Program-made: the position numbers and the translations under genes
Part shown: in pieces, positions 1 through 49,379 of the stretch
How positions within the stretch are numbered: the stretch's first letter is position 1
Layout of the letters: each line of letters begins with the position of its first letter
From: Escherichia coli
GTDB lineage: Bacteria; Pseudomonadota; Gammaproteobacteria; Enterobacterales; Enterobacteriaceae
Reading direction: 5' to 3' (one strand)
Assembly: GCF_003334315.1 (NCBI RefSeq)
Contig: NZ_QOWR01000034.1
Length of the DNA stretch: 49,379 nucleotides
Notes under the pieces: model-generated
The model's database searches: none
The model's input: only the letters and a program-made list of their open reading frames with translations
Told to the model about the DNA's origin: nothing

Positions 1-81
1 AAGTCGCTGTCGTTCTCAAAATCGGTGGAGCTGCATGACAAAGTCATCGGGCATTATCTGAACATAAAACACTATCAATAA
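1..81 (+). CDS. 3' end of an upstream gene running in from the window edge; by remembered synteny this would be cutC
   Basis: Frame 1 is open from base 1 (KSLSFSKSVELHDKVIGHYLNIKHYQ*) to TAA at 79-81. Identity is inferred only from gene order. Confidence 0.4.
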   Translation, partial: KSLSFSKSVELHDKVIGHYLNIKHYQ

Positions 82-208
82 GTTGGAGTCATTACCTTCT
101 TTATCGATTGTTTCAGGCAGTGTTGTGCCTAATTATGCAAGCGGTTAATTCGTTGTATATTTAATTATACAATGATTTCGGTGTCCAGTAATTTAATTAG
201 AGGAATCT

Positions 209-1309
209 ATGCGAGGGAAAAAACGCATTGGGTTATTGTTTTTGCTGATAGCGGTTGTGGTTGGTGGCGGCGGGTTATTGCTGGCGCAAAAAGCCTTACA
301 TAAAACGTCGGATACAGCATTTTGCCTTTCCTGCCACTCGATGAGTAAACCTTTTGAGGAATATCAGGGAACTGTCCACTTTTCGAACCAGAAAGGGATA
401 CGTGCGGAATGTGCCGATTGCCATATTCCAAAGTCAGGGATGGATTATTTATTTGCTAAATTAAAGGCATCTAAAGATATTTATCATGAATTTGTTAGCG
501 GCAAAATAGACAGTGACGATAAGTTCGAAGCTCATCGCCAGGAAATGGCCGAAACAGTATGGAAAGAATTAAAAGCCACTGACTCTGCAACGTGCCGTAG
601 TTGCCATTCTTTTGATGCCATGGATATTGCCTCGCAAAGTGAATCTGCGCAGAAAATGCATAACAAAGCACAAAAGGACAGCGAAACCTGTATCGATTGT
701 CATAAAGGCATTGCCCATTTTCCGCCAGAAATAAAAATGGATGACAACGCGGCGCATGAGCTGGAAAGTCAGGCCGCTACTTCAGTTACTAATGGCGCAC
801 ATATTTATCCTTTCAAAACTTCTCACATAGGCGAGCTGGCTACCGTGAATCCTGGAACCGATCTCACCGTCGTTGATGCCAGTGGCAAACAGCCGATCGT
901 TCTGTTGCAGGGTTATCAAATGCAGGGCAGTGAAAACACGCTCTACCTGGCGGCAGGTCAACGGCTGGCGCTAGCCACATTAAGTGAAGAAGGTATCAAG
1001 GCGCTCACTGTAAACGGGGAATGGCAGGCTGACGAATACGGCAATCAATGGCGTCAGGCGTCTTTACAGGGTGCGCTTACCGATCCCGCATTAGCGGACC
1101 GTAAACCGCTATGGCAATACGCTGAAAAACTTGACGATACCTATTGCGCTGGTTGTCATGCCCCTATTGCCGCCGACCATTACACCGTCAATGCGTGGCC
1201 GTCCATTGCCAAAGGAATGGGGGCACGAACCAGCATGAGCGAAAACGAACTGGACATTTTAACGCGGTATTTCCAGTACAACGCCAAAGATATTACCGAG
1301 AAACAGTGA
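209..1309 (+). CDS. torY: Pentahaem c-type cytochrome of the NapC/NirT/TorC family (TorY), membrane-anchored quinol dehydrogenase partner of TorZ
   Basis: 366-aa ORF with an N-terminal hydrophobic anchor and five CxxCH haem motifs (CLSCH, CADCH, CRSCH, CIDCH, CAGCH); length matches recalled TorY. Confidence 0.93.
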
Positions 1310-1333
1310 TCCTCGTTGATCAGGGAGGAAGTT

Positions 1334-3763
1334 ATGACATTAACAAGACGTGAATTTATTAAACACAGCGGTATTGCCGCTGGAGCGCTGGTGGTGACAT
1401 CGGCAGCACCGCTCCCCGCATGGGCAGAAGAGAAGGGCGGTAAAATCCTCACCGCGGGACGTTGGGGAGCGATGAACGTAGAAGTGAAGGACGGCAAGAT
1501 TGTTTCTTCAACAGGCGCGCTGGCGAAAACCATACCGAATTCCTTACAGTCTACGGCGGCGGATCAGGTACACACCACGGCGCGTATTCAGCATCCGATG
1601 GTGAGAAAAAGCTATCTCGATAATCCACTGCAACCGGCGAAAGGTCGTGGCGAAGATACCTATGTACAGGTGAGCTGGGAACAGGCATTAAAACTGATTC
1701 ATGAGCAACATGATCGTATTCGTAAAGCTAACGGACCATCGGCCATTTTTGCCGGATCTTACGGCTGGCGCTCTTCTGGCGTGTTGCATAAAGCGCAAAC
1801 CTTACTGCAACGTTATATGAACCTGGCGGGCGGTTATTCCGGGCATAGCGGCGATTATTCAACCGGGGCAGCACAGGTGATCATGCCGCATGTGGTCGGT
1901 TCTGTAGAGGTGTATGAACAGCAGACCTCCTGGCCGCTGATTCTGGAAAACAGCCAGGTTGTGGTGCTGTGGGGAATGAACCCGCTGAATACCTTAAAAA
2001 TTGCCTGGAGCAGTACCGATGAGCAAGGGCTGGAATACTTCCATCAGCTGAAAAAATCTGGCAAACCAGTGATTGCCATTGATCCTATCCGCTCCGAAAC
2101 CATCGAATTCTTTGACGATAATGCCACCTGGATCGCGCCGAATATGGGCACCGACGTGGCACTGATGTTAGGGATTGCGCATACCCTGATGACACAAGGC
2201 AAACACGATAAAGTGTTCCTTGAAAAATACACTACCGGGTATCCGCAGTTTGAAGAGTATCTGACAGGTAAGAGCGATAATACGCCGAAGAGCGCGGTCT
2301 GGGCGGCGGAAATTACTGGCGTACCGGAAGCGCAGATAGTCAAACTCGCTGAACTGATGGCGGCGAATCGCACAATGCTGATGGCAGGCTGGGGAATTCA
2401 GCGCCAGCAATATGGTGAACAGAAACACTGGATGCTGGTGACGCTGGCGGCGATGTTAGGGCAGATTGGTACACCAGGCGGCGGTTTTGGTTTCTCTTAT
2501 CATTACTCCAACGGTGGCAACCCGACGCGTGTTGGCGGCGTGCTGCCGGAAATGTCTGCGGCGATTGCCGGACATGCCAGCGAGGCCGCTGATGATGGCG
2601 GAATGACGGCGATTCCTGTTGCCCGTATCGTCGATGCGCTGGAAAATCCTGGCGGCAAATATCAGCATAACGGTAAAGAACAAACGTATCCGAATATCAA
2701 AATGATCTGGTGGGCGGGTGGCGGTAACTTTACCCATCACCAGGATACTAATCGTCTGATTAAAGCATGGCAGAAACCGGAGATGATCGTCGTTTCTGAA
2801 TGCTACTGGACCGCAGCAGCCAAACACGCAGATATCGTATTACCGATCACCACATCGTTTGAGCGCAATGACTTGACGATGACCGGTGATTACAGCAACC
2901 AGCATATTGTGCCGATGAAGCAGGCTGTTGCTCCGCAATTTGAAGCGCGTAACGATTTTGACGTGTTTGCCGATCTTGCGGAATTACTCAAACCTGGCGG
3001 AAAAGAGATCTATACCGAAGGTAAAGATGAAATGGCGTGGCTGAAATTTTTCTATGATGCCGCTCAGAAAGGTGCCCGTGCGCAACGCGTCACTATGCCA
3101 ATGTTTAATGCCTTCTGGCAGCAAAATAAACTGATCGAAATGCGCCGCAGCGAGAAGAACGAACAGTACGTTCGTTATGGTGATTTCCGCGCCGATCCGG
3201 TGAAAAATGCGCTGGGTACGCCAAGCGGCAAAATTGAAATCTATTCAAAAACGTTGGAAAAATTTGGCTATAAGGATTGCCCGGCACACCCAACCTGGCT
3301 GGCTCCTGATGAATGGAAAGGTACCGCCGACGAGAAGCAGTTACAGCTTCTGACCGCACATCCGGCACACCGTTTACACAGTCAGCTTAACTATGCGGAA
3401 CTGCGTAAAAAATATGCGATCGCCGATCGTGAACCAATCACTATTCACACCGAAGATGCTGCACGCTTTGGTATTGCGAATGGCGATCTGGTGCGTGTCT
3501 GGAACAAACGTGGTCAGATTTTGACAGGCGCGGTGGTGACTGACGGGATCAAAAAAGGCGTGGTATGCGTGCATGAAGGTGCATGGCCAGATCTGGAAAA
3601 TGGCTTGTGTAAAAACGGCAGTGCGAACGTGTTAACGGCGGATATCCCCAGCTCGCAGCTGGCAAATGCCTGTGCCGGTAACTCAGCGTTGGTGTATATC
3701 GAAAAATATACGGGCAATGCACCGAAGTTAACGGCGTTTGATCAGCCAGCTGTTCAGGCGTAA
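1334..3763 (+). CDS. torZ: Periplasmic molybdoenzyme, trimethylamine-N-oxide reductase 2 (TorZ/BisZ)
   Basis: Start moved from track ATG 1316 to ATG 1334, which has GGAGG upstream. Twin-arginine signal [15 protein letters not shown], 809 aa, immediately downstream of torY. Confidence 0.93.
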
Positions 3764-3814
3764 GACGTGAATAGCGCCCGGAAACGGGCGCTGAGGTTAT
3801 GCAAACGTAAAGCT

Positions 3815-3912
3815 GCCTGATGCGCTATGCTTATCAGGCCTACATAGTCCCTGCAATATATTGAATTAGCAAGGTTTTGTAGGCCGGATAAGGCGTTCAC
3901 GCCGCATCCGGC
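3815..3912. repeat. BIME: two inverted REP elements between convergent torZ and cmoB
   Basis: GCCTGATGCGCTATGCTTATCAGGCCTACA (3815-3843) and GTAGGCCGGATAAGGCGTTCACGCCGCATCCGGC (3879-3912) match the REP consensus. Confidence 0.8.
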
Positions 3913-3927
3913 AGTAATACCAGACCT

Positions 3928-6075
<2,148 letters not shown>

Positions 6076-6127
6076 ACAAACTCCCTTTAAAATGGCCGAT
6101 GGCACCTGTCTATGATAGGTGGCAAAT

Positions 6128-6946
6128 TCAGAAAAGAGAAGATTGCTGTGGAATAGCCGGAACTGCTCCGATCTCTGGAAGCGTTTTACGTAAGTCTTCC
6201 CACAGGGTATGTACCAGTTCCGGTGCCTGGGCAATGTCTGGCGTATGTAAAAAAAGATAAGGCGTAGTGGTCTGATGCCACTGCGCTAATTTTTGTAACC
6301 AGACCTGAAATAATTCCCGGTTTTGCGTCATATCATCACTACCGATAAAACGGATCAGCGGATTTGTCGCCGTCAGTACAGCATGTACCGGAACTTTAGG
6401 TTTTTTTCGTTGAGCGTCGCGAATAGCTTCACTGTGTGGACGTGCTGCATGAACCGGGCGGCTGTCTAAAATCACCCGATTAACGCCGCGCTGATGTAAA
6501 CCGCGATTAAGCGTTTGTTCCTCTTCTCCTTTGGCGAAAAACTGTGGATGGCGGACTTCCACGCCATAATTAAATTCGCCAGGAAGAGAATCGAGAAAAT
6601 GCCAAAGCGCAGGCAGCTCCCGTGGGCCGAATGTGGCAGGCAGTTGCAGCCAGTATTGCCCAATGCGCGGAGCCAACGGTGACATGCGGGTCAAAAATTC
6701 AGTCACTAAATCATCGCAATGCCGTAATGCTGCCTGATGCGAAATGGTCGCCGGAAACTTAAAACAGAAGCGGAAGTCATCTGTGGTCTGCTCACGCCAG
6801 CGCAGGACAACCTCGGGTTTCGGCAGGGCGTAAAGCGTGGTGTTGCCCTCCACGCAGTTAAAGTGGCGGGCATACTCTTCAAGGCTGGTGATCCCCAACC
6901 GCACCCATTTAGGATGCGACCATTGCGGTAGACCGATGTAAATCAT
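6128..6946 (-). CDS. yecE: DUF72-family protein of unknown function (YecE)
   Basis: 272-aa ORF; start overlaps the yecD stop (ATGA at 6943-6946). Confidence 0.88.
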
Positions 6947-7509
6947 AACGCGTTGAGGATCTCTTCCACGCTACGCACACGGGCGATGCGCGGGTAGATA
7001 TGGTTGATACTGTTATTGTGCTGCTCGGCGCTGGCGGCACTACAGGCGTCTTCGGCAATCACCAGATTAAAGCCAAGTTCCCAGGCATTGCGGGCGGTGG
7101 ATTCAACACCGATATTGGTCGAGATCCCACATAACACTATTGTATCGATACCTCGGCGGCGTAATTGCAACTCCAGATCCGTACCGTAAAACGCACCCCA
7201 TTGACGTTTGATGATTTCGATATCGCTGTCGGTTGCACCTAATGCAGCAGGATGTTGCCACCAATTTTCGGGCAACACTTTAGCCGGTGAGGGCGCATCG
7301 ACCGGCTGTTTTAATGCTTCAGCGTAATCGGCAGACCAGCCAACGCGCACCAGAAACACGGGCTGACCGCTGGCGCGAAATTTCGCCGCCAGCTTCCCGG
7401 CGCGATTAACTACCTCATCGGCAGTATGTGGACCACCGGCAAAAGGTAAGATGCCTTCTTGTAAATCGATCACCACCAGCGCAGTGGTTTTAGCATTAAG
7501 TTCAAGCAT
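6943..7509 (-). CDS. yecD: Isochorismatase-family cysteine hydrolase (YecD)
   Basis: Start trimmed to ATG 7509 (MLELNAK...), giving 188 aa. Isochorismatase-like motifs ALVVIDLQ and [20 protein letters not shown]. Confidence 0.85.
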
Positions 7510-7818
7510 AATGACTCCTGAAAAAACAAAATCGTGCCTCACACCTTAATGCGATTAGCCGATGGCGGAACGACAAATTTTGTTAATTTTTATGAGTTCG
7601 GGCAACACCTTTATAGCAAACTGGCGTAGAGTCTGATTTCAGGCCCGATATAAAGTGGTAACGAGGCGTTCCAGCGCGGGCCAGGCTCTTACGGTGCGGC
7701 AGAATTTCCAGTATAATAGCCGCCTTTTTTCATTCAGTTGTGACATACAGCTAACGCTGCGACTTGGTCACCTGCGCAGCAGGGGGCATCCGCCGGCAGC
7801 TAAGTTAAGGGATATCTC

Positions 7819-9591
7819 ATGCGTACAGAATATTGTGGACAGCTCCGTTTGTCCCACGTGGGGCAGCAGGTGACTCTGTGTGGTTGGGTCAACCGTCGTC
7901 GTGATCTTGGTAGCCTGATCTTCATCGATATGCGCGACCGCGAAGGTATCGTGCAGGTATTTTTCGATCCGGATCGTGCGGACGCGTTAAAGCTGGCCTC
8001 TGAACTGCGTAATGAGTTCTGCATTCAGGTCACGGGCACCGTACGTGCGCGTGACGAAAAAAATATTAACCGCGATATGGCGACCGGCGAAATCGAAGTG
8101 CTGGCGTCCTCGCTGACTATCATCAACCGCGCAGATGTTCTGCCGCTTGACTCTAACCACGTCAACACCGAAGAAGCGCGTCTGAAATACCGCTACCTCG
8201 ACCTGCGTCGTCCGGAAATGGCTCAGCGCCTGAAAACCCGCGCTAAAATCACCAGCCTGGTGCGCCGTTTTATGGATGACCACGGCTTCCTCGACATCGA
8301 AACTCCGATGCTGACCAAAGCCACGCCGGAAGGCGCGCGTGACTACCTGGTGCCTTCTCGTGTGCACAAAGGTAAATTCTACGCACTGCCGCAATCCCCG
8401 CAGTTGTTCAAACAGCTGCTGATGATGTCCGGTTTTGACCGTTACTATCAGATCGTTAAATGCTTCCGTGACGAAGACCTGCGTGCTGACCGTCAGCCTG
8501 AATTTACTCAGATCGATGTGGAAACTTCTTTCATGACCGCGCCGCAAGTGCGTGAAGTGATGGAAGCGCTGGTGCGTCATCTGTGGCTGGAAGTGAAGGG
8601 TGTGGATCTGGGCGATTTCCCGGTAATGACCTTTGCGGAAGCAGAACGCCGTTATGGTTCTGATAAACCGGATCTGCGTAACCCGATGGAACTGACTGAC
8701 GTTGCTGATCTGCTGAAATCTGTTGAGTTTGCTGTATTTGCAGGTCCGGCGAACGATCCGAAAGGTCGCGTAGCGGCTCTGCGCGTTCCGGGCGGCGCAT
8801 CGCTGACCCGTAAGCAGATCGACGAATACGGTAACTTCGTTAAAATCTACGGCGCGAAAGGTCTAGCTTACATCAAAGTTAACGAACGCGCGAAAGGTCT
8901 GGAAGGTATCAACAGCCCGGTAGCGAAGTTCCTTAATGCAGAAATCATCGAAGACATCCTGGATCGTACTGCCGCGCAAGATGGCGATATGATTTTCTTC
9001 GGTGCCGACAACAAGAAAATTGTTGCCGACGCGATGGGTGCACTGCGCCTGAAAGTGGGTAAAGACCTTGGTCTGACCGACGAAAGCAAATGGGCACCGC
9101 TGTGGGTTATCGACTTCCCGATGTTTGAAGACGACGGTGAAGGCGGCCTGACGGCAATGCACCATCCGTTCACCTCACCGAAAGATATGACGGCTGCAGA
9201 ACTGAAAGCTGCACCGGAAAATGCGGTGGCGAACGCTTACGATATGGTCATCAATGGTTACGAAGTGGGCGGTGGTTCAGTACGTATCCATAATGGTGAT
9301 ATGCAGCAGACGGTGTTTGGTATTCTGGGTATCAACGAAGAGGAACAGCGCGAGAAATTCGGCTTCCTGCTCGACGCTCTGAAATACGGTACTCCGCCGC
9401 ACGCAGGTCTGGCATTCGGTCTTGACCGTCTGACCATGCTGCTGACCGGCACCGACAATATCCGTGACGTTATCGCCTTCCCGAAAACCACGGCGGCAGC
9501 GTGTCTGATGACTGAAGCACCGAGCTTTGCTAACCCGACTGCACTGGCTGAGCTGAGCATTCAGGTTGTGAAGAAGGCTGAGAATAACTGA
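7819..9591 (+). CDS. aspS: Aspartate--tRNA ligase
   Basis: 590-aa ORF; class II aaRS motifs (e.g. [31 protein letters not shown]); matches recalled AspS. Confidence 0.97.
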
Positions 9592-9708
9592 TATGACTCA
9601 AATACACGAAATCATTCGCGTTGCATCGAGGCGGCAACTGAGTGAACTCCCATGAGCATAGATAACTATGTGAATGGGATGAGCGAAGGCAGTCAACGAA
9701 GAGGCAGC

Positions 9709-10161
9709 GTGAAGGATAAAGTGTATAAGCGTCCCGTTTCGATCTTAGTGGTCATCTACGCACAAGATACGAAACGGGTGCTGATGTTGCAGCGGCGTGA
9801 CGATCCCGATTTCTGGCAGTCGGTAACCGGCAGCGTGGAAGAGGGTGAAACCGCGCCGCAAGCTGCCATGCGCGAAGTAAAGGAAGAGGTCACCATTGAT
9901 GTTGTCGCTGAACAACTGACCTTAATTGACTGTCAGCGCACGGTAGAGTTTGAAATTTTTTCACATTTACGTCATCGCTATGCGCCGGGCGTGACGCGTA
10001 ATACGGAATCATGGTTCTGTCTTGCGCTTCCGCACGAGCGGCAGATCGTTTTCACTGAACATCTGGCTTACAAGTGGCTTGATGCGCCTGCTGCGGCGGC
10101 GCTCACTAAGTCCTGGAGCAACCGGCAGGCGATTGAACAGTTTGTAATTAACGCTGCCTGA
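9709..10161 (+). CDS. nudB: Dihydroneopterin triphosphate diphosphatase (Nudix hydrolase)
   Basis: Nudix box [21 protein letters not shown]. Start set to GTG 9709 (AAGAGG about 6 nt upstream) to give the recalled 150 aa; an in-frame ATG at 9652 would add 19 aa. Confidence 0.8.
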
Positions 10162-10189
10162 ACAGGCAGGGCTATCTGGAGATATTTTT

Positions 10190-10930
10190 ATGGCAGGTCA
10201 TAGTAAATGGGCCAACACCAGACATCGTAAAGCTGCGCAGGATGCTAAGCGCGGTAAAATCTTCACTAAAATCATTCGTGAGCTGGTAACCGCGGCTAAG
10301 CTGGGCGGTGGCGATCCGGACGCTAACCCGCGTCTGCGTGCGGCGGTGGATAAAGCACTGTCTAACAACATGACCCGTGACACACTGAACCGCGCAATTG
10401 CACGTGGTGTGGGCGGTGATGATGATGCAAACATGGAAACCATCATCTACGAAGGTTACGGTCCTGGCGGCACGGCAATCATGATTGAATGTCTGTCTGA
10501 CAACCGCAACCGTACCGTTGCTGAAGTGCGTCATGCATTTAGCAAATGTGGCGGTAACCTCGGTACTGATGGTTCCGTTGCCTATCTGTTCAGCAAAAAA
10601 GGCGTGATCTCCTTCGAGAAAGGCGATGAAGACACCATCATGGAAGCAGCACTGGAAGCAGGTGCTGAAGACGTTGTGACCTATGATGACGGCGCGATTG
10701 ATGTCTACACTGCATGGGAAGAAATGGGTAAAGTGCGCGACGCTCTGGAAGCGGCAGGTCTGAAAGCAGACAGCGCGGAAGTTTCCATGATCCCGTCTAC
10801 CAAAGCTGATATGGATGCAGAAACCGCACCGAAACTGATGCGTCTGATCGATATGCTGGAAGATTGCGACGACGTGCAGGAAGTTTACCATAACGGTGAA
10901 ATCTCTGATGAGGTCGCAGCGACTCTCTGA
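10190..10930 (+). CDS. yebC: YebC/PmpR (TACO1) family probable transcriptional regulator
   Basis: 246-aa ORF, highly conserved family; directly upstream of ruvC. Confidence 0.93.
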
Positions 10931-10964
10931 TGAGGCCTGCTAAACAGCAAAACGGAGACGCGTG

Positions 10965-11486
10965 ATGGCTATTATTCTCGGCATTGATCCGGGTTCGCGC
11001 GTGACCGGCTACGGCGTCATCCGCCAGGTAGGTAGGCAACTGTCCTACCTGGGTAGCGGATGCATCCGCACCAAAGTGGATGATTTACCGTCTCGTCTGA
11101 AACTCATCTATGCGGGCGTGACGGAAATCATCACCCAGTTCCAGCCTGATTATTTCGCCATTGAACAAGTCTTTATGGCAAAGAACGCTGACTCAGCCCT
11201 GAAACTGGGCCAGGCGCGCGGCGTGGCGATTGTGGCGGCGGTGAATCAGGAGTTGCCAGTATTTGAATACGCGGCACGTCAGGTAAAGCAAACGGTGGTA
11301 GGTATTGGCAGTGCCGAAAAAAGCCAGGTGCAGCATATGGTCCGCACCTTGCTGAAACTGCCCGCTAATCCACAGGCGGATGCCGCCGATGCGCTGGCGA
11401 TTGCTATCACCCACTGCCACGTTAGTCAGAATGCGATGCAGATGAGCGAATCGCGGCTGAACCTGGCGAGAGGGCGACTGCGTTAA
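10965..11486 (+). CDS. ruvC: Holliday junction resolvase RuvC
   Basis: 173 aa from the second ATG ([17 protein letters not shown]...), the RNase-H-fold resolvase N-terminus. Confidence 0.95.
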
Positions 11487-11487
11487 G

Positions 11488-12090
11488 TTATACCGCCTCG
11501 GTCAGTTCCGGCTGAGGCGTTTCCACTCCCTCCGCATGAATCAACACCAAACCCGGATGATGCCACAAACTGGCTGGCGTGACGGTTTTACGCTCCCACG
11601 GAATAGAACCCAGGAACCAGAATTTCCAGAAAGTGAGTTTTGCATTCGGATTGCTATTTAACAATTCTCCAAACGTCTCTATTTCACCCACCGGAATACA
11701 TAGCGCTTCTTTATAAATATCAAAAACAAATTTTGAACAGAACTGGCGTGAAGATTCGTATTTAAAACCGGTGTGGTAAAGTTTGCGTAGCCGGGAGGGA
11801 ACCTGTTCAACAATTCGTTGTTTTTGTCGTTCTGTCAGCCCAGCGTCTAATCGCTTTATAGCATAGCGTTGATTAGACGAACGTTTAATAAAACGAGATA
11901 GCGTGGTGATGGTTGAAAGGGGAACCCGGCTTTCTGCAACCAGGAAGTCTTCACCGTTATGACCGATAATGATCCCGACGTGATTACTCCAGCAATTTGA
12001 TGCAGCTGATATTTGACCAAATAAGGCAGCACCTATACATGTAAAGACGATATCTCCAATTTCATATTCAGCAGGGTAATTAATATTCAC
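11488..12090 (-). CDS. yebB: DUF830 / permuted papain-like (NlpC/P60-related) protein YebB
   Basis: Start set to GTG at 12090 (VNINYPAEY...), giving the recalled 200 aa; the track extends 33 codons into AT-rich upstream sequence. The gene is visibly more AT-rich than its neighbours. Confidence 0.75.
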
Positions 12091-12295
12091 GTTGTCATTC
12101 CATTGAAATAGATACAAATATACGTAATAGCATAAAAAATTTATTTTTTCAGGAGGCGCAATGTATATTTTTATTACGCATTTCTTCACTGAATATGTAA
12201 TATTAAAATATTTGCTTCCAATATAACCTGTAGAATAAATTATACTGTGCCATTTTTCAGTTCATCGAGACACCTCGCAAGTTTTCTTCATCCTT

Positions 12296-12315
12296 CGCTG
12301 GATATCTATCCAGCA
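12296..12315 (+). promoter_or_regulatory. LexA operator (SOS box) of ruvAB
   Basis: CGCTGGATATCTATCCAGCA dyad about 50 nt upstream of ruvA; matches the recalled ruvA SOS box. Confidence 0.65.
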
Positions 12316-12364
12316 TTTTTTTATCATACAGCATTATCTTTGATTCATTACGCAGGAGCGTCAT

Positions 12365-12976
12365 GTGATAGGCAGACTCAGAGGCATCATCATTGAAAAA
12401 CAACCCCCGCTGGTGTTAATTGAAGTGGGCGGCGTAGGCTATGAAGTGCATATGCCGATGACCTGTTTTTATGAACTCCCTGAAGCGGGTCAGGAAGCGA
12501 TCGTTTTCACCCACTTTGTGGTGCGTGAAGACGCGCAACTGCTGTACGGTTTTAACAATAAACAAGAGCGCACATTGTTCAAAGAGTTGATCAAAACCAA
12601 CGGCGTCGGCCCGAAGTTGGCGCTGGCGATCCTCTCCGGAATGTCAGCGCAGCAGTTCGTTAATGCCGTTGAGCGTGAAGAAGTGGGGGCACTGGTGAAA
12701 CTGCCGGGTATTGGCAAAAAAACCGCCGAACGCTTGATTGTTGAAATGAAAGACCGATTTAAAGGTTTGCATGGCGATCTCTTTACGCCAGCCGCCGACC
12801 TGGTACTCACGTCTCCTGCCAGCCCGGCGACCGACGATGCTGAACAAGAAGCGGTTGCCGCGCTGGTGGCGCTGGGCTATAAACCACAAGAAGCAAGCCG
12901 CATGGTGAGCAAAATCGCTCGCCCTGACGCCAGCAGTGAAACTTTAATTCGCGAAGCCCTACGCGCCGCGTTATGA
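12365..12976 (+). CDS. ruvA: Holliday junction branch migration complex subunit RuvA
   Basis: 203-aa ORF; LexA operator upstream; ruvB follows 8 nt downstream. Confidence 0.97.
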
Positions 12977-12981
12977 GGTAA

Positions 12982-13995
<1,014 letters not shown>

Positions 13996-13999
13996 GTCG

Positions 14000-14320
14000 G
14001 ATTGGTCGCTCGCGCCGCATCCGAAATTGGCAGTGTGCCTGATGCGACGCTATTCGCGTCTTATCCGGCCTACCAGAGATAGCGAACCGTAGCTCGGATA
14101 AGGCGCTCGCGACGCATCCGACATTGGCAGTGTGCCTGATGCGACGCTATTCGCGTCTTATCCGGCCTACGAGAGATAGCGAACCGTAGGTCAGATAAGG
14201 CGCTCGCACCGCATCCGACATTGGCAGTGTGCCTGATGCGACGCTGTTCGCGTCTTATCAGGCCAGCCAGAGATAGCGAACCGTAGGTCGGATAAGGCGC
14301 TCGCGCCGCATCCGACAAAT
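14000..14320. repeat. Tandem BIME cluster: three 97-bp units made of alternating REP palindromes
   Basis: GCATCCGA recurs at 14017, 14114, 14211 and 14308 (exact 97-bp period); each unit holds GCCTGATGCGACGCT...GCGTCTTATC(C/A)GGCC and CGGATAAGGCGCTCGCG REP motifs. Confidence 0.85.
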
Positions 14321-14335
14321 GTGTTCAGCGATAGA

Positions 14336-15121
14336 TTAGCTGGCCTGCTTTTTCATCATACTGAGAATAAATAACAGTGCCGCACATAGCACCACCGACG
14401 GACCCGCCGGCGTATCGTAAACCGCGGAAAAGGTTAAACCGCCAGTCACTGCCACCATCCCCACCAAAACAGCGACACCAGCCATCTGTTCCGGCGTGCG
14501 GGCAAAGCGACGCGCAGTAGCAGCAGGAATAATCAGCAACGAAGTAATAATCAACGCACCGACAAATTTCATCGCTACACCAATCGTCAATGCCGTCACC
14601 AGCATCAATAACAATTTCACGCGCTGTAATTTCACACCATCAACAAACGCCAGATCCGGGCTAATCGTCATCGACAGCAAATTGCGCCATTGCCAGAACA
14701 AAATAGCCACCACGATGACCACGCCAATGGCGATGGAGATGAGATCTTCCGGCGTCACTGCCAGCAAATCACCGAACAAGTAAGCCATCAAATCAACACG
14801 AATATTAGACATCAGACTAACGACCACCAGGCCCAGCGACAGGGCACTGTGCGCCATAATCCCTAATAACGTGTCGATCGCCAGCTGTGGACGCTTCTCC
14901 AGCCATACCAGACCGCCCGCCAGCAGCAGCGTAACGGCAATCACCGCATAGAATGGATTCACGTCCAGCAACAAACCAAACGCGACGCCAAGTAATGAGG
15001 CATGAGCCAGCGTATCACCGAAATAAGACATACGACGCCAGACTACAAACGAACCCAGCGGACCCGCGGCACAGGCGAGCATGATCCCGGCTAACCAACC
15101 GGGAAATAATAATTCAATCAT
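14336..15121 (-). CDS. znuB: High-affinity zinc ABC transporter permease
   Basis: 261-aa polytopic membrane protein; start overlaps the znuC stop (ATGA at 15118-15121). Confidence 0.95.
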
Positions 15122-15873
15122 GAGCGATCATTTCCCCGACGCAAAACAATTCGTCCCTGTAAATCGTGACGATGATTATGATGATGGCGATAGATACCCA
15201 GTTGTTCAGCACCACGAGGACCAAACATTGAAATAAACTCCGGATGCAGGGAAACAACTTCCGGTGTGCCGGAACAACAAATGTGGTGATTCAGGCACAG
15301 CACTTCATCGGTTTTTGCCATCACCAGATGCAGATCGTGAGAAACCATTAAAACGCCACAATCCAGTTCGCGACGCAACTGGTCAATAAGGTCATATAAC
15401 GCCACCTGGCCATTTACATCCACGCCTTGAGTGGGTTCATCCAGCACTAATAATTGCGGGCGATTTAACAATGCTCGCGCTAACAGTACACGCTGCGTTT
15501 CGCCACCCGAGAGCTTTTGCATCGGTGCGTTAATCAGGTGGCCGGCCTGGACACGTTTCAGTGCAGGCAAAATATCTTCTTTATGTGTGCCAGGGCGTAA
15601 GCGTAAAAAACGGTTTACGGTCAGTGGCAACGTGGTGTCGAGATACAGCTTCTGCGGTACATAGCCGATGCGTAGTTTTCCGTTGCGCTTGATAACCCCT
15701 TCATCGGGTGTTACCAGCCCGAGCACTACCCGTACCAGTGTCGACTTACCTGCGCCATTTGGCCCAAGTAAAGTCAAAATTTTTCCAGGTTTAAGTTCCA
15801 GCGACACATCAGAGAGGACGCGGCGTTGGCCAAAAGAAACCGAGACATTTTCCAGGGAAACCAGACTTGTCAT
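15118..15873 (-). CDS. znuC: High-affinity zinc ABC transporter ATPase
   Basis: 251 aa; Walker [13 protein letters not shown] signature LSGGETQR, Walker B LLVLDEP. Confidence 0.95.
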
Positions 15874-15899
15874 GTTAATTTTAGTCTTGCAGTAGTCAT

Positions 15900-15922
15900 G
15901 AAATGTTATAATATCACACTTC
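15900..15922. promoter_or_regulatory. Zur operator in the divergent znuCB / znuA control region
   Basis: GAAATGTTATAATATCACACTTC is an AT-rich dyad resembling the Zur box GAAATGTTATA-N-TATAACATTTC, centred between the znuC and znuA starts. Confidence 0.7.
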
Positions 15923-15951
15923 TCATATTCATTACGATGATTGGTCGCATT

Positions 15952-16884
15952 ATGTTACATAAAAAAACGCTTCTTTTCGCAGCATTATCCGCCGCTCTCT
16001 GGGGCGGTGCAACACAGGCCGCAGATGCCGCCGTTGTCGCTTCGCTTAAACCCGTTGGGTTCATCGCTTCTGCCATTGCTGATGGGGTAACAGAAACGGA
16101 GGTTTTACTGCCTGACGGCGCTTCAGAACATGATTATTCACTGCGTCCATCGGATGTAAAACGCTTACAGAACGCGGACTTAGTCGTTTGGGTTGGCCCG
16201 GAGATGGAAGCGTTTATGCAAAAACCGGTAAGTAAATTACCAGAAGCGAAGCAGGTAACGATTGCGCAGCTTGAAGATGTGAAACCGCTACTGATGAAAA
16301 GTATTCACGGCGATGATGATGATCACGACCACGCGGAAAAAAGTGACGAAGATCACCATCACGGCGATTTCAACATGCATCTTTGGCTTTCCCCAGAGAT
16401 AGCGCGGGCTACAGCGGTTGCAATCCATGGAAAATTAGTGGAACTTATGCCGCAAAGTCGAGCCAAACTTGACGCCAACCTGAAGGATTTTGAGGCACAA
16501 TTAGCCTCAACCGAAACGCAGGTTGGTAACGAGCTCGCGCCGCTCAAGGGGAAAGGTTATTTCGTTTTTCACGATGCTTACGGCTATTTCGAAAAACAGT
16601 TTGGACTGACACCGCTTGGTCATTTTACCGTTAACCCTGAGATTCAACCTGGCGCGCAGCGTTTACATGAAATAAGAACACAGTTGGTTGAGCAAAAAGC
16701 AACCTGCGTTTTTGCTGAGCCACAGTTCAGGCCAGCGGTCGTTGAGAGCGTCGCACGAGGGACATCCGTTCGTATGGGAACGTTGGATCCCCTGGGGACG
16801 AATATCAAACTGGGTAAAACAAGCTATTCAGAATTCCTGAGTCAATTAGCCAACCAGTATGCGAGCTGCCTGAAAGGAGATTAA
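15952..16884 (+). CDS. znuA: Periplasmic zinc-binding protein ZnuA
   Basis: Start trimmed to ATG 15952 ([23 protein letters not shown] signal peptide), 310 aa; His/Asp-rich loop [19 protein letters not shown]. The track's upstream extension runs across the Zur operator. Confidence 0.92.
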
Positions 16885-16899
16885 TGAGGAAGTGATTAC

Positions 16900-18222
16900 G
16901 TGCAACAGATAGCCCGCTCTGTCGCCCTGGCGTTTAATAATTTACCGCGACCACACCGCGTTATGTTGGGGTCGCTCACCGTTCTTACTCTGGCCGTCGC
17001 TGTCTGGCGGCCCTATGTTTATCACCGCGATGCCACGCCAATTGTCAAAACCATTGAGCTGGAACAGAACGAAATTCGTTCGCTCTTACCTGAAGCCAGT
17101 GAGCCGATTGATCAAGCTGCACAAGAAGATGAAGCCATTCCTCAGGACGAACTGGATGACAAAATCGCCGGTGAAGCGGGCGTGCATGAATATGTTGTTT
17201 CCACTGGCGATACGCTAAGCAGCATTCTCAATCAGTATGGTATTGATATGGGTGATATCACCCAACTGGCTGCGGCCGACAAAGAATTGCGTAACCTGAA
17301 AATCGGTCAACAACTCTCCTGGACATTAACCGCGGACGGCGAACTGCAGCGCCTCACCTGGGAAGTGTCTCGTCGTGAAACCCGAACCTATGACCGTACT
17401 GCCGCTAACGGTTTTAAAATGACCAGCGAAATGCAGCAAGGAGAGTGGGTTAACAATCTGCTGAAAGGTACCGTCGGGGGGAGCTTTGTTGCCAGCGCCA
17501 GAAACGCCGGTTTAACCAGCGCCGAAGTGAGCGCAGTGATTAAAGCCATGCAGTGGCAAATGGATTTCCGCAAACTGAAAAAAGGCGATGAATTTGCGGT
17601 ATTAATGTCTCGAGAAATGCTTGATGGTAAACGTGAGCAAAGCCAGCTGCTGGGCGTACGTTTGCGTTCAGAAGGTAAAGATTATTACGCTATCCGCGCT
17701 GAAGATGGCAAATTCTACGATCGTAACGGTACTGGTCTGGCGAAAGGATTCTTGCGATTCCCGACGGCGAAACAGTTCCGTATCTCGTCTAACTTTAACC
17801 CGCGTCGTACTAATCCGGTGACCGGTCGCGTTGCACCACACAGAGGTGTTGATTTCGCCATGCCACAAGGTACGCCAGTGCTTTCAGTGGGTGACGGTGA
17901 AGTGGTGGTTGCCAAACGCAGTGGTGCAGCAGGTTATTATGTAGCTATTCGTCATGGTCGCAGCTACACCACGCGTTATATGCACTTGCGCAAGATTCTG
18001 GTGAAACCGGGACAGAAGGTGAAACGTGGCGACCGTATCGCGCTTTCCGGTAATACCGGACGTTCAACCGGGCCGCATCTGCACTATGAAGTATGGATAA
18101 ACCAGCAGGCCGTAAACCCGCTGACGGCAAAACTGCCGCGTACCGAAGGGCTGACCGGCTCCGATCGTCGCGAATTCCTGGCACAGGCCAAAGAGATTGT
18201 GCCGCAGCTACGGTTTGATTAA
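16900..18222 (+). CDS. mepM: Murein DD-endopeptidase MepM (YebA), LysM plus M23 peptidase
   Basis: 440-aa ORF starting at GTG 16900; LysM-like segment ([13 protein letters not shown]) and M23 motifs ([15 protein letters not shown]). Confidence 0.9.
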
Positions 18223-18238
18223 TTAACATCCATTCGCA

Positions 18239-18268
18239 GCCGGTACGCAGTCAGTACCGGCTTTTTTT
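18239..18268 (+). terminator. Rho-independent terminator after mepM
   Basis: GCCGGTAC, 7-nt loop, GTACCGGC, then TTTTTTT. Confidence 0.8.
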
Positions 18269-18341
18269 ATTTGGTGCGGGGCAAGTTGCGCCGCTACACT
18301 ATCACCAGATTGATTTTTGCCTTATCCGAAACTGGAAAAGC

Positions 18342-19313
18342 ATGGAAACGAAAAAAAATAATAGCGAATACATTCCTGAGTTTGATAAATCCTTTCGCCA
18401 CCCGCGCTACTGGGGAGCATGGCTGGGCGTAGCAGCGATGGCGGGTATCGCTTTAACGCCGCCAAAGTTCCGTGATCCCATTCTGGCACGGCTGGGACGT
18501 TTTGCCGGACGACTGGGAAAAAGCTCACGCCGTCGTGCGTTAATCAATCTGTCGCTCTGCTTTCCAGAACGTAGTGAAGCTGAACGCGAAGCGATTGTTG
18601 ATGAGATGTTTGCCACCGCGCCGCAAGCGATGGCAATGATGGCTGAGTTGGCAATACGCGGGCCGGAGAAAATTCAGCCGCGCGTTGACTGGCAAGGGCT
18701 GGAGATCATCGAAGAGATGCGGCGTAATAACGAGAAAGTTATCTTTCTGGTGCCGCACGGTTGGGCCGTCGATATTCCTGCCATGCTGATGGCCTCGCAA
18801 GGGCAGAAAATGGCAGCGATGTTCCATAATCAGGGCAACCCGGTTTTTGATTATGTCTGGAACACGGTGCGTCGTCGCTTTGGCGGTCGTCTGCATGCGA
18901 GAAATGACGGTATTAAACCATTCATCCAGTCGGTACGTCAGGGGTACTGGGGATATTATTTACCCGATCAGGATCATGGCCCAGAGCACAGCGAATTTGT
19001 GGATTTCTTTGCCACCTATAAAGCGACGTTGCCCGCGATTGGTCGTTTGATGAAAGTGTGCCGTGCGCGCGTTGTACCGCTGTTTCCGATTTATGATGGC
19101 AAGACGCATCGTCTGACGATTCAGGTGCGCCCACCGATGGATGATCTGTTAGAGGCGGATGATCATACGATTGCGCGGCGGATGAATGAAGAAGTCGAGA
19201 TTTTTGTTGGTCCGCGACCAGAACAATACACCTGGATACTAAAATTGCTGAAAACTCGCAAACCGGGCGAAATCCAGCCGTATAAGCGCAAAGATCTTTA
19301 TCCCATCAAATAA
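18342..19313 (+). CDS. lpxM: Lipid A biosynthesis myristoyltransferase (late acyltransferase)
   Basis: 323-aa ORF, LpxL/LpxM acyltransferase family; matches recalled LpxM (MsbB). Confidence 0.93.
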
Positions 19314-19336
19314 AAAAGCCTCTCGCGAGGAGAGGC
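19312..19336 (-). terminator. Hairpin plus U-run on the minus strand, terminator for pykA (may also stop lpxM read-through)
   Basis: GCCTCTC, GCGAG loop, GAGAGGC, flanked by AAAAAA on the top strand. Confidence 0.6.
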
Positions 19337-19402
19337 CTTCGCCTGATGATAAGTTCAAGTTTGCTTCAGAATATTCGAAATCTGTTGAACTATCATTGAA
19401 CT

Positions 19403-19436
19403 GTAGGCCGGATGTGGCGTTTTCGCCGCATCCGGC
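19403..19436. repeat. Single REP element between lpxM and pykA
   Basis: GTAGGCCGGATGTGGCGTTTTCGCCGCATCCGGC matches the REP consensus. Confidence 0.75.
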
Positions 19437-19443
19437 AACGTAC

Positions 19444-20886
19444 TTACTCTACCGTTAAAATACGCGTGGTATTAGTAGAACCCACGGTACTCATCACGTC
19501 GCCCTGGGTGACAATCACCAGGTCACCAGACATCAAGTAACCTTTATCGCGCAGCAGATTAACCGCTTCGCTGGCAGCTGCTACGCCGTCATTAGCGCTA
19601 TCAAAGTGCACCGGCGTAACGCCACGATAGAGAGCAGTCAGGTTCAGCGTACGTTCATGGCGCGACATGGCGAAAATTGGCAGACCAGAGCTGATACGGG
19701 AGGTCATCAGCGCGGTACGACCCGATTCGGTCATGGTGATGATCGCCGTAACGCCTTTCAGGTGGTTAGCTGCGTACATTGCTGACATGGCAATAGCTTC
19801 TTCCACATTGTCGAACTGAACGTCCAGACGGTGTTTAGAAACGTTGATGCTCGGGATTTTTTCCGCACCCAGGCAAACGCGCGCCATGGCTGCAACGGTT
19901 TCTGACGGATACTGCCCAGCGGCAGTTTCTGCAGACAGCATCACAGCGTCAGTACCATCCAGAACGGCGTTTGCTACGTCCATGACTTCTGCACGCGTCG
20001 GCATCGGGTTAGTAATCATTGACTCCATCATCTGGGTCGCCGTGATTACCGCTCGGTTTAGCTGACGCGCACGACGGATCAACGCTTTCTGAATGCCGAC
20101 CAGTTCCGGGTCGCCAATTTCCACACCGAGGTCGCCACGTGCAACCATTACCACGTCAGAGGCGAGGATGATGTCATCCATTGCATCCTGGCTGCAAACG
20201 GCTTCCGCACGTTCAACCTTGGCAACAATTTTCGCATCACATCCTGCATCGCGTGCCAGGCGACGGGCATAGTTCAGATCTTCGCCACAGCGTGGGAAGG
20301 AGACAGCCAGGTAATCTACGCCAATCAACGCCGCAGTCTTAATGTCTGCTTTGTCTTTTTCGGTCAGCGCTTCAGCCGACAAACCGCCGCCAAGTTTGTT
20401 GATACCTTTATTGTTGGAGAGGGGACCACCGACGGTGACTTCGGTGAACACTTTCATGCCCTGAACTTCCAGTACTTTTAACTGGACGCGACCATCGTCC
20501 AGCAGCAGGATGTCACCAGGCACGACGTCAGCAGGCAGGCCTTTGTAGTCGATACCGACTTTTTCTTTGTCGCCTTCACCTTTACCCAGGTTGGCGTCGA
20601 GCAGGAATTTATCCCCAATATTGAGGAAAACTTTGCCTTCTTTAAAGGTGGATACACGGATTTTGGGCCCCTGGAGGTCACCCAGAATAGCCACATGACG
20701 CCCCAGTTTTGCGGCAATCTCACGAACTTTATCCGCGCGCATTTTGTGATCTTCAGGCGAGCCGTGAGAAAAGTTCATACGTACAACGTTGGCACCCGCC
20801 GCGATAACTTTTTCAAGATTATTATCGCGATCTGTTGCTGGGCCTAACGTGGTAACGATTTTTGTTCTGCGAAGCCTTCTGGACAT
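19444..20886 (-). CDS. pykA: Pyruvate kinase II
   Basis: Start trimmed to ATG 20886 ([19 protein letters not shown]...), 480 aa; the track's 47-codon upstream extension overlaps the hexR 3' end. Confidence 0.95.
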
Positions 20887-21013
20887 GTAATACTCCGTTG
20901 ACTGAAACAACCAGGTGTTGCTTGAACATGAAATCCGAATGAAATAACGCCGCGATGGCGATAAATTAATCTCATTCGGATGTCGTATAAGATTAGGACA
21001 GTGACAGTCGTTT

Positions 21014-21883
21014 TTAGCGATCGTCACTTAAATTAAGTAACTGCTTATCAAAACGCGATTCCTTCAGCGCTTCCTTGACCCGCTTCAAGTTATCTCTGAA
21101 TTTTGCACCGCGTCGCAAAGTAAATCCTGTCGCCAGCACATCTATCACGGTCAGCTGTGCAAGTCGAGAAACCATGGGCATATAAATGTCAGTATCTTCC
21201 GGTACGTCGAGGGTAATTGCCAGCGTTGCTTCCCGGGCGAGCGGGGTACCCGCAGAGGTGAGAGCAATCACCATGGCGTCGTTTTCGCGTGCCAGCTGCG
21301 CCAGCTCGACCAGATTTTTTGTTCTTCCAGTGTGAGAAATCAGCACCACCACGTCTCCGTCGCTACAATTCATACAACTCATGCGTTGCAGCACGATATC
21401 ATCGGAGTACACCACCGGAACATTAAAACGAAAGAACTTATTCATCGCATCGTGGGCAACGGCGGCTGAAGAGCCTAATCCGAAAAAGGCGATTTTCTTT
21501 GCCTGAGTGAGCAAGTCGACGGCGCGGTTGATGGCAGATTTATCCAGTGAATGACGGACATGATCAAGCGTTGCCATTGCGGACTCAAATATTTTCCCTG
21601 TGTATGATTCAACGCTGTCATCTTCATTGACATTGCGATTAACATAGGGAGTGCCATTCGCCAGACTCTGTGCCAGATGAAGTTTAAAATCAGGAAAACC
21701 GCGCGTGTCCATGCTGCGACAGAAACGATTCACCGTCGGTTCGCTAACATTGGCTTCCAGTGCCATAGCAGCAATACTCGAATGGATCGCGTTATCGGGC
21801 GAAGCCAGAATGACCTCGGCAACTTTGCGCTCTGATTTGCTCAAATGTTCCAGCTGAGACTGGATTTTTTCCAGCATATTCAT
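21014..21883 (-). CDS. hexR: RpiR/HexR-family transcriptional regulator (HTH plus SIS domain)
   Basis: 289-aa ORF, divergent from zwf; matches recalled YebK/HexR. Confidence 0.88.
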
Positions 21884-22220
21884 GATGTAAAGAGACTCAC
21901 GGGTAATGACGATTTCCGCACTGAAAGAAATCGAAATGCAGTTTTGTCAGATATTACGCCTGTGTGCCGTGTTAATGACAAAAGCAGATAAAAAAGTTGT
22001 TATTTTTTTTCATAACATGATCAGTGTCAGATTTTTACCCAATGGAAAACGATGATTTTTTTATCAGTTTTGCCGCACTTTGCGCGCTTTTCCCGTAATC
22101 GCACGGGTGGATAAGCGTTTACAGTTTTCGCAAGCTCGTAAAAGCAGTACAGTGCACCGTAAGAAAATTACAAGTATACCCTGGCTTAAGTACCGGGTTA
22201 GTTAACTTAAGGAGAATGAC

Positions 22221-23696
22221 ATGGCGGTAACGCAAACAGCCCAGGCCTGTGACCTGGTCATTTTCGGCGCGAAAGGCGACCTTGCGCGTCGTAAATTGCT
22301 GCCTTCCCTGTATCAACTGGAAAAAGCCGGTCAGCTCAACCCGGACACCCGGATTATCGGCGTAGGGCGTGCTGACTGGGATAAAGCGGCATATACCAAA
22401 GTTGTCCGCGAGGCGCTCGAAACTTTCATGAAAGAAACCATTGATGAAGGTTTATGGGACACCCTGAGTGCACGTCTGGATTTTTGTAATCTCGATGTCA
22501 ATGACACTGCTGCATTCAGCCGTCTCGGCGCGATGCTGGATCAAAAAAATCGTATCACCATTAACTACTTTGCCATGCCGCCCAGCACTTTTGGCGCAAT
22601 TTGCAAAGGGCTTGGCGAGGCTAAACTGAATGCTAAACCGGCACGCGTAGTCATGGAGAAACCGCTGGGGACGTCGCTGGCGACCTCGCAGGAAATCAAT
22701 GATCAGGTTGGCGAATACTTCGAGGAGTGCCAGGTTTACCGTATCGACCACTATCTTGGTAAAGAAACGGTGCTGAACCTGTTGGCGCTGCGTTTTGCTA
22801 ACTCCCTGTTTGTGAATAACTGGGACAATCGCACCATTGATCATGTTGAGATTACCGTGGCAGAAGAAGTGGGGATCGAAGGGCGCTGGGGCTATTTTGA
22901 TAAAGCCGGTCAGATGCGCGACATGATCCAGAACCACCTGCTGCAAATTCTTTGCATGATTGCGATGTCTCCGCCGTCTGACCTGAGCGCAGACAGCATC
23001 CGCGATGAAAAAGTGAAAGTACTGAAGTCTCTGCGCCGCATCGACCGCTCCAACGTACGCGAAAAAACCGTACGCGGGCAATATACTGCGGGCTTCGCCC
23101 AGGGCAAAAAAGTGCCGGGATATCTGGAAGAAGAGGGCGCGAACAAGAGCAGCAATACAGAAACCTTCGTGGCGATCCGCGTCGACATTGATAACTGGCG
23201 CTGGGCCGGTGTGCCATTCTACCTGCGTACTGGTAAACGTCTGCCGACCAAATGTTCTGAAGTCGTGGTCTATTTCAAAACACCTGAACTGAATCTGTTT
23301 AAAGAGTCGTGGCAGGATCTGCCGCAGAATAAACTGACTATCCGTCTGCAACCTGATGAAGGCGTGGATATCCAGGTACTGAATAAAGTTCCTGGCCTTG
23401 ACCACAAACATAACCTGCAAATCACCAAGCTGGATCTGAGCTATTCAGAAACCTTTAATCAGACGCATCTGGCGGATGCCTATGAACGTTTGCTGCTGGA
23501 AACCATGCGTGGTATTCAGGCACTGTTTGTACGTCGCGACGAAGTGGAAGAAGCCTGGAAATGGGTAGACTCCATTACTGAGGCGTGGGCGATGGACAAT
23601 GATGCGCCGAAACCGTATCAGGCCGGAACCTGGGGACCCGTTGCCTCGGTGGCGATGATTACCCGTGATGGTCGTTCCTGGAATGAGTTTGAGTAA
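22221..23696 (+). CDS. zwf: Glucose-6-phosphate 1-dehydrogenase
   Basis: 491 aa; G6PD signature RIDHYLGKE and NADP-binding N-terminus [11 protein letters not shown]. Confidence 0.97.
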
Positions 23697-23720
23697 TATC
23701 TGCGCTTATCCTTTATGGTT

Positions 23721-23737
23721 ATTTTACCGGTAACATG
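23721..23737 (+). promoter_or_regulatory. GntR-type operator upstream of edd
   Basis: ATTTTACCGGTAACATG contains the perfect palindrome TTACCGGTAA, as in GntR operators of gluconate genes. Confidence 0.55.
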
Positions 23738-23775
23738 ATCTTGCACAGATTGTAGAACAATTTTTACACTTTCAG

Positions 23776-23808
23776 GCCTCGTGCGGATTCACCCACGAGG
23801 CTTTTTTT
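23776..23808 (+). terminator. Rho-independent terminator after zwf
   Basis: GCCTCGTG, loop, CACGAGGC, then TTTTTTT. Confidence 0.8.
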
Positions 23809-23930
23809 ATTACACTGACTGAAACGTTTTTGCCCTATGAGCTCCGGTTACAGGCGTTTCAGTCATAAATCCTCTGAATGAAACGCGTTGTGAATCATCC
23901 TGCTCTGACAACTCAATTTCAGGAGCCTTT

Positions 23931-25742
23931 ATGAATCCACAATTGTTACGCGTAACAAATCGAATCATTGAACGTTCGCGCGAGACTCGCTCTGCTTATC
24001 TCGCCCGGATAGAACAAGCGAAAACGTCGACTGTTCATCGTTCGCAGTTGGCATGCGGTAACCTGGCACACGGTTTCGCTGCCTGCCAGCCAGAAGACAA
24101 AGCCTCTTTGAAAAGCATGTTGCGTAACAATATCGCCATCATCACCTCCTATAACGACATGCTCTCCGCGCACCAGCCTTATGAACACTATCCAGAAATC
24201 ATTCGTAAAGCCCTGCATGAAGCGAATGCGGTTGGTCAGGTTGCGGGCGGTGTTCCGGCGATGTGTGATGGTGTCACCCAGGGGCAGGATGGAATGGAAT
24301 TGTCGCTGCTAAGCCGCGAAGTGATAGCGATGTCTGCGGCGGTCGGGCTGTCCCATAACATGTTTGATGGTGCTCTGTTCCTCGGTGTGTGCGACAAGAT
24401 TGTCCCGGGTCTGACGATGGCAGCCCTGTCGTTTGGTCATTTGCCTGCGGTGTTTGTGCCGTCTGGACCGATGGCAAGCGGTTTGCCAAATAAAGAAAAA
24501 GTGCGTATTCGCCAGCTTTATGCCGAAGGTAAAGTGGACCGCATGGCCTTACTGGAGTCAGAAGCCGCGTCTTACCATGCGCCGGGAACATGTACTTTCT
24601 ACGGTACTGCCAACACCAACCAGATGGTGGTGGAGTTTATGGGGATGCAGTTGCCAGGCTCTTCTTTTGTTCATCCGGATTCTCCGCTGCGCGATGCTTT
24701 GACCGCTGCCGCTGCGCGTCAGGTTACACGCATGACCGGTAATGGTAATGAATGGATGCCGATCGGTAAGATGATCGATGAGAAAGTGGTGGTGAACGGT
24801 ATCGTTGCACTGCTGGCGACCGGTGGTTCCACTAACCACACCATGCACCTGGTGGCGATGGCGCGCGCGGCCGGTATTCAGATTAACTGGGATGACTTCT
24901 CTGACCTTTCTGATGTTGTACCGCTGATGGCACGTCTCTACCCGAACGGTCCGGCCGATATTAACCACTTCCAGGCGGCAGGTGGCGTACCGGTTCTGGT
25001 GCGTGAACTGCTCAAAGCAGGCCTGCTGCATGAAGATGTCAATACGGTGGCAGGCTTTGGTCTGTCTCGTTATACCCTTGAACCATGGCTGAATAATGGT
25101 GAACTGGACTGGCGGGAAGGGGCGGAAAAATCACTCGACAGCAATGTGATCGCTTCCTTCGAACAACCTTTCTCTCATCATGGTGGGACAAAAGTGTTAA
25201 GCGGTAACCTGGGCCGTGCGGTTATGAAAACCTCTGCCGTGCCGGTTGAGAACCAGGTGATTGAAGCGCCAGCGGTTGTTTTTGAAAGCCAGCATGACGT
25301 TATGCCGGCCTTTGAAGCGGGTTTGCTGGACCGCGATTGTGTCGTTGTTGTCCGTCATCAGGGGCCAAAAGCGAACGGAATGCCAGAATTACATAAACTC
25401 ATGCCGCCACTTGGTGTATTATTGGACCGGTGTTTCAAAATTGCGTTAGTTACCGATGGACGACTCTCCGGCGCTTCAGGTAAAGTGCCGTCAGCTATCC
25501 ACGTAACACCAGAAGCCTACGATGGCGGGCTGCTGGCAAAAGTGCGCGACGGGGACATCATTCGTGTGAATGGACAGACAGGCGAACTGACGCTGCTGGT
25601 AGACGAAGCGGAACTGGCTGCTCGCGAACCGCACATTCCTGACCTGAGCGCGTCACGCGTGGGGACAGGACGTGAATTATTCAGCGCCTTGCGTGAAAAA
25701 CTGTCCGGTGCCGAACAGGGCGCAACCTGTATCACTTTTTAA
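23931..25742 (+). CDS. edd: Phosphogluconate dehydratase (Entner-Doudoroff)
   Basis: 603-aa ORF, IlvD/Edd dehydratase family; followed by eda. Confidence 0.97.
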
Positions 25743-25778
25743 GACGACAAATTTGTAATCAGGCGAGAGAAAACTCTG

Positions 25779-26420
25779 ATGAAAAACTGGAAAACAAGTG
25801 CAGAATCAATCCTGACCACCGGCCCGGTTGTACCGGTTATCGTGGTAAAAAAACTGGAACACGCAGTGCCGATGGCAAAAGCGTTGGTTGCTGGTGGGGT
25901 GCGCGTTCTGGAAGTGACTCTGCGTACCGAGTGTGCAGTTGATGCTATCCGTGCTATCGCCAAAGAAGTGCCTGAAGCGATTGTGGGTGCTGGTACGGTG
26001 CTGAATCCACAGCAGCTGGCAGAAGTCACTGAAGCGGGTGCACAGTTCGCAATTAGCCCGGGTCTGACCGAGCCGCTGCTGAAAGCTGCTACCGAAGGGA
26101 CTATTCCTCTGATTCCGGGGATCAGCACTGTTTCCGAACTGATGCTGGGTATGGACTACGGTTTGAAAGAGTTCAAATTCTTCCCGGCTGAAGCTAACGG
26201 CGGCGTGAAAGCCCTGCAGGCGATCGCGGGTCCGTTCTCCCAGGTCCGTTTCTGCCCGACGGGTGGTATTTCTCCGGCTAACTACCGTGACTACCTGGCG
26301 CTGAAAAGCGTGCTGTGCATCGGTGGTTCCTGGCTGGTTCCGGCAGATGCGCTGGAAGCGGGCGATTACGACCGCATTACTAAGCTGGCGCGTGAAGCTA
26401 TAGAAGGCGCTAAGCTGTAA
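25779..26420 (+). CDS. eda: KHG/KDPG aldolase
   Basis: 213-aa ORF; matches recalled Eda. Confidence 0.97.
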
Positions 26421-26426
26421 AAGTCA

Positions 26427-26455
26427 AAATGCCCGATCGAGGATCGGGCATTTTT
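26427..26455. terminator. Bidirectional terminator between convergent eda and purT
   Basis: AAAATGCCCGATC, GAG loop, GATCGGGCATTTTT. Confidence 0.85.
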
Positions 26456-26475
26456 GTAGCGTTTTTTTGCCGGGT

Positions 26476-27654
26476 TTAACCCTGTACTTTTACCTGTCCG
26501 GCGGCGTGCTTCGCGCGCTCAATGGCGTCAACAACACTCTCAGCGGTCGCCAGCGCAACACCCAGACGACGGCTGCCATCAATTTCCGGCTTACCAAATA
26601 AACGAATCTGCAAATCTGCGCCTACGGCATTCTGCACATTATCAAACGTGACATTCTGACTGGTCAGTTGTGGCAGAATAACGGCAGAAGCTGCAGGACC
26701 ATACTGACGGATCCCGCCAACCGGAAGTCCGAGGAAGGCACGTACATGCAGGGCAAACTCTGAGAGATCTTGAGAAATTAACGTCACCATCCCGGTATCA
26801 TGTGGACGAGGGGAGACCTCACTGAAAATCACCTCATCACCACAGACAAACAGCTCGACACCAAACAGACCATAACCGCCCAGTGCCAGCACCACTTTAC
26901 GGGCAATCTCCTGCGCACGTTCAAGGGCAAGCGGGCTCATTTGCTGTGGTTGCCAGGATTCACGGTAGTCGCCATCTTCCTGGCGATGACCTACCGGTGC
27001 ACAGAAATGGACGCCATCCACCGCGCTGACGGTTAGCAAGGTAATTTCGAAGTCAAACTTAACGACGCCTTCAACAATTACGCGGCCCGCTCCGGCGCGA
27101 CCGCCTTGCTGAGCGTACTTCCATGCCTGAGCAAGTTGCTCTGCAGAACGAATAAACGTCTGCCCCTTGCCGGAAGAGCTCATCACCGGTTTTACAATGC
27201 AGGGATAGCCAATGTCAGCAACCGCCTCGCGGAAAAGGCTTTCGCTATCGGCAAAACGATAAGTGGAAGTGGGCAGCTGCAGCTCTTCTGCCGCCAGGCG
27301 ACGGATACCCTCGCGATTCATCGTTAATTTCGTTGCGCGAGCGCAGGGGACAACATTCAGTCCTTCCTCTTCAAGTTGGATCAGCATATCGGTGGCAATA
27401 GCTTCGATCTCCGGCACGATATAATGTGGTTTTTCCAGTTCAACCACACGGCGTAATGCATCACCATCAAGCATATTAATGATATGGGAGCGATGCGCGA
27501 CATGCATGGCTGGTGCGTCGGCATAGCGATCGACGGCAATCACCTCTACGCCGAGACGCTGACACTCGATTGCCACTTCTTTACCCAGTTCACCGGAGCC
27601 TAATAACATCACGCGAGTTGCTGCCGGACGCAGCGCAGTGCCTAATAACGTCAT
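26476..27654 (-). CDS. purT: Formate-dependent phosphoribosylglycinamide formyltransferase (GAR transformylase 2)
   Basis: 392-aa ATP-grasp protein; PurR operator upstream. Confidence 0.95.
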
Positions 27655-27691
27655 AACGAATATCCCCTGATTAATTCCGCGCGCAGTATAA

Positions 27692-27707
27692 ACGAAAACG
27701 TTTGCGC
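27692..27707 (-). promoter_or_regulatory. PurR operator (PUR box) of purT
   Basis: Minus-strand GCGCAAACGTTTTCGT matches the PUR box consensus ACGCAAACGTTTTCNT, 38-53 nt upstream of the purT start. Confidence 0.7.
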
Positions 27708-27750
27708 GTGTCTTTATTGCTGATGTTGATTTCTCAACCGAAAAGAAATA

Positions 27751-27770
27751 TACTGTATAAAATCACAGTT
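27751..27770 (+). promoter_or_regulatory. LexA operator (SOS box) of yebG
   Basis: TACTGTATAAAATCACAGTT fits CTGT-N8-ACAG with the AT-rich centre, 18 nt upstream of the yebG ATG. Confidence 0.8.
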
Positions 27771-27787
27771 ATTATGAGAGGCTGCAA

Positions 27788-28078
27788 ATGGCGGTTGAAG
27801 TTAAATACGTAGTCATTCGTGAGGGCGAAGAGAAAATGTCGTTTACCAGCAAAAAGGAAGCCGATGCTTATGATAAAATGCTTGATACGGCGGATCTGCT
27901 TGACACCTGGCTGACAAATTCTCCAGTGCAAATGGAAGACGAGCAACGTGAAGCCCTTTCGCTATGGCTGGCAGAACAAAAAGATGTGCTGAGCACCATT
28001 CTGAAAACCGGCAAATTACCGTCCCCACAGGTCGTCGGTGCTGAATCCGAAGAGGAAGATGCCTCACACGCGGCCTGA
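27788..28078 (+). CDS. yebG: SOS-inducible protein YebG
   Basis: 96-aa ORF directly downstream of a strong LexA box; acidic C-terminus. Confidence 0.9.
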   Translation: MAVEVKYVVIREGEEKMSFTSKKEADAYDKMLDTADLLDTWLTNSPVQMEDEQREALSLWLAEQKDVLSTILKTGKLPSPQVVGAESEEEDASHAA

Positions 28079-28096
28079 AGCAACTTGCGCTCCTGA

Positions 28097-28501
<405 letters not shown>

Positions 28502-28527
28502 TGGCTTCTGATAATTCGATTGACCGT

Positions 28528-28612
28528 TGGCGGATGCGGCGCGAGTGCCTTGTCCGCCCCAGAACGCACCACAATCGTAGGCCTGAGAAGACGCAACAGC
28601 GTCGCATCGGGC
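28528..28612. repeat. Degenerate REP pair (BIME-like) in the yebF-yebE intergenic region
   Basis: GGCGGATGCGGCGCGAGTGCCTTGTCCGCC and GCCTGAGAAGACGCAACAGCGTCGCATCGGGC are both REP-like palindromes. Confidence 0.6.
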
Positions 28613-28827
28613 AATCAGCATCAAACAATGCCACTCAAAACGACAAACTACTTTCACCTAAAATACCCTTATCACCTGATATACAGTAAATACCTTACCT
28701 GGCGCGAATTTCTTTGAATAACGGCCTACCGCCCCGCTTATTTGCGCATCTTTTGTCTCGATATACATTTTCTGACATCCTCATCCGCTATGCTACAGGC
28801 ACTAAAAATGGTTATTGAGGAGCAAAT

Positions 28828-29487
28828 ATGGCTAACTGGTTAAATCAGCTGCAATCCCTGCTTGGGCAAAGCAGTTCTTCTACCTCCTCGTCTGCGGATC
28901 AGGGATTGGGCAAACTGTTAGTGCCAGGCGCATTAGGCGGACTGGCTGGGCTGCTGGTCGCAAATAAATCAGCACGTAAACTTCTTACGAAATATGGCAC
29001 CAACGCGTTACTGGTTGGCGGCGGAGCGGTAGCGGGTACGGTGCTGTGGAATAAATACAAAGATAAAATTCGCGCGGCGCATCAGGACGAACCGCAGTTT
29101 GGCGCGCAAAGTACGCCGCTGGATGAGCGTACAGAACGTTTGATCCTTGCGCTGGTCTTTGCCGCTAAAAGTGATGGTCATATTGATGCCAAAGAACGTG
29201 CGGCAATCGACCAGCAATTGCGTGAAGCCGGCGTGGAAGAGCAGGGGCGTGTACTCATTGAGCAGGCAATCGAACAACCGCTGGATCCACAACGCCTGGC
29301 TACCGGGGTCCGCAATGAAGAAGAGGCGCTGGAAATCTATTTCCTGAGTTGCGCGGCTATTGATATTGACCATTTTATGGAACGCAGTTACCTGAATGCA
29401 CTGGGTGACGCGCTGAAAATCCCCCAGGATGTTCGTGACGGCATTGAACGCGATCTCGAACAGCAAAAACGCACTTTGGCGGAATAA
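28828..29487 (+). CDS. yebE: Inner-membrane protein YebE (DUF533, TerB-like C-terminal domain)
   Basis: 219-aa ORF with a Ser-rich N-terminus, one hydrophobic segment and a charged C-terminal domain. Confidence 0.85.
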
Positions 29488-29668
29488 TTCCGCTCTCTGG
29501 ATAGCCTGAAGTTGACTATTTCGGGCTATCCAGAATCGCACAGCCATTTGAACAGGCTGATTTTCTCTGTCTGCATAACATTCGATATCCGCGCCATTAC
29601 CTGTCATCATCTAAGCAATGACTCCCCTGTTTCGCTTGCATCCCCGGTGAGTTTTGCCACCCTTATAA

Positions 29669-32415
<2,747 letters not shown>

Positions 32416-32438
32416 GGCATGCTCCAGGCCGAAAAAGC

Positions 32439-33095
32439 CTAGCGTAATGGAATGATATCGCCTTGCCAACCCTGTGATGAACGCTGACCGACTAACAATA
32501 ATGAACCATGATCGGCGCGAACGATGAGACGACCATATTCATCCCATAGTGCACTGTTACCACGGGCATTTGCCATCAGCACAGCAATCGAGTACTGATG
32601 TGAAAAAAATTGTAAGCGACGGGCCGACGCCAGCAGGTCGGGTTCTCCCAGACATTGCCCTGTCGTAAACAGTGAACAGGTCGGGTCCATATCCATACCT
32701 TGCGGTTGTTCATCGACCACCGTGATGGTTCTGGAACGACGGCCCAGACATGCACCATGACTCTGATGGTAGATCCCAGGCGTTTTTCGCCACGGTGCGA
32801 ACACCGCAATTCCACGAATAAAGCGATCGTTATATTCAACGGGAAGGCCGGCAATGATGGTCATTCGCCAGGTCGTTGCGGCATAACAAAGCGGGTCTAA
32901 CAGTGAGAGATCGGGTGGGGCAGGAAGGGCACGTCGCGAATAATCACACCCCAGTAAAGAAAGCGATGGAAAAACTAACAGCTGACATTGTTGCCTGGCG
33001 GCGGCCCTCACAAACTCCAGATGATGAGCTACCTGTTCGGTGAGTGAGGTTTTACGAGGCTCATATTGCGCTGCTGCAACTTTCCAGAACGACAT
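32439..33095 (-). CDS. yobB: Carbon-nitrogen hydrolase (nitrilase superfamily) protein YobB, function unknown
   Basis: 218-aa ORF, 23 nt upstream of exoX on the same strand; nitrilase-like LLVFPSLSLLGCDY segment. Confidence 0.8.
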   Translation of the reverse strand: MSFWKVAAAQYEPRKTSLTEQVAHHLEFVRAAARQQCQLLVFPSLSLLGCDYSRRALPAPPDLSLLDPLCYAATTWRMTIIAGLPVEYNDRFIRGIAVFAPWRKTPGIYHQSHGACLGRRSRTITVVDEQPQGMDMDPTCSLFTTGQCLGEPDLLASARRLQFFSHQYSIAVLMANARGNSALWDEYGRLIVRADHGSLLLVGQRSSQGWQGDIIPLR

Positions 33096-33196
33096 AATGA
33101 CTTCCTTTTCAAAATGACTGCAAATTATGGGTGCGGTTTAGAAAATACTCATAATTTAGCAGGCGTTATGTAAGAAAGTGTAACCCTGTATAAGTT

Positions 33197-33427
33197 TTAT
33201 TTAAGTTTGGGCTCGTAAGGTAAACGTGACAGATTGACCGAAGCCAAACGGTGGGCAATAAGCCGCTCGCGAAACCAGCTGCGCAAATGTTCAGGCTGTT
33301 CACGTTCAACCGCTTCAGCGATCACCGGCATATTGTAGCGTTCTTTAAATGCCACCCCGGCCGCCGCCAAATCGACATTCACTTTATCCATTTCTGTTTG
33401 ATCCAGTTTAGCCAGATTCTTCAGCAT
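33197..33427 (-). CDS. holE: DNA polymerase III theta subunit
   Basis: Start trimmed to ATG 33427 ([27 protein letters not shown]...), 76 aa; GGAG-containing SD upstream. Confidence 0.9.
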
Positions 33428-33565
33428 TCTTAATCTCCTCATCATTCGCGGGCAAAAGTTACTAAGAGTGAGCCAGGATGGCAAGCCGGAATTGATGATC
33501 CTCGACTCAGACATTAGACAAGGTTATGCTCTGTAAAAAAGTTATTACAAAAAGGAATAGATAAT

Positions 33566-33940
33566 ATGGCTTCAACTGCACGCTCCCTTCGCTACGCGCT
33601 GGCAATCCTGACCACTTCGTTGGTGACACCTTCCGTCTGGGCACATGCGCATTTAACGCATCAGTATCCTGCGGCAAACGCGCAAGTGACAGCTGCACCG
33701 CAGGCAATCACTTTAAACTTCTCGGAAGGTGTGGAAACAGGATTCAGTGGTGCAAAAATCACGGGGCCAAAAAACGAAAATATTAAAACATTACCGGCGA
33801 AGCGAAATGAGCAGGACCAAAAGCAACTGATTGTTCCACTGGCCGATTCGCTGAAACCCGGAACCTACACCGTTGACTGGCATGTTGTTTCGGTGGACGG
33901 GCATAAAACGAAAGGACACTACACCTTTAGCGTGAAATAA
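33566..33940 (+). CDS. yobA: Periplasmic copper-binding protein, CopC family (YobA)
   Basis: 124 aa; signal peptide ending AWA, with predicted mature N-terminus HAHLTHQYPA, consistent with a CopC Cu(II) site using the N-terminal His. Confidence 0.85.
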   Translation: MASTARSLRYALAILTTSLVTPSVWAHAHLTHQYPAANAQVTAAPQAITLNFSEGVETGFSGAKITGPKNENIKTLPAKRNEQDQKQLIVPLADSLKPGTYTVDWHVVSVDGHKTKGHYTFSVK

Positions 33941-33943
33941 ATC

Positions 33944-34816
33944 ATGCTGGCGTTTACCTGGATCGCGCTGCGATTTATCCATTTCACCTCGCTGATGCTG
34001 GTTTTTGGCTTCGCAATGTACGGTGCCTGGCTGGCCCCCTTAACGATTCGTCGCTTGCTGGCGAAGCGTTTTCTGCGTTTACAACAGCACGCTGCCGTCT
34101 GGAGTTTGATCAGTGCCACTGCAATGCTCGCCGTTCAGGGCGGGTTGATGGGAACGGGATGGACAGATGTATTTTCGCCAAACATTTGGCAGGCTGTTTT
34201 GCAAACGCAGTTTGGTGGCGTCTGGTTATGGCAAATTGTTCTCGCCCTCGTAACGTTGATCGTCGCCCTTATGCAACCGCGGAATATGCCACGTTTGCTG
34301 TTTATGCTCACTACCGCGCAATTTATTCTGCTGGCGGGAGTGGGGCATGCGACGCTGAATGAAGGGGTAACGGCGAAAATCCATCAGACTAATCACGCGA
34401 TTCACCTGATTTGTGCGGCGGCGTGGTTTGGGGGATTACTGCCGGTGCTCTGGTGTATGCAACTCATCAAAGGCCGTTGGCGACACCAGGCTATTCAGGC
34501 GCTGATGCGTTTTTCCTGGTGCGGGCATTTTGCGGTGATCGGCGTACTGGCAAGCGGCGTGCTTAATGCATTGTTGATTACCGGATTTCCCCCCACACTT
34601 ACGACTTACTGGGGCCAACTCTTATTGCTCAAAGCTATCCTGGTGATGATTATGGTGGTCATCGCGCTGGCTAATCGTTATGTTCTTGTACCGCGCATGA
34701 GGCAGGATGAAGATCGTGCGGCACCCTGGTTTGTGTGGATGGCTAAACTCGAATGGGCGATAGGTGCGGTAGTGCTGGTGATCATCAGCCTGCTTGCGAC
34801 TCTCGAACCTTTTTGA
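33944..34816 (+). CDS. yebZ: CopD-family inner-membrane protein (YebZ)
   Basis: 290-aa polytopic membrane protein starting 4 nt after the copC-like stop. Confidence 0.85.
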   Translation: MLAFTWIALRFIHFTSLMLVFGFAMYGAWLAPLTIRRLLAKRFLRLQQHAAVWSLISATAMLAVQGGLMGTGWTDVFSPNIWQAVLQTQFGGVWLWQIVLALVTLIVALMQPRNMPRLLFMLTTAQFILLAGVGHATLNEGVTAKIHQTNHAIHLICAAAWFGGLLPVLWCMQLIKGRWRHQAIQALMRFSWCGHFAVIGVLASGVLNALLITGFPPTLTTYWGQLLLLKAILVMIMVVIALANRYVLVPRMRQDEDRAAPWFVWMAKLEWAIGAVVLVIISLLATLEPF

Positions 34817-34828
34817 TGGATTACGAAA

Positions 34829-35170
34829 ATGATGAAAAAAAGTATTCTGGCGTTTCTGTTACTCACCAGTTCTGCAGCGGCGCTGGCGGCACCGCAGGTG
34901 ATTACCGTCAGCCGTTTTGAAGTGGGTAAAGACAAATGGGCGTTTAATCGCGAAGAGGTGATGCTGACTTGCCGACCGGGTAATGCTTTGTATGTCATCA
35001 ACCCAAGTACCCTCGTGCAGTATCCTTTAAACGATATCGCACAAAAGGAAGTTGCCAGTGGGAAGACTAAAGCCCAACCCATTTCGGTGATTCAGATTGA
35101 TGATCCTAACAATCCCGGCGAAAAAATGAGTCTGGCACCGTTTATAGAACGAGCTGAAAAACTCTGTTAA
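34829..35170 (+). CDS. yebY: DUF2511 periplasmic protein YebY
   Basis: 113-aa ORF with signal peptide, third gene of the yobA-yebZ-yebY unit; terminator follows. Confidence 0.8.
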
Positions 35171-35198
35171 TTACCTAAAATAGCCTTTTGATTTCCAA

Positions 35199-35241
35199 TA
35201 AAAAAACCGCCTCAGTTCTTTCACCAGAACGGGCGGTTTTT
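35199..35241. terminator. Bidirectional terminator after yebY (and probable RyeA 3' end)
   Basis: AAAAAAACCGCCTCAGTTCT...AGAACGGGCGGTTTTT, a GC stem flanked by A-run and T-run. Confidence 0.75.
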
Positions 35242-35328
35242 AACATTTAAGCTGATGACCACCGCGCTTTTTATTGACCATTTTGCACGCAAACTGGAAA
35301 ACCTGGCGTCGTCATCTATTCTTAAAGG

Positions 35329-35431
35329 GCAAGGCAACTAAGCCTGCATTAATGCCAACTTTTAGCGCACGGCTCTCTCCCAAGAGCCATTTCCCTGGAC
35401 CGAATACAGGAATCGTGTTCGGTCTCTTTTT
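35329..35431 (+). ncRNA. sdsR: Small regulatory RNA SdsR (RyeB), sigma-S dependent
   Basis: Recalled SdsR sequence matches (GCAAGGCAACTAAGCCTGCATTAATGCC...CGGTCTCTTTTT). A sigma-S-type -10 (TCTATTCTT, 35315-35323) sits upstream and a GC stem plus U-run ends at about 35431. Confidence 0.75.
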
Positions 35432-35564
35432 ATCTGTTAAAAGCCAGAAGCATTTCCTTCGCTGACTTTATAGTCAACCATAACACACACTCTACTGTCT
35501 GAGTCCAGCGTTTTTTAACATTCTTGTTAAGATTATGTGATCTTTAGCGCGGAGGAAAATATTG

Positions 35565-36221
35565 ATGAAACAGCCTGCGCCCGTTTATCAGAGAATTGCG
35601 GGTCATCAATGGCGACATATCTGGCTTTCTGGCGATATACACGGTTGTCTTGAGCAGTTGCGCCGCAAATTATGGCATTGTCGTTTTGATCCGTGGCGAG
35701 ATTTACTTATCTCAGTGGGAGACGTTATCGATCGTGGGCCGCAAAGTTTACGTTGTCTGCAGTTACTGGAACAACATTGGGTTCGTGCGGTAAGAGGCAA
35801 TCATGAACAGATGGCGATGGATGCGCTGGCATCCCAGCAGATGTCTTTGTGGTTGATGAATGGCGGCGACTGGTTTATTGCGCTGGCAGATAATCAACAG
35901 AAACAAGCGAAAACGGCGCTGGAAAAATGTCAGCATTTGCCCTTTATTCTTGAAGTACACAGCCGCACCGGCAAACATGTTATTGCTCATGCCGATTATC
36001 CAGATGATGTTTATGAATGGCAAAAGGACGTTGATTTGCATCAGGTCTTGTGGAGCCGCTCACGATTAGGTGAACGCCCAAAAGGGCAGGGAATTACAGG
36101 TGCTGATCATTTCTGGTTTGGTCATACACCGTTGCGACATCGCGTGGATATTGGCAACCTGCATTATATTGATACCGGTGCTGTCTTTGGGGGCGAACTG
36201 ACTCTTGTGCAATTGCAATAA
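35565..36221 (+). CDS. pphA: Serine/threonine protein phosphatase 1 (lambda-phosphatase-like PPP family)
   Basis: 218 aa from the second ATG; PPP motifs GDIHG, GDVIDRG, GNHE. Confidence 0.9.
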   Translation: MKQPAPVYQRIAGHQWRHIWLSGDIHGCLEQLRRKLWHCRFDPWRDLLISVGDVIDRGPQSLRCLQLLEQHWVRAVRGNHEQMAMDALASQQMSLWLMNGGDWFIALADNQQKQAKTALEKCQHLPFILEVHSRTGKHVIAHADYPDDVYEWQKDVDLHQVLWSRSRLGERPKGQGITGADHFWFGHTPLRHRVDIGNLHYIDTGAVFGGELTLVQLQ

Positions 36222-36413
36222 TTAAAAATCACCGTACTCCTGCGCAGGTCGCCAGAAACCATCTATAAAATCCTCAATCGGAAAACAACCGCCCTGGCGG
36301 ATCCGTTGATCGCTCATAGAATGAAGACACTGCTGTTCCGTGTTGTAGACATCCACAACAATATCTTCACAACCGCCATCCAGGTAGCAAACAAAAAGTA
36401 CCAGCGCGAACAT
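36222..36413 (-). CDS. yebW: Small protein YebW (63 aa), unknown function
   Basis: Start trimmed to ATG 36413 (MFALVLFVCYLDGGCEDIVV...); Cys-rich; the track extends it by 28 codons. Confidence 0.65.
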   Translation of the reverse strand: MFALVLFVCYLDGGCEDIVVDVYNTEQQCLHSMSDQRIRQGGCFPIEDFIDGFWRPAQEYGDF

Positions 36414-36517
36414 TTCATCCCCGAAGTGTGGTGCCGTACCGTTAAGTTTAGGAGAGATTTTACAACGGGGGAATAACCAGGACAAATAACCCGCCATGCC
36501 GACGGGTTCTTTTTGGA

Positions 36518-36754
36518 TCAGGCAAGACGCATAATCCAGGCATCAGATTGTTGATCGTAACGGGTACGGTAAAGGATAGAGTGTTCGCCATTTAGCAGGG
36601 CAGGGATACTGGTTTCAGCATCCCAGGCATCCAGTTGCATACATAAATCGGGGTCAGATTTACAAGGAATGGTTAACGTTCGATCACCCGGCGATTCACC
36701 GTGTAATTCGCCGTCGTCGATTTCAAAAGCGCCTATGCGCACACTGGTTTTCAT
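36518..36754 (-). CDS. yebV: Small protein YebV (78 aa), unknown function
   Basis: Start trimmed to ATG 36754 (MKTSVRIGAFEIDD...); lies between rsmF and yebW on the same strand. Confidence 0.7.
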   Translation of the reverse strand: MKTSVRIGAFEIDDGELHGESPGDRTLTIPCKSDPDLCMQLDAWDAETSIPALLNGEHSILYRTRYDQQSDAWIMRLA

Positions 36755-36871
36755 CTTCGTGCTCTCCATTTAGCTGCCGATTGTGGTACGACCAGTCCGA
36801 TCGCACCATTTTTCAGCCTAGTTGAGGCCGCCGAATGTGCCAGTCAAAAAGTGCGCTTTTTTTGTGCGCTG

Positions 36872-38317
36872 TCATGCGTTACTGGTAAAAAGTTTCCCGT
36901 CCCGCACCAGTTCACGCGGGTAGCTGTTTTTCAGTCGCGAACCAATCCGTTTGGCTAAACCAATCGGCTGATGCTGGAAAGTAACCAACACGTCATCCGC
37001 CACTGGCGCGGCTTGCGGGTAAACATCGCGCCCGCGATACCACTCCTCCGCTTCCTGCGGTGTCAGTTCAAAAGCGTTCACATTGTCGGGGGTGGCAAGG
37101 GCAATAACTGCTTCATGCTGCCAGCGATAACCTTTGTTGTGCGTTTCGGCAAGTTTAATCCCCAAGCGAGAAAATCGGACTTTACCGATCAGGGCTTCAA
37201 TGCCCACCGGGAACAACCACAGTTCTTTGTCACGCTGCCAGAGGTGCAGGTTTTCATCCCAGTTTAAGCCAACACCTGCAGCCGCCTGACGAATTTGTCC
37301 AGCTTCGCGATCTTTCACCGGGCTGAACGGAAAATTACCGACTTTGTATTTGGGGGCGGGTAAGGCGGGAATGGCCTGAGTTTTACGCAGACGAGCAACG
37401 AAGAAGCCTTCGCAGTCGTAAATTTGTGGGAAAACATGCAAAAAGCCTTCCTCGGTCAGCGCTTTGTTTGCACCAGGGAAGAGATCGCCAAGTGGTAAAA
37501 ACTCTACTGCGTCAGGGTAAGTCTCTTTCAGCCACAGGCAAACGACTTCGTTTTCTTCCCTGTTTAAGGTACAGGTCGAGTAAACCAGCGTACCACCAGG
37601 ACGTAATGCATGAAAGGCGCTGTCGATAAGCTCCCGTTGGGTAGCTGCGATTTCCTGATTGCTTTCTGGTGACCAGTTTTTTAGCGCATCGGGATCTTTA
37701 CGCACCACGCCTTCGCCGGAGCAGGGAGCGTCCAGCAAAATGGCATCGAACATTTCTGGCACTGCCGCACCAAACACGCGGCCATCAAAATGTGTGAGCG
37801 CAACATTACTGATGCCACAGCGGCTGATATTGGCATGTAACACTTTTACCCGACTGGCGGAAAACTCATTGGCAAGGATTACCCCTTCGTTATTCATCCG
37901 TGCGGCAATTTGCGTCGTTTTGGAGCCTGGCGCAGCAGCGACATCCATCACCCGCTGTGGTGCATTACCGTCAGCAAACAAGGCGGCGACGGGCAACATT
38001 GAACTGGCTTCCTGAATATAAAACAGGCCGCTTAAATGCTCGGCGGTACTACCCAATGGCAATGCATCTTCATTGTCGCGTTCAATCCAGAAACCTTCTT
38101 CACACCACGGAATTGGCGTAAGCGTCCAGCCATAAGGAGCGGTTAATTGCAGGAAATCAGCAACGGAGATTTTCAGCGTATTAACGCGAATGCTGCGGCG
38201 CAACGGGCGCTGACAGGCGGCAAGAAAATCATCAAAAGAGAGCGTCGAAGGCATCGCTTCGCGCATTTGCGTCAGAAAGGCGTCCGGGAAATAAACGGTG
38301 TGTTGGGCCACGAGCAT
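36872..38317 (-). CDS. rsmF: 16S rRNA m5C1407 methyltransferase
   Basis: 481-aa ORF from ATG 38317; NOL1/NOP2/Sun-type SAM MTase motifs ([23 protein letters not shown]). The reference annotation may use the GTG two codons downstream (479 aa). Confidence 0.9.
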
Positions 38318-38390
38318 ATACCACTGGCAAAAAAACAGGCGCGCAGTTTAGCATAAACGCTCCGGCGCAGGCACGCCGGAGCAGTGGGCA

Positions 38391-41024
38391 TTATTTGGGA
38401 AGCGCAGTACCCCATTCACGCCACTCTTTCGGTTCACTTTCCTGCAACAGGAAGTGCTTGCCTTCCTGGGCTTTCGGTGCCAGTGGCGTCCCCGGAGGCG
38501 TGGCGAAGGCGATGCCGCCACGGATAAACTGGTTAAAGGTGCCGGTTTTCACTACGCCGCCCGTCAGACCAAAGTCCAGACTGTAACCCGATGCCAACCA
38601 GAAGACGGAATTGTTACGCACCAGGTGTTGATAGCGTTTACTGATGCGCATCGCAATCATCACGCGATCTGACAATGTCCCCAGCGTCATTCCGGTAACC
38701 GTACCTACTTCCAGACCACGGAACAGCACAGGCGTACCGATGCCTAACGAACCGGCTTCCGGCGCTTCAACAATAATGCTTAAGCCATCCAGGTAACGCG
38801 AATCAGTAATGGTGGCCTCTTGTAATTCAAAGTCGCGGCGAGGATTGCCCCGGCCTGGTTCGACGTTGATATACGGCTGGAGGATAGTATCAAGATGCTC
38901 AACGCCAGCTGCCGAAATTTGCGGTGTGACCACTGAGAAGCGCGTACCACCGCGAGCAAAGGTCTGGACATATTCCGGATAGAGCACCGCCTTTGCCTGT
39001 ACTTCATTGCGCGCGGTAATCAGATCCAGCGTCTGGATTTGTCCGATATCAATACCGAGATAGCGAATTGGCATCCCGACCGCCAGTTTTCCGGCATCGA
39101 AAGCGTGAAGCGTAATCTGCCCACCAACCGCACGGGCCGCTGTTTCGGAAGCATACAGAATACGTTTGTCGCCTTTACGCTGACTGGCGCTGGCACCACT
39201 GAGGTTATCGAAGCTAATAGCCCCTTTTAATGCTCTGGAGAGCGGGGATGCCTGTACGGTCAGGCCACTACCATTCAGCTGAACTTTCGCCCCGCCTTCT
39301 GCCCAGAACACGCTATTGCTGGTCAGAAGGTTGCGATACTCCGGCTTAATATGCAGATCGATATCAAACGCGTTAGCTCGCGGACGCACGGTAATAACTT
39401 CACCAACTTCAAATTTACGGTAGAGCACTACCGAACCTGCCTGCACATCCGGCAGCGTCTCTGCACTCAAACTCACGGTTGTGGTGGGTAAATCGCTAAG
39501 GCTGTTCTCCAGCGCTTTTTCCAGATTGGCATACAGTGGATAGCTGGCTTTCATCTCGCCTTTATCGCCCGGCAGAATACGTATCCCGCCGTTAATCCAT
39601 TCTGAGGCGCTGGCACCGAGAAACTCAACGCCATCCAGCCCCACCTTCACGTCGACACGGCTGTTGACGACAAATTTGCTATCGCCTTTTACCAGTTCTC
39701 GATGCTGAGGCTCGATGGCGACGGTAAAGGTGACGCCTTTGCTGGTGAGTTTACGATCGATAACCTGGCCTACCTGCACGCCGTGAAGAATGAGCGGCTG
39801 ACCCGCATCAATACCGTAACTTTCCGGCGCGGTCAGGGTCAGCGTCAGAACATCAGGTTCATGCAGCAGTGCTTTTTCGCCTGGCACAACAACGAACTCT
39901 TTGCGTGGCTCGCCATCGCCGGGTACCAACTCGAAGGTTTTGCCAGTCAGCAGGGCGCTGAGATTGGCATCGCTAAGGGATAATTTCGGATTACGTAATT
40001 CGATGCGGGTATTTTCACGAAGCAGGGTAACGACGCTGGGATCAACTGTCATTTCCCCAGTGACTTTACCACCAGGATTTAAATCCAGTTTAGTTAGCTG
40101 TCCGACTTCCAGTCCCTGATACATTAATGGCGTCGAGTCGGCGGTTAATCCTGCCCCACTCGGCAGTTCCAGTTTTATTATTACGCCACGCTGGCTGTGG
40201 GCCAGATCTTCATACAGACCAAAGGTATCTTCCGCCTCGGCAGGTTTCGACTCTTCAGGTGAATCGAAGGCAATCGCACCGTTAACCAGTGCCGCCAGAC
40301 TTTCCAGTTTCACCTTCGCGCCACTGATACTGACATTGGCATCAACGCCGGAAACGTTCCAGAAACGGCTACCTTTTTTCACCAGATCGGTAAAACGCCG
40401 CTCGATCAGGACATCAATCACCACGCCTTGCTTGTTGGGATTGATGGCATAGTCGTAGACTTTTCCCACAGGGATCTTGCGGAAATAGACCAATGAACCG
40501 CTGTTCAGCGAACCGAGATCGGGGGCTTGCAGGTGGATCATCAGATCGCCATTGTCCAGTCGATATTTCGGTTGGGTATCGAGTGCGACAAAGTGATCCT
40601 GCTCTTTACCTTTACCTGGCATCATGCCGATATAGTTACCACCGACGAGGGCGTCCAGCCCGGAGACACCTGCCAACGATGCTTTTGGCGTCACCAGCCA
40701 GAACTGAGTCTCTTCGCGCAGCGCATCTTTCATATCGGACTTGATGCTGACCTTGACTTCAATCTTACGAAGATCGTCGCTGAGGCTGATATCCTGCACT
40801 GTTCCGACTTCAACGCCCTGATAACGAACAGGCGTACGGCCCGGGACAATACCATCCGCCGACATAAAGTCGATGGTGACGGTATTACCCCGGTCCTGAT
40901 AACTGTCCCAAATCAGCCAACCGGCAATCATTAGCGCGATGAACGGCAGCAGCCAGAAAGGTGAGATACGGCGTTTATTTTTAATCTGCGCTTCAGTCGT
41001 CGAAGCGGGCGTTTCCTGACTCAT
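38391..41024 (-). CDS. letB: Lipophilic envelope-spanning tunnel protein LetB (YebT), multi-MCE-domain
   Basis: Start trimmed to ATG 41024 ([13 protein letters not shown]..., N-terminal TM helix), 877 aa; long repetitive MCE-like architecture. Its 5' end overlaps the letA 3' end by 32 nt. Confidence 0.9.
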
Positions 41025-42276
41025 GTGCATCCCAAAGTAAGCGGCTGTCCAGCCATTCCACAGCAAGAATAGTCAAAATTACCGCTGCGCCGAAATAAAA
41101 CGCAGCCGGTCCCATAGTAAAAGCGAGGATCTGATCGCGATTAATCAGCGACATGGTTAAAGATATGACAAACAGGTCGAGCATCGACCAGCGACCAATC
41201 CAGGTCACCATCCGCAGTAACAGAATGCGTGTGCGTAAACCTTGCTGGCATTTAAAATGAATACTCAACAGTAAAGTGAACATGACGATCACTTTAGTAA
41301 ACGGTACCAGAATACTGGCGATAAACACGATTCCCGCAACCGCAATGTTGCTACTTGCCAGCGACATAATTCCGGAAAGAATTGTATCTTCCTGCCGTCC
41401 TCCGTTCAGATAAATGATAGAAATAGGCAACAGGTTGGCAGGTAACAACAAAACGATTGACGCTAACAGCGCCGCCCAGCATTTTTGCAAACTATGACGG
41501 CGACGCAGGCGTAGCGGGATATGGCAACGCGGGCAGCGACCACGCTGATCAGGATAGCCGGTAAAATGGCACCCAAGACAGACACGAAGTTTCTCGTCCC
41601 TACGCGTAGCGGGGCGCTGCGGATAAAATCGCTCCCACAGCTCCTCGACATTAAGATGTGACAACGTCACCGTCGTTAAAATCACCAACGCCACAAAAGA
41701 GAACAAGCCGACACCCGCCTGGATATGGGCATAATCCTGTACCTTTATAGAAGCAACGCCAATGCCGACCAGGTAGATATCCAGCATTACCCACTCTTTA
41801 AGTCGCTCAAGCATCAGCAGTACCGGACGTAAATTCATTCCCAGTCGGTTACCAAACCATAAATATGCTATGGAGGACACCAGAATGAGGGGGGCACCAA
41901 TAACGCAGAAAAAGACCATCGCCCCCGTTATCGTATCGCCCTGTTTGGTCATTTGCCAGATGCCTTGCATGACGTTGGCGTCGATACGAATACCTAACAG
42001 CCAGATATGCAACAGCGGTTCGCCCCAGGCAAACGGCATCAGCAACAGCATGGTGAAAGCCATTGCCGCCAGGCGCGTTAGCGACCAGTCGCGCCCGTCG
42101 CGAATTTTTGCCTGACAGCGCGGACAATAGGCACTCTGATGAGAATTTATCTCGGGCAGGCTAAACAGCATGTCGCATTGCGGGCAACGTTGGTAATCAC
42201 CACGCGGCAGTTCCTCGCCGATTGACCTCACTGTTATCTTTTTTGTCGGCGTAATTTGTGGTGTGTTAAGAGCCAT
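40993..42276 (-). CDS. letA: PqiA-family inner-membrane protein LetA (YebS)
   Basis: 427 aa; two duplicated modules each with a CxxC zinc-ribbon-like pair (CPQC...CPRC and CLGC...CPRC) followed by TM helices. Confidence 0.9.
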
Positions 42277-42405
42277 GACGTGCCAAATGTAATAAGAATT
42301 AACATTAATATTAACCCATGATGGGAATGATCTTGAGCATTAACGCATTTAATGCTTATTTTAATAGGCTGGCAGTTCCAGGTAAGACAACCAAGTGATT
42401 ATATA

Positions 42406-42903
42406 ATGAACAAAACAGAATTTTACGCGGATTTAAATCGCGACTTTAACGCGCTGATGGCAGGAGAAACCAGTTTTCTGGCAACGCTTGCGAACACCAG
42501 TGCGTTGTTATACGAGCGTCTCACTGACGTAAACTGGGCAGGTTTTTATTTGCTTGAGGACGATACACTGGTACTCGGACCATTTCAGGGCAAAATTGCC
42601 TGTGTCCGGATACCCGTCGGGCGCGGGGTGTGCGGCACTGCGGTTGCCCGCAATCAAGTGCAGCGTATCGAGGATGTTCACGCGTTTGACGGGCATATTG
42701 CCTGTGATGCGGCGAGTAATTCTGAAATTGTTCTGCCGCTGGTGGTGAAAAATCAGATTATTGGTGTTCTCGACATCGATAGTACCGTCTTCGGTCGCTT
42801 TACAGACGAGGACGAGCAAGGCTTACGTCAGCTTGTGGCACAGCTTGAAAAAGTGCTTGCAACGACGGATTACAAAAAATTCTTTGCGAGCGTCGCAGGA
42901 TAA
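42406..42903 (+). CDS. msrC: Free methionine-(R)-sulfoxide reductase (GAF domain)
   Basis: Start trimmed to ATG 42406 (MNKTEFYADLN...), 165 aa; active-site region CVRIPVGRGVCGTA. Confidence 0.85.
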   Translation: MNKTEFYADLNRDFNALMAGETSFLATLANTSALLYERLTDVNWAGFYLLEDDTLVLGPFQGKIACVRIPVGRGVCGTAVARNQVQRIEDVHAFDGHIACDAASNSEIVLPLVVKNQIIGVLDIDSTVFGRFTDEDEQGLRQLVAQLEKVLATTDYKKFFASVAG

Positions 42904-42999
42904 TCAACGGATAACGTAGCATTTACTGGTAGCGTCATTATAATGACGCCTGTTCATGCCTGCGCTTGTTGGCTACGTCCGTTGTAATCAGGAAATTTC

Positions 43000-43698
43000 A
43001 TGGAAAATCAACCTAAGTTGAATAGCAGTAAAGAAGTAATCGCGTTTCTGGCCGAACGTTTTCCCCACTGTTTCAGTGCGGAAGGTGAAGCGCGTCCGCT
43101 GAAAATCGGTATTTTTCAGGATTTGGTCGATCGTGTTGCCGGGGAAATGAACCTGAGCAAAACGCAATTACGATCCGCTTTACGTCTCTACACTTCGAGC
43201 TGGCGTTATCTTTACGGTGTTAAACCCGGCGCAACGCGTGTCGATCTTGACGGCAACCCATGCGGTGAGCTTGACGAGCAACATGTAGAGCATGCTCGCA
43301 AGCAGCTTGAAGAAGCGAAAGCGCGTGTTCAGGCACAGCGTGCTGAACAGCAAGCGAAAAAACGCGAAGCTGCCGCAGCTGCTGGTGAGAAAGAAGACGC
43401 ACCGCGCCGCGAACGCAAGCCACGTCCGACCACGCCACGCCGCAAAGAAGGCGCTGAACGTAAACCTCGTGCGCAAAAGCCGGTAGAGAAAGCGCCAAAA
43501 ACAGTAAAAGCACCTCGCGAAGAACAGCACACCCCGGTTTCTGACATTTCAGCTCTGACTGTCGGACAAGCTCTGAAGGTGAAAGCGGGTCAAAACGCGA
43601 TGGATGCCACCGTATTAGAAATCACCAAAGACGGCGTCCGCGTCCAGCTGAATTCGGGTATGTCTTTGATTGTGCGCGCAGAACACCTGGTGTTCTGA
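43000..43698 (+). CDS. proQ: RNA chaperone ProQ (FinO-like N-domain, Lys/Arg-rich linker, Hfq-like C-domain)
   Basis: 232-aa ORF with the characteristic basic low-complexity linker ([34 protein letters not shown]). Confidence 0.95.
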
Positions 43699-43717
43699 AA
43701 CGGAGGCCGGGCCAGGC

Positions 43718-45766
43718 ATGAACATGTTTTTTAGGCTTACCGCGTTAGCTGGCCTGCTTGCAATAGCAGGCCAGACCTTCGCTGTAGAAGATATCACGCG
43801 TGCTGATCAAATTCCGGTATTAAAGGAAGAGACGCAGCATGCGACGGTAAGTGAGCGCGTAACGTCGCGCTTCACCCGTTCTCATTATCGCCAGTTCGAC
43901 CTCGATCAGGCATTTTCGGCCAAAATCTTTGACCGCTACCTGAATCTGCTCGATTACAGCCACAACGTGCTGCTGGCAAGCGATGTTGAACAGTTCGCGA
44001 AAAAGAAAACCGAGTTAGGCGATGAACTGCGTTCAGGCAAACTCGACGTTTTCTACGATCTCTACAATCTGGCGCAAAAGCGCCGTTTTGAGCGTTACCA
44101 GTACGCTTTGTCGGTACTGGAAAAGCCGATGGATTTCACCGGCAACGACACTTATAACCTTGACCGCAGCAAAGCGCCCTGGCCGAAAAACGAGGCTGAG
44201 TTGAACGCGCTGTGGGACAGTAAAGTCAAATTCGACGAGTTAAGCCTGAAGCTGGCAGGAAAAACGGATAAAGAAATTCGTGAAACCCTGACACGCCGCT
44301 ACAAATTTGCCATTCGTCGTCTGGCGCAAACCAACAGCGAAGATGTTTTCTCGCTGGCAATGACGGCGTTTGCGCGTGAAATCGACCCGCATACCAACTA
44401 TCTTTCCCCGCGTAATACCGAACAGTTCAACACTGAAATGAGTTTGTCGCTGGAAGGTATTGGCGCAGTGCTGCAAATGGATGATGACTACACCGTTATC
44501 AATTCGATGGTGGCAGGTGGTCCGGCAGCGAAGAGTAAAGCTATCAGCGTTGGTGACAAAATTGTCGGTGTTGGTCAAACAGGCAAGCCGATGGTTGACG
44601 TGATTGGCTGGCGTCTTGATGATGTGGTTGCCTTAATTAAAGGGCCGAAGGGCAGTAAAGTTCGTCTGGAAATTTTACCTGCTGGTAAAGGGACCAAGAC
44701 CCGCACTGTAACATTGACCCGTGAACGTATTCGTCTCGAAGACCGCGCGGTTAAAATGTCGGTGAAGACCGTCGGTAAAGAGAAAGTCGGCGTGCTGGAT
44801 ATTCCGGGCTTCTATGTGGGTTTGACAGACGATGTCAAAGTTCAACTGCAGAAACTGGAAAAACAGAATGTCAGCAGTGTGATCATCGACCTGCGTAGCA
44901 ATGGCGGTGGGGCGTTGACCGAAGCGGTATCGCTCTCAGGTCTGTTTATTCCTGCGGGTCCCATTGTTCAGGTCCGCGATAACAACGGCAAGGTTCGTGA
45001 AGACAGCGATACCGACGGGCAGGTGTTCTATAAAGGCCCGCTGGTGGTACTGGTTGACCGTTTCAGTGCTTCGGCTTCAGAAATCTTTGCCGCGGCAATG
45101 CAGGATTACGGTCGTGCGCTGGTTGTGGGTGAACCGACGTTTGGTAAAGGCACCGTTCAGCAATACCGTTCATTGAACCGTATTTACGATCAGATGTTAC
45201 GTCCTGAATGGCCAGCGCTGGGTTCTGTGCAGTACACGATCCAGAAATTCTATCGCGTTAACGGCGGCAGTACGCAACGTAAAGGCGTAACGCCAGACAT
45301 CATCATGCCGACGGGTAATGAAGAAACGGAAACGGGTGAGAAATTCGAAGATAACGCGCTGCCGTGGGATAGCATCGATGCCGCGACTTATGTGAAATCA
45401 GGAGATTTAACTGCCTTTGAACCGGAGCTGCTGAAGGAACATAATGCGCGTATCGCGAAAGATCCTGAGTTCCAGAACATCATGAAGGATATCGCGCGCT
45501 TCAACGCTATGAAGGACAAGCGCAATATCGTTTCTCTGAACTACGCTGTGCGTGAGAAAGAGAATAATGAAGATGATGCGACGCGTCTGGCGCGTTTGAA
45601 CGAACGCTTTAAACGCGAAGGTAAACCGGAGTTGAAGAAGCTGGATGATCTACCGAAAGATTACCAGGAGCCGGATCCTTATCTGGATGAGACGGTGAAT
45701 ATCGCACTCGATCTGGCGAAGCTTGAAAAAGCCAGACCCGCGGAACAACCCGCTCCCGTCAAGTAA
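43718..45766 (+). CDS. prc: Tail-specific periplasmic protease Prc (Tsp), S41 family with PDZ domain
   Basis: Start trimmed to ATG 43718 (MNMFFRLTALAGLLAIAGQTFA signal peptide), 682 aa; begins 19 nt after proQ. Confidence 0.95.
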   Translation: MNMFFRLTALAGLLAIAGQTFAVEDITRADQIPVLKEETQHATVSERVTSRFTRSHYRQFDLDQAFSAKIFDRYLNLLDYSHNVLLASDVEQFAKKKTELGDELRSGKLDVFYDLYNLAQKRRFERYQYALSVLEKPMDFTGNDTYNLDRSKAPWPKNEAELNALWDSKVKFDELSLKLAGKTDKEIRETLTRRYKFAIRRLAQTNSEDVFSLAMTAFAREIDPHTNYLSPRNTEQFNTEMSLSLEGIGAVLQMDDDYTVINSMVAGGPAAKSKAISVGDKIVGVGQTGKPMVDVIGWRLDDVVALIKGPKGSKVRLEILPAGKGTKTRTVTLTRERIRLEDRAVKMSVKTVGKEKVGVLDIPGFYVGLTDDVKVQLQKLEKQNVSSVIIDLRSNGGGALTEAVSLSGLFIPAGPIVQVRDNNGKVREDSDTDGQVFYKGPLVVLVDRFSASASEIFAAAMQDYGRALVVGEPTFGKGTVQQYRSLNRIYDQMLRPEWPALGSVQYTIQKFYRVNGGSTQRKGVTPDIIMPTGNEETETGEKFEDNALPWDSIDAATYVKSGDLTAFEPELLKEHNARIAKDPEFQNIMKDIARFNAMKDKRNIVSLNYAVREKENNEDDATRLARLNERFKREGKPELKKLDDLPKDYQEPDPYLDETVNIALDLAKLEKARPAEQPAPVK

Positions 45767-45770
45767 TATC

Positions 45771-45802
45771 AATCAGGCACAAGAAATTGTGCCTGATTTT
45801 TT
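45771..45802 (+). terminator. Rho-independent terminator after prc
   Basis: AATCAGGCACAA, GAAA loop, TTGTGCCTGATT, then TTTTTT. Confidence 0.8.
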
Positions 45803-45880
45803 AACAGCGGCAAGATGCCGTAAATCAGATGCTACAAAATGTAAAGTTGTGTCTTTCTGGTGACTTACGCACTATCCAGA

Positions 45881-45909
45881 CTTGAAAATAGTCGCGTAAC
45901 CCATACGAT
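45881..45909 (+). promoter_or_regulatory. Sigma-32 (heat shock) type promoter of htpX
   Basis: CTTGAAAA, a 12-nt spacer, then CCCATACGAT resembles the sigma-32 consensus TTGAAA-N13-15-CCCCATnT; about 50 nt upstream of htpX. Confidence 0.5.
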
Positions 45910-45957
45910 GTGGGTATCGCATATTGCGTTTTGTTAAACTGAGGTAAAAAGAAAATT

Positions 45958-46839
45958 ATGATGCGAATCGCGCTCTTCCTGCTAACGAACCTGGCCGTAA
46001 TGGTCGTTTTCGGGCTGGTACTGAGCCTGACAGGGATACAGTCGAGCAGCGTTCAGGGGCTGATGATCATGGCCTTGCTGTTCGGTTTTGGTGGTTCCTT
46101 CGTTTCGCTTCTGATGTCCAAATGGATGGCATTACGATCTGTTGGCGGGGAAGTGATCGAGCAACCGCGTAACGAAAGGGAACGTTGGCTGGTCAATACT
46201 GTAGCAACCCAGGCTCGTCAGGCAGGGATCGCTATGCCGCAAGTGGCTATCTACCATGCGCCGGACATCAACGCTTTTGCAACCGGTGCGCGCCGTGATG
46301 CCTCTCTGGTTGCTGTCAGCACCGGTTTGCTGCAGAACATGAGCCCGGATGAAGCCGAGGCGGTAATTGCTCACGAAATCAGCCACATCGCCAATGGTGA
46401 TATGGTTACCATGACGCTGATTCAGGGCGTGGTGAACACCTTCGTTATCTTTATTTCCCGTATTCTGGCGCAGCTTGCCGCGGGTTTTATGGGCGGAAAT
46501 CGTGATGAAGGTGAAGAGAGCAACGGCAACCCGCTGATCTACTTTGCGGTTGCAACGGTTCTGGAACTGGTGTTTGGTATTCTGGCGAGCATTATCACCA
46601 TGTGGTTCTCGCGTCATCGTGAATTCCATGCTGATGCCGGTTCGGCAAAACTGGTTGGTCGCGAGAAAATGATTGCCGCGCTGCAGCGCCTGAAAACCAG
46701 CTATGAACCGCAAGAAGCAACCAGCATGATGGCTTTCTGCATTAACGGTAAGTCGAAATCGCTCAGTGAGTTGTTCATGACTCACCCGCCGCTGGATAAA
46801 CGAATTGAAGCTCTGCGTACGGGTGAATACCTGAAGTAA
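45958..46839 (+). CDS. htpX: Membrane zinc metalloprotease HtpX (M48)
   Basis: 293 aa; HEISH zinc-binding motif; sigma-32-like promoter upstream. Confidence 0.95.
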
Positions 46840-46854
46840 TATGAAGTAAATACT

Positions 46855-46887
46855 AAAAAGCGCGTCCTGATCGACGCGCTTTTTTTA
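46855..46887. terminator. Bidirectional terminator between convergent htpX and yebQ
   Basis: AAAAAGCGCGTC, loop, GACGCGCTTTTTTT. Confidence 0.8.
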
Positions 46888-48258
46888 TGCCCTGGATCGT
46901 GGCTGAGTGATACGTAAACCACTGGCACAGGCAGCAATCACTGCCAGAATAGCCGCAGCCATCAGCGAAACGTGCGTACCATTATCACCGAACTGATTTA
47001 GCATCAGCGCCACCAGTGCCGCGCCGCTACTCTGACCCAGTAGACGAGCCGTTCCTAACATGCCACTGGCTCCACCGCTACGTTCGCGAGGAGCGGAGGT
47101 AATAATGGTGTGGTTATTGGGTGACTGGAACAAGCCAAATCCAGCGCCACATAAGATCATCGGCCAGATAATATTGATATCCGCAGGTGACGCGGGCAGC
47201 AGAACCAGGGAAAAAAGCCCCGCAGCCATGATGAACAACCCTAGAGCACCCAGCAATCCTGCATGTACGCGTTCAATCAAATAGCCTGCCAACGGAGCCA
47301 TCACCATCGTTGCTAACGGCCACGGTGTCAGAAGTAAACCTGTTTCGACTTCACTACGCCCGAGCACGGTTTGCAGGTAAAAGGGCAGGGAAACCATTGC
47401 CAGCATTTGTGCGCAGAAAGAGCAAACAGATGTGCAAATAGAAAGTGAAAACAGCGGGATACGCAGTAAATCCACCGGTAGCAGCGGTACGGGAAGAGAA
47501 AGCTGGCGGCGAATAAAGAAAATACCAACAACAACCATTACCACCAGTTCCGCAGCAATTAACGTCAGCGATTGCCCCTGAGCGAAACCACTCAACGCAG
47601 TGATAAGCAGGCCGAAGGTTAACGCGTTCATCACGGCGCTGGGCAGGTCGAAACGGGGTTTACTGGCGCGAGAACCATTGGGTGGCAGAAAACGCATCGC
47701 CAGAAGCAGGGCGATAATACCTAACGGTACGTTGATTAAAAATAACCATTTCCAGGATGCGATGGAGAGGATTGCTGCAGCAATTGTCGGCCCGGCAGCA
47801 GAAGAGACGGCAACAATAAACGAGTTTATGCCCATCCCTCTCCCCAGAAAACGTTGTGGATAGATCAGGCGGATAAGTGCGGTATTAACGCTCATCAACG
47901 CTGCACCGCCGAAACCTTGTATGACACGCGCAAGGGTGAGCATTTGCAGCGAATCAGAAAGGGCGCAGAACAGTGAAGACAACAGAAAAACGACCAGACC
48001 GCATTTATAAATACGTCGATAGCCAAACATATCGCCCAGAAACGAAAACGAGAGCAGGGAGATGACAATGGCGATTTGATAGGCGTTCACTACCCAGATG
48101 GAACTGGCTGGCGTGGCATGAAGGTCCGTGGCGATTGTTGGCAGGGCGACGTTGGCGATTGCGCCGTCAAGGACAGCCATCGAAATACCAATCACAATGG
48201 TTAATATCGCACCGTATCGCTGGGGCAATGGCAGGCCGTCGGCCTGAACTTTTGGCAT
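46885..48258 (-). CDS. yebQ: MFS transporter, 14-TMS drug:H+ antiporter-like (YebQ)
   Basis: Start trimmed to ATG 48258 (MPKVQADGLPLPQRYGAILT...), 457 aa; the track adds 37 upstream codons. Confidence 0.85.
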   Translation of the reverse strand: MPKVQADGLPLPQRYGAILTIVIGISMAVLDGAIANVALPTIATDLHATPASSIWVVNAYQIAIVISLLSFSFLGDMFGYRRIYKCGLVVFLLSSLFCALSDSLQMLTLARVIQGFGGAALMSVNTALIRLIYPQRFLGRGMGINSFIVAVSSAAGPTIAAAILSIASWKWLFLINVPLGIIALLLAMRFLPPNGSRASKPRFDLPSAVMNALTFGLLITALSGFAQGQSLTLIAAELVVMVVVGIFFIRRQLSLPVPLLPVDLLRIPLFSLSICTSVCSFCAQMLAMVSLPFYLQTVLGRSEVETGLLLTPWPLATMVMAPLAGYLIERVHAGLLGALGLFIMAAGLFSLVLLPASPADINIIWPMILCGAGFGLFQSPNNHTIITSAPRERSGGASGMLGTARLLGQSSGAALVALMLNQFGDNGTHVSLMAAAILAVIAACASGLRITQPRSRA

Positions 48259-48434
48259 AGGAATTTTATATCTTTGGTGAATAATCAACAGGGGTATGAT
48301 TCTAGCACTGATATTCACGGTGGATGTCGCAGAATTGTAACTAACCGGCAAAAGATGGATTGCGACCACCCTGGTGCGAAATTATAATAAAAAACAGTTC
48401 TGATTTTTATAAAACACTCGCAATGAGGTGATAA

Positions 48435-49226
48435 ATGGCTAACGCAGATCTGGATAAACAGCCTGATTCTGTATCTTCCGTGCTAAAAGTTTTTGGCATT
48501 TTGCAGGCGCTGGGTGAAGAGCGCGAAATAGGGATAACCGAGCTGTCGCAGCGCGTCATGATGTCAAAAAGCACCGTTTATCGCTTTTTACAGACCATGA
48601 AAACCTTAGGTTATGTGGCGCAGGAAGGGGAGTCGGAGAAATATTCCCTGACCCTGAAATTGTTTGAACTGGGCGCTCGCGCGTTACAAAACGTCGATTT
48701 AATTCGTAGCGCAGATATCCAGATGCGTGAGATCTCCCGCCTGACCAAAGAAACTATCCACCTCGGCGCACTGGACGAAGACAGTATTGTTTACATTCAC
48801 AAAATTGACTCTATGTACAATTTGCGCATGTATTCACGGATTGGGCGTCGTAATCCGCTGTACAGCACCGCGATTGGTAAGGTACTGCTGGCATGGCGCG
48901 ATCGCGATGAAGTGAAGCAAATTCTTGAGGGCGTGGAGTATAAACGCAGTACCGAGCGGACCATCACCAGTACAGAAGCGTTATTACCCGTTCTGGACCA
49001 GGTGCGCGAGCAGGGGTATGGCGAAGATAACGAAGAGCAGGAAGAAGGGCTGCGATGCATTGCGGTACCGGTATTTGATCGCTTTGGCGTGGTCATTGCC
49101 GGTTTGAGCATCTCCTTCCCGACGTTGCGTTTCTCTGAAGAGCGTTTACAGGAATATGTCGCAATGTTGCATACCGCAGCGCGCAAAATTTCTGCCCAAA
49201 TGGGTTATCACGACTATCCGTTCTGA
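48435..49226 (+). CDS. kdgR: IclR-family transcriptional repressor KdgR
   Basis: 263-aa ORF with N-terminal HTH (MSKSTVYRFLQTMKTLGYV) and IclR effector domain. Confidence 0.95.
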   Translation: MANADLDKQPDSVSSVLKVFGILQALGEEREIGITELSQRVMMSKSTVYRFLQTMKTLGYVAQEGESEKYSLTLKLFELGARALQNVDLIRSADIQMREISRLTKETIHLGALDEDSIVYIHKIDSMYNLRMYSRIGRRNPLYSTAIGKVLLAWRDRDEVKQILEGVEYKRSTERTITSTEALLPVLDQVREQGYGEDNEEQEEGLRCIAVPVFDRFGVVIAGLSISFPTLRFSEERLQEYVAMLHTAARKISAQMGYHDYPF

Positions 49227-49235
49227 TGAGAGTAA

Positions 49236-49273
49236 GAACCTGTCGGAATATCAAACAGACAGGTTCTTTATTT
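49236..49273 (+). terminator. Rho-independent terminator after kdgR
   Basis: GAACCTGTC, 13-nt loop, GACAGGTTC, then TTTATTT. Confidence 0.7.
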
Positions 49274-49379
49274 AGCATGAGAAAAATAAAGTTGAAGGTG
49301 CGGGTAATGGTGCCAACTTACTGATTTAGTGTATGATGGTGTTTTTGAGGTGCTCCCGTGGCTTCCATCTCCATCAGTT

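What the first reader, a model, noticed from the sequence alone, without database searches (positions are those of the whole stretch)
32439..33095. YobB: nitrilase-fold protein with Ser where the catalytic Glu is expected, in an operon with exonuclease X
The segment QLLVFPSLSLLGCDY looks like the conserved nitrilase-superfamily block (typically hydrophobic-VFPE-...-GY) that carries the first catalytic Glu of the Glu-Lys-Cys triad, but here it reads FPS. A WRK (possible catalytic Lys) and a GQCLGE (possible Cys) are present. If the motif assignment is right, YobB may be catalytically altered or a pseudoenzyme. It sits 23 nt upstream of exoX on the same strand, suggesting co-transcription with a DNA exonuclease. 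The motif assignment is from memory of the family and needs a real alignment.
Basis: partly seen in the sequence, partly recalled or inferred. Interest (0 to 1): 0.4.

Follow-up and report, generated by a model that had tools for sequence, protein, structure and literature searches.

The report
YobB: a dead nitrilase-fold enzyme relic
E. coli YobB keeps the fold of an amidase but has lost all four catalytic residues, while its sequence is still preserved by selection, so the "carbon-nitrogen hydrolase" label is probably wrong about what it does.

Summary
The ORF is real: window 32439-33095, minus strand, 218 aa, 23 nt upstream of exoX. Ser44 does sit where the first catalytic Glu of the nitrilase superfamily belongs.

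Alignments anchored on a solved amidase show that YobB lacks the catalytic Lys, the second Glu and the nucleophile Cys. These sites fall in two small deletions totalling 19-20 residues.

Intact 248-254-aa orthologues with the full Glu-Lys-Glu-Cys tetrad lie directly upstream of exoX in Erwinia, Rouxiella and Serratia. Enterobacteriaceae show a mosaic of decay:
- Buttiauxella keeps Glu and Lys, with Cys replaced by Ser.
- Enterobacter and Kluyvera keep only the Glu.
- Escherichia, Salmonella and Citrobacter have Glu replaced by Ser or Ala.
- Klebsiella, Kosakonia and others have lost the gene, some leaving scars.

Retained copies are still under purifying selection (dN/dS 0.03-0.13). The gene is present in all 5426 complete E. 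coli genomes.

Verdict: YobB is a catalytically dead but maintained pseudoenzyme, co-transcribed with ExoX without depending on it. Its non-catalytic role is unknown. Interest is moderate.

The parts
32439..33095 (-). yobB coding sequence (218 aa plus stop): a degenerate nitrilase-superfamily domain
   Evidence: The ORF is. Pfam CN_hydrolase matches in two pieces. The AF2 model has pLDDT 85 and pTM 0.87. Foldseek top hits are nitrilase-superfamily amidases with probability 1.0.
32964..32966 (-). Codon TCG for Ser44, at the position of the first catalytic Glu (FPS instead of FPE)
   Evidence: The alignments place Ser44 on the Glu. Codon survey: Glu is GAA/GAG, Ala is GCC, and Ser uses all four TCN codons.
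32763..32771 (-). Y109-H110-Q111, where the catalytic Lys (Y-x-K) should be; no Lys is present. The next 4-13 residues of the canonical protein, which carry the second Glu, are deleted.
   Evidence: Profile-profile alignment (hhalign) and MAFFT alignments that include intermediate orthologues. Position 111 reads Q 77, H 10, K 2 of 92.
32679..32714 (-). Residues 128-139 (DEQPQGMDMDPT): a short, low-confidence loop. It replaces the nucleophile elbow (aICaD) and most of the helix that follows it in canonical relatives.
   Evidence: Gaps of 6-16 residues fall here. Block pLDDT values for residues 121-140 are 69 and 63, and no helix is predicted.
32784..32786 (-). It is not conserved and not the catalytic equivalent.
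   Evidence: Column composition; alignment.
32652..32654 (-). It is not conserved. It lies in the strand that follows the missing helix.
32913..32927 (-). L57-P-A-P-P61 motif, conserved in the YobB family but absent from catalytically intact relatives
   Evidence: P58 0.96, P60 0.92 and P61 0.99 in the YobB family, against A, T and L in canonical relatives.
32448..32555 (-). Residues 181-216, the nearly invariant C-terminal block (SALWDE.GQLIVRAD.G.LLLTG....QGWQGDIIP). Part is inherited and part is constrained only in the YobB family.
32416..32438 (-). yobB-exoX spacer of 23 nt carrying the exoX ribosome-binding site (GGAG)
   Evidence: Read directly. The 3' end of yobB plus this spacer survives as a scar in genera that lost yobB.
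31753..32415 (-). exoX (exonuclease X, DEDDh RNase T-type domain plus ExoX C-terminal domain), the downstream gene of the operon
   Evidence: Pfam labels for its orthologues.
33165..33192 (-). TATACA-16 nt-CATAAC, the sigma-70 promoter for yobB-exoX reported in the literature, located in the holE-yobB spacer
   Evidence: The hexamers are listed in PMC3946193. I located them in the sequence. The consensus scanner did not call this site.
33197..33427 (-). holE (theta subunit of DNA polymerase III), the conserved upstream neighbour
   Evidence: Translation; Pfam DNA_pol3_theta in related loci.

Best explanation
YobB is a catalytically dead descendant (a pseudoenzyme) of a roughly 250-aa amidase of the nitrilase (carbon-nitrogen hydrolase) superfamily. 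That amidase sits immediately upstream of exoX across Enterobacterales.

Shown:
- The ancestral form carries the full Glu-Lys-Glu-Cys tetrad and survives in Erwinia, Rouxiella and Serratia.
- Within Enterobacteriaceae the catalytic residues were lost piecemeal and differently in different genera. None of 51 full-length copies keeps the tetrad.
- The 216-230-aa forms, including E. coli YobB, have two deletions. These remove the Lys/second-Glu loop and the Cys elbow with most of its helix.
- In Escherichia, Salmonella, Citrobacter and Intestinirhabdus the last catalytic residue changed as well. The codons are consistent with the path GAR (Glu) to GCN (Ala) to TCN (Ser).
- The remaining protein folds as a nitrilase-like sandwich lacking that helix.
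- It is transcribed with exoX from a sigma-70 promoter in the holE-yobB spacer.
- It is kept by purifying selection.

Inferred:
- YobB no longer hydrolyses C-N bonds.
- It acts through binding, either of a protein or of a small ligand. The likely surfaces are those that became newly constrained in this family: the LPxPP loop beside position 44, helix 151-168 and the C-terminal sheet.
- The role is accessory, because many genera have deleted the gene while keeping exoX.
For: Fold and homology:
- Pfam CN_hydrolase matches at E = 2e-19.
- Foldseek gives probability 1.0 and TM 0.73-0.77 to amidases 6ypa, 5h8j, 1j31 and 3hkx.
- hhalign against canonical relatives gives probability 100.

Anchoring of the catalytic residues:
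- The Erwinia-type orthologue P0148 aligns its E44, K111 and C143 with E41, K111 and C145 of the Nesterenkonia amidase.
- Among 117 canonical relatives, all 117 have the Glu, Lys and Cys, and 116 have the second Glu.

Loss in YobB:
- hhalign and two MAFFT alignments agree that no Lys, second Glu or Cys is present.
- The gaps are 4+16 or 13+6 residues depending on the alignment.

Synteny:
- The arrangement holE-yobB-exoX|ptrB, or CN hydrolase-exoX|ptrB, is seen.
- The spacer to exoX is 12-39 nt.

Mosaic of states among 51 full-length copies in 80 species-level genomes:
- Position 44 is Ser in 23, Ala in 3, Glu in 24 and His in 1.
- Lys is kept in 7 and Cys in 1.

Selection and retention:
- dN/dS is 0.03-0.13 in 21 of 22 species pairs, with dS saturated in the other. 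exoX gives 0.01-0.05.
- yobB is present in 5426 of 5426 complete E. coli genomes and covered at 80% or more in 5425.
- Several residues are invariant in YobB but not in active relatives.
Against: - No activity assay exists, and no residue-level 3D superposition was possible with these tools. A new active site therefore cannot be formally excluded.
- Pfam's local alignment starts its second piece at Cys116, near the model position of the catalytic Cys. This could be read as a retained nucleophile.
- Against that reading: position 116 is C 68, S 20, Y 3, T 1 of 92. With intermediate orthologues included, it aligns to the strand before the Cys strand. It also lies inside a predicted beta-strand rather than at an elbow.
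- Repeated loss of the gene shows that the function is dispensable in many lineages. 27 of 80 species have no match, and there are remnants in E. albertii, Cedecea and Klebsiella.
- yobB evolves 2-5 times faster than its neighbours.
Confidence: 0.8

Rival explanations
1. One reading: YobB is a working or altered-chemistry CN hydrolase. It would use a Ser44 / Lys104 (WRK) / Cys148 (GQCLGE) triad, with Ser substituting for the general-base Glu.
For: All three sequence strings are present. Ser44 is at the Glu position.
Against: K104 and C148 are among the least conserved positions of the family. They do not align with the canonical Lys and Cys. Position 44 itself varies among E, S, A, H and D across orthologues.
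Confidence: 0.02
2. YobB is still an enzyme, with a new active site built from family-specific conserved residues such as Y11, C37, H113, C116/S116, H166 and R193. It would catalyse a reaction other than Cys-mediated C-N hydrolysis.
For: Selection is strongly purifying. Several polar residues are conserved only in the YobB family. Position 116 alternates between Cys and Ser.
Against: No constellation is invariant. Position 116 also takes Tyr and Thr, and position 113 reads H 44, S 22, Q 6. The segments that line the ancestral pocket are deleted or have low model confidence. There is no precedent for such a site in the solved relatives found here.
Confidence: 0.08
3. yobB is a decaying gene with no protein function of its own. 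It persists only because its DNA carries signals needed to express exoX: the promoter, translational coupling and the ribosome-binding site.
For: The gene has been lost repeatedly and independently. The scars that remain are exactly the 3' end plus the spacer carrying the exoX GGAG. E. albertii and an Escherichia clade strain carry internal deletions. yobB evolves faster than its neighbours.
Against: dN/dS of 0.03-0.13 at dS of 0.2-2.8 means that amino-acid changes are removed along the whole ORF. The frame is covered at 80% or more in 5425 of 5426 E. coli genomes. There are invariant family-specific residues. Genera that deleted yobB express exoX directly behind holE, so the ORF is not needed in cis.
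Confidence: 0.08
4. YobB is a non-catalytic partner or regulator of exonuclease X, or of the neighbouring theta subunit, and binds it directly.
For: The CN hydrolase-exoX pair with a 12-39-nt spacer is conserved across three families of Enterobacterales. Both genes appear in an overexpression screen for H2O2 resistance (PMC8228696).
Against: An AF2 model of a YobB-linker-ExoX fusion with a paired alignment gave pTM 0.51. Both domains folded well, so no confident mutual placement was found. exoX stays intact in 27 of 80 species without yobB. Mangrovibacter keeps the yobB homologue with no adjacent exoX. The pairing predates the loss of catalysis, so it need not reflect a physical complex.
Confidence: 0.12

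Closest known systems
Intact CN hydrolase encoded upstream of exoX in Erwinia billingiae (P0267), Rouxiella badensis (P0364) and Serratia (P0328)
   Same: They are positional orthologues: same operon partner (exoX), same neighbourhood (copCD, holE, ptrB) and the same fold. They share the motifs AAAQ, H25, FPxLSLTG, aN, GxSAxW and W.G.
   Different: They are 248-254 aa long and carry the full Glu-Lys-Glu-Cys tetrad. YobB is 218 aa with none of the four. Identity to E. coli YobB is only about 28-36%.
Aliphatic amidase of Nesterenkonia sp. AN1 (PDB 3hkx, 5jqn) and PH0642 / Pyrococcus amidase (1j31, 6ypa)
   Same: These are the closest solved structures by Foldseek (E about 1e-11, TM 0.71-0.76). 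They have the same alpha-beta-beta-alpha sandwich. They served as the anchor for the catalytic positions.
   Different: They are active enzymes with E41/K111/C145 or equivalents, and they have a helix after the Cys elbow. Identity to YobB is 14-16%. In the YobB model that helix is replaced by a short loop.
Glutaminase domain of glutamine-dependent NAD+ synthetase (PDB 5kha; NCBIfam NF010588 / NF002730)
   Same: It is the best sequence-level hit for the N-terminal 95 residues. The fPELs block aligns to vfPSLs.
   Different: Scores are far below the family cut-offs (18.6 bits against a cut-off of 473). YobB has no synthetase domain, and the similarity does not extend past the first Glu block.
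Pseudoenzymes in general (catalytically dead homologues retained under selection)
   Same: YobB has the homologous fold, has lost the catalytic residues and is under purifying selection.
   Different: No binding partner or regulatory role has been identified for YobB. It is also lost outright in many related genera. Full-text searches found no paper describing a nitrilase-superfamily pseudoenzyme.

Membership tests
Nitrilase (carbon-nitrogen hydrolase) superfamily | Homologous alpha-beta-beta-alpha sandwich fold and a match to the family profile | tested here: met
   Pfam PF00795 matches at E = 2.2e-19 and 1.6e-6. Foldseek gives probability 1.0 to many family structures. hhalign gives probability 100 against canonical relatives.
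Nitrilase (carbon-nitrogen hydrolase) superfamily | First catalytic Glu (general base) in the hydrophobic-FPE block | tested here: not met
   Ser44 aligns to the Glu. Orthologues carry E, S, A, H or D.
Nitrilase (carbon-nitrogen hydrolase) superfamily | Catalytic Lys (Y-x-K-x-h-L strand) | tested here: not met
   The Lys column is occupied by H110/Q111 or by a gap. 117 of 117 canonical relatives have Lys.
Nitrilase (carbon-nitrogen hydrolase) superfamily | Second Glu, 6-8 residues after the Lys | tested here: not met
   It falls in a 4-13-residue deletion. 116 of 117 canonical relatives have it.
Nitrilase (carbon-nitrogen hydrolase) superfamily | Nucleophile Cys at the elbow (h-h-I-C-x-D/E) | tested here: not met
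   The segment is deleted (6-16-residue gap). The alternative candidates C116 and C148 are not conserved.
Nitrilase (carbon-nitrogen hydrolase) superfamily | Hydrolysis or condensation of non-peptide C-N bonds | not testable with these tools
   This needs an enzyme assay. Full-text searches turned up no paper reporting biochemistry on YobB.
Pseudoenzyme (dead homologue maintained by selection) | Loss of catalytic residues that are invariant in active relatives | tested here: met
   none of the four tetrad residues is present in E. coli YobB.
Pseudoenzyme (dead homologue maintained by selection) | Purifying selection on the protein after the loss of catalysis | tested here: met
   dN/dS is 0.03-0.13 in the 21 species pairs that could be scored. 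yobB is present in all 5426 E. coli genomes.
Pseudoenzyme (dead homologue maintained by selection) | A demonstrated non-catalytic function (binding, scaffolding or regulation) | tested here: inconclusive
   The fusion model with ExoX gave pTM 0.51. The only other leads are high-throughput hints: an AceF crosslink, membership of the CpxR iModulon and an H2O2 screen.
yobB-exoX operon | Same strand, short spacer, shared promoter and conserved pairing | tested here: met
   The spacer is 23 nt and 12-39 nt in 58 loci. The promoter listed for yobB-exoX in PMC3946193 was found in the sequence. Transcription itself was not measured here.

The most novel reading that the evidence does not exclude
YobB is a neofunctionalised nitrilase-fold pseudoenzyme. 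Its remodelled former active-site face (the LPxPP loop, the shortened hairpin and Ser/Ala44) would now bind a protein or metabolite. The role would be in stress handling and tied to the exoX operon, for example modulating ExoX or sensing an amide or thiol metabolite during envelope or oxidative stress. It would be a described case of a regulatory pseudoenzyme in the nitrilase superfamily, with a complete set of evolutionary intermediates available in living genera.
Probability: 0.2. Interest if true: 0.6.

Novelty: new variant of a known kind. Interest (0 to 1): 0.4.

Why it matters
YobB is one of the uncharacterised 'y' genes of E. coli K-12. Databases name it a carbon-nitrogen hydrolase, which steers functional guesses and metabolic reconstructions toward an amidase activity that it almost certainly lacks.

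The locus also offers an unusually complete natural series:
- the intact enzyme in Erwinia and Serratia;
- partly decayed forms in Buttiauxella and Atlantibacter;
- shortened forms in Enterobacter;
- forms without the last catalytic residue in Escherichia;
- deleted forms in Klebsiella.

This series could be used to study how an enzyme becomes a pseudoenzyme, and which surfaces come under new constraint as it does. It also shows that the CN hydrolase-exoX pairing is old. The ancestral amidase may therefore be worth testing for a link to DNA or nucleotide metabolism.

Tried and rejected
1. A direct sequence search of YobB against PDB chains gave only a marginal N-terminal hit (E = 0.086). The family profile improved this to 2.5e-6 but still covered only residues 1-96. 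I therefore anchored the catalytic positions through the intact orthologue P0148.

2. Pfam's two-piece alignment suggested that Cys116 might be the retained nucleophile. I rejected this for three reasons. Position 116 is not conserved. It aligns to the preceding strand once intermediate orthologues are included. It lies inside a predicted strand.

3. An AF2 model of a YobB-(GGGGS)6-ExoX fusion with a 26-row paired alignment gave pTM 0.51. This is no support for a complex, but the tool gives no PAE, so the test is crude.

4. A CpxR-box-like GTAAG-N5-GTAAC lies at 33170-33184 in the yobB promoter region. Matches at two mismatches are common in the window (61 found, about 39 expected), so this single site is not evidence.

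5. The consensus promoter and terminator scan found nothing useful around yobB.

6. Literature searches for YobB biochemistry or for nitrilase-superfamily pseudoenzymes found only high-throughput mentions.

7. The Pseudomonas homologue is paired with a GNAT acetyltransferase rather than exoX. The exoX link is therefore specific to Enterobacterales.

8. The first attempt at a homologue search with P0148 failed for lack of a free server slot. It succeeded on the second try.

Full report
**Observation**

The window holds an ATG-to-TAG ORF of 218 aa on the minus strand at 32439-33095, with GGAAG upstream.

exoX ([12 protein letters not shown]...) starts at 32415 on the same strand. This leaves a 23-nt spacer containing GGAG. 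holE (the theta subunit of DNA polymerase III) ends 101 nt upstream of yobB, also on the minus strand.

**Family and fold**

Pfam CN_hydrolase matches in two pieces. Residues 5-113 align to model positions 1-112, and residues 116-208 to positions 149-249. About 36 model positions are therefore skipped.

An AF2 model built on 33 orthologues is confident (pLDDT 85, pTM 0.87). It has three long helices (18-34, 63-75, 151-168) and twelve strands.

Foldseek against the PDB returns nitrilase-superfamily amidases, carbamoylases and formamidases at E about 1e-11 to 1e-10, with TM up to 0.77. By descent and by fold, YobB belongs to the superfamily.

**The catalytic residues**

- A single-sequence search and a family-profile search of PDB sequences both align vfPSLs with fPELs / fPEv of NAD+ synthetase glutaminase domains and a nitrilase.
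Across 92 full-length orthologue clusters, position 104 reads T/D/A/Q/K and position 148 reads S/C/A.
- To find the true equivalents I used more distant relatives from the all-against-all search. The 252-aa protein P0148 aligns over 214 residues with the Nesterenkonia amidase. Its E44, K111 and C143 fall on that enzyme's E41, K111 and C145, after correcting for a 3-residue tag offset. The mutant names in PDB entries 4izv and 4izs identify E41 and C145 as the mutated residues. K111 as the catalytic Lys is from memory of the Nesterenkonia amidase literature.
- In 117 relatives of P0148, the Glu, Lys and Cys are invariant and the second Glu is present in 116.
- Profile-profile alignment of the YobB family against these relatives gives probability 100. 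It shows a 4-residue gap over the Lys and a 16-residue gap over aICaD plus the following helix.
- MAFFT alignments that include intermediate-length orthologues place the gaps slightly differently: 13 residues after the Lys position and 6 over ICADIS. The conclusion is the same. YobB has no Lys, no second Glu and no Cys, and is 19-20 residues shorter in this region.
- The segment that replaces the Cys elbow and helix (residues 128-139) is a low-confidence loop in the model.

**Evolutionary series at one locus**

Intact forms:
- Looking up the contigs that encode distant homologues showed they are positional orthologues.
- P0148 and its 82%-identical relative in Erwinia billingiae lie in copC-copD-yebY | holE - CN hydrolase - exoX | ptrB, with a 12-nt spacer to exoX.
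- Rouxiella badensis and Serratia have an intact CN hydrolase 20-30 nt upstream of exoX. In both, holE lies 1.5-2 kb away.

Survey of Enterobacteriaceae:
- A holE-anchored scan of one genome per species returned 80 Enterobacteriaceae loci. All 80 have exoX downstream.
- 51 have a full-length yobB, 2 have truncated copies, and 27 have no match.
- Among the 51, position 44 is Ser in 23 (Escherichia, Salmonella, most Citrobacter) and Ala in 3 (C. youngae, C. werkmanii, Intestinirhabdus).
- Position 44 is Glu in 24 (Enterobacter, Kluyvera, Trabulsiella, Pseudocitrobacter, Pluralibacter, Buttiauxella, Entomohabitans) and His in 1 (Enterobacter sp. Ag1).
- Lys survives in 7, namely Buttiauxella, Entomohabitans and Enterobacter sp. 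Ag1.
- Cys survives only in Enterobacter sp. Ag1. It is Ser in Buttiauxella and Asn in Entomohabitans.
- None of the 51 has the whole tetrad.
- Atlantibacter (241 aa) and Mangrovibacter (234 aa, with Glu changed to Asp) are further variants.
- The codons fit a two-step path from GAR (Glu) to GCN (Ala) to TCN (Ser). Ser is encoded by all four TCN codons, so it is old and maintained.

This mosaic is what would be expected if catalysis was abandoned early in Enterobacteriaceae and each catalytic position then drifted independently.

**Loss**

- In Kosakonia and Phytobacter, holE is followed by exoX after about 15 nt.
- Klebsiella oxytoca, Enterobacter sp. BIGb0383 and Dryocola retain a recognisable scar: the last few codons of yobB plus the exoX ribosome-binding site.
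- Cedecea colo has a frameshifted remnant.
- E. albertii keeps only codons 1-22 and 144-218.
- Escherichia sp. MOD1-EC7003 has an internal deletion.

The gene is therefore dispensable in many lineages. ExoX does not require it.

**Selection**

Nei-Gojobori dN/dS was calculated for 22 species pairs spanning every form. One pair had saturated dS for yobB. The other 21 gave 0.03-0.13 for yobB, against 0.01-0.05 for exoX and 0-0.06 for holE.

yobB is found in 5426 of 5426 complete E. coli genomes. It is covered at 80% or more in 5425, and the remaining genome has an IS30 insertion.

Compared with active relatives, the YobB family has acquired near-invariant residues: Y11, C37, P58/P60/P61, P68, Q162, F164, H166, LIVRAD (190-195), LLLTG and IIP.

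The protein is therefore maintained. It is not a pseudogene in E. coli.

**Function**

Shown: YobB has the fold, lacks all four catalytic residues, shares an operon with exoX, is under purifying selection, and is repeatedly lost.

Literature:
- A constitutive RpoD promoter, TATACA-16-CATAAC, is listed for 'yobB-exoX' in PMC3946193. I located it at 33165-33192 on the minus strand in the sequence.
- yobB is a member of the CpxR iModulon but was not found to be a direct CpxR target (PMC7657598).
- YobB was photo-crosslinked to AceF (bioRxiv 10.1101/2022.09.20.508727).
- yobB was up-regulated in the later culture stages (S2 versus S1) of a transcriptome study of persister formation (bioRxiv 10.1101/310961).
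- yobB and exoX both appear in an overexpression screen for H2O2 resistance (PMC8228696).

Inferred: YobB acts non-catalytically, through binding.

A crude test for a YobB-ExoX complex used an AF2 model of a linker fusion with a paired alignment. It gave pTM 0.51 with both halves well folded, so it offers no support. Independent loss of either partner also argues against an obligate complex.

**Verdict**

The fuller picture is an enzyme-to-pseudoenzyme transition with living intermediates.

I found no paper describing this.

Interest is moderate. The finding corrects an annotation in a model organism and offers a tractable evolutionary series. However, pseudoenzymes are a known phenomenon and the actual role of YobB remains open.

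Noticed in passing
L013-L019, L021, L022, L026, L029, L036, L038, L039, L041, L043, L079, L088 (about 4229-4265): In Kosakonia, Phytobacter and several Enterobacter-like species, holE is followed by exoX after only 14-36 nt. There the theta subunit of DNA polymerase III, which binds the DnaQ proofreading exonuclease, forms a tight gene pair with the DnaQ-family exonuclease ExoX. Whether theta has any functional link to ExoX was not examined.
   Followed up: partly
L012 4229-4653 (E. albertii NBRC 107761); L010 4316-4770 (Escherichia sp. MOD1-EC7003): These are natural yobB deletion alleles inside the genus Escherichia. E. albertii keeps only codons 1-22 and 144-218. The MOD1 strain lacks roughly codons 138-187. 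exoX is intact in both.
   Followed up: partly
L064, L066, L070, L083, L087 (YobB forms of 228-230 aa); P0088, P0108 (Scandinavium): A subgroup of short YobB forms carries a conserved 12-residue C-terminal extension with two Cys residues (RESLxAIDESxCxA). It is absent from E. coli YobB.
   Followed up: no
L093 and L094, 4001-5214 (Pseudomonas fuscovaginae and a metagenome): The intact Pseudomonas homologue (46% identity to the Erwinia form) overlaps by 4 nt a downstream GNAT acetyltransferase gene instead of exoX. This may be a clue to the substrate class of the ancestral amidase.
   Followed up: no
window 33170-33184 (+): GTAAG-AAAGT-GTAAC resembles the CpxR box GTAAA-N5-GTAAA. It lies between the -35 and -10 hexamers of the reported yobB-exoX promoter, and yobB is in the CpxR iModulon. 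Matches at two mismatches are frequent in the window (61 found, about 39 expected), so this is only a lead.
   Followed up: partly
P0058 (218 aa, NCBI 'exodeoxyribonuclease X'): One E. coli protein cluster combines a CN_hydrolase N-terminal part (91% identical to YobB over 55% of its length) with the ExoX C-terminal domain (PF20600). It is probably a deletion that fuses yobB to exoX in one strain.
   Followed up: no
L007 5001-7780 (Mangrovibacter sp. MFB070); L006: Mangrovibacter keeps a decayed yobB homologue (Glu changed to Asp, Cys to Asn) next to holE, but exoX is missing between it and ptrB. This is the reverse of the Klebsiella situation.
   Followed up: partly
L001, L002, L007 (upstream of yebY): A prophage integrase/excisionase module, with exonuclease VIII in L001 and L002, is inserted next to yebY in the Atlantibacter and Mangrovibacter loci. 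This suggests an integration hotspot beside the copCD-yebY genes.
   Followed up: no

Follow-up and report, generated by a model that had tools for sequence, protein, structure and literature searches.

The yobA-yebZ-yebY locus of Escherichia coli as a probable chromosomal copper-acquisition operon

The window analyzed here is a stretch of 49,379 nt of E. coli DNA (contig NZ_QOWR01000034.1 of assembly GCF_003334315.1), and the locus under study consists of three plus-strand genes in the order yobA, yebZ and yebY. The first (33566–33940; 124 aa) is assigned, on the basis of its profile matches, ligands and conserved cleavage site, to a periplasmic CopC-type Cu(II)-binding protein; the second (33944–34816; 290 aa), on the basis of its profiles and of His135 and His154, to a CopD-family inner-membrane copper importer; and the third (34829–35170; 113 aa) to a periplasmic DUF2511 protein. 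By their coordinates, the genes are separated by exactly 3 nt (yobA-yebZ) and 12 nt (yebZ-yebY). The tight operon arrangement reported in a preliminary description of this DNA is thereby confirmed, as is its divergence from holE. The latter (33197–33427, minus strand) encodes DNA polymerase III theta in a 76-aa ORF that is identical to K-12 holE, and is separated from yobA by a control region of exactly 138 bp (33428–33565).

In K-12, the three genes are annotated as b1841 (yobA), b1840 (yebZ) and b1839 (yebY), and the locus is the same as the K-12 AZY operon (Hadley et al. 2021, PMC8689200; Palmer et al. 2025, PMC11923076). No difference from K-12 is seen in YobA or the 138-bp control region, and the gene order, spacing and terminator are alike. 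The window differs by three substitutions (YebZ I93V, YebZ T267A and YebY N81K), none of which, by comparison with K-12, falls at a residue that has been implicated in function. The locus is present in all of the 5426 complete E. coli genomes. In a set of 41 related loci, all complete ones retain the copC-copD-yebY order (yobA, 41/41; yebY, 40/41, one locus being cut short), and holE lies upstream of yobA in the divergent orientation in 39. The three genes are real gene content rather than a chance pattern, and the copper-handling identity of the operon is already published.

YobA matches the Pfam CopC family (PF04234; E = 1.5e-27 in a profile search), and scores 264.6 bits against the NCBIfam YobA equivalog NF007636, for which the cut-off is 129. 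The signal peptide occupies codons 1–26 (33566–33643), and cleavage is predicted within the motif VWA-HAHL, after VWA26, so that the mature protein would begin with HAHL at His27 (33644). This N-terminus was anticipated in the preliminary description, and it is upheld both by the junction between Ala26 and HAHL, which does not vary in any of 41 related species, in contrast to the divergent signal peptide, and by the mature CopC chains in the PDB (6tpb, 5icu, 9c14 and 7bk5), which begin at the residue aligned with YobA His27. The protein has been purified from the periplasm at about 11 kDa (PMC8689200). All three Cu(II) ligands, His27, Asp111 and His113, are present, and methionine is absent from the 98-residue mature chain (expected mass, 10,648 Da), which lacks the Met-rich Cu(I) site found in CopC/PcoC proteins of the resistance type. 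With its His-Asp-His ligands and no Met-rich site, YobA fits the Cu(II)-only class of the CopC family. The purified protein binds Cu(II) with a KD of about 3 nM by ITC, and shows no Cu(I) binding (PMC8689200); the ligands and this affinity together bear out the earlier suggestion of a Cu(II) site built from the N-terminal amine and histidine.

YebZ matches Pfam CopD (PF05425; E = 9.8e-27) and the NCBIfam CopD model NF033808 (297 bits; cut-off, 195), and has both of the conserved CopD histidines. Its Kyte-Doolittle hydropathy profile is consistent with eight helices, based on seven strong peaks and a weaker stretch near residues 50–70, which lies below the 1.5 cut-off and was assigned by eye. 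A comparison of the YebZ sequence with solved structures returned no match, and no CopD structure has been solved, although AlphaFold models of YebZ have been published. The gene starts 3 nt past the yobA stop codon and is not preceded by a Shine-Dalgarno sequence (SD duplex dG, +0.1 kcal/mol), and because of these two features its translation is likely to be coupled to that of yobA. Functional data come largely from overexpression: raising the level of YebZ raises cellular copper, and this rise is abolished by H154A and reduced by H135A (PMC11923076). In the same 2025 study, copper accumulation was dependent on YebZ, His135/His154 and glucose, and YebZ-mediated uptake was enhanced by YobA and diminished by YebY. 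The family HMM scores above curated cut-offs and the YebZ-dependent uptake, with its enhancement by YobA, substantiate the proposal that this is a copper-handling operon. The DigH paper was set aside as evidence on yebZ, which serves there merely as a deletion end-point.

YebY matches DUF2511 (PF10709; E = 5.8e-45 in the profile search), and none of the NCBIfam models matches it. Its signal peptide comprises codons 1–20, and the protein corresponds to the crystal structure 7N0J, in which the chain begins at residue 21. The fold is of the MlbQ-like alpha/beta type, with MlbQ as the only structural neighbor, and the two cysteines of the disulfide pair, Cys48 and Cys113, are present and invariant. 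The DUF2511 assignment in the preliminary description is sound; the accompanying statement that YebY has no known function is outdated, given the structure, a weak binding of copper, and a reported role as a negative modulator of uptake.

YebY might alternatively not be primarily a copper protein at all, but a periplasmic binding or immunity-type module of the DUF2511/MlbQ fold that has a conserved partner or ligand of its own and was recruited to the operon. Mature YebY evolves more slowly than its partners, with a median identity to the E. coli protein of 87% across 37 species, which equals that of HolE, compared to 72% for mature YobA and 66% for YebZ. Its affinity for copper is just 50–100 µM, and binding requires that the structural disulfide be broken. 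In addition, about half of the family members occur outside of copC/copD contexts (PMC8689200), and P2/186-like phages, PSP3 among them, carry homologues in their lysogeny operons, where the gene is flanked by cI and int (family phrog_2950). We nevertheless consider this reading rather doubtful, because every complete locus retains the gene order and the short distance to yebZ, YebZ-YebY fusions have been reported (PMC8689200), co-expression of YebY specifically lowers YebZ-mediated uptake, and deletion of yebY lowers NDH-2 activity. The effect on uptake suggests that YebY may act as a brake, a role that rests on co-overexpression.

Downstream of yebY lies an intrinsic terminator (35200–35241) with the pattern A7-CCGCC...GGCGG-T5, in which the A7 tract precedes a GC-rich hairpin and makes the terminator bidirectional, common to yebY on the plus strand and RyeA on the minus strand. 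The folding energies of the hairpin alone are -19.8 kcal/mol (plus strand) and -19.6 kcal/mol (minus strand), and the value in a 96-nt context is -20.9 kcal/mol (z = -2.85), in keeping with the strong terminator that had been placed at the end of the operon. It is kept in 40 related loci, where its interior varies but is still paired. A generic promoter/terminator scan missed it owing to an internal bulge, and the five terminator-like matches from that scan equal the chance expectation. The sRNA RyeA/SraC (35198–35469, minus strand), which is convergent with yebY, was placed by Rfam hits, the K-12 annotation and mapping to the window; its 3' end, as annotated in K-12, corresponds to position 35198, and the RNA contains the reverse complement of the hairpin. 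SdsR/RyeB (35332–35431, plus strand), identified by Rfam hits and the K-12 annotation, is antisense to RyeA. The Rfam scores at the RyeA/SdsR locus are 175 bits for RF00101 and 114 bits for RF00111.

Within the control region, two putative promoters can be proposed from conserved blocks in an alignment of 32 species. The holE promoter (33456–33484, minus strand) would consist of a -35 element TTGCCA (reverse complement of 33479–33484), a 17-bp spacer and a -10 element TAACTT (reverse complement of 33456–33461), and the corresponding blocks GATGRCAAG and A(A/C)GTTAC are conserved. The candidate yobA promoter (33502–33530, plus strand) is of the sigma70 type, with a -35 element TCGACT (33502–33507), a 17-bp spacer and a -10 element TATGCT (33525–33530). 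It has 8 of 12 consensus matches, under the 9-of-12 threshold of the scan, and its blocks TCGAC and TTAT.CT do not vary in any of the 32 aligned sequences, including two Citrobacter loci in which the sequence further upstream is replaced. Transcription of yobA would then start near 33536–33539. Readings of the conserved blocks as sigma54, sigmaE or sigmaS elements were discarded by eye for wrong spacing or lack of conservation.

The preliminary description found no recognizable metal-regulator operator in the 138-bp region, and our scans agree. There are no inverted repeats of at least 6 nt in the region. In a true CusR box (AAAATGACAA-N2-TTGTCATTTT), as verified in cusR-cusC, a 10-nt inverted repeat is interrupted by a gap of 2 nt, and no match to the CusR/PcoR box type (A)TKACAA-N2-TTGTMA(T) with three or fewer mismatches occurs in 33428–33565. 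Consensus scans of the control region for Fur, Zur, CueR, CusR, FNR, CpxR, CRP, ArcA, marbox and OxyR sites gave nothing above shuffled controls. The top match was an FNR-like TTGATGATCCTCGA (8/10), and was rejected as an FNR site, since 12% of shuffles reach the same score and there is no FNR ChIP peak (Myers et al.).

One element that has been linked to copper in print is TGTAA-N8-TTACA (33532–33549, plus strand), the position of which matches the “copper boxes at -34 and -22” of PMC8689200. Its arms are only 5 nt long and everted, and both their order and their spacing are unlike those of the CusR box. Outside of Escherichia, TGTAA is unconserved, and ATTACA changes to ATAACA (32-species alignment). 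The -34 pentamer lies between the predicted -10 element and the transcription start site, and the -22 pentamer lies in the 5' UTR, because it contains a reported MazF cleavage site in the mRNA (ACA at 33547–33549). Judged by these comparisons of sequence and conservation, the published remark does not survive.

These pentamers would be central to a reading of the locus as a copper-resistance module of the Pco/Cop type, equivalent to PcoC/PcoD and induced by copper through CusR/PcoR-type boxes at -34 and -22. YobA and YebZ are indeed homologous to PcoC/CopC and PcoD/CopD, and the two copper-box-like sites are stated in the 2021 paper and present as pentamers in the window. Such a module is nonetheless highly improbable, since the half-sites are reversed and differently spaced relative to the CusR box, one of them (TGTAA) is unconserved beyond Escherichia, the -22 site is downstream of the likely promoter rather than upstream, where an activator would bind, and YobA is without the Cu(I) site of the resistance-type proteins. 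It is also at odds with phenotype: growth of a delta-AZY strain equals that of the wild type over 0–2 mM copper, and a copA mutant is not rescued when the operon is overexpressed.

A different mode of control is suggested by a pairing site for the sRNA FnrS (33539–33568, plus strand), which covers the Shine-Dalgarno sequence and the start codon of yobA. Nucleotides 40–70 of K-12 FnrS, taken as a single-stranded segment, pair with this site at -18.8 kcal/mol, compared to -9.2 ± 2.7 kcal/mol for shuffled targets (0/1000 as good), and the sequence CATWACAAAAAGGAAT at the site is almost invariant in the 32-species alignment. A computation of full-length FnrS against 120 nt was discarded, as it yielded a long, loop-rich duplex that was meaningless. 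The yobA-yebZY operon is FNR-repressed without a ChIP peak (PMC3688515), and the FnrS targets listed as having experimental support include yobA. Together with the sigma70-like promoter, the FnrS site is the most conserved non-coding feature of the locus.

A broader proposal can be framed from these observations, in which YebY/DUF2511 is chiefly a periplasmic binding or immunity-type module with a main function other than copper, and the operon couples copper import to envelope protection, has no copper-sensing transcriptional control, and is tuned only by oxygen via FnrS. We consider it unlikely as a whole. A non-copper reading of YebY draws on the HolE-level conservation of the protein, its only structural relative, which acts in lantibiotic self-resistance, and its homologues in P2/186-like prophages; the slow evolution and the prophage homologues hint at a role beyond copper.

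Taken together, we put at roughly 80% the probability that the locus serves E. coli as a chromosomal operon for copper acquisition (AZY, for yobA-yebZ-yebY). The checks that had been proposed for it, on metal binding and deletion phenotypes, were already published in 2021 and 2025, and the phenotype reported there concerns uptake, mar activation and NDH-2 activity, not copper tolerance. In delta-AZY strains, copA-lux induction is 3–4-fold lower, mar activation is lost, and both cytoplasmic CueR and MarR signaling are lost (PMC11923076). NDH-2 activity is normal in delta-yebZ membranes, but not in those of delta-yobA and delta-yebY strains (PMC8689200), and this difference indicates that YobA and YebY have roles that do not depend on YebZ as well. 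Copper supplied by the operon serves mar activation and the activity of NDH-2 rather than copper tolerance.

The NDH-2 results can also be taken to mean that the operon mainly hands copper, on the periplasmic side, to cuproproteins of the membrane or periplasm (NDH-2, for example) instead of importing it into the cytoplasm, with YobA and YebY as chaperones and YebZ dispensable or accessory. NADH oxidation is lost in delta-yobA and delta-yebY membranes and kept in delta-yebZ membranes while NDH-2 protein levels are unchanged (PMC8689200), and “not import but delivery” was the 2021 authors' own conclusion. We regard this as a tentative possibility, because the 2025 study, by the same groups, finds the YebZ-, histidine- and glucose-dependent accumulation described above, and because the signaling lost in delta-AZY is cytoplasmic. 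Delivery and import could both take place, and the model at which the authors finally arrive has both.

For the copper-acquisition operon, the following scheme can be proposed, in which the expression steps are drawn from the present analysis and the protein steps from published experiments; gene identities, ligand residues, the FnrS pairing site and the terminator were tested here. Transcription appears to start at the weak but highly conserved sigma70-type promoter, with no recognizable metal operator, and to end at the terminator common to yebY and RyeA; yebZ is probably translated by coupling to yobA, and FnrS would block the yobA ribosome-binding site under anaerobiosis. YobA leaves the cytoplasm through the Sec pathway and is cut behind Ala26, and its new N-terminal amine and the side chains of His27, Asp111 and His113 capture periplasmic Cu(II) with nanomolar affinity; YobA then passes the copper to YebZ in the inner membrane. 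YebZ imports copper into the cytoplasm in an energy-dependent manner that needs the periplasm-facing His135 and His154, and disulfide-stabilized YebY, with its MlbQ-like fold in the periplasm, may restrain this uptake. Few routes by which copper enters the bacterial cytoplasm have been defined, and the operon is one of them; its importance is already recognized, and it ties copper to mar-dependent multidrug resistance.

The closest parallels by family are the PcoC/CopC and PcoD/CopD proteins of plasmids or Pseudomonas, which fall into the same Pfam families. In each system, a copper-binding beta-barrel protein of the periplasm works alongside a membrane protein with multiple helices. They differ in that YobA has just the Cu(II) site, there are no pcoA/B/R/S neighbors and no CusR/PcoR box at the E. 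coli locus, a DUF2511 gene is added, and AZY confers no copper-tolerance phenotype. MlbQ, the lantibiotic NAI-107 self-resistance protein of Microbispora (PDB 2MVO/6QFP), shares about 21–27% identity with YebY. It is a lipoprotein encoded with ABC transporters, whereas YebY is soluble, periplasmic and encoded with copC/copD.

In function, the operon resembles ycnKJI of Bacillus subtilis, as both use a CopC module with an N-terminal histidine that feeds a CopD membrane domain for copper acquisition. Residue 1 of the YcnJ CopC domain (9c14) aligns with His27 of YobA. In B. subtilis, the two domains are fused in YcnJ, whereas in E. coli they are encoded by separate genes that are probably translationally coupled, and the accessory protein is YcnI (DUF1775) in the former and YebY (DUF2511) in the latter. 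Dedicated repressors that respond to copper, YcnK and CsoR (as cited in PMC8689200), serve the B. subtilis system, and no operator of that type is detectable here.

The yobA-yebZ-yebY (AZY) operon consists of three plus-strand genes, yobA (33566-33940; 124 aa), yebZ (33944-34816; 290 aa) and yebY (34829-35170; 113 aa), and is divergent from the minus-strand gene holE (33197-33427). The ORF list and the sequence bear out the gene spacing given in the preliminary description, with gaps of exactly 3 nt (yobA/yebZ) and 12 nt (yebZ/yebY), and likewise the holE/yobA control region of exactly 138 bp (33428-33565). A 2.5-kb query spanning the locus finds it in all complete E. coli genomes (5426/5426), and in K-12 the genes are annotated as b1841 (yobA), b1840 (yebZ) and b1839 (yebY). 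Neither the YobA protein nor the control region differs from its K-12 counterpart; YebZ carries the substitutions I93V and T267A, and YebY carries N81K. In Citrobacter koseri NCTC10786, the yebZ frame ends at 229 aa and yebY can be aligned over residues 1-66 only; pseudogenes or errors in the assembly could account for this. Collinear mapping to K-12 would place znuA and znuCB, which serve zinc uptake, at approximately 14970-16900, some 17 kb from the copper operon, and part of cutC together with micL possibly at or just past the window start, within a few hundred bases.

The copper-handling reading of the operon is supported, both by the profile matches of its first two products to CopC and CopD and by published YebZ-dependent copper uptake. 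YobA scores 264.6 bits against the NCBIfam YobA equivalog model (cut-off 129) and hits Pfam CopC with E = 1.5e-27. Its VWA/HAHL motif makes His27 the first mature residue, and the mature CopC chains of the solved structures 6tpb, 5icu and 7bk5, as well as 9c14 (the YcnJ CopC domain), begin at the residue aligned with His27. Ala-His-Ala-His-Leu is invariant in 41 related species, while the 26-residue signal peptide is free to vary (at one locus, L011, it has 22 residues). Asp111 and His113 are present, and mature YobA contains no methionine and therefore no Cu(I) site. Mature YobA purified from the periplasm binds Cu(II) with a KD of ~3 nM, and no Cu(I) binding was found (Hadley et al., PMC8689200). 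These four lines of evidence support the predicted mature N-terminus, HAHL.

YebZ scores 297 bits against the NCBIfam CopD model (cut-off 195) and hits Pfam CopD with E = 9.8e-27, and a sequence search found no solved CopD structure. Overexpressed YebZ causes a specific, glucose-dependent rise in cellular copper, which is lost in H154A and lowered in H135A (both histidines are present here), and uptake is raised by YobA and lowered by YebY (Palmer et al. 2025, PMC11923076). In the triple-deletion strain, CueR reporter output is lower, 80-90% of mar activation is gone, and there is greater, copper-dependent sensitivity to norfloxacin, ciprofloxacin and ampicillin (Palmer et al. 2025, PMC11923076). 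Hadley et al. (2021, PMC8689200) report no role for AZY in copper tolerance or oxidative defence, and that NDH-2 activity requires YobA and YebY, not YebZ.

YebY matches DUF2511 (E = 5.8e-45) and is the protein of PDB 7N0J, whose chain starts at residue 21 and so implies cleavage at ALA/APQ. The crystal structure is MlbQ-like with a Cys48-Cys113 disulfide, and copper binding is weak (50-100 uM) and occurs after reduction only (Hadley et al. 2021, PMC8689200); the proteins of the window contain Cys48, Cys113 and Trp37. Across 37 species, mature YebY has a median identity to E. coli of 87%, level with the replisome subunit HolE (87%) and far above mature YobA (72%) and YebZ (66%) of the same genomes. 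YebY also matches phrog_2950 (E = 1.1e-29), and homologues with ~33% identity are located between the cI immunity repressor and integrase genes of PSP3 (L045, 3405-3743), SEN1, SW9 and other P2/186-like phages (matches H9-H18), a position that suggests expression in the lysogen. Given this conservation and these phage homologues, YebY may have a function that is not strictly related to copper.

The yobA promoter has been described as containing “copper boxes” at -34 and -22 (PMC8689200), which correspond to TGTAA (33532) and ATTACA (33544). We examined this claim in five ways: by a reference CusR box, a repeat and mismatch scan, pentamer order, conservation, and transcribed position. The genuine box in the K-12 cusR-cusC spacer, AAAATGACAA-TT-TTGTCATTTT, is a perfect 10-nt inverted repeat; the yobA control region contains no inverted repeat of at least 6 nt, and no match to the CusR box with up to 3 mismatches. 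The TGTAA and TTACA pentamers are in everted order with 8-nt spacing, and in the control-region alignment of 32 species TGTAA is restricted to Escherichia and ATTACA becomes ATAACA elsewhere. ACA triplets at 33547-33549 and 33921-33923 coincide with two reported MazF cleavage positions (PMC5001579), the first 19 nt before the yobA ATG and the second 23 nt before the start of yebZ; the first of these being cleaved, the -22 element is transcribed. Consensus scans of the control region for Fur, Zur, CueR, FNR, CpxR, CRP, ArcA, marbox and OxyR sites gave nothing above shuffled controls. Together with the CusR-box and inverted-repeat scans, this agrees with the earlier statement that no metal operator is recognisable. 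Elsewhere in the window, ACGACAAATTTGTAAT (25744-25759, approximately at the edd-eda junction by collinear mapping to K-12) has 2 mismatches to a CusR-type box, and matches of this kind are not above chance in number.

The same alignment suggests a putative yobA promoter. TCGAC (33502-33506) and TTAT.CT (33524-33530) are invariant and would form a sigma70 promoter with a -35 of TCGACT, a 17-bp spacer and a -10 of TATGCT. In two Citrobacter loci (L030 and L031), holE is not adjacent and the equivalent of ~33430-33493 is replaced, with promoter, 5' UTR and operon intact from ~33493 onwards, which argues that the yobA promoter is within ~70 bp of the ATG. Inside the putative spacer, CATTAKAC (33512-33519) is nearly invariant in the 32 species, above usual spacer conservation, and may serve as an alternative -10 element or as an operator not yet recognised. 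On the opposite strand, conserved GATGRCAAG and A(A/C)GTTAC fit a candidate holE promoter, TTGCCA-17-TAACTT.

The only AZY regulation with support is anaerobic translational repression. The single-stranded segment of K-12 FnrS (nt 40-70) pairs with 33539-33568 at -18.8 kcal/mol, an energy reached by 0 of 1000 shuffled targets (-9.2 ± 2.7), and the pairing site includes the ACA at 33547-33549. CATWACAAAAAGGAAT (33543-33558), which spans the Shine-Dalgarno sequence, is invariant in the 32 species. The operon is FNR-repressed with no FNR ChIP peak and was assigned to the FnrS category (Myers et al., PMC3688515), and a benchmark set of FnrS targets with experimental support includes yobA. The yobA Shine-Dalgarno sequence is AGGA (-5.6 kcal/mol) and that of yebY is weak (-3.1 kcal/mol); yebZ lacks one (+0.1 kcal/mol) and begins 3 nt past the yobA stop, so it is likely to be translationally coupled to yobA.

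Downstream of yebY, an A7-hairpin-T5 structure (35200-35241) folds about equally well on both strands (-19.8 and -19.6 kcal/mol). The 272-nt sRNA RyeA/SraC, mapped from the K-12 annotation to 35198-35469 on the minus strand, converges on yebY and has this hairpin, as the reverse complement, at its 3' end; yebY and RyeA therefore share one bidirectional terminator. Forty loci keep the A-run, the CCGC...GCGG stem base and the T-run, and the stem interior is variable yet paired. SdsR/RyeB (35332-35431, plus strand) is antisense to RyeA directly downstream of yebY, and each of the six genus-level representatives tested has both RNAs after yebY.

The experiments proposed in the preliminary description have largely been done already (Hadley et al. 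2021; Palmer et al. 2025), and AZY is an already known, experimentally characterised system.

Follow-up and report, generated by a model that had tools for sequence, protein, structure and literature searches.

The sdsR/ryeA small RNA pair in the yebY-pphA spacer of an Escherichia coli contig

The spacer between yebY and pphA in the stretch of Escherichia coli DNA analysed here (49,379 nucleotides of contig NZ_QOWR01000034.1, hereafter the window) almost certainly carries the known sdsR/ryeA locus in its K-12 form, that is, two small RNAs (sRNAs) convergently transcribed from overlapping DNA. The pair is already known and well studied, and the present copy is an ordinary one that matches the K-12 reference. 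We found nothing in the sequence of the window that contradicts this explanation. Features, coordinates, identity to K-12, conservation and covariation were determined from the sequence, and expression, sigma dependence, mutual degradation, interference, read-through and targets are taken from published work on K-12 and Salmonella.

The two small RNAs of the yebY-pphA spacer

The spacer extends from the yebY stop codon at 35170 to the pphA ATG codon at 35565; an alternative pphA start, TTG 35562, is also offered in the list of open reading frames. A first-pass annotation of the window had given it as 390 bp. The spacer is indeed there, with an exact length of 394 nt. The order of the surrounding genes, yobA, copD/yebZ, yebY, pphA, yebW, yebV and rsmF, is that of E. 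coli K-12. When aligned with E. coli K-12 MG1655, the spacer is 99% identical, and SdsR and both sRNA promoters are identical. Three differences were observed: A instead of C at 35249, G instead of A at 35264, and one G missing after 35550. Both substitutions are located in the 3′ part of RyeA outside SdsR and their effect on RyeA is probably nil. The missing G (window 35550-35552) belongs to the pphA leader, in a G-run just 5′ of the pphA Shine-Dalgarno sequence. The leader reads GCGCGGAGGAAAA in the window as compared to GCGCGGGAGGAAAA in K-12, and GGAGG is unbroken. The MG1655 annotation of the two sRNAs transfers directly to window coordinates, with sdsR at 35328-35431 (+) and ryeA at 35469-35198 (-). 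The features of the locus are collected in Table 1.

Table 1. Features of the sdsR/ryeA locus in window coordinates
Feature	Position	Strand	Basis or remark
yebY CDS	34829..35170	+	ORF list; MG1655 annotation mapped by alignment
RyeA (SraC) antisense sRNA, ~270 nt	35200..35469	-	Rfam, MG1655 annotation, primers, RACE
Bidirectional intrinsic terminator	35202..35241	both	ends yebY (+, T5 tail) and RyeA (-, U7 tail 35206-35200)
63-aa ORF over SdsR	35274-35465	+	ORF list; judged non-coding
sdsR -35-like TGGAAA, 16-nt spacer to -10	35295..35300	+	putative hexamer assignment
sdsR -10 TATTCT (35317-35322), C at -13 (35316), then TAA	35316..35322	+	published primers, conservation
SdsR (RyeB) sRNA, ~100-103 nt	35329..35431	+	Rfam, primers, RACE, fold, covariation
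SdsR 5′ hairpin	35329-35347	+	followed by the single-stranded conserved core
SdsR middle hairpin	35371-35388	+	precedes the terminator hairpin
SdsR intrinsic terminator	35397..35431	+	11-bp stem 35397-35425, 7-nt loop, CUUUUU tail
Last 23 bp of sdsR, prophage attachment site	35409..35431	both	empty in the window
ryeA sigma-70 promoter, extended -10 TGT-TATGGT (TATGGT 35482..35477)	35477..35485	-	primers, K-12 identity
pphA (phosphoprotein phosphatase 1)	35565..36221	+	ORF list; MG1655 annotation

The whole window was scanned against Rfam at gathering thresholds. Two overlapping matches were obtained in the spacer, both over the full model. RF00111 (SdsR_RyeB) matches 35332-35431 on the plus strand with 114.4 bits (E = 1.4e-21, model positions 1-100; gathering 38), and RF00101 (SraC_RyeA) matches 35435-35291 on the minus strand with 175.1 bits (gathering 37). 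The window has two other matches at gathering level, namely naRNA4/CssrE (RF02564) at 14189-14264 (+), with 61.1 bits against a gathering value of 59.5, which we would guess to be a REP-type repeat, and ES036/CssrF (RF02751) at 3836-3878 (-), with 45.5 bits.

In K-12, SdsR and RyeA have been mapped by primer extension, RACE and in vitro transcription (Choi 2019, PMC6610125). Placing the primers BHI+11R and ERI+104F of that study on the window sets the +1 position of SdsR at 35329. The 3′ ends of SdsR, located by RACE at +100 to +102 (Choi 2019, PMC6610125), correspond to 35428-35430. The Rfam match, the MG1655 annotation and this start site thus show that the sRNA drawn on the plus strand at 35329-35431 in the first-pass annotation was placed exactly. 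The minimum free energy fold of SdsR (-34.8 kcal/mol, z = -4.4) reproduces the three hairpins. With such a z-score, and with a 151-nt sdsR segment at least 99% identical in 5151 of the 5426 complete E. coli genomes, chance is excluded. The proposal that the sRNA has its own terminator also holds, as the terminator scan found the 11-bp stem followed by CTTTTT (fold of -15.8 kcal/mol). As compared to K-12 SdsR (b4433, RF00111), RNA and promoter are identical, without any difference within the RNA, and the position downstream of yebY, the three hairpins and the -10 element with -13C are the same.

The sigma-S-like -10 element suggested for this sRNA was found as TCTATTCTT at 35315-35323. It contains the C at -13 and the TATTCT hexamer that was mutated experimentally: on the window, primers PM_SdsRF and PM_SdsRR (Choi 2019) swap exactly TATTCT for CTCGAG, a change that abolishes SdsR (Choi 2019, PMC6610125). 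All the sequence features of the sigma-S type (-13C, TATTCT, TAA, 16-nt spacer) are present within 35295-35325, and the 16-bp spacer and the sigma-S hallmarks of the sdsR promoter have been listed before (Frohlich 2012). The promoter is transcribed in vitro by E-sigma-S alone (Choi 2019, PMC6610125), and RpoS dependence of SdsR has been published for K-12 and Salmonella (Choi 2019; Frohlich 2012).

On the opposite strand, primers BHIA+10R and 3RACE_RyeAF (Choi 2019) set the +1 position of RyeA at 35469. RyeA therefore starts 38 nt past the 3′ end of SdsR and is ~270 nt long, which refines the earlier description. All of SdsR and the sdsR promoter lie within it, the 38 nt at its 5′ end are unique, and its fold has a z-score of -3.1. 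The 3′ ends at +261 to +270 determined by RACE (Choi 2019, PMC6610125) correspond to 35209-35200, in the U-run of the 35202-35241 hairpin. Both expectations voiced at first pass, that RyeA covers SdsR from the opposite strand and that it ends at a bidirectional terminator near 35199-35241, are in line with the RF00101 match, the K-12-identical promoter and start site, these RACE ends and the folds on both strands. Primer RyeA-p3, placed on the window, swaps exactly TATGGT for CTCGAG (Choi 2019), and the mutant is without RyeA (Choi 2019, PMC6610125). Since TGT precedes TATGGT, the ryeA promoter is of the extended -10 type. It is transcribed in vitro by E-sigma-70 alone (Choi 2019, PMC6610125). 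No convincing -35 element was found for ryeA, the best hexamers matching at 2/6 positions with a 17-nt spacer or at 4/6 with a 19-nt spacer.

The 35202-35241 hairpin folds with -19.8 kcal/mol on the plus strand and -20.0 kcal/mol on the minus strand (z = -6.7 and -5.1, respectively). Because it is flanked by an A-run and a T-run and folds on both strands, it can serve as the terminator of yebY and, read in reverse, of RyeA. A simple sigma-70 and terminator scan missed this yebY/RyeA terminator owing to a bulge, and the hairpin was revealed by folding. Citrobacter and other relatives retain the order A-run, GC stem, T-run with another stem sequence. The 3′ ends of both sRNAs arise by Rho-independent termination (Choi 2019, PMC6610125). 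Compared with K-12 RyeA (b4432, RF00101), the TGT-TATGGT element, the +1 position, the unique 5′ segment, the terminator and the full antisense overlap of SdsR are identical, and the window differs by the two substitutions at 35249 and 35264. In Salmonella and Shigella, a longer RNA is made from a ryeA -10 element placed ~35 bp farther away from sdsR (Frohlich 2012), whereas the window has the K-12 arrangement.

Conservation, covariation and interruptions of the locus

The 551-nt segment 35100-35650 is found with 95-100% identity in all 5426 complete E. coli genomes. In order to follow SdsR beyond the species, we searched one genome per species for the core pattern TTAGCGCACGGCT N8-16 AGCCATT. 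At least 120 loci were obtained, 73 of which, among the matches listed, are from Enterobacterales. Using a covariance model with the three-hairpin structure, 72 hits were re-aligned, representing 62 distinct Enterobacterales sequences. Standard pairs are formed in 98.7% of the cells and compensatory changes on both sides are seen in 13 of the 23 pairs (6/6 in the 5′ hairpin, 6/11 in the terminator), in an alignment that is fitted to the model and in which the outer pairs of the middle hairpin are fixed by the search pattern. The observed pairing was equalled by none of 500 column shuffles, and it fell to 20-45% when the partners were slid by 1-3 columns. Covariation across enterobacteria, put forward at first pass as a check of the 35329-35431 segment, thus speaks for the sRNA. 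A plain MAFFT alignment with RNAalifold missed the 5′ hairpin, its stem being out of register from loop-length differences; realignment to the covariance model recovered it.

Conservation extends to the promoter. All 74 of the 74 Enterobacterales loci examined have a CTA...T match at the expected distance, these four bases being set by the search pattern and the flanking positions being free. At the free positions, -8C is present in 66/74 loci and the TT and AA following the hexamer in 64-72 of 74. Moreover, CTGGAAAA is found 16 nt upstream of the -10 element, at a fixed distance, in 73/74 loci. The conservation of the free flanking positions fits the sigma-S type and agrees with the hallmarks given by Frohlich 2012. 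In nearly all Enterobacterales loci, yebY is on the same strand, 136-236 nt 5′ of the SdsR core. The window shows the same arrangement, with yebY ending at 35170 and SdsR starting downstream at 35329. This synteny and the association of SdsR with Hfq have been reported (Frohlich 2012). Among the Enterobacterales loci examined, pphA directly follows sdsR only in Escherichia coli and in one Citrobacter.

In ~45 non-enterobacterial gammaproteobacteria among the matches listed (loci L006, L013, L014, L024, L027, L029, L031, L034, L039, L056, L063, L064, L074, L076, L110 and ~30 more), the SdsR core (GUUAGCGCACGGCUC-loop-GAGCCAUUCCCCU) was also observed, and the GC-rich terminator behind it is a different one that covaries. 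The carriers include Alteromonas, Idiomarina, Pseudidiomarina, Shewanella, Colwellia, Paraglaciecola and Thalassotalea. At these loci yebY is absent nearby, and a -10 element of the CTAnnnT type often lies 35-45 nt upstream. All 16 of the 16 loci tested match RF00111 above gathering, scoring 48-80 bits. What is conserved matches the processed form of SdsR, whose 5′ ends lie at +31 to +34. The published accounts consulted describe SdsR as enterobacterial.

In ~235 of the 5426 complete E. coli genomes, the spacer is interrupted. As summarised in PMC7380047, Balbontin 2008 identified the last 23 bp of ryeB as a prophage attachment site, and the interrupted spacers fit this known site at the 3′ end of SdsR. 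For instance, in E. coli strain 12867 (L124, 4100-4300), homology to the window ends at 35432 and continues into a lambdoid Rac-like prophage carrying integrase, excisionase, ralR, recT and recE. This strain owes the 3′ half of its SdsR terminator to the phage (CGTATTCGGTCTTTTTTT), and integration of the prophage replaces the ryeA promoter and 5′ end.

Two genomes, FDAARGOS_944 (L122) and 2017-03-3CC (L123), have an insertion sequence inside the SdsR 5′ hairpin (35335-35354). One is an IS1. The other is an ISVsa5 (IS4 family, IS10-like), where the 9 bp 35336-35344 (AACTAAGCC) are duplicated and would resemble the target consensus of IS10. In no other of the 5426 genomes is sdsR itself disrupted. 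The idea of the 5′ hairpin as a recurrent hot spot for insertion sequences was rejected, as the sdsR segment is intact in 5424/5426 genomes.

Control of SdsR, RyeA and pphA in the published model

On the basis of the published data, SdsR would be made in stationary phase from its sigma-S-type promoter and would act in trans by base pairing with mRNAs, like Hfq-associated sRNAs. It ranks among the most abundant stationary-phase sRNAs (Frohlich 2012), and ompD, tolC, mutS and yhcB have been published as targets of its repression in trans. RyeA, started at the extended -10 sigma-70 promoter downstream of sdsR, would traverse sdsR and its promoter and stop at the yebY hairpin. It would act as a sigma-70 antisense antagonist of SdsR in two ways. 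The two RNAs would pair over the full length of SdsR and be degraded together, with the involvement of RNase III, and convergent transcription of ryeA would hinder initiation and elongation from the sdsR promoter. Experiments with promoter mutants showed reciprocal regulation and mutual degradation (Choi 2019, PMC6610125).

Control by the pair would extend to the downstream gene. The SdsR terminator is leaky, so that the sdsR promoter also drives pphA, and read-through from this promoter was shown to give the main pphA transcript (Choi 2019, PMC6610125). This adds to the first-pass picture of the SdsR terminator, with read-through as the chief source of pphA mRNA. Since read-through from SdsR supplies pphA, transcription of ryeA lowers pphA too (Choi 2019, PMC6610125).

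The arrangement recalls type I toxin-antitoxin and other cis-antisense pairs processed by RNase III, in which a fully complementary antisense RNA likewise leads to co-degradation by RNase III. In contrast to type I systems, the SdsR "toxin" is a non-coding, trans-acting sRNA and not the mRNA of a toxic peptide, and SdsR/RyeA adds convergent interference and control of pphA.

Alternative readings and significance

The 63-aa open reading frame that overlaps SdsR, already held at first pass to be almost certainly not coding, is non-coding. The opposite case would be that this frame, or the internal one opened by ATG 35352 (35352-35465; 37 aa, the first ~27 being MPTFSARLSPKSHFPGPNTGIVFGLFL), encodes a small protein, with coding constraint or a dual-function RNA. 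In its favour, no stop codon interrupts the 63-aa frame in the window, in E. albertii or in a second E. coli genome, most Enterobacterales share the internal ATG together with the ~27 codons that follow, and an sdsR-pphA read-through transcript would carry the internal frame with its stop codon. However, the TTG start at 35274 is 55 nt upstream of the mapped SdsR start site and is therefore absent from SdsR and from the sdsR-pphA read-through RNA, and the older upstream (heat-shock) pphA promoter is inactive (Choi 2019, PMC6610125). A Shine-Dalgarno sequence was found neither at the 35274 TTG nor at the 35352 ATG, and the 103-nt SdsR is without a stop codon in this frame. Taking the invariant core as the reference point, we traced the frame through the 70 Enterobacterales loci listed. 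An in-frame stop codon is present 18 nt 5′ of the conserved core in most of them, and the frame is open back to the window TTG in a handful only, including the second E. coli genome and E. albertii. Deletions of 2 nt in the loop of the middle hairpin shift the frame while the stem is kept in Mixta, Pectobacterium, Erwinia and Winslowiella (loop-indel frameshifts at loci L021, L051, L057, L094 and L116), the start codon is absent in this frame in Yersinia similis, and the C-terminal tails are unrelated, with ~13 to more than 150 residues. Substitutions are compensatory in the RNA stems, and neither frame, start nor codon-respecting substitutions are preserved as in a protein-coding gene. PGAP called no CDS over the 63-aa frame in the genomes listed, and NCBIfam gave no match for either short open reading frame. 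Altogether, a small protein encoded here is extremely unlikely. The peptide-like conservation from ATG 35352 is explained by conservation at the RNA level. If the 35352 frame were translated from the sdsR-pphA read-through mRNA, the locus would have a dual function, as sRNA and micro-protein; the missing Shine-Dalgarno sequence, the frameshifts in several genera and an RNA structure that explains the conservation make such translation very unlikely. A further frame, 38 aa long and initiated by TTG, is located within RyeA at 35221-35337 (-) and runs into the terminator. It lies in a segment that is variable between species, has no family match in NCBIfam and is probably spurious.

SdsR might be functional alone, minus-strand RyeA being a mirror-image database match or noise without regulatory role. 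RF00101 is largely a mirror of SdsR and is above gathering also in loci of Alteromonadales and marine gammaproteobacteria without known RyeA, where the SdsR-like strand is the only one that resembles a gene, so that the RF00101 match by itself speaks only weakly for an antisense RNA. Downstream of sdsR, the flank that bears the ryeA promoter is variable among relatives: in some Citrobacter loci the TGTTATGGT element recurs at a distance ~35 nt greater, and E. albertii and C. sedlakii lack it, in agreement with the report that sraC is poorly conserved and has a variable promoter position (Frohlich 2012). In addition, deletion of the sraC promoter caused only a ~1.5-fold change in SdsR (Frohlich 2012). 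Nevertheless, the case for RyeA in the window is built on the promoter, +1 position and unique 5′ segment identical to those of K-12, on a proper U7 terminator on the minus strand, and on experiments in K-12, where RyeA was seen by Northern blot, RACE and in vitro transcription and where a ryeA -10 mutant raises SdsR and pphA (Choi 2019, PMC6610125). That TGTTATGGT recurs in some Citrobacter loci also argues against noise. We therefore regard a locus with SdsR as its sole functional RNA as highly improbable. What a genuine pair does for the cell is a separate matter. The literature describes it as an sRNA-sRNA toxin-antitoxin system, a label that rests on overexpression phenotypes, and the native role is a matter of interpretation. 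The pair could instead time SdsR and pphA with growth phase, through interference and sponging, without being a true toxin-antitoxin system. Indeed, toxicity was observed on ectopic overexpression of SdsR, an RNA that is naturally among the most abundant in stationary phase (Frohlich 2012); promoter mutants shift timing and do not kill, and ryeA transcription, not RyeA RNA, lowers pphA (Choi 2019, PMC6610125). On the other hand, repression of yhcB has been published as a toxic route from which RyeA rescues, and the two descriptions are not mutually exclusive. We hold the timing role tentatively, as a possible description of the pair.

For annotation, the spacer should bear two non-coding RNAs, sdsR at 35329-35431 (+) and ryeA at 35200-35469 (-), and no CDS, and pphA is best regarded as co-transcribed from the sdsR promoter. 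The copy in the window leaves the known sdsR/ryeA picture unchanged. The locus is a textbook case in which an overlapping antisense RNA and convergent transcription set the level of a trans-acting sRNA, and it connects growth phase with RpoS-dependent stress physiology (porins, TolC efflux, mismatch repair).

What the first reader, a model, noticed from the sequence alone, without database searches (positions are those of the whole stretch)
35565..36769. Lambda-type phosphatase PphA beside two tiny unassigned ORFs (yebW, yebV)
pphA encodes a PPP-family phosphatase of the phage-lambda type. It is followed, on the opposite strand, by two very small proteins of unknown function: a 63-aa Cys-rich one and a 78-aa acidic one, co-directional with rsmF. 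I see no integrase or att-like repeats, so this is not a recognisable prophage remnant, but the trio is among the least characterised parts of the window.
Basis: partly seen in the sequence, partly recalled or inferred. Interest (0 to 1): 0.3.

Follow-up and report, generated by a model that had tools for sequence, protein, structure and literature searches.

The report
Known E. coli genes pphA, yebW, yebV
This stretch holds three already annotated, strongly conserved E. coli core genes: a lambda-type phosphatase, a small relative of a phage lysis protein, and a small beta-barrel stress protein; they are real genes but not a prophage remnant or a single functional unit, so the finding is largely ordinary.

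Summary
pphA lies at 35565-36221 (+), yebW at 36222-36413 (-) and yebV at 36518-36754 (-). The finding's end, 36769, is an upstream in-frame ATG, not the likely start.

All 5426 complete E. coli genomes carry the stretch. The order letB-rsmF-yebV-yebW> <pphA holds in 80 Enterobacteriaceae species. Both small ORFs are real genes. Their dN/dS is about 0.06, like housekeeping neighbours, and they give full-length Pfam matches. YebV has a solved homologue (8VVA) and has been detected by mass spectrometry.

The "no prophage" reading is only partly right. There is no integrase, att repeat or tRNA. But PphA is about 50% identical to lambda NinI, and YebW is about 40% identical to YdfD, the lambdoid-phage lysis protein reported to inhibit IspG. 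Both look like old, separately fixed phage-derived genes.

The three genes are separate transcription units:
- pphA is transcribed by read-through from the sigma-S sdsR promoter.
- yebV is sigma-S dependent and carries an invariant FadR-operator core.
- yebW has its own conserved sigma-S-type -10 box.

The stop codons of yebW and pphA touch in most genera, so their transcripts must overlap. The function of YebW (non-lytic IspG binder?) is inference only.

The parts
35332..35431 (+). sdsR (RyeB) small RNA. Its sigma-S promoter drives pphA by read-through of the sdsR terminator.
   Evidence: Rfam RF00111, 114 bits. Terminator-like hairpin at 35397-35425. Read-through transcription into pphA is shown in PMC6610125.
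35291..35435 (-). sraC/ryeA antisense small RNA (core matched by Rfam). Its transcription interferes with sdsR-pphA transcription.
   Evidence: Rfam RF00101, 175 bits; PMC6610125.
35565..36221 (+). pphA (prpA): lambda-phosphatase-like PPP-family metallophosphatase, 218 aa, with motifs GDIHG, GDVIDRG and GNHE intact.
   Evidence: The chromosomal clade is separate from six phage NinI proteins, 100/100 bootstrap.
36219..36224 (.). Tail-to-tail junction TAA|TTA: the stop codons of pphA and yebW abut with no spacer, so no terminator can lie between the genes.
   Evidence: Sequence. The gap is 0 nt in 44 of 68 species, -4 in 7 and 2-5 in 10.
36222..36413 (-). yebW: 63-aa DUF1482 protein, chromosomal paralogue of the phage lysis protein YdfD. 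Four cysteines (C9, C15, C29, C43); predicted beta-beta-alpha-beta fold with a disordered acidic tail.
   Evidence: dN/dS 0.06.
36418..36422 (-). yebW Shine-Dalgarno GGGGA (TGAGGA in most genera), 4 nt before the ATG.
   Evidence: Conserved block in alignment A3.
36442..36452 (-). Conserved sigma-S-type extended -10 box for yebW. It reads CCTAAACTTAA in E. coli and CCTACACTTAA in most genera.
   Evidence: Phylogenetic footprint in 22 genera: T and A invariant, four more positions at least 90% conserved, within an otherwise variable spacer. The match to the sigma-S consensus is from my own knowledge; no transcription start site data were seen.
36488..36508 (.). Conserved GC-rich hairpin right after the yebV stop. 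It is the terminator of yebV. On the + strand it is followed by CTTTTTGG, making it the only terminator-like site downstream of pphA.
   Evidence: 100% paired in 22 genera, with compensatory changes at 2 pairs. Stable on both strands; U-rich antisense tail in 10 of 22 genera. + strand scan.
36518..36754 (-). yebV: 78-aa DUF1480 protein, a split beta-barrel (PilZ-like fold without the c-di-GMP motifs), sigma-S dependent.
   Evidence: 8VVA and the literature. dN/dS 0.06.
36784..36797 (-). Invariant 14-mer ACTGGTCGTACCAC in the yebV leader. The 12-nt core CTGGTCGTACCA equals the core of the fadBA FadR operator, so this is a candidate FadR operator.
   Evidence: Invariant in 22 genera. Single match in the window, 0.21 expected. 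The identical string is in the fadBA operator oligonucleotide (PMC4259882). yebV is listed as a predicted FadR target in the supplement of PMC5343134.
36815..36821 (-). Conserved sigma-S-like -10 box for yebV. It reads CTAGGCT here and CTACGCT in most genera.
   Evidence: Alignment A4. RpoS dependence is reported in PMC2907692 and PMC5437024. The promoter assignment itself is inferred.

Best explanation
The stretch holds three separately transcribed, vertically inherited core genes of Enterobacteriaceae. They share stationary-phase (sigma-S) control but do not form one machine.

**1. pphA.** It encodes an intact lambda-phosphatase-like metallophosphatase. It was acquired once, long ago, from the nin-region phosphatase lineage of lambdoid phages. 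It now evolves fast and is often lost. It is expressed by read-through from the sigma-S sdsR promoter.

**2. yebW.**
- It encodes a 63-aa cytoplasmic protein with a beta-beta-alpha-beta fold and four cysteines.
- It is the chromosomal sister of the phage protein YdfD. It keeps the N-terminal half, which in YdfD binds IspG, but has a different conserved tail.
- I infer that it still binds a host protein, most likely IspG, and dampens it rather than blocking it. That would fit two published results: overexpression is tolerated, and it mildly raises MICs, including for gentamicin.
- It has its own conserved sigma-S-type promoter.

**3. yebV.** It encodes a small acidic split-barrel protein. It is made in stationary phase and is probably also repressed by FadR.

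**Overlap of yebW and pphA.** The two genes end stop-to-stop, so their mRNAs must overlap. In E. coli the pphA transcript probably runs antisense across all of yebW, ending at the hairpin at 36488-36508. This would allow mutual interference.

**Shown here:** gene reality, homologies, synteny, selection, and the conserved non-coding elements.
**Inferred:** the YebW target, the antisense coupling, and FadR control.
For: **Reality and conservation.** Median dN/dS is 0.061 for YebW and 0.058 for YebV, against 0.064 for RsmF and 0.057 for LetB.

**Phage ancestry.**
- PphA against lambda phosphatase and NinI.
- The chromosomal PphA clade is monophyletic, 100/100 bootstrap.
- YebW against YdfD.

**Separate units.**
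- A conserved terminator hairpin with covariation lies between yebV and yebW.
- Footprinted -10 and Shine-Dalgarno elements precede yebW.
- Insertions lie between yebV and yebW in three Citrobacter species.
- pphA is lost or a pseudogene in several species.
- yebW occurs without its partners.

**Sigma-S link.** PMC6610125 for pphA; PMC5437024 and PMC2907692 for yebV.

**FadR.**

**Overlapping transcripts.** The spacer is 0 nt in 44 of 68 species. The only terminator-like site downstream of pphA is at 36485-36509. PMC6610125 reports that RNA declines along the pphA ORF.

**YebW is non-lytic.** It was selected on a multicopy plasmid, doubles the MICs of ceftriaxone, gentamicin and levofloxacin, and its knockout is viable.

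**YdfD.** Its N-terminal residues 1-28 bind IspG, and an intact C-terminus is needed for lysis.

**Fold.**
Against: - There is no direct evidence that YebW protein is made. No proteomic or tagged-allele report turned up in the literature searches.
- There is no evidence that YebW binds IspG.
- YebW and YdfD differ most in the tail that YdfD needs for its activity, so the target could differ altogether.
- The sigma-S assignment for yebW rests only on a conserved -10-like box; no transcription start site or rpoS data were seen.
- The U-rich tail on the antisense side of the hairpin is present in only 10 of 22 genera. Antisense coupling, if real, is therefore not universal, and Rho-dependent termination could end both transcripts earlier.
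- The structural similarity of YebV to PilZ lacks the ligand-binding motifs.
Confidence: 0.6

Rival explanations
1. The trio is the decayed remnant of one lambdoid prophage that integrated here and lost its integrase, att sites and structural genes.
For: - Two of the three genes have lambdoid-phage relatives.
- GC content is slightly lower, 0.47-0.48 against 0.51-0.55 in the neighbours.
Against: - The stretch is fixed in 5426 of 5426 E. coli genomes and is syntenic across 80 Enterobacteriaceae species.
- There is no integrase, tRNA or att-like repeat.
- In phages ydfD lies in the early-left operon and ninI in the early-right operon, and they are transcribed divergently and far apart. Here the two genes are convergent and touching.
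- yebW sits beside rsmF in taxa that lack pphA, which suggests two separate acquisitions.
- Chromosomal PphA proteins form their own clade.
- YebV has no phage relative at all.
Confidence: 0.08
2. The genes form one functional module. One version is a toxin-antitoxin-like pair, with YebV neutralising the YdfD-like YebW. Another is a phosphatase-substrate pair, PphA with YebW, kept together by selection.
For: - yebV-yebW adjacency, with a 93-129 nt spacer, holds in about 74 of 77 species, and the yebW-pphA junction is tight.
- YdfD is toxic.
- yebW stays joined to pphA even where yebV is separated from it.
Against: - A conserved terminator and a separate promoter-like box lie between yebV and yebW.
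- yebW overexpression alone is not toxic, and its deletion has no phenotype.
- Each gene occurs without the others in some genomes.
- PphA evolves three times faster than YebW, which is not what tightly co-adapted partners usually show.
- There are no PADLOC defence-family matches.
Confidence: 0.1
3. YebW is an exported small disulfide protein. Its hydrophobic N-terminus would be a signal peptide and the four cysteines would form two disulfides in the periplasm, so it would be unrelated in action to cytoplasmic IspG.
For: - Several database entries call orthologues "secreted protein".
- The N-terminus MFALVLFVCYL is hydrophobic.
- The cysteines are conserved.
Against: - There is no basic n-region, the hydrophobic run is only about 10 residues, and there is no lipobox or AxA cleavage motif (sequence).
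- The structure model places residues 2-9 as the central strand of a sheet, with pLDDT about 88.
- The homologous segment of YdfD binds cytoplasmic IspG as a soluble GST fusion.
Confidence: 0.1

Closest known systems
Bacteriophage lambda Ser/Thr/Tyr phosphatase (NinI, ORF221; PDB 1G5B) and E. coli PrpA/PphA
   Same: The window protein is PphA itself: NCBIfam equivalog NF008516, 442 bits. It aligns over its full length with lambda phosphatase (E 1.6e-62, about 50% identity), with all metallophosphatase motifs kept.
   Different: It is chromosomal, not in a nin region. It forms a clade apart from the phage proteins. It is transcribed from the sdsR promoter. It is convergent with and abuts yebW.
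YdfD of the Qin prophage and lambdoid phages (lysis protein, reported IspG inhibitor; Pfam DUF1482, PHROG 1092)
   Same: Same Pfam family and same length (63 aa). 40% identity, with the N-terminal half best conserved. The two cysteines conserved in YdfD are invariant here too.
   Different: - YebW is a vertically inherited chromosomal gene beside rsmF, not part of a dicB-ydfD phage operon.
- It has two extra conserved cysteines.
- It has a clade-specific tail, FIDGFWRPAxxYSDF, in place of the YdfD tail that lysis requires.
- Overexpression is tolerated and raises MICs instead of lysing cells.
KPN_02352 / DUF1480 (PDB 8VVA), with the PilZ domain as nearest characterised fold
   Same: YebV is 87% identical to the crystallised protein over residues 2-78. 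It therefore shares the six-stranded split barrel capped by one helix, and the CKSDPDLC segment.
   Different: Compared with PilZ, it is shorter and lacks the RxxxR and D/NxSxxG c-di-GMP motifs (my reading of the sequence). Its function is unknown.
FadR-repressed, sigma-S-influenced stationary-phase genes (fad regulon operators, e.g. fadBA)
   Same: The yebV leader carries CTGGTCGTACCA, the same 12 nt as the core of the fadBA operator. It lies just downstream of a -10-like box. A published comparative-genomics table lists yebV as a FadR target.
   Different: YebV has no recognisable role in fatty-acid breakdown. Binding and regulation have not been tested. The 2022 review of the FadR regulon does not list yebV.

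Membership tests
PPP-family / lambda-phosphatase-like metallophosphatase (PphA) | Signature motifs GDxHG, GDxxDRG and GNH[E/D], plus the downstream His residues | tested here: met
   GDIHG, GDVIDRG, GNHE, AHADYP and GHTP are present in the translated ORF and align to 1G5B.
PPP-family / lambda-phosphatase-like metallophosphatase (PphA) | Score above the curated cut-off of the PphA equivalog model | tested here: met
   NF008516: 442.1 bits against a cut-off of 326. The sister model NF007425 (PphB type) scores 220.6, below its cut-off of 332.
PPP-family / lambda-phosphatase-like metallophosphatase (PphA) | Mn2+-dependent phosphoprotein phosphatase activity | not testable with these tools
   Reported for PrpA in the literature cited by PMC6610125; not measured here.
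DUF1482 / YdfD-YebW family | Full-length match to Pfam PF07358 | tested here: met
   E 7.8e-36, residues 1-57 of the protein against positions 1-57 of the 57-position model.
DUF1482 / YdfD-YebW family | Significant pairwise similarity to phage YdfD, and conservation of its two cysteines | tested here: met
   BLASTP E 1e-12, 40% identity. C29 and C43 are invariant in 28 sequences.
YdfD-type lysis protein (functional class) | YdfD-like C-terminal tail, which is required for lysis | tested here: not met
   The YebW clade has a different conserved tail. Deleting even one C-terminal residue of YdfD abolishes killing.
YdfD-type lysis protein (functional class) | Lysis on overexpression; binding to IspG | not testable with these tools
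   The literature indicates that a multicopy yebW plasmid is tolerated and protective. Binding to IspG has never been tested.
DUF1480 / YebV family | Full-length match to Pfam PF07351 and to the solved member 8VVA | tested here: met
   E 2.2e-42. 8VVA: E 5.7e-43 over residues 2-78.
PilZ c-di-GMP receptors | RxxxR and [D/N]xSxxG binding motifs | tested here: not met
   Neither motif is present in the 78-aa sequence (read). The authors of the 8VVA structure say the same.
Prophage or prophage remnant | Integrase, att direct repeats, a tRNA or other integration site, and variable presence among strains | tested here: not met
   - The neighbours are yebY, copD, rsmF and letB.
- Only short, imperfect repeats were found.
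- No tRNA in 28000-44000.
- Present in all 5426 genomes.
Operon / toxin-antitoxin-like pair (yebV-yebW) | Co-transcription, strict co-occurrence, and a toxic member | tested here: not met
   - A conserved terminator and a separate -10 box lie between the genes.
- Insertions separate them, and each occurs alone in some genomes.
- yebW is not toxic in published work.
FadR regulon | Operator matching the FadR palindrome CTGGT-N3-ACCAG near the promoter | tested here: met
   The 12-nt core is identical to the fadBA operator and is invariant in 22 genera.
FadR regulon | FadR binding, and derepression by acyl-CoA | not testable with these tools
   There is only a computational prediction in the supplement of PMC5343134.

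The most novel reading that the evidence does not exclude
YebW is a domesticated copy of a phage lysis protein that Enterobacteriaceae use in stationary phase. It would throttle IspG, and so isoprenoid and quinone supply, or alternatively shield IspG from incoming phage YdfD. Its expression would be coupled to the phosphatase PphA through fully overlapping convergent transcripts.
Probability: 0.12. Interest if true: 0.55.

Novelty: already known. Interest (0 to 1): 0.22.

Why it matters
As it stands, this is a correct but ordinary annotation of three known genes.

The modest added value is that it sharpens testable questions about two widespread orphan proteins:
- YebW is the host-fixed sister of a phage lysis protein. 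This gives a concrete candidate target (IspG) and a possible explanation for the published twofold rise in aminoglycoside, beta-lactam and quinolone MICs.
- YebV carries both sigma-S and FadR signatures, which points to a role at the junction of starvation and lipid status.
- The stop-to-stop junction of pphA and yebW is a clean natural case for studying interference between convergent genes.

None of this overturns current understanding.

Tried and rejected
- **Phage relatives of YebV.** The PHROG scan and a tblastn search of 50,697 phage records at E up to 1 both found nothing.
- **Defence systems.** The PADLOC scan of all three proteins found nothing.
- **Fold relatives of YebW.**
  - Foldseek against AFDB50 returned only DUF1482 proteins.
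  - PDB sequence search gave one chance hit.
- **Large-library search with YebW.** Three long hits (P0247, P0258, P0260) are repetitive proteins and were judged spurious.
- **Literature search by b-numbers** (b1836, b1837) returned unrelated papers.
- **The one E. coli genome with a truncated match (H12).** It shows an unannotated 7-kb gap and was uninformative.
- **Longer ORF versions** (91-aa YebW starting at 36497, 83-aa YebV starting at 36769) were rejected.
  - The 36497 ATG lies inside the conserved terminator hairpin.
  - Neither extension is conserved.
- **Lipoprotein or signal-peptide reading of YebW** was rejected on sequence grounds and on the structure model.
- **A fused YebW-IspG structure prediction** was considered and dropped. 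The tool returns no interface measure, and paired alignments were not available.
- **The promoter scan's yebW candidate** (TTGTCC-17-TAAAAT) is not the conserved element. The footprinted box is CCTAAACT, 10 nt further downstream.
Full report
**What is there.**

The window is Escherichia coli chromosome. The 1.9-kb stretch 35100-37000 is found in all 5426 complete E. coli genomes at 95-99.9% identity. RefSeq annotation of a near-identical genome gives the gene order yobA, copD, yebY, pphA, yebW, yebV, rsmF, yebT/letB.

In window coordinates the genes are:
- pphA: 35565-36221 (+), 218 aa
- yebW: 36222-36413 (-), 63 aa
- yebV: 36518-36754 (-), 78 aa
- rsmF: 36872-38311 (-)

The finding's end coordinate, 36769, is an in-frame ATG 15 nt upstream of the annotated yebV start. 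That ATG overlaps the Shine-Dalgarno sequence, and the extension is not conserved.

YebW has 4 Cys in 63 residues. YebV has pI 4.47. YebW is in fact the more acidic of the two, with pI 4.05.

Between yebY and pphA lies the known antisense small-RNA pair SdsR/RyeB and SraC/RyeA (Rfam, 114 and 175 bits).

**Are the small ORFs genes?**

Yes. Both give full-length Pfam matches: DUF1482 with E 7.8e-36 and DUF1480 with E 2.2e-42. Orthologues are abundant in Enterobacterales.

A scan of one genome per species returned 213 YebV-encoding loci, and the 80 best were read. In these loci the order letB-rsmF-yebV-yebW> <pphA is almost invariant.

Pairwise Nei-Gojobori estimates against E. coli, over the same 60 genomes, are as follows:

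| Gene | dN/dS | Median dN |
|---|---|---|
| yebW | 0.061 | 0.119 |
| yebV | 0.058 | 0.095 |
| rsmF | 0.064 | 0.147 |
| letB | 0.057 | 0.101 |
| pphA | about 0.135 | 0.363 |

The two small genes are therefore under the same constraint as their housekeeping neighbours.

Published work supports this:
- YebV was detected by LC-MS and is tightly sigma-S controlled in Salmonella (PMC5437024).
- It is 72-fold RpoS dependent in E. coli O157:H7 (PMC2907692).
- The E. coli and Klebsiella proteins have been purified. The Klebsiella orthologue, 87% identical, was solved at 1.75 A as PDB 8VVA.

I found no protein-level evidence for YebW. What exists is a phenotype. A multicopy yebW plasmid doubles the MICs of ceftriaxone, gentamicin and levofloxacin, and the knockout is viable with no change in susceptibility to those three drugs (PMC5857375 as corrected by PMC9676061).

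**Phage ancestry.**

PphA is clearly lambda-type:
- E 1.6e-62 to the lambda phosphatase structure 1G5B, with all catalytic motifs intact.
- PHROG 246, NinI-like.
- 198 phage records hold a relative, at 47-51% identity apart from one mislabelled 1861-bp record described under "Seen in passing". In the phage records inspected, the gene sits in the nin region.

It matches PHROG 1092 with E 2e-13. Sixteen genuine phage records hold relatives at 33-41% identity. The pairwise match to YdfD is E 1e-12 at 40% identity.

In phage Tritos the gene follows dicF and dicB and precedes recE in the early-left operon. In a Klebsiella phage it likewise precedes the exonuclease VIII and RecT genes. Some RefSeq records already name the E. 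coli protein "YdfD/YebW family". YebV has no phage relative.

YdfD of the Qin prophage is a 63-aa lysis protein reported to bind and inhibit IspG. Its N-terminal 28 residues mediate binding, and an intact C-terminus is required for killing (PMC8835842).

**Why this is not a prophage remnant.**

- There is no integrase, tRNA or att-like repeat.
- GC content is only slightly low, 0.47-0.48.
- The stretch is fixed across the family.
- In phages ydfD and ninI lie in divergent operons. Here the two genes converge and touch.
- Chromosomal PphA proteins from 33 genomes form a clade apart from six phage NinI proteins, with 100/100 neighbour-joining bootstrap. This argues for one old acquisition followed by vertical descent.
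- yebW lies beside rsmF in Lonsdalea (no yebV, no pphA) and in "Erwinia sp. HR93" (with yebV, no pphA). It stands alone elsewhere in the genome of Chania. This suggests, on few outgroups, that yebW arrived earlier than pphA.

**Not one unit.**

pphA evolves about three times faster than its neighbours:
- It is frameshifted in E. albertii, C. koseri, one C. amalonaticus-group genome and Leclercia adecarboxylata.
- It is absent in about seven further species.
- It is interrupted by an IS3-family element in one E. coli strain.

yebW is missing in two species that keep yebV and pphA. In three Citrobacter species 0.4-2.3 kb is inserted between yebV and yebW. In C. youngae the insert is an MFS transporter gene plus a LysR regulator gene. 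In all three, yebW stays joined to pphA.

**Conserved non-coding anatomy.**

Alignment of the yebV-yebW spacer from 22 genera shows three conserved islands in otherwise free sequence:
1. A GC-rich hairpin right after the yebV stop (window 36488-36508). It is paired in 100% of cells, with compensatory changes at two pairs; no shuffle reached the observed covariation.
2. A box CCTACACTTAA (CCTAAACTTAA in E. coli, 36442-36452), about 30 nt before the start codon. From memory it fits the sigma-S extended -10 consensus KCTAYRCTTAA.
3. A Shine-Dalgarno TGAGGA.

So yebW very probably has its own promoter. The longer 91-aa ORF is an artefact, because its ATG lies inside the hairpin.

The rsmF-yebV spacer contains a similar CTACGCT box and, 19 nt downstream, an invariant 14-mer ACTGGTC[G/A]TACCA:
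- Its 12-nt core occurs once in the window, against 0.21 expected.
- The core is identical to the core of the fadBA FadR operator as printed in a published oligonucleotide (PMC4259882).
- yebV is listed as a predicted FadR target in a supplementary table of a comparative-genomics study (PMC5343134).
- It is absent from a 2022 review of the regulon.

This link is therefore predicted but untested.

**The tail-to-tail junction.**

The stop codons of yebW and pphA abut (TAA|TTA). The stop-to-stop spacer in the 68 species examined is as follows:

| Spacer | Number of species |
|---|---|
| 0 nt | 44 |
| -4 nt (overlapping stops) | 7 |
| 2-5 nt | 10 |
| 27-32 nt | 3 |
| larger apparent gaps (the four frameshifted pphA genes) | 4 |

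No terminator can sit between the genes. On the + strand, the only terminator-like site downstream of pphA is the reverse side of the yebV hairpin, followed by CTTTTTGG (36485-36516). That tail is U-rich in 10 of 22 genera. On the - strand, nothing convincing follows yebW for several hundred bases.

I therefore infer that pphA mRNA runs antisense across the whole of yebW and its promoter, and that yebW mRNA runs into the 3' half of pphA. This fits a published remark that sdsR-pphA read-through RNA declines steadily along the pphA ORF for unknown reasons (PMC6610125). The inference is not demonstrated.

**YebW protein.**

The family is tiny. Only 51 cluster representatives out of 1.84 billion proteins reach E 1e-3, and three of those are spurious.

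An alignment of 28 members shows:
- C29 and C43 are invariant.
- C9 is at least 90% conserved.
- C15 is lost only in the K-12-type YdfD and one Klebsiella-phage form.
- The chromosomal clade has its own conserved tail, FIDGFWRPAxxYSDF.

The AlphaFold model has mean pLDDT 79.5, with about 90 in the core. It gives strand 2-9, strand 15-23, helix 26-35, strand 41-45 and a disordered tail. The hydrophobic N-terminus is thus a core strand, not a membrane helix or a signal peptide. No informative fold relatives were found.

**Most likely working.**

- **Shown:** the stretch holds three conserved, separately organised genes. Two are of phage descent. Sigma-S dependence is published for pphA and yebV.
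- **Inferred, moderate confidence:** yebW is also a stationary-phase gene, and yebV is FadR-repressed.
- **Inferred, low confidence:**
  - YebW retains the IspG-binding N-terminal half of YdfD but not its lethal tail, and acts as a mild modulator.
  - Lower isoprenoid and quinone supply would reduce membrane potential and growth. That would fit the small rise in gentamicin, ceftriaxone and levofloxacin MICs.
  - A decoy role against incoming phage YdfD is an alternative.
  - PphA and YebW expression may be linked through overlapping transcripts.

**Verdict.**

The genes are already annotated and partly studied, so novelty is low. The useful outputs are a corrected picture (two phage-derived genes, not one unit, strong constraint on both small ORFs) and a short list of concrete experiments.

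**Seen in passing.**

- The pphA-sdsR spacer varies from about 0.15 to 4.5 kb among genera and is an insertion hot spot. In C. youngae it holds an ORF with an HNH-like motif.
- A 1861-bp GenBank record named "Escherichia phage ECO95 1-6-1" carries the chromosomal convergent yebW-pphA pair at 87% and 64% identity. It is probably not phage DNA.
- Several loci and proteins labelled Microbacterium, Chryseobacterium, Listeria or Stenotrophomonas carry enterobacterial yebV or yebW. They look like contamination or mislabelling.

Noticed in passing
window 35291-35435 (both strands): The SdsR/RyeB and SraC/RyeA antisense small-RNA pair lies between yebY and pphA (Rfam, 114 and 175 bits). Published work shows that its sigma-S promoter is the main driver of pphA.
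   Followed up: partly
window 36784-36797 (-): An invariant 14-mer, ACTGGTCGTACCAC, lies in the yebV leader. Its 12-nt core is identical to the fadBA FadR operator core and is conserved in 22 genera. yebV appears as a predicted FadR target only in a supplementary table (PMC5343134).
   Followed up: yes
window 36442-36452 (-) and 36815-36821 (-): Footprinted sigma-S-type -10 boxes lie upstream of yebW (CCTAAACTTAA) and yebV (CTAGGCT). The promoter scan instead picked a non-conserved TAAAAT box for yebW.
   Followed up: partly
window 36842-36850 (-): The block TTTTTGACTGGC, just after the rsmF stop, is also well conserved across genera. It is too far (21 nt) from the -10-like box to be a standard -35 element, and its role is unexplained.
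   Followed up: no
loci L008, L014, L020, L026, L028, L042, L058, L059, L061, L065, L068 (between pphA and sdsR): The pphA-sdsR spacer varies from about 0.15 kb to 4.5 kb among genera and is an insertion hot spot. In C. youngae (L026, 9642-10424) it holds a 260-aa ORF with an HNH-like motif.
   Followed up: partly
loci L017, L026, L028 (between yebV and yebW): Three Citrobacter species have 0.4-2.3 kb inserted between yebV and yebW. In L026 the insert is an MFS transporter gene plus a LysR-type regulator gene. yebW remains stop-to-stop with pphA.
   Followed up: yes
loci L008, L014, L021, L073; hit H1 (NZ_CP019245.1): pphA is frameshifted in E. albertii, C. koseri, a C. amalonaticus-group genome and Leclercia adecarboxylata. 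It is interrupted by an IS3-family element in one E. coli strain. It is absent in about seven further species that keep yebV and yebW.
   Followed up: partly
GenBank OR845647.1 (hits H13, H30): A 1861-bp record named "Escherichia phage ECO95 1-6-1" carries the chromosomal convergent yebW-pphA pair (87% and 64% identity to the window proteins). It looks like bacterial chromosomal DNA filed as phage.
   Followed up: no
L046, L053; proteins P0177, P0108: Enterobacterial yebV and yebW sequences appear in records labelled Microbacterium oleivorans (a 444-bp contig), Chryseobacterium sp., Listeria monocytogenes and Stenotrophomonas maltophilia. This is probably contamination or mislabelling in public assemblies.
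   Followed up: no
window 35233-35247 and 35508-35522: A 15-nt direct repeat (GCGGTTTTTAACATT / GCGTTTTTTAACATT, 93% identical) brackets the sdsR/ryeA locus. It may be chance.
   Followed up: no
literature (PMC10925052): An O157:H7 outbreak study names a prophage by its neighbour yebW ("prophage 7 (yebW)"), so some strains have a prophage integrated close to this locus. The window itself shows none, and 5424 of 5426 genomes hold at least 80% of the 1.9-kb stretch in one place.
   Followed up: partly

Follow-up and report, generated by a model that had tools for sequence, protein, structure and literature searches.

The overlapping genes at positions 38391 to 42276 of the window (the whole 49,379-nucleotide stretch of DNA that was analysed) are almost certainly the chromosomal letAB (yebST) operon of Escherichia coli, and comparison with related sequences indicates that the letA/letB overlap and the position of the letB start are ancient and jointly constrained by two coding frames. 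All of the listed letAB features are real yet already published, including the 32-nt overlap and the structures; what is added here is confirmation, together with a small comparative note on this letB start. The two genes are co-oriented in the ORF list and by direct translation:

40993..42276, minus strand: letA (yebS) coding sequence, 427 aa, inner-membrane PqiA/YebS-family lipid-loading subunit (ORF, PGAP, TIGR00155, PDB 9n8w chain A)
38391..41024, minus strand: letB (yebT) coding sequence, 877 aa from the ATG at 41024, hexameric seven-ring MCE tunnel protein (ORF, annotation, PDB)

The window is E. coli chromosome, with 100% DNA identity to several non-K-12 isolates, and the letAB region is present in 5425 of 5426 complete genomes. 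On an E. coli chromosome of identical DNA, the RefSeq/PGAP annotation places yebS and yebT at identical coordinates with the identical overlap. LetAB of E. coli K-12 (YebS/YebT; LetB is UniProt P76272) is encoded at the same locus and has identical lengths (427 and 877 aa); it shares the 32-nt overlap and the neighbours rsmF, msrC and proQ, which also adjoin letAB here, and strain-level polymorphism is the only difference. A multi-MCE gene lies immediately downstream of letA in all 80 other-species loci. Nothing that we found opposed the letAB identity, and the ORFs match LetA and LetB fully; domain searches, solved structures and the literature agree that the gene names given by an earlier sequence-only reading were right.

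As that reading had also noted, msrC (42406-42903, plus strand) is divergent from letA, 129 bp upstream of it, and the promoters of both genes presumably lie in this gap. Beyond the other end of the operon, a hairpin is the probable letAB terminator, ahead of rsmF:

42277..42405, no strand assigned: letA-msrC divergent intergenic region, 129 bp, with conserved blocks TAAAATA, GCATTAAATGC and CTCAAG
38358..38383, minus strand: GC-rich hairpin of 11 pairs, 8 of them G-C, 8 nt past the letB stop and followed by UUUAU (terminator scan, fold)

The hairpin is present in 10/10 aligned genera, with 81% of cells paired and three pairs that change on both sides; the covariation support is modest, as the observed values are equalled or exceeded in 27-31 of 500 shuffles, and is partly limited by the MAFFT alignment. 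A simple sigma-70 scan found no consensus sigma-70 promoter in the letA-msrC intergenic region, and its three matches inside letA were rejected as chance level (3 found versus 3.7 expected). Separately, in a genomic SELEX paper the yebR/yebS/yebT region is listed with a sigma-factor peak. A scan of the whole window against Rfam returned no family in or adjoining letAB.

LetA belongs to the PqiA/YebS family (TIGR00155), scoring 700.3 bits (cut-off 260.35) over profile positions 1-403 of 403, and it matches PDB 9n8w chain A over its full length. The internal duplication proposed for it is evident both from two tandem PF04403 PqiA domains, at residues 66-217 (E=1.2e-38) and 263-418 (E=8.4e-43), and from the alignment of its halves with each other (28% identity, E=3e-15). 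Ahead of each transmembrane module stands the expected CxxC...CxxC element, with the four CxxC motifs at C31/C34, C51/C54, C233/C236 and C248/C251:

42082..42207, minus strand: LetA N-terminal zinc ribbon, residues 24-65 (CxxC positions, weak Pfam matches; limits from PMC13017536)
41623..42081, minus strand: LetA TMD-N, first PqiA domain, residues 66-218 (Pfam PF04403; limits from PMC13017536)
41494..41622, minus strand: LetA C-terminal zinc ribbon, residues 219-261 (CxxC positions, alignment A1, PMC13017536)
41023..41493, minus strand: LetA TMD-C, second PqiA domain, with periplasmic pocket and polar network, residues 262-418 (Pfam PF04403, half-half alignment, PMC13017536)

Pfam zinc-ribbon matches at residues 29-58 are weak. 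The ribbon cysteines are invariant or nearly invariant in alignment A1, with C233, C236, C248 and C251 invariant there. The spacing within each tetracysteine set is n=16 in the N-terminal ribbon and n=11 in the C-terminal one; the family pattern is CxxC-Xn-CxxC with n = 11-18 (PMC13017536). Zinc binding itself is published: ICP-MS gave about two Zn per LetA, and the metal-binding cysteines are intolerant of mutation (PMC13017536).

Domain parsing of LetB likewise bore out a single N-terminal anchor followed by MCE repeats. Kyte-Doolittle analysis shows one hydrophobic segment, at about residues 20-41 (maximum 2.01 over residues 20-38), preceded by a cytoplasmic tail (residues 1-19) that varies among families, and Pfam counts seven MlaD/MCE domains (E 5e-19 to 1.5e-4):

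40902..40967, minus strand: LetB N-terminal TM anchor, about residues 20-41 (Kyte-Doolittle; PMC13017536)
40614..40892, minus strand: LetB MCE domain 1, residues 45-137 (Pfam MlaD, E=4.7e-19)
40365..40538, minus strand: LetB MCE domain 2, residues 163-220 (Pfam MlaD, E=6.9e-8)
39966..40187, minus strand: LetB MCE domain 3, residues 280-353 (Pfam MlaD, E=9.2e-10)
39660..39845, minus strand: LetB MCE domain 4, residues 394-455 (Pfam MlaD, E=4.8e-7)
39258..39485, minus strand: LetB MCE domain 5, residues 514-589 (Pfam MlaD, E=1.5e-4)
38853..39119, minus strand: LetB MCE domain 6, residues 636-724 (Pfam MlaD, E=2.3e-12)
38601..38786, minus strand: LetB MCE domain 7, residues 747-808 (Pfam MlaD, E=9.7e-11)

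PDB 9n8w_B aligns to all of LetB (residues 1-877), and the 6v0c group of entries to residues 46-877; the LetB structures matched also include 6v0c-6v0j and 6kz3/6kz4. By its seven MCE domains and single N-terminal TM anchor, with the remainder of the chain periplasmic, LetB is classed from its sequence as a LetB-type (type IV) multi-MCE tunnel protein. The number of MCE domains is 6, 7 or 8 in LetB and 3 in PqiB (PMC13017536).

The sequence-only reading placed this locus among the less understood, a judgement that is now outdated. Santarossa et al. (Nature 2026; PMC13017536) described zinc-binding ribbons, a pseudo-dimeric, tetraspanin-like LetA, one LetA for six LetB, and the 32-bp letA/letB overlap, and cryo-EM structures of the LetAB complex are available (PDB 9n8w/9n8x), which both proteins encoded here match from end to end. 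LetB is a homohexamer whose seven stacked MCE rings form a hydrophobic tunnel, about 225 Å long, that extends from the inner membrane towards the outer one. The hexamer is anchored by one TM helix per protomer, and these six N-terminal helices are resolved in 9n8w (PMC13017536). A single LetA, a pseudo-dimer of two zinc-ribbon-plus-tetraspanin-like TM modules, sits under ring 1 and keeps it open, and phospholipid entry to the tunnel in vivo requires LetA, as does 32P-lipid crosslinking within the tunnel (PMC13017536). The purified complex is enriched in phosphatidylethanolamine, and the authors propose, by inference, an energy source and a transport direction from inner to outer membrane, that is, export (PMC13017536). 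LetA has a transporter fold unrelated to known families. The significance of LetAB, one of three E. coli MCE phospholipid-trafficking systems, has thus already been realised in the literature through structures, a mutational scan and a transport model.

Because the domains of LetA carry the Pfam name PqiA, and equivalog models for PqiA and PqiB match LetA (E = 3.5e-62) and LetB (E = 3.7e-142), the locus might be read as a second copy of the paraquat-inducible PqiAB and not as a distinct Let system. We regard this as scarcely credible: LetA scores 210.8 against a cut-off of 562 for the PqiA equivalog (NF011683), LetB scores 474.8 against 525 for the PqiB equivalog (NF008070), and these sub-threshold scores, with the domain count, refute it. 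In addition, the gene next after letB is rsmF and not a pqiC-like lipoprotein gene, and the true pqiABC is located elsewhere in the K-12 genome. On sequence grounds, then, LetA and LetB are paralogs of PqiA and PqiB. PqiA shares with LetA the two zinc-ribbon-plus-TMD modules and a C-terminal RLxWD motif, PqiB is likewise a multi-MCE protein with an N-terminal TM anchor, and the cholate/LSB phenotypes of PqiABC are redundant with those of LetAB. However, PqiB has 3 MCE domains and a needle whereas LetB has 7, and the Pqi operon includes a third gene, pqiC, for an outer-membrane lipoprotein. Its first two genes, in contrast to the overlapping letA and letB, stand 4 nt apart, and pqiB is preceded by a strong GAGGAG SD; pqiA, unlike letA, has no ATG at the RLxWD motif. 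A more distant likeness is to MlaFEDB, in which MlaD, a single-MCE protein, also forms a hexameric ring over an inner-membrane lipid-handling subunit and which, like LetAB, traffics phospholipids between membranes. Mla relies on the ABC transporter MlaFE together with MlaC, a soluble shuttle, whereas LetAB has a continuous tunnel and no ATPase gene, and LetA is unrelated to ABC permeases.

The layout of the letA/letB junction is as follows:

40993..41024, minus strand: letA/letB overlap, 32 nt (ORFs, PMC13017536, 80-species comparison)
41029..41034, minus strand: TGGGAT, the Trp415 and Asp416 codons of LetA, an SD-like element 5 nt before the letB ATG

The shared stretch, ATGAGTCAGGAAACGCCCGCTTCGACGACTGA, is exactly 32 nt by ORF list and direct translation, and PGAP agrees. 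In the LetA frame it runs from the third base of the H418 codon through ESGNARFDD to the stop, and in the LetB frame it covers residues 1-10 and the opening two bases of codon 11 (E11); the letB ATG is therefore formed from LetA codons 418-419 (CAT GAG). The overlap is again 32 nt in 57 of the 80 species and has another length in 18 more; the lengths range from 14 to 59 nt, each leaving a remainder of 2 on division by 3, as the position of the letA stop drifts. The start codon, by contrast with the stop, is fixed: in 75 of the 80 genomes, across Enterobacterales and Pasteurellaceae, the letB ATG lies exactly 10 nt past the invariant LetA Trp415 codon. The codon at 418 reads NAT throughout (62 CAT, 12 TAT, 1 GAT), never NAC, which argues for selection to keep an ATG inside letA. 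Wobble positions within the overlap are frozen in both frames, with entropies of 0.41/0.43 bits inside it versus 1.09/1.31 bits in flanking coding sequence. In two genera the overlap has been lost and LetB is still full-length: Pectobacterium has a 2-nt gap, and Dickeya a 15-16-nt gap with its own AGGG/AGGA SD.

TGGGAT is the only SD-like element for letB, and its anti-SD duplex is weak (-4.0 kcal/mol). This weakness, together with the variability of the cytoplasmic tail, could be taken to mean that the overlap is an annotation artefact, with letB really beginning 3' of the letA stop so that the genes only abut. Such a misassignment is very improbable. From 41024 as far as codon 32, a codon within the TM helix, there is no further in-frame ATG, GTG or TTG, so letB must start at or upstream of 41024 if the anchor is kept; PGAP assigns the same start; and the Trp+10 position of the ATG in 75/80, the restriction of codon 418 to NAT and the frozen wobble positions all argue for an ancient overlap. 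Two alternative upstream starts, an ATG at 41030 and a TTG at 41066, were also rejected: conservation is lacking for the former, as GAC replaces GAT in many genera, and the sequence farther upstream codes for LetA. The overlap thus passes a check that the sequence-only reading had named as one that could refute it.

Tight translational coupling had been suggested from the overlap. The overlap stands, but coupling does not follow from it, given the weak SD, the length of the overlap, the 1:6 subunit ratio, a refactored construct and the loss of the overlap in Pectobacterium and Dickeya. In native E. coli gene pairs, reinitiation is reported to drop steeply with distance, and long overlaps are described as typically uncoupled (PMC10666635). 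Reinitiation alone cannot yield the 1:6 LetA:LetB ratio, which speaks against tight coupling and against the overlap being functionally required, and deep mutational scanning under cholate/LSB selection was done on a functional letAB plasmid whose ORFs had been refactored so as not to overlap (PMC13017536). Because LetB is required in six-fold excess, strict 1:1 termination-reinitiation is probably not the mode. Coupling of a facilitated-initiation type may apply, in which ribosomes ending letA would prevent the weak letB initiation site from folding and so leave it accessible. RNA folding of the junction (40975-41110, minus strand) gave no evidence of regulatory structure (-41.3 kcal/mol, z = -1.43, with 20 of 200 shuffles folding at least as well), and a full-text search returned no usable figures for the synthesis rates or copy numbers of YebS/YebT.

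A serious contender, at somewhat under even chances, is that the overlap is a neutral historical accident, in which a lost letA stop extended LetA into letB, with no role in expression, and which persists only because dual coding is hard to undo. The drift of the letA stop, the loss of the overlap in Pectobacterium and Dickeya with retention of the genes, and the activity of the refactored construct are all consistent with such an origin, and long overlaps usually arise by stop-codon loss (PMC10666635). The conserved element, however, is the start site, kept at Trp+10 throughout Enterobacterales and Pasteurellaceae, its His/Tyr codon always ends in T, and no such layout evolved in the paralogous pqiAB, which shares the C-terminal motif. 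As read from these sequences, the fixed start indicates selection for the letB start codon, which LetB needs anyway, and not for coupling. It is conceivable, though rather doubtful, that the placement of the letB start at LetA codons 418-419, from Escherichia to Haemophilus, is a selected expression device; we found no prior analysis of it as such in the searchable literature.

The comparative note on the letB start is mainly useful for re-engineering of the operon or for study of how a 1:6 ratio is obtained from overlapping cistrons. If the start placement is indeed an expression device, it could make LetB synthesis depend on letA translation, fix the LetB:LetA ratio or co-localise membrane insertion of the two proteins, and the dual-coded C-terminal tail of LetA and N-terminal tail of LetB would be constrained by that device.

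The six-frame ORF list holds two long, co-oriented minus-strand ORFs at the locus, and direct translation confirmed the C terminus of LetA, the N terminus of LetB and the stretch that they share:

40993-42276, minus strand: letA ORF, 427 aa, ATG start
38391-41066, minus strand: letB ORF, 877 aa if started at the ATG at 41024, 891 aa if started at the first possible TTG
40993-41024, minus strand: stretch shared by letA and letB, 32 nt, ATGAGTCAGGAAACGCCCGCTTCGACGACTGA

PGAP annotates yebS and yebT at identical coordinates and with the identical overlap, such that the 32-nt overlap described in the sequence-only reading is confirmed by the ORF list, direct translation and annotation alike. PGAP also places rsmF downstream of letB on the same strand and msrC, proQ and prc upstream and divergent, as had been proposed for msrC. 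Several E. coli chromosomes carry the 3.9-kb letAB region at 100% identity, and 5425 of the 5426 complete E. coli genomes have it at ≥95% identity; given this and the agreement with PGAP, the window is E. coli chromosome, and the coordinates reported earlier are exact. One complete genome lacks a match, and one E. coli genome has an additional match, on a plasmid.

To check the conservation of the overlap, as the sequence-only reading had proposed, we used an alignment of LetA homologs (32-89% identity) to fetch 80 loci from a collection of species-representative genomes, covering Escherichia, Citrobacter, Enterobacter, Erwinia, Pantoea, Yersinia, Serratia, Rahnella, Hafnia, Edwardsiella, Proteus, Providencia, Plesiomonas, Pectobacterium, Dickeya, Brenneria and Tatumella, as well as the Pasteurellaceae genera Rodentibacter, Haemophilus and Necropsobacter. 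At 75 of the 80 loci, a LetB-length ORF opens with an ATG placed exactly 10 nt past the first base of the codon for the invariant LetA Trp415 (Trp+10; pattern, TGG GAx xxx xAT G). The position of the letA stop shifts between loci, resulting in overlaps of 14 nt (1 locus), 17 nt (2), 23 nt (1), 26 nt (5), 29 nt (2), 32 nt (57), 41 nt (3), 44 nt (1), 50 nt (1) and 59 nt (2). LetA codon 418 is always NAT (62 CAT, 12 TAT and 1 GAT), never the synonymous NAC. Across the 57 loci with a 32-nt overlap, third-position entropy inside the overlap was 0.41 bits in the LetA frame, compared to 1.09 in the upstream flank, and 0.43 bits in the LetB frame, compared to 1.31 in the downstream flank, a drop that is characteristic of two translated frames. 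No ATG, GTG or TTG occurs in the E. coli sequence downstream of 41024 before the codons of the LetB transmembrane helix are reached, and the upstream ATG at 41030, considered as an alternative letB start, is lost in many genera, where GAC replaces GAT. With a fixed ATG, frozen third positions, no later start and an unconserved 41030, the explanation that the letB start codon is misassigned therefore fails, and the overlap is genuine.

Five of the 80 loci depart from the Trp+10 ATG (L-numbers denote individual loci). The overlap is lost in two Pectobacterium loci (L051 and L062; gap of 2 nt) and two Dickeya loci (L058 and L060; gap of 15-16 nt, with letB preceded by its own AGGG/AGGA Shine-Dalgarno [SD] sequence). 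LetA ends early in these soft-rot genera, as WDND* or WDNTDVE* (~6150-6260 in each locus), while Brenneria (L052) retains a 50-nt overlap. In Tatumella morbirosei (L056, ~6204-6243), the Trp+10 ATG is ATA and other ATGs lie close by; possible substitutes are at Trp+4 (38-nt overlap) and Trp+31 (11-nt overlap). The LetB ORF of a Mixta sp. (L039, 6211-7845) is 543 aa long versus ~877 aa elsewhere, which may reflect a frameshift, pseudogene or assembly error. LetB homologs of 772-780 aa, ~100 aa below the E. coli length, occur in Moellerella, Proteus and Providencia (L063, L064 and L068-L070); this would fit a six-MCE variant such as PMC13017536 mentions. The paralogous pqiA has the RLxWD motif in common with letA but lacks an ATG at that position, and pqiA and pqiB are separated by a 4-nt gap with a GAGGAG SD instead of overlapping.

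Domain searches bore out the predicted MCE and PqiA homology. LetB (877 aa) has a single hydrophobic segment (~residues 20-41), consistent with the proposed lone N-terminal anchor, and seven separate Pfam MlaD (MCE) matches (E values of 4.7e-19 to 1.5e-4):

Residues 45-137: MCE domain
Residues 163-220: MCE domain
Residues 280-353: MCE domain
Residues 394-455: MCE domain
Residues 514-589: MCE domain
Residues 636-724: MCE domain
Residues 747-808: MCE domain

The suggested internal duplication of LetA, with a CxxC...CxxC element in each half, also holds: two Pfam PqiA domains (residues 66-217 and 263-418) lie in halves that are 28% identical (E=3e-15), and four CxxC motifs occur at 31/34, 51/54, 233/236 and 248/251. 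LetA belongs to the NCBIfam PqiA/YebS family (700 bits; cut-off, 260), and both proteins fall short of the equivalog cut-offs for PqiA and PqiB; they are paralogs of Pqi and not Pqi itself.

Full-length LetA and LetB match solved structures of the LetAB complex (9n8w/9n8x), and LetB also matches 6v0c-6v0j, 6kz3/6kz4 and 6vci. Santarossa et al. (Nature 2026; PMC13017536) describe LetA as a pair of modules in which a cytoplasmic zinc ribbon (CXXC-Xn-CXXC) precedes a transmembrane domain whose tetraspanin/claudin-like fold has no relation to known transporters; each LetA binds ~2 Zn, and its metal-binding cysteines are mutation intolerant. One LetA joins six LetB, with seven MCE rings forming a ~225-Å tunnel. 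Phospholipid crosslinking within the LetB tunnel in vivo is LetA dependent, and the purified complex is enriched in phosphatidylethanolamine. The authors propose stepwise export, leaving direction and energy coupling open. They also give the letA-letB overlap as 32 bp and recoded the two genes as non-overlapping ORFs (pBEL2071) for a deep mutational scan under cholate and LSB selection (PMC13017536); the non-overlapping layout is therefore functional. Given these structures and this mechanism, the description of the system as poorly understood is outdated.

The divergent layout of proQ-msrC and letA-letB-rsmF is kept in most Enterobacterales loci, although for roughly a dozen of these no downstream rsmF was detected. 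The seven Pasteurellaceae loci yielded no match to msrC or rsmF, and proQ is directly divergent from letA in six of them; we infer that the proQ-letAB linkage predates the insertion or loss of msrC. Rfam matches in the window include a pair of antisense sRNAs at 35291-35435, ~3 kb from letAB, with SraC/RyeA on the minus strand (175 bits) and SdsR/RyeB on the plus strand (114 bits), along with naRNA4 (14189-14264) and ES036 (3836-3878). Both intergenic gaps hold conserved elements:

38383-38358, minus strand: GC-rich hairpin 8 nt after the letB stop, 11 pairs (8 G-C), then UUUAU
42277-42405 (letA-msrC gap, 129 bp): invariant TAAAATA; near-palindrome GCATTAAATGC; CTCAAG; CATGAGTTAAGATA, the last ~35 nt before the letA ATG

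Each of the 10 aligned Enterobacteriaceae genera has a hairpin in this position, with three pairs changed on both sides, although support for its conservation is modest (81% of cells paired; observed values reached in 27-31 of 500 shuffles). Beyond it in the letB-rsmF gap (38318-38390) come an invariant TGCTAnACT, similar to an extended -10 element, and a T-run immediately ahead of the rsmF start; the gap looks like a predicted terminator followed by a predicted promoter. The letA-msrC blocks, which are conserved in 11 Enterobacteriaceae genera, are candidates for shared promoter or operator elements; a sigma-70 consensus scan of this gap found no match, and no SD is evident before letA.

On balance, the evidence leans against the tight translational coupling suggested for the overlap. 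The sole SD-like element before letB is TGGGAT, in the Trp415-Asp416 codons (-4.0 kcal/mol against the anti-SD), and folding of the junction RNA is no more stable than that of shuffled sequence (z = -1.43). As six LetB are needed per LetA, termination-reinitiation alone cannot suffice, and reinitiation in native E. coli gene pairs is reported to drop steeply with distance (PMC10666635). Loss of the overlap in Pectobacterium and Dickeya and the function of pBEL2071 also count against tight coupling. On the best reading, ribosomes translating letA would help hold a weak internal letB initiation site accessible, with most LetB made by independent initiation. Long overlaps reportedly originate, as a rule, from stop-codon loss without coupling (PMC10666635), and it is about as likely that this overlap is a neutral "frozen accident"; across the loci compared, what is conserved is the letB start site itself.

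Apart from the coupling, which is unproven, and the outdated view of the system, the sequence-only interpretation is correct. All of its elements are already in print, and letAB is a textbook system with a solved structure; the new material is only the comparative account of a letB start held at a fixed position and of the constraint from dual coding.

Follow-up and report, generated by a model that had tools for sequence, protein, structure and literature searches.

The question raised by this locus is which RNA polymerase and which regulators act on the sequence in front of htpX in Escherichia coli, where CTTGAAA and a C-rich segment resemble a heat-shock promoter and GTAAA pentamers lie further upstream. 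The DNA analysed here, which we call the window, is a stretch of 49,379 nucleotides (contig NZ_QOWR01000034.1 of assembly GCF_003334315.1). It comes from the proQ-prc-htpX / yebQ / kdgR region of the E. coli chromosome, with the gene order msrC-proQ-prc-htpX, a convergent yebQ, and then kdgR. The window carries an ordinary allele: the 501 bases around the promoter match many complete E. coli genomes at 100% identity, and the promoter region, annotated as lying between prc and htpX, is carried by 5,425 of 5,426 complete E. coli genomes, being at least 99% identical in 5,422 of them.

Taken as a whole, the element is very probably htpXp, the single mapped promoter of a monocistronic htpX, and its best explanation is sigma-32 together with an array of half-sites for CpxR~P. 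The promoter is real, already known and catalogued: nothing in it differs from the htpXp entry in RegulonDB (Kornitzer et al. 1991, as cited), to which it is identical in sequence and in start coordinate. The features on which the argument draws are collected in Table 1. The prc stop codon lies at 45764-45766, and the terminator-like hairpin that follows it would insulate htpX against read-through from prc. A second hairpin lies beyond htpX; hairpins with T runs on either side of the gene fit a monocistronic unit.

Table 1. Features of the htpX control region and its surroundings (window coordinates; promoter positions are relative to the mapped start)
Feature	Position	Strand	Remarks
prc terminator-like hairpin	45771..45804	+	12-bp stem and T run
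OmpR ChIP-exo peak P12	45804..45856 (NC_000913.2 1910702-1910754)		centre -86; PMC5438342 Supplementary Table 1
Distal GTAAA pentamer	45820..45824	+	-96 to -92; weakly conserved as GTAAG/GTCAG/GTGAA
20-mer TTTACATTTTGTAGCATCTG	45826..45845	-	17/20 to the ompC C1 OmpR box; includes the proximal GTAAA as its reverse complement
Conserved block TGTAAAGTTGTGT, consensus TGTAAAGTTRTGT	45840..45852	+	columns conserved at 87-95% in 60 representatives
Proximal GTAAA pentamer	45841-45845	+	-75 to -71; within the block 45840..45852
Candidate CpxR box GTAAA-N5-GTCTT	45841-45855	+	centre -68; 3 mismatches
GTGACTTA	45860..45867	+	third phased GT and conserved CTTA; -56 to -49
-35 element CTTGAAA	45881..45887	+	-35 to -29
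-10 region ACCCATACGAT	45899..45909	+	sigma-32 reading aCCCATaC (-17 to -10); sigma-70 reading TACGAT (-12 to -7)
Transcription start site (A)	45916	+	PMC3415461 supplement; RegulonDB htpXp coordinate
42-nt leader	45916..45957	+	Shine-Dalgarno GAGG at 45942-45945
htpX coding sequence	45958..46839	+	ATG at 45958; 293 aa, protease HtpX
Hairpin flanked by A and T runs	46855..46886		bidirectional terminator-like; between convergent htpX and yebQ

A sequence-only reading of the window had proposed a sigma-32-like promoter here, and both of the elements that it named are present, with CCCATACGAT (45900-45909) beginning 12 nt after CTTGAAA. The 12-nt spacer that it gave is correct from CTTGAAA to CCCAT; if its upstream 8-mer CTTGAAAA (to 45888) is taken literally, the spacer is 11 nt. 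CTTGAAA agrees with the sigma-32 -35 element CTTGAA(A) at 7 of 7 positions. The sigma-32 -10 element, quoted in one source as CnATnT (PMC9866376), is matched in part: ACCCATAC agrees with CCCCATNT at 5 of the 7 specified positions, and the last T of the element is a C in E. coli. The pattern CTTGAAA-N10-16-CCCAT has one match on both strands of the 49.4-kb window, against 0.04 expected (4 of 100 shuffles contained a match). Cowing 1985 reportedly gave 13-17 nt as the usual sigma-32 spacer between CTTGAA and CCCCAT. At htpX the distance is 12 nt from CTTGAA to (A)CCCAT, or 11 nt from TTGAAA to the 8-mer of the -10 region as against 13 nt at lonp; Morganellaceae orthologues have 13.

The sigma-32 promoter of lon, taken from the same start-site dataset as the htpX start, is built in a similar way. 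There GTTGAAT-N13-CCCCATAT (-18 to -11) is followed by a sigma-70-like TATACT, just as CTTGAAA and ACCCATAC (-17 to -10) are followed by TACGAT at htpX, and lon CCCCATATACT aligns base for base with htpX ACCCATACGAT. The two promoters differ in the distance from TTGAAA to the run of C, 11 nt at htpX versus 13 at lon, and in the first C and last T of CCCCATNT, which are replaced in htpX.

An independent check on the motif is the position of the transcription start. A genome-wide 5'-RACE map gives a sole start for htpX, at NC_000913.2 1910642 on the minus strand, with 73 reads, a 42-nt leader and TACGCACTATCCAGACTTGAAAATAGTCGCGTAACCCATACGATGTGGGTA as the upstream 51-mer (PMC3415461). This base corresponds to A45916 of the window, an identity that we used as the basis for converting coordinates; from it there are 42 nt to the ATG, and it follows ACCCATAC by 10 nt (11 nt at lonp). 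The earlier reading had predicted a start 6-8 nt downstream of the -10 element, and the mapped base indeed falls 7 nt past its end. The cells used for the map were in exponential phase in M9 glucose without heat shock (PMC3415461), and the map is therefore silent on which sigma factor was used.

Evidence on the sigma factor comes from other sources. The RegulonDB list of RpoH promoters contains htpXp at the same start coordinate, with the evidence codes HIPP (human inference of promoter position), IDA (direct assay) and TIM (transcription initiation mapping) (PMC5493296 S2 Table). In addition, htpX is termed RpoH-dependent in a paper citing Kornitzer 1991, and the htpX gene of P. aeruginosa shows 3.1-fold induction by RpoH. 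The sigma-32 dependence of htpXp is thus supported by database evidence codes and secondary citations. Kornitzer 1991, Nonaka 2006 and Shimohata 2002 reportedly agree with this start and with the assignment to RpoH.

Genomic SELEX with RpoH holoenzyme did not recover htpXp (PMC5493296), a negative result that is uninformative because lonp and htpGp1 were missed as well. The supplement of a sigma-factor network study has no htpX entry (PMC3923258), the text of the RpoH ChIP-exo paper does not name htpX, and searches of literature text with the promoter or box sequence returned nothing relevant. A start for htpX of K. pneumoniae was absent from the part of the Kim 2012 supplement that was available.

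We then measured conservation of the core promoter. A degenerate pattern for the HtpX N-terminus identified 120 loci, a few of them in Pasteurellaceae and the others in Enterobacterales, and 101 of these keep xTTGA..CC.TA...T (T/A at the last position) in the E. coli register, with a modal distance of 79-81 nt from the -35 element to the ATG. For 60 genus-level representatives, the columns are conserved at 92% for C45881, 98% for A45886, 93% for both C45901 and C45902, 93% for T45904, 95% for A45905, 77% for A45908 and 90% for T45909, while the spacer between the two elements is unconstrained; the 100% conservation of TTGA in this set is partly due to the construction of the anchor. The conserved core of the -10 region thus consists of CC (-15/-14), T-12, A-11 and T-7. 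Three of the conserved features are typical of promoters for sigma-32 and not of those for sigma-70: a C preceding TTGAA, an A in place of C at position 5 of the -35 element, and a CC that lies two bases before TA. The conserved T-12, A-11 and T-7 suit either factor. The Morganellaceae, with CTTGAA(A/T)A-N13-CCTTATTTA, come nearer to the textbook -10 element. The original proposal of a sigma-32 promoter before htpX is supported by the mapped start, by the RegulonDB entry and by these sigma-32-type bases conserved across Enterobacterales.

The alternative that survives best is a promoter used mainly by sigma-70 (TTGAAA, 16 bp, TACGAT), with CpxR~P acting from about -68, probably through contact with the alpha subunit, and with sigma-32 in a minor or overlapping secondary role. 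This is compatible with dual use of the promoter, and we regard it as a serious contender that falls just short of evenly balanced. A sigma-70 scan of the region chooses exactly the same hexamers, TTGAAA-16-TACGAT, with 9 of 12 positions matched at -34 to -29 and -12 to -7, which is the canonical position for TACGAT relative to the mapped start; T-12, A-11 and T-7 are moreover the most conserved columns of the -10 region. The start is used in unstressed exponential culture, the biggest reported induction of the gene is Cpx-dependent (25-37x), and SELEX with RpoH holoenzyme alone failed to select the site. Wade et al. 2006 reportedly found extensive overlap between sigma-32 and sigma-70 promoters, which we also count in favor of this alternative. 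However, the sigma-70-like match is not significant alone, with 1 found versus 1.3 expected from shuffles of the 1.5-kb stretch, and the sigma-32-specific bases (C-35, A at position 5 of the -35 element, CC at -15/-14) are conserved at 92-98%. RegulonDB, furthermore, files htpXp under RpoH with direct-assay evidence. Judged from its sequence alone, the htpX site fits sigma-32 no better than it fits sigma-70.

Two other features near the start were considered. An imperfect inverted repeat, CCCAT..GTGGG, occupies 45900-45914 and covers the -10 to -2; in Citrobacter it is perfect (CCCATA-CGA-TATGGG). We rejected it as an operator over the -10/+1 region, since it is not conserved outside Enterobacteriaceae. 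For the leader, Rfam gives no match above threshold and the predicted fold is no better than that of shuffled sequences (z = 0.48), and RNA explanations were rejected on these grounds. In that fold the 5' end of the mRNA, UCGCAU (45917-45922), pairs with AUGCGA (45961-45966), which comprises the second AUG and an Arg codon. The start of htpX reads ATGATG, and its first ATG follows the Shine-Dalgarno sequence at an unusually long distance of 12 nt (45942-45960); other genera have comparably long spacings.

Upstream of the core promoter, in a region that was not used as an anchor for the alignment, conservation is again strong. A GTAAA exactly 40 nt upstream of the C of the -35 element is present in 53 of the 60 representatives and in 94 of the 101 loci. 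Ten bp downstream of this proximal pentamer, at 45851, is the GT of a second half-site (87% conserved), and a further GT at 45860 is conserved at about 60%, followed by CTTA at 45864-67 at 57-83% (T45865 83%, T45866 73%, A45867 77%). The CpxR consensus is quoted in the literature as GTAAA-N4-8-GTAAA. When we searched for GTAAA-N5-GTAAA with at most 2 mismatches, no match was found over the conserved block. The same search gave 61 matches in the whole window versus 38.6 +/- 6 in shuffles, probably a result of coding-sequence bias; copies with one mismatch lie in the htpX leader (45934-45948) and at the htpX stop codon (46836-46850).

In published expression data htpX is Cpx-induced in a cpxR-dependent manner: its mRNA is 25.2x in cpxA24 and 37.6x with NlpE overproduction, but 0.61x when NlpE is overproduced in cells deleted for cpxR (PMC9600279 Table 1). 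Like promoters with a CpxR box, htpX has a perfect GTAAA less than 100 bp upstream of its start, a GT again 10 bp downstream, and strong cpxR-dependent expression. It differs from them in its second half-site, which is degenerate (GTCTT in E. coli, with just the GT conserved), and in that its two perfect pentamers are N16 apart. Neither a footprint nor a ChIP peak of CpxR was found at htpX in the literature searched, and the main text of the CpxR ChIP-exo paper, which reports peaks at ompC, does not mention htpX (PMC7657598). The exact CpxR site at htpX, and any competition there between CpxR and OmpR, may thus be undescribed.

The block is also a candidate site for OmpR. The 20-mer on the minus strand shares 17 of its 20 bases with the C1 OmpR box of ompC (TTTACATTTTGAAACATCTA), a match unique in the window (0.01 expected), and the same segment matches the OmpR repeat motif GTTACATTTTGTTACAT at 14 of 17 positions. 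Because GTAAA is the reverse complement of TTTAC, the CpxR and OmpR readings of this sequence coincide. OmpR has been cross-linked to the region in vivo: under osmotic stress, the ChIP-exo peak P12 covers the 20-mer and is scored 'Rep' (repression), with a signal/noise of 1.89 versus 65 at ompC (PMC5438342). The conversion of this peak to window coordinates was checked at ompC, and there the peak given in the same table encloses the known boxes C1-C2. In an ompR knockout, htpX rises from 338 to 1274 FPKM, 3.8-fold higher (PMC5438342).

These data would also fit a region that is primarily an OmpR operator repressing htpX at high osmolarity, with an indirect effect of Cpx, which we consider unlikely. 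The peak is weak, and the large induction by cpxA24 or NlpE is cpxR-dependent. Loss of ompR also raises expression of spy and yebE, two other Cpx targets (PMC5438342). This suggests that the knockout is under envelope stress, which would activate Cpx, and the 'repression' of htpX by OmpR may therefore be indirect. Despite the likeness to ompC C1, the box at htpX is inverted relative to transcription and OmpR is reported to repress htpX, not to activate it; a centre between -86 and -68 is, in addition, unusual for simple repression.

A similar pattern is seen elsewhere in the window. On the minus strand at 33168-33184, GTTACACTTTCTTACAT differs from the OmpR repeat motif at 2 positions and lies inside OmpR ChIP-exo peak P13 (33139-33191), upstream of yobB-exoX (PMC5438342). 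The gene yobB belongs to the cross-regulatory set of the CpxR iModulon (PMC7657598), the same CpxR/OmpR pattern as at htpX.

The sequence-only reading had suggested that two GTAAA pentamers might form a CpxR site, while doubting their spacing. Both pentamers exist, at 45820-45824 and in the conserved block rather than at about 45828-45845, the first having been placed 8 nt off. The doubt was justified: the pentamers are N16 apart, outside both the N5 of the consensus that it cited and the quoted range of N4-8. A single CpxR dimer bridging GTAAA-N16-GTAAA is accordingly quite improbable, even though E. coli has an exact copy of each pentamer, with 21 bp (two helical turns) from centre to centre, and conservation exceeds background at both positions. 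At the offset of the distal pentamer, GT[ACG]A is present in 32 of 60 representatives versus a background of 2-12%, but the exact pentamer is found there in just 2 of 58, as against the near-invariance of the proximal one. Moreover, the strongest upstream conservation runs downstream of the proximal pentamer (GTTRTGT), away from the distal one. A better fit is given by a pair of neighbouring boxes, each combining a good 5' half-site with a weak 3' one, or by an OmpR-type 20-mer, and the functional unit would then be a set of phased half-sites of the OmpR family. The earlier suggestion about CpxR is thus partly right, and these results refine it without refuting it. The last alternative, a chance motif match that has no promoter function, has a negligible probability: short consensus matches are common, as the shuffles showed, but it is refuted by a mapped start at the expected distance, a database entry, and positional conservation across a bacterial order.

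We can now outline how sigma-32 and the CpxR~P array would work together at htpXp. RNA polymerase carrying sigma-32 (RpoH) would recognise CTTGAAA as the -35 element and the C-rich aCCCATaC as the -10 element, and would start at A45916 to give the 42-nt leader. Synthesis of the inner-membrane protease HtpX would thereby be coupled to cytoplasmic protein-folding stress, as reported in the literature. Upstream, from about -96 to -49, the putative half-sites of the OmpR family would be GTAAA at 45820, a degenerate GCTAC at 45831, GTAAA at 45841, GTCTT at 45851 and GTGAC at 45860. In envelope stress, CpxR~P would most likely act through these sites to activate the same core promoter, as the Cpx-dependent expression and the conservation suggest. 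It would bind the conserved GTAAA-N5-GT near -68, perhaps together with other half-sites of the phased set, and so recruit polymerase. OmpR could occupy the same array, published ChIP-exo data showing it on the region in vivo, and sigma-70 holoenzyme may serve Cpx-driven and basal transcription from the same start through TTGAAA-16-TACGAT.

A more ambitious version of this scheme, which we offer tentatively and think rather less likely to be right than wrong, makes the htpX control region an integration node conserved across the order. Its core would be read by both sigma-32 and sigma-70, and its half-site array would be shared or competed for by CpxR as activator and OmpR as antagonist, the central site being an inverted near-copy of ompC C1.

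As a discovery the promoter has little value, although it confirms that a reader given only the sequence can find a textbook heat-shock promoter. The comparison across genera brings a modest gain, in that the core promoter and the TGTAAAGTTRTGT box are kept at a fixed distance of 40 nt across Enterobacterales and the box doubles as a site resembling ompC C1 inside a published OmpR peak. Precise bases can now be named for mutation where heat-shock, Cpx and OmpR control converge on a membrane quality-control protease.

Some of the loci depart from the common arrangement. In Pasteurellaceae (loci L045, L081 and L101), Plesiomonas (L055) and endosymbionts (L099 and L051), a promoter with CTTGAA and a -10-like element is kept and the GTAAAGTT box is absent or degraded. 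In Providencia alcalifaciens BIGb0506 (L086:4274-4575), the htpX -10 region and the leader are parted by an insertion of about 250 bp relative to other Providencia species, which separates the gene from its conserved box and from its -35 and -10 elements. Yersinia spp. (L004, L014, L080 and L087) have htpX leaders of 140-220 nt versus about 42 nt, with tandem repeats of about 15 nt resembling AATTTGACTCAACAC.
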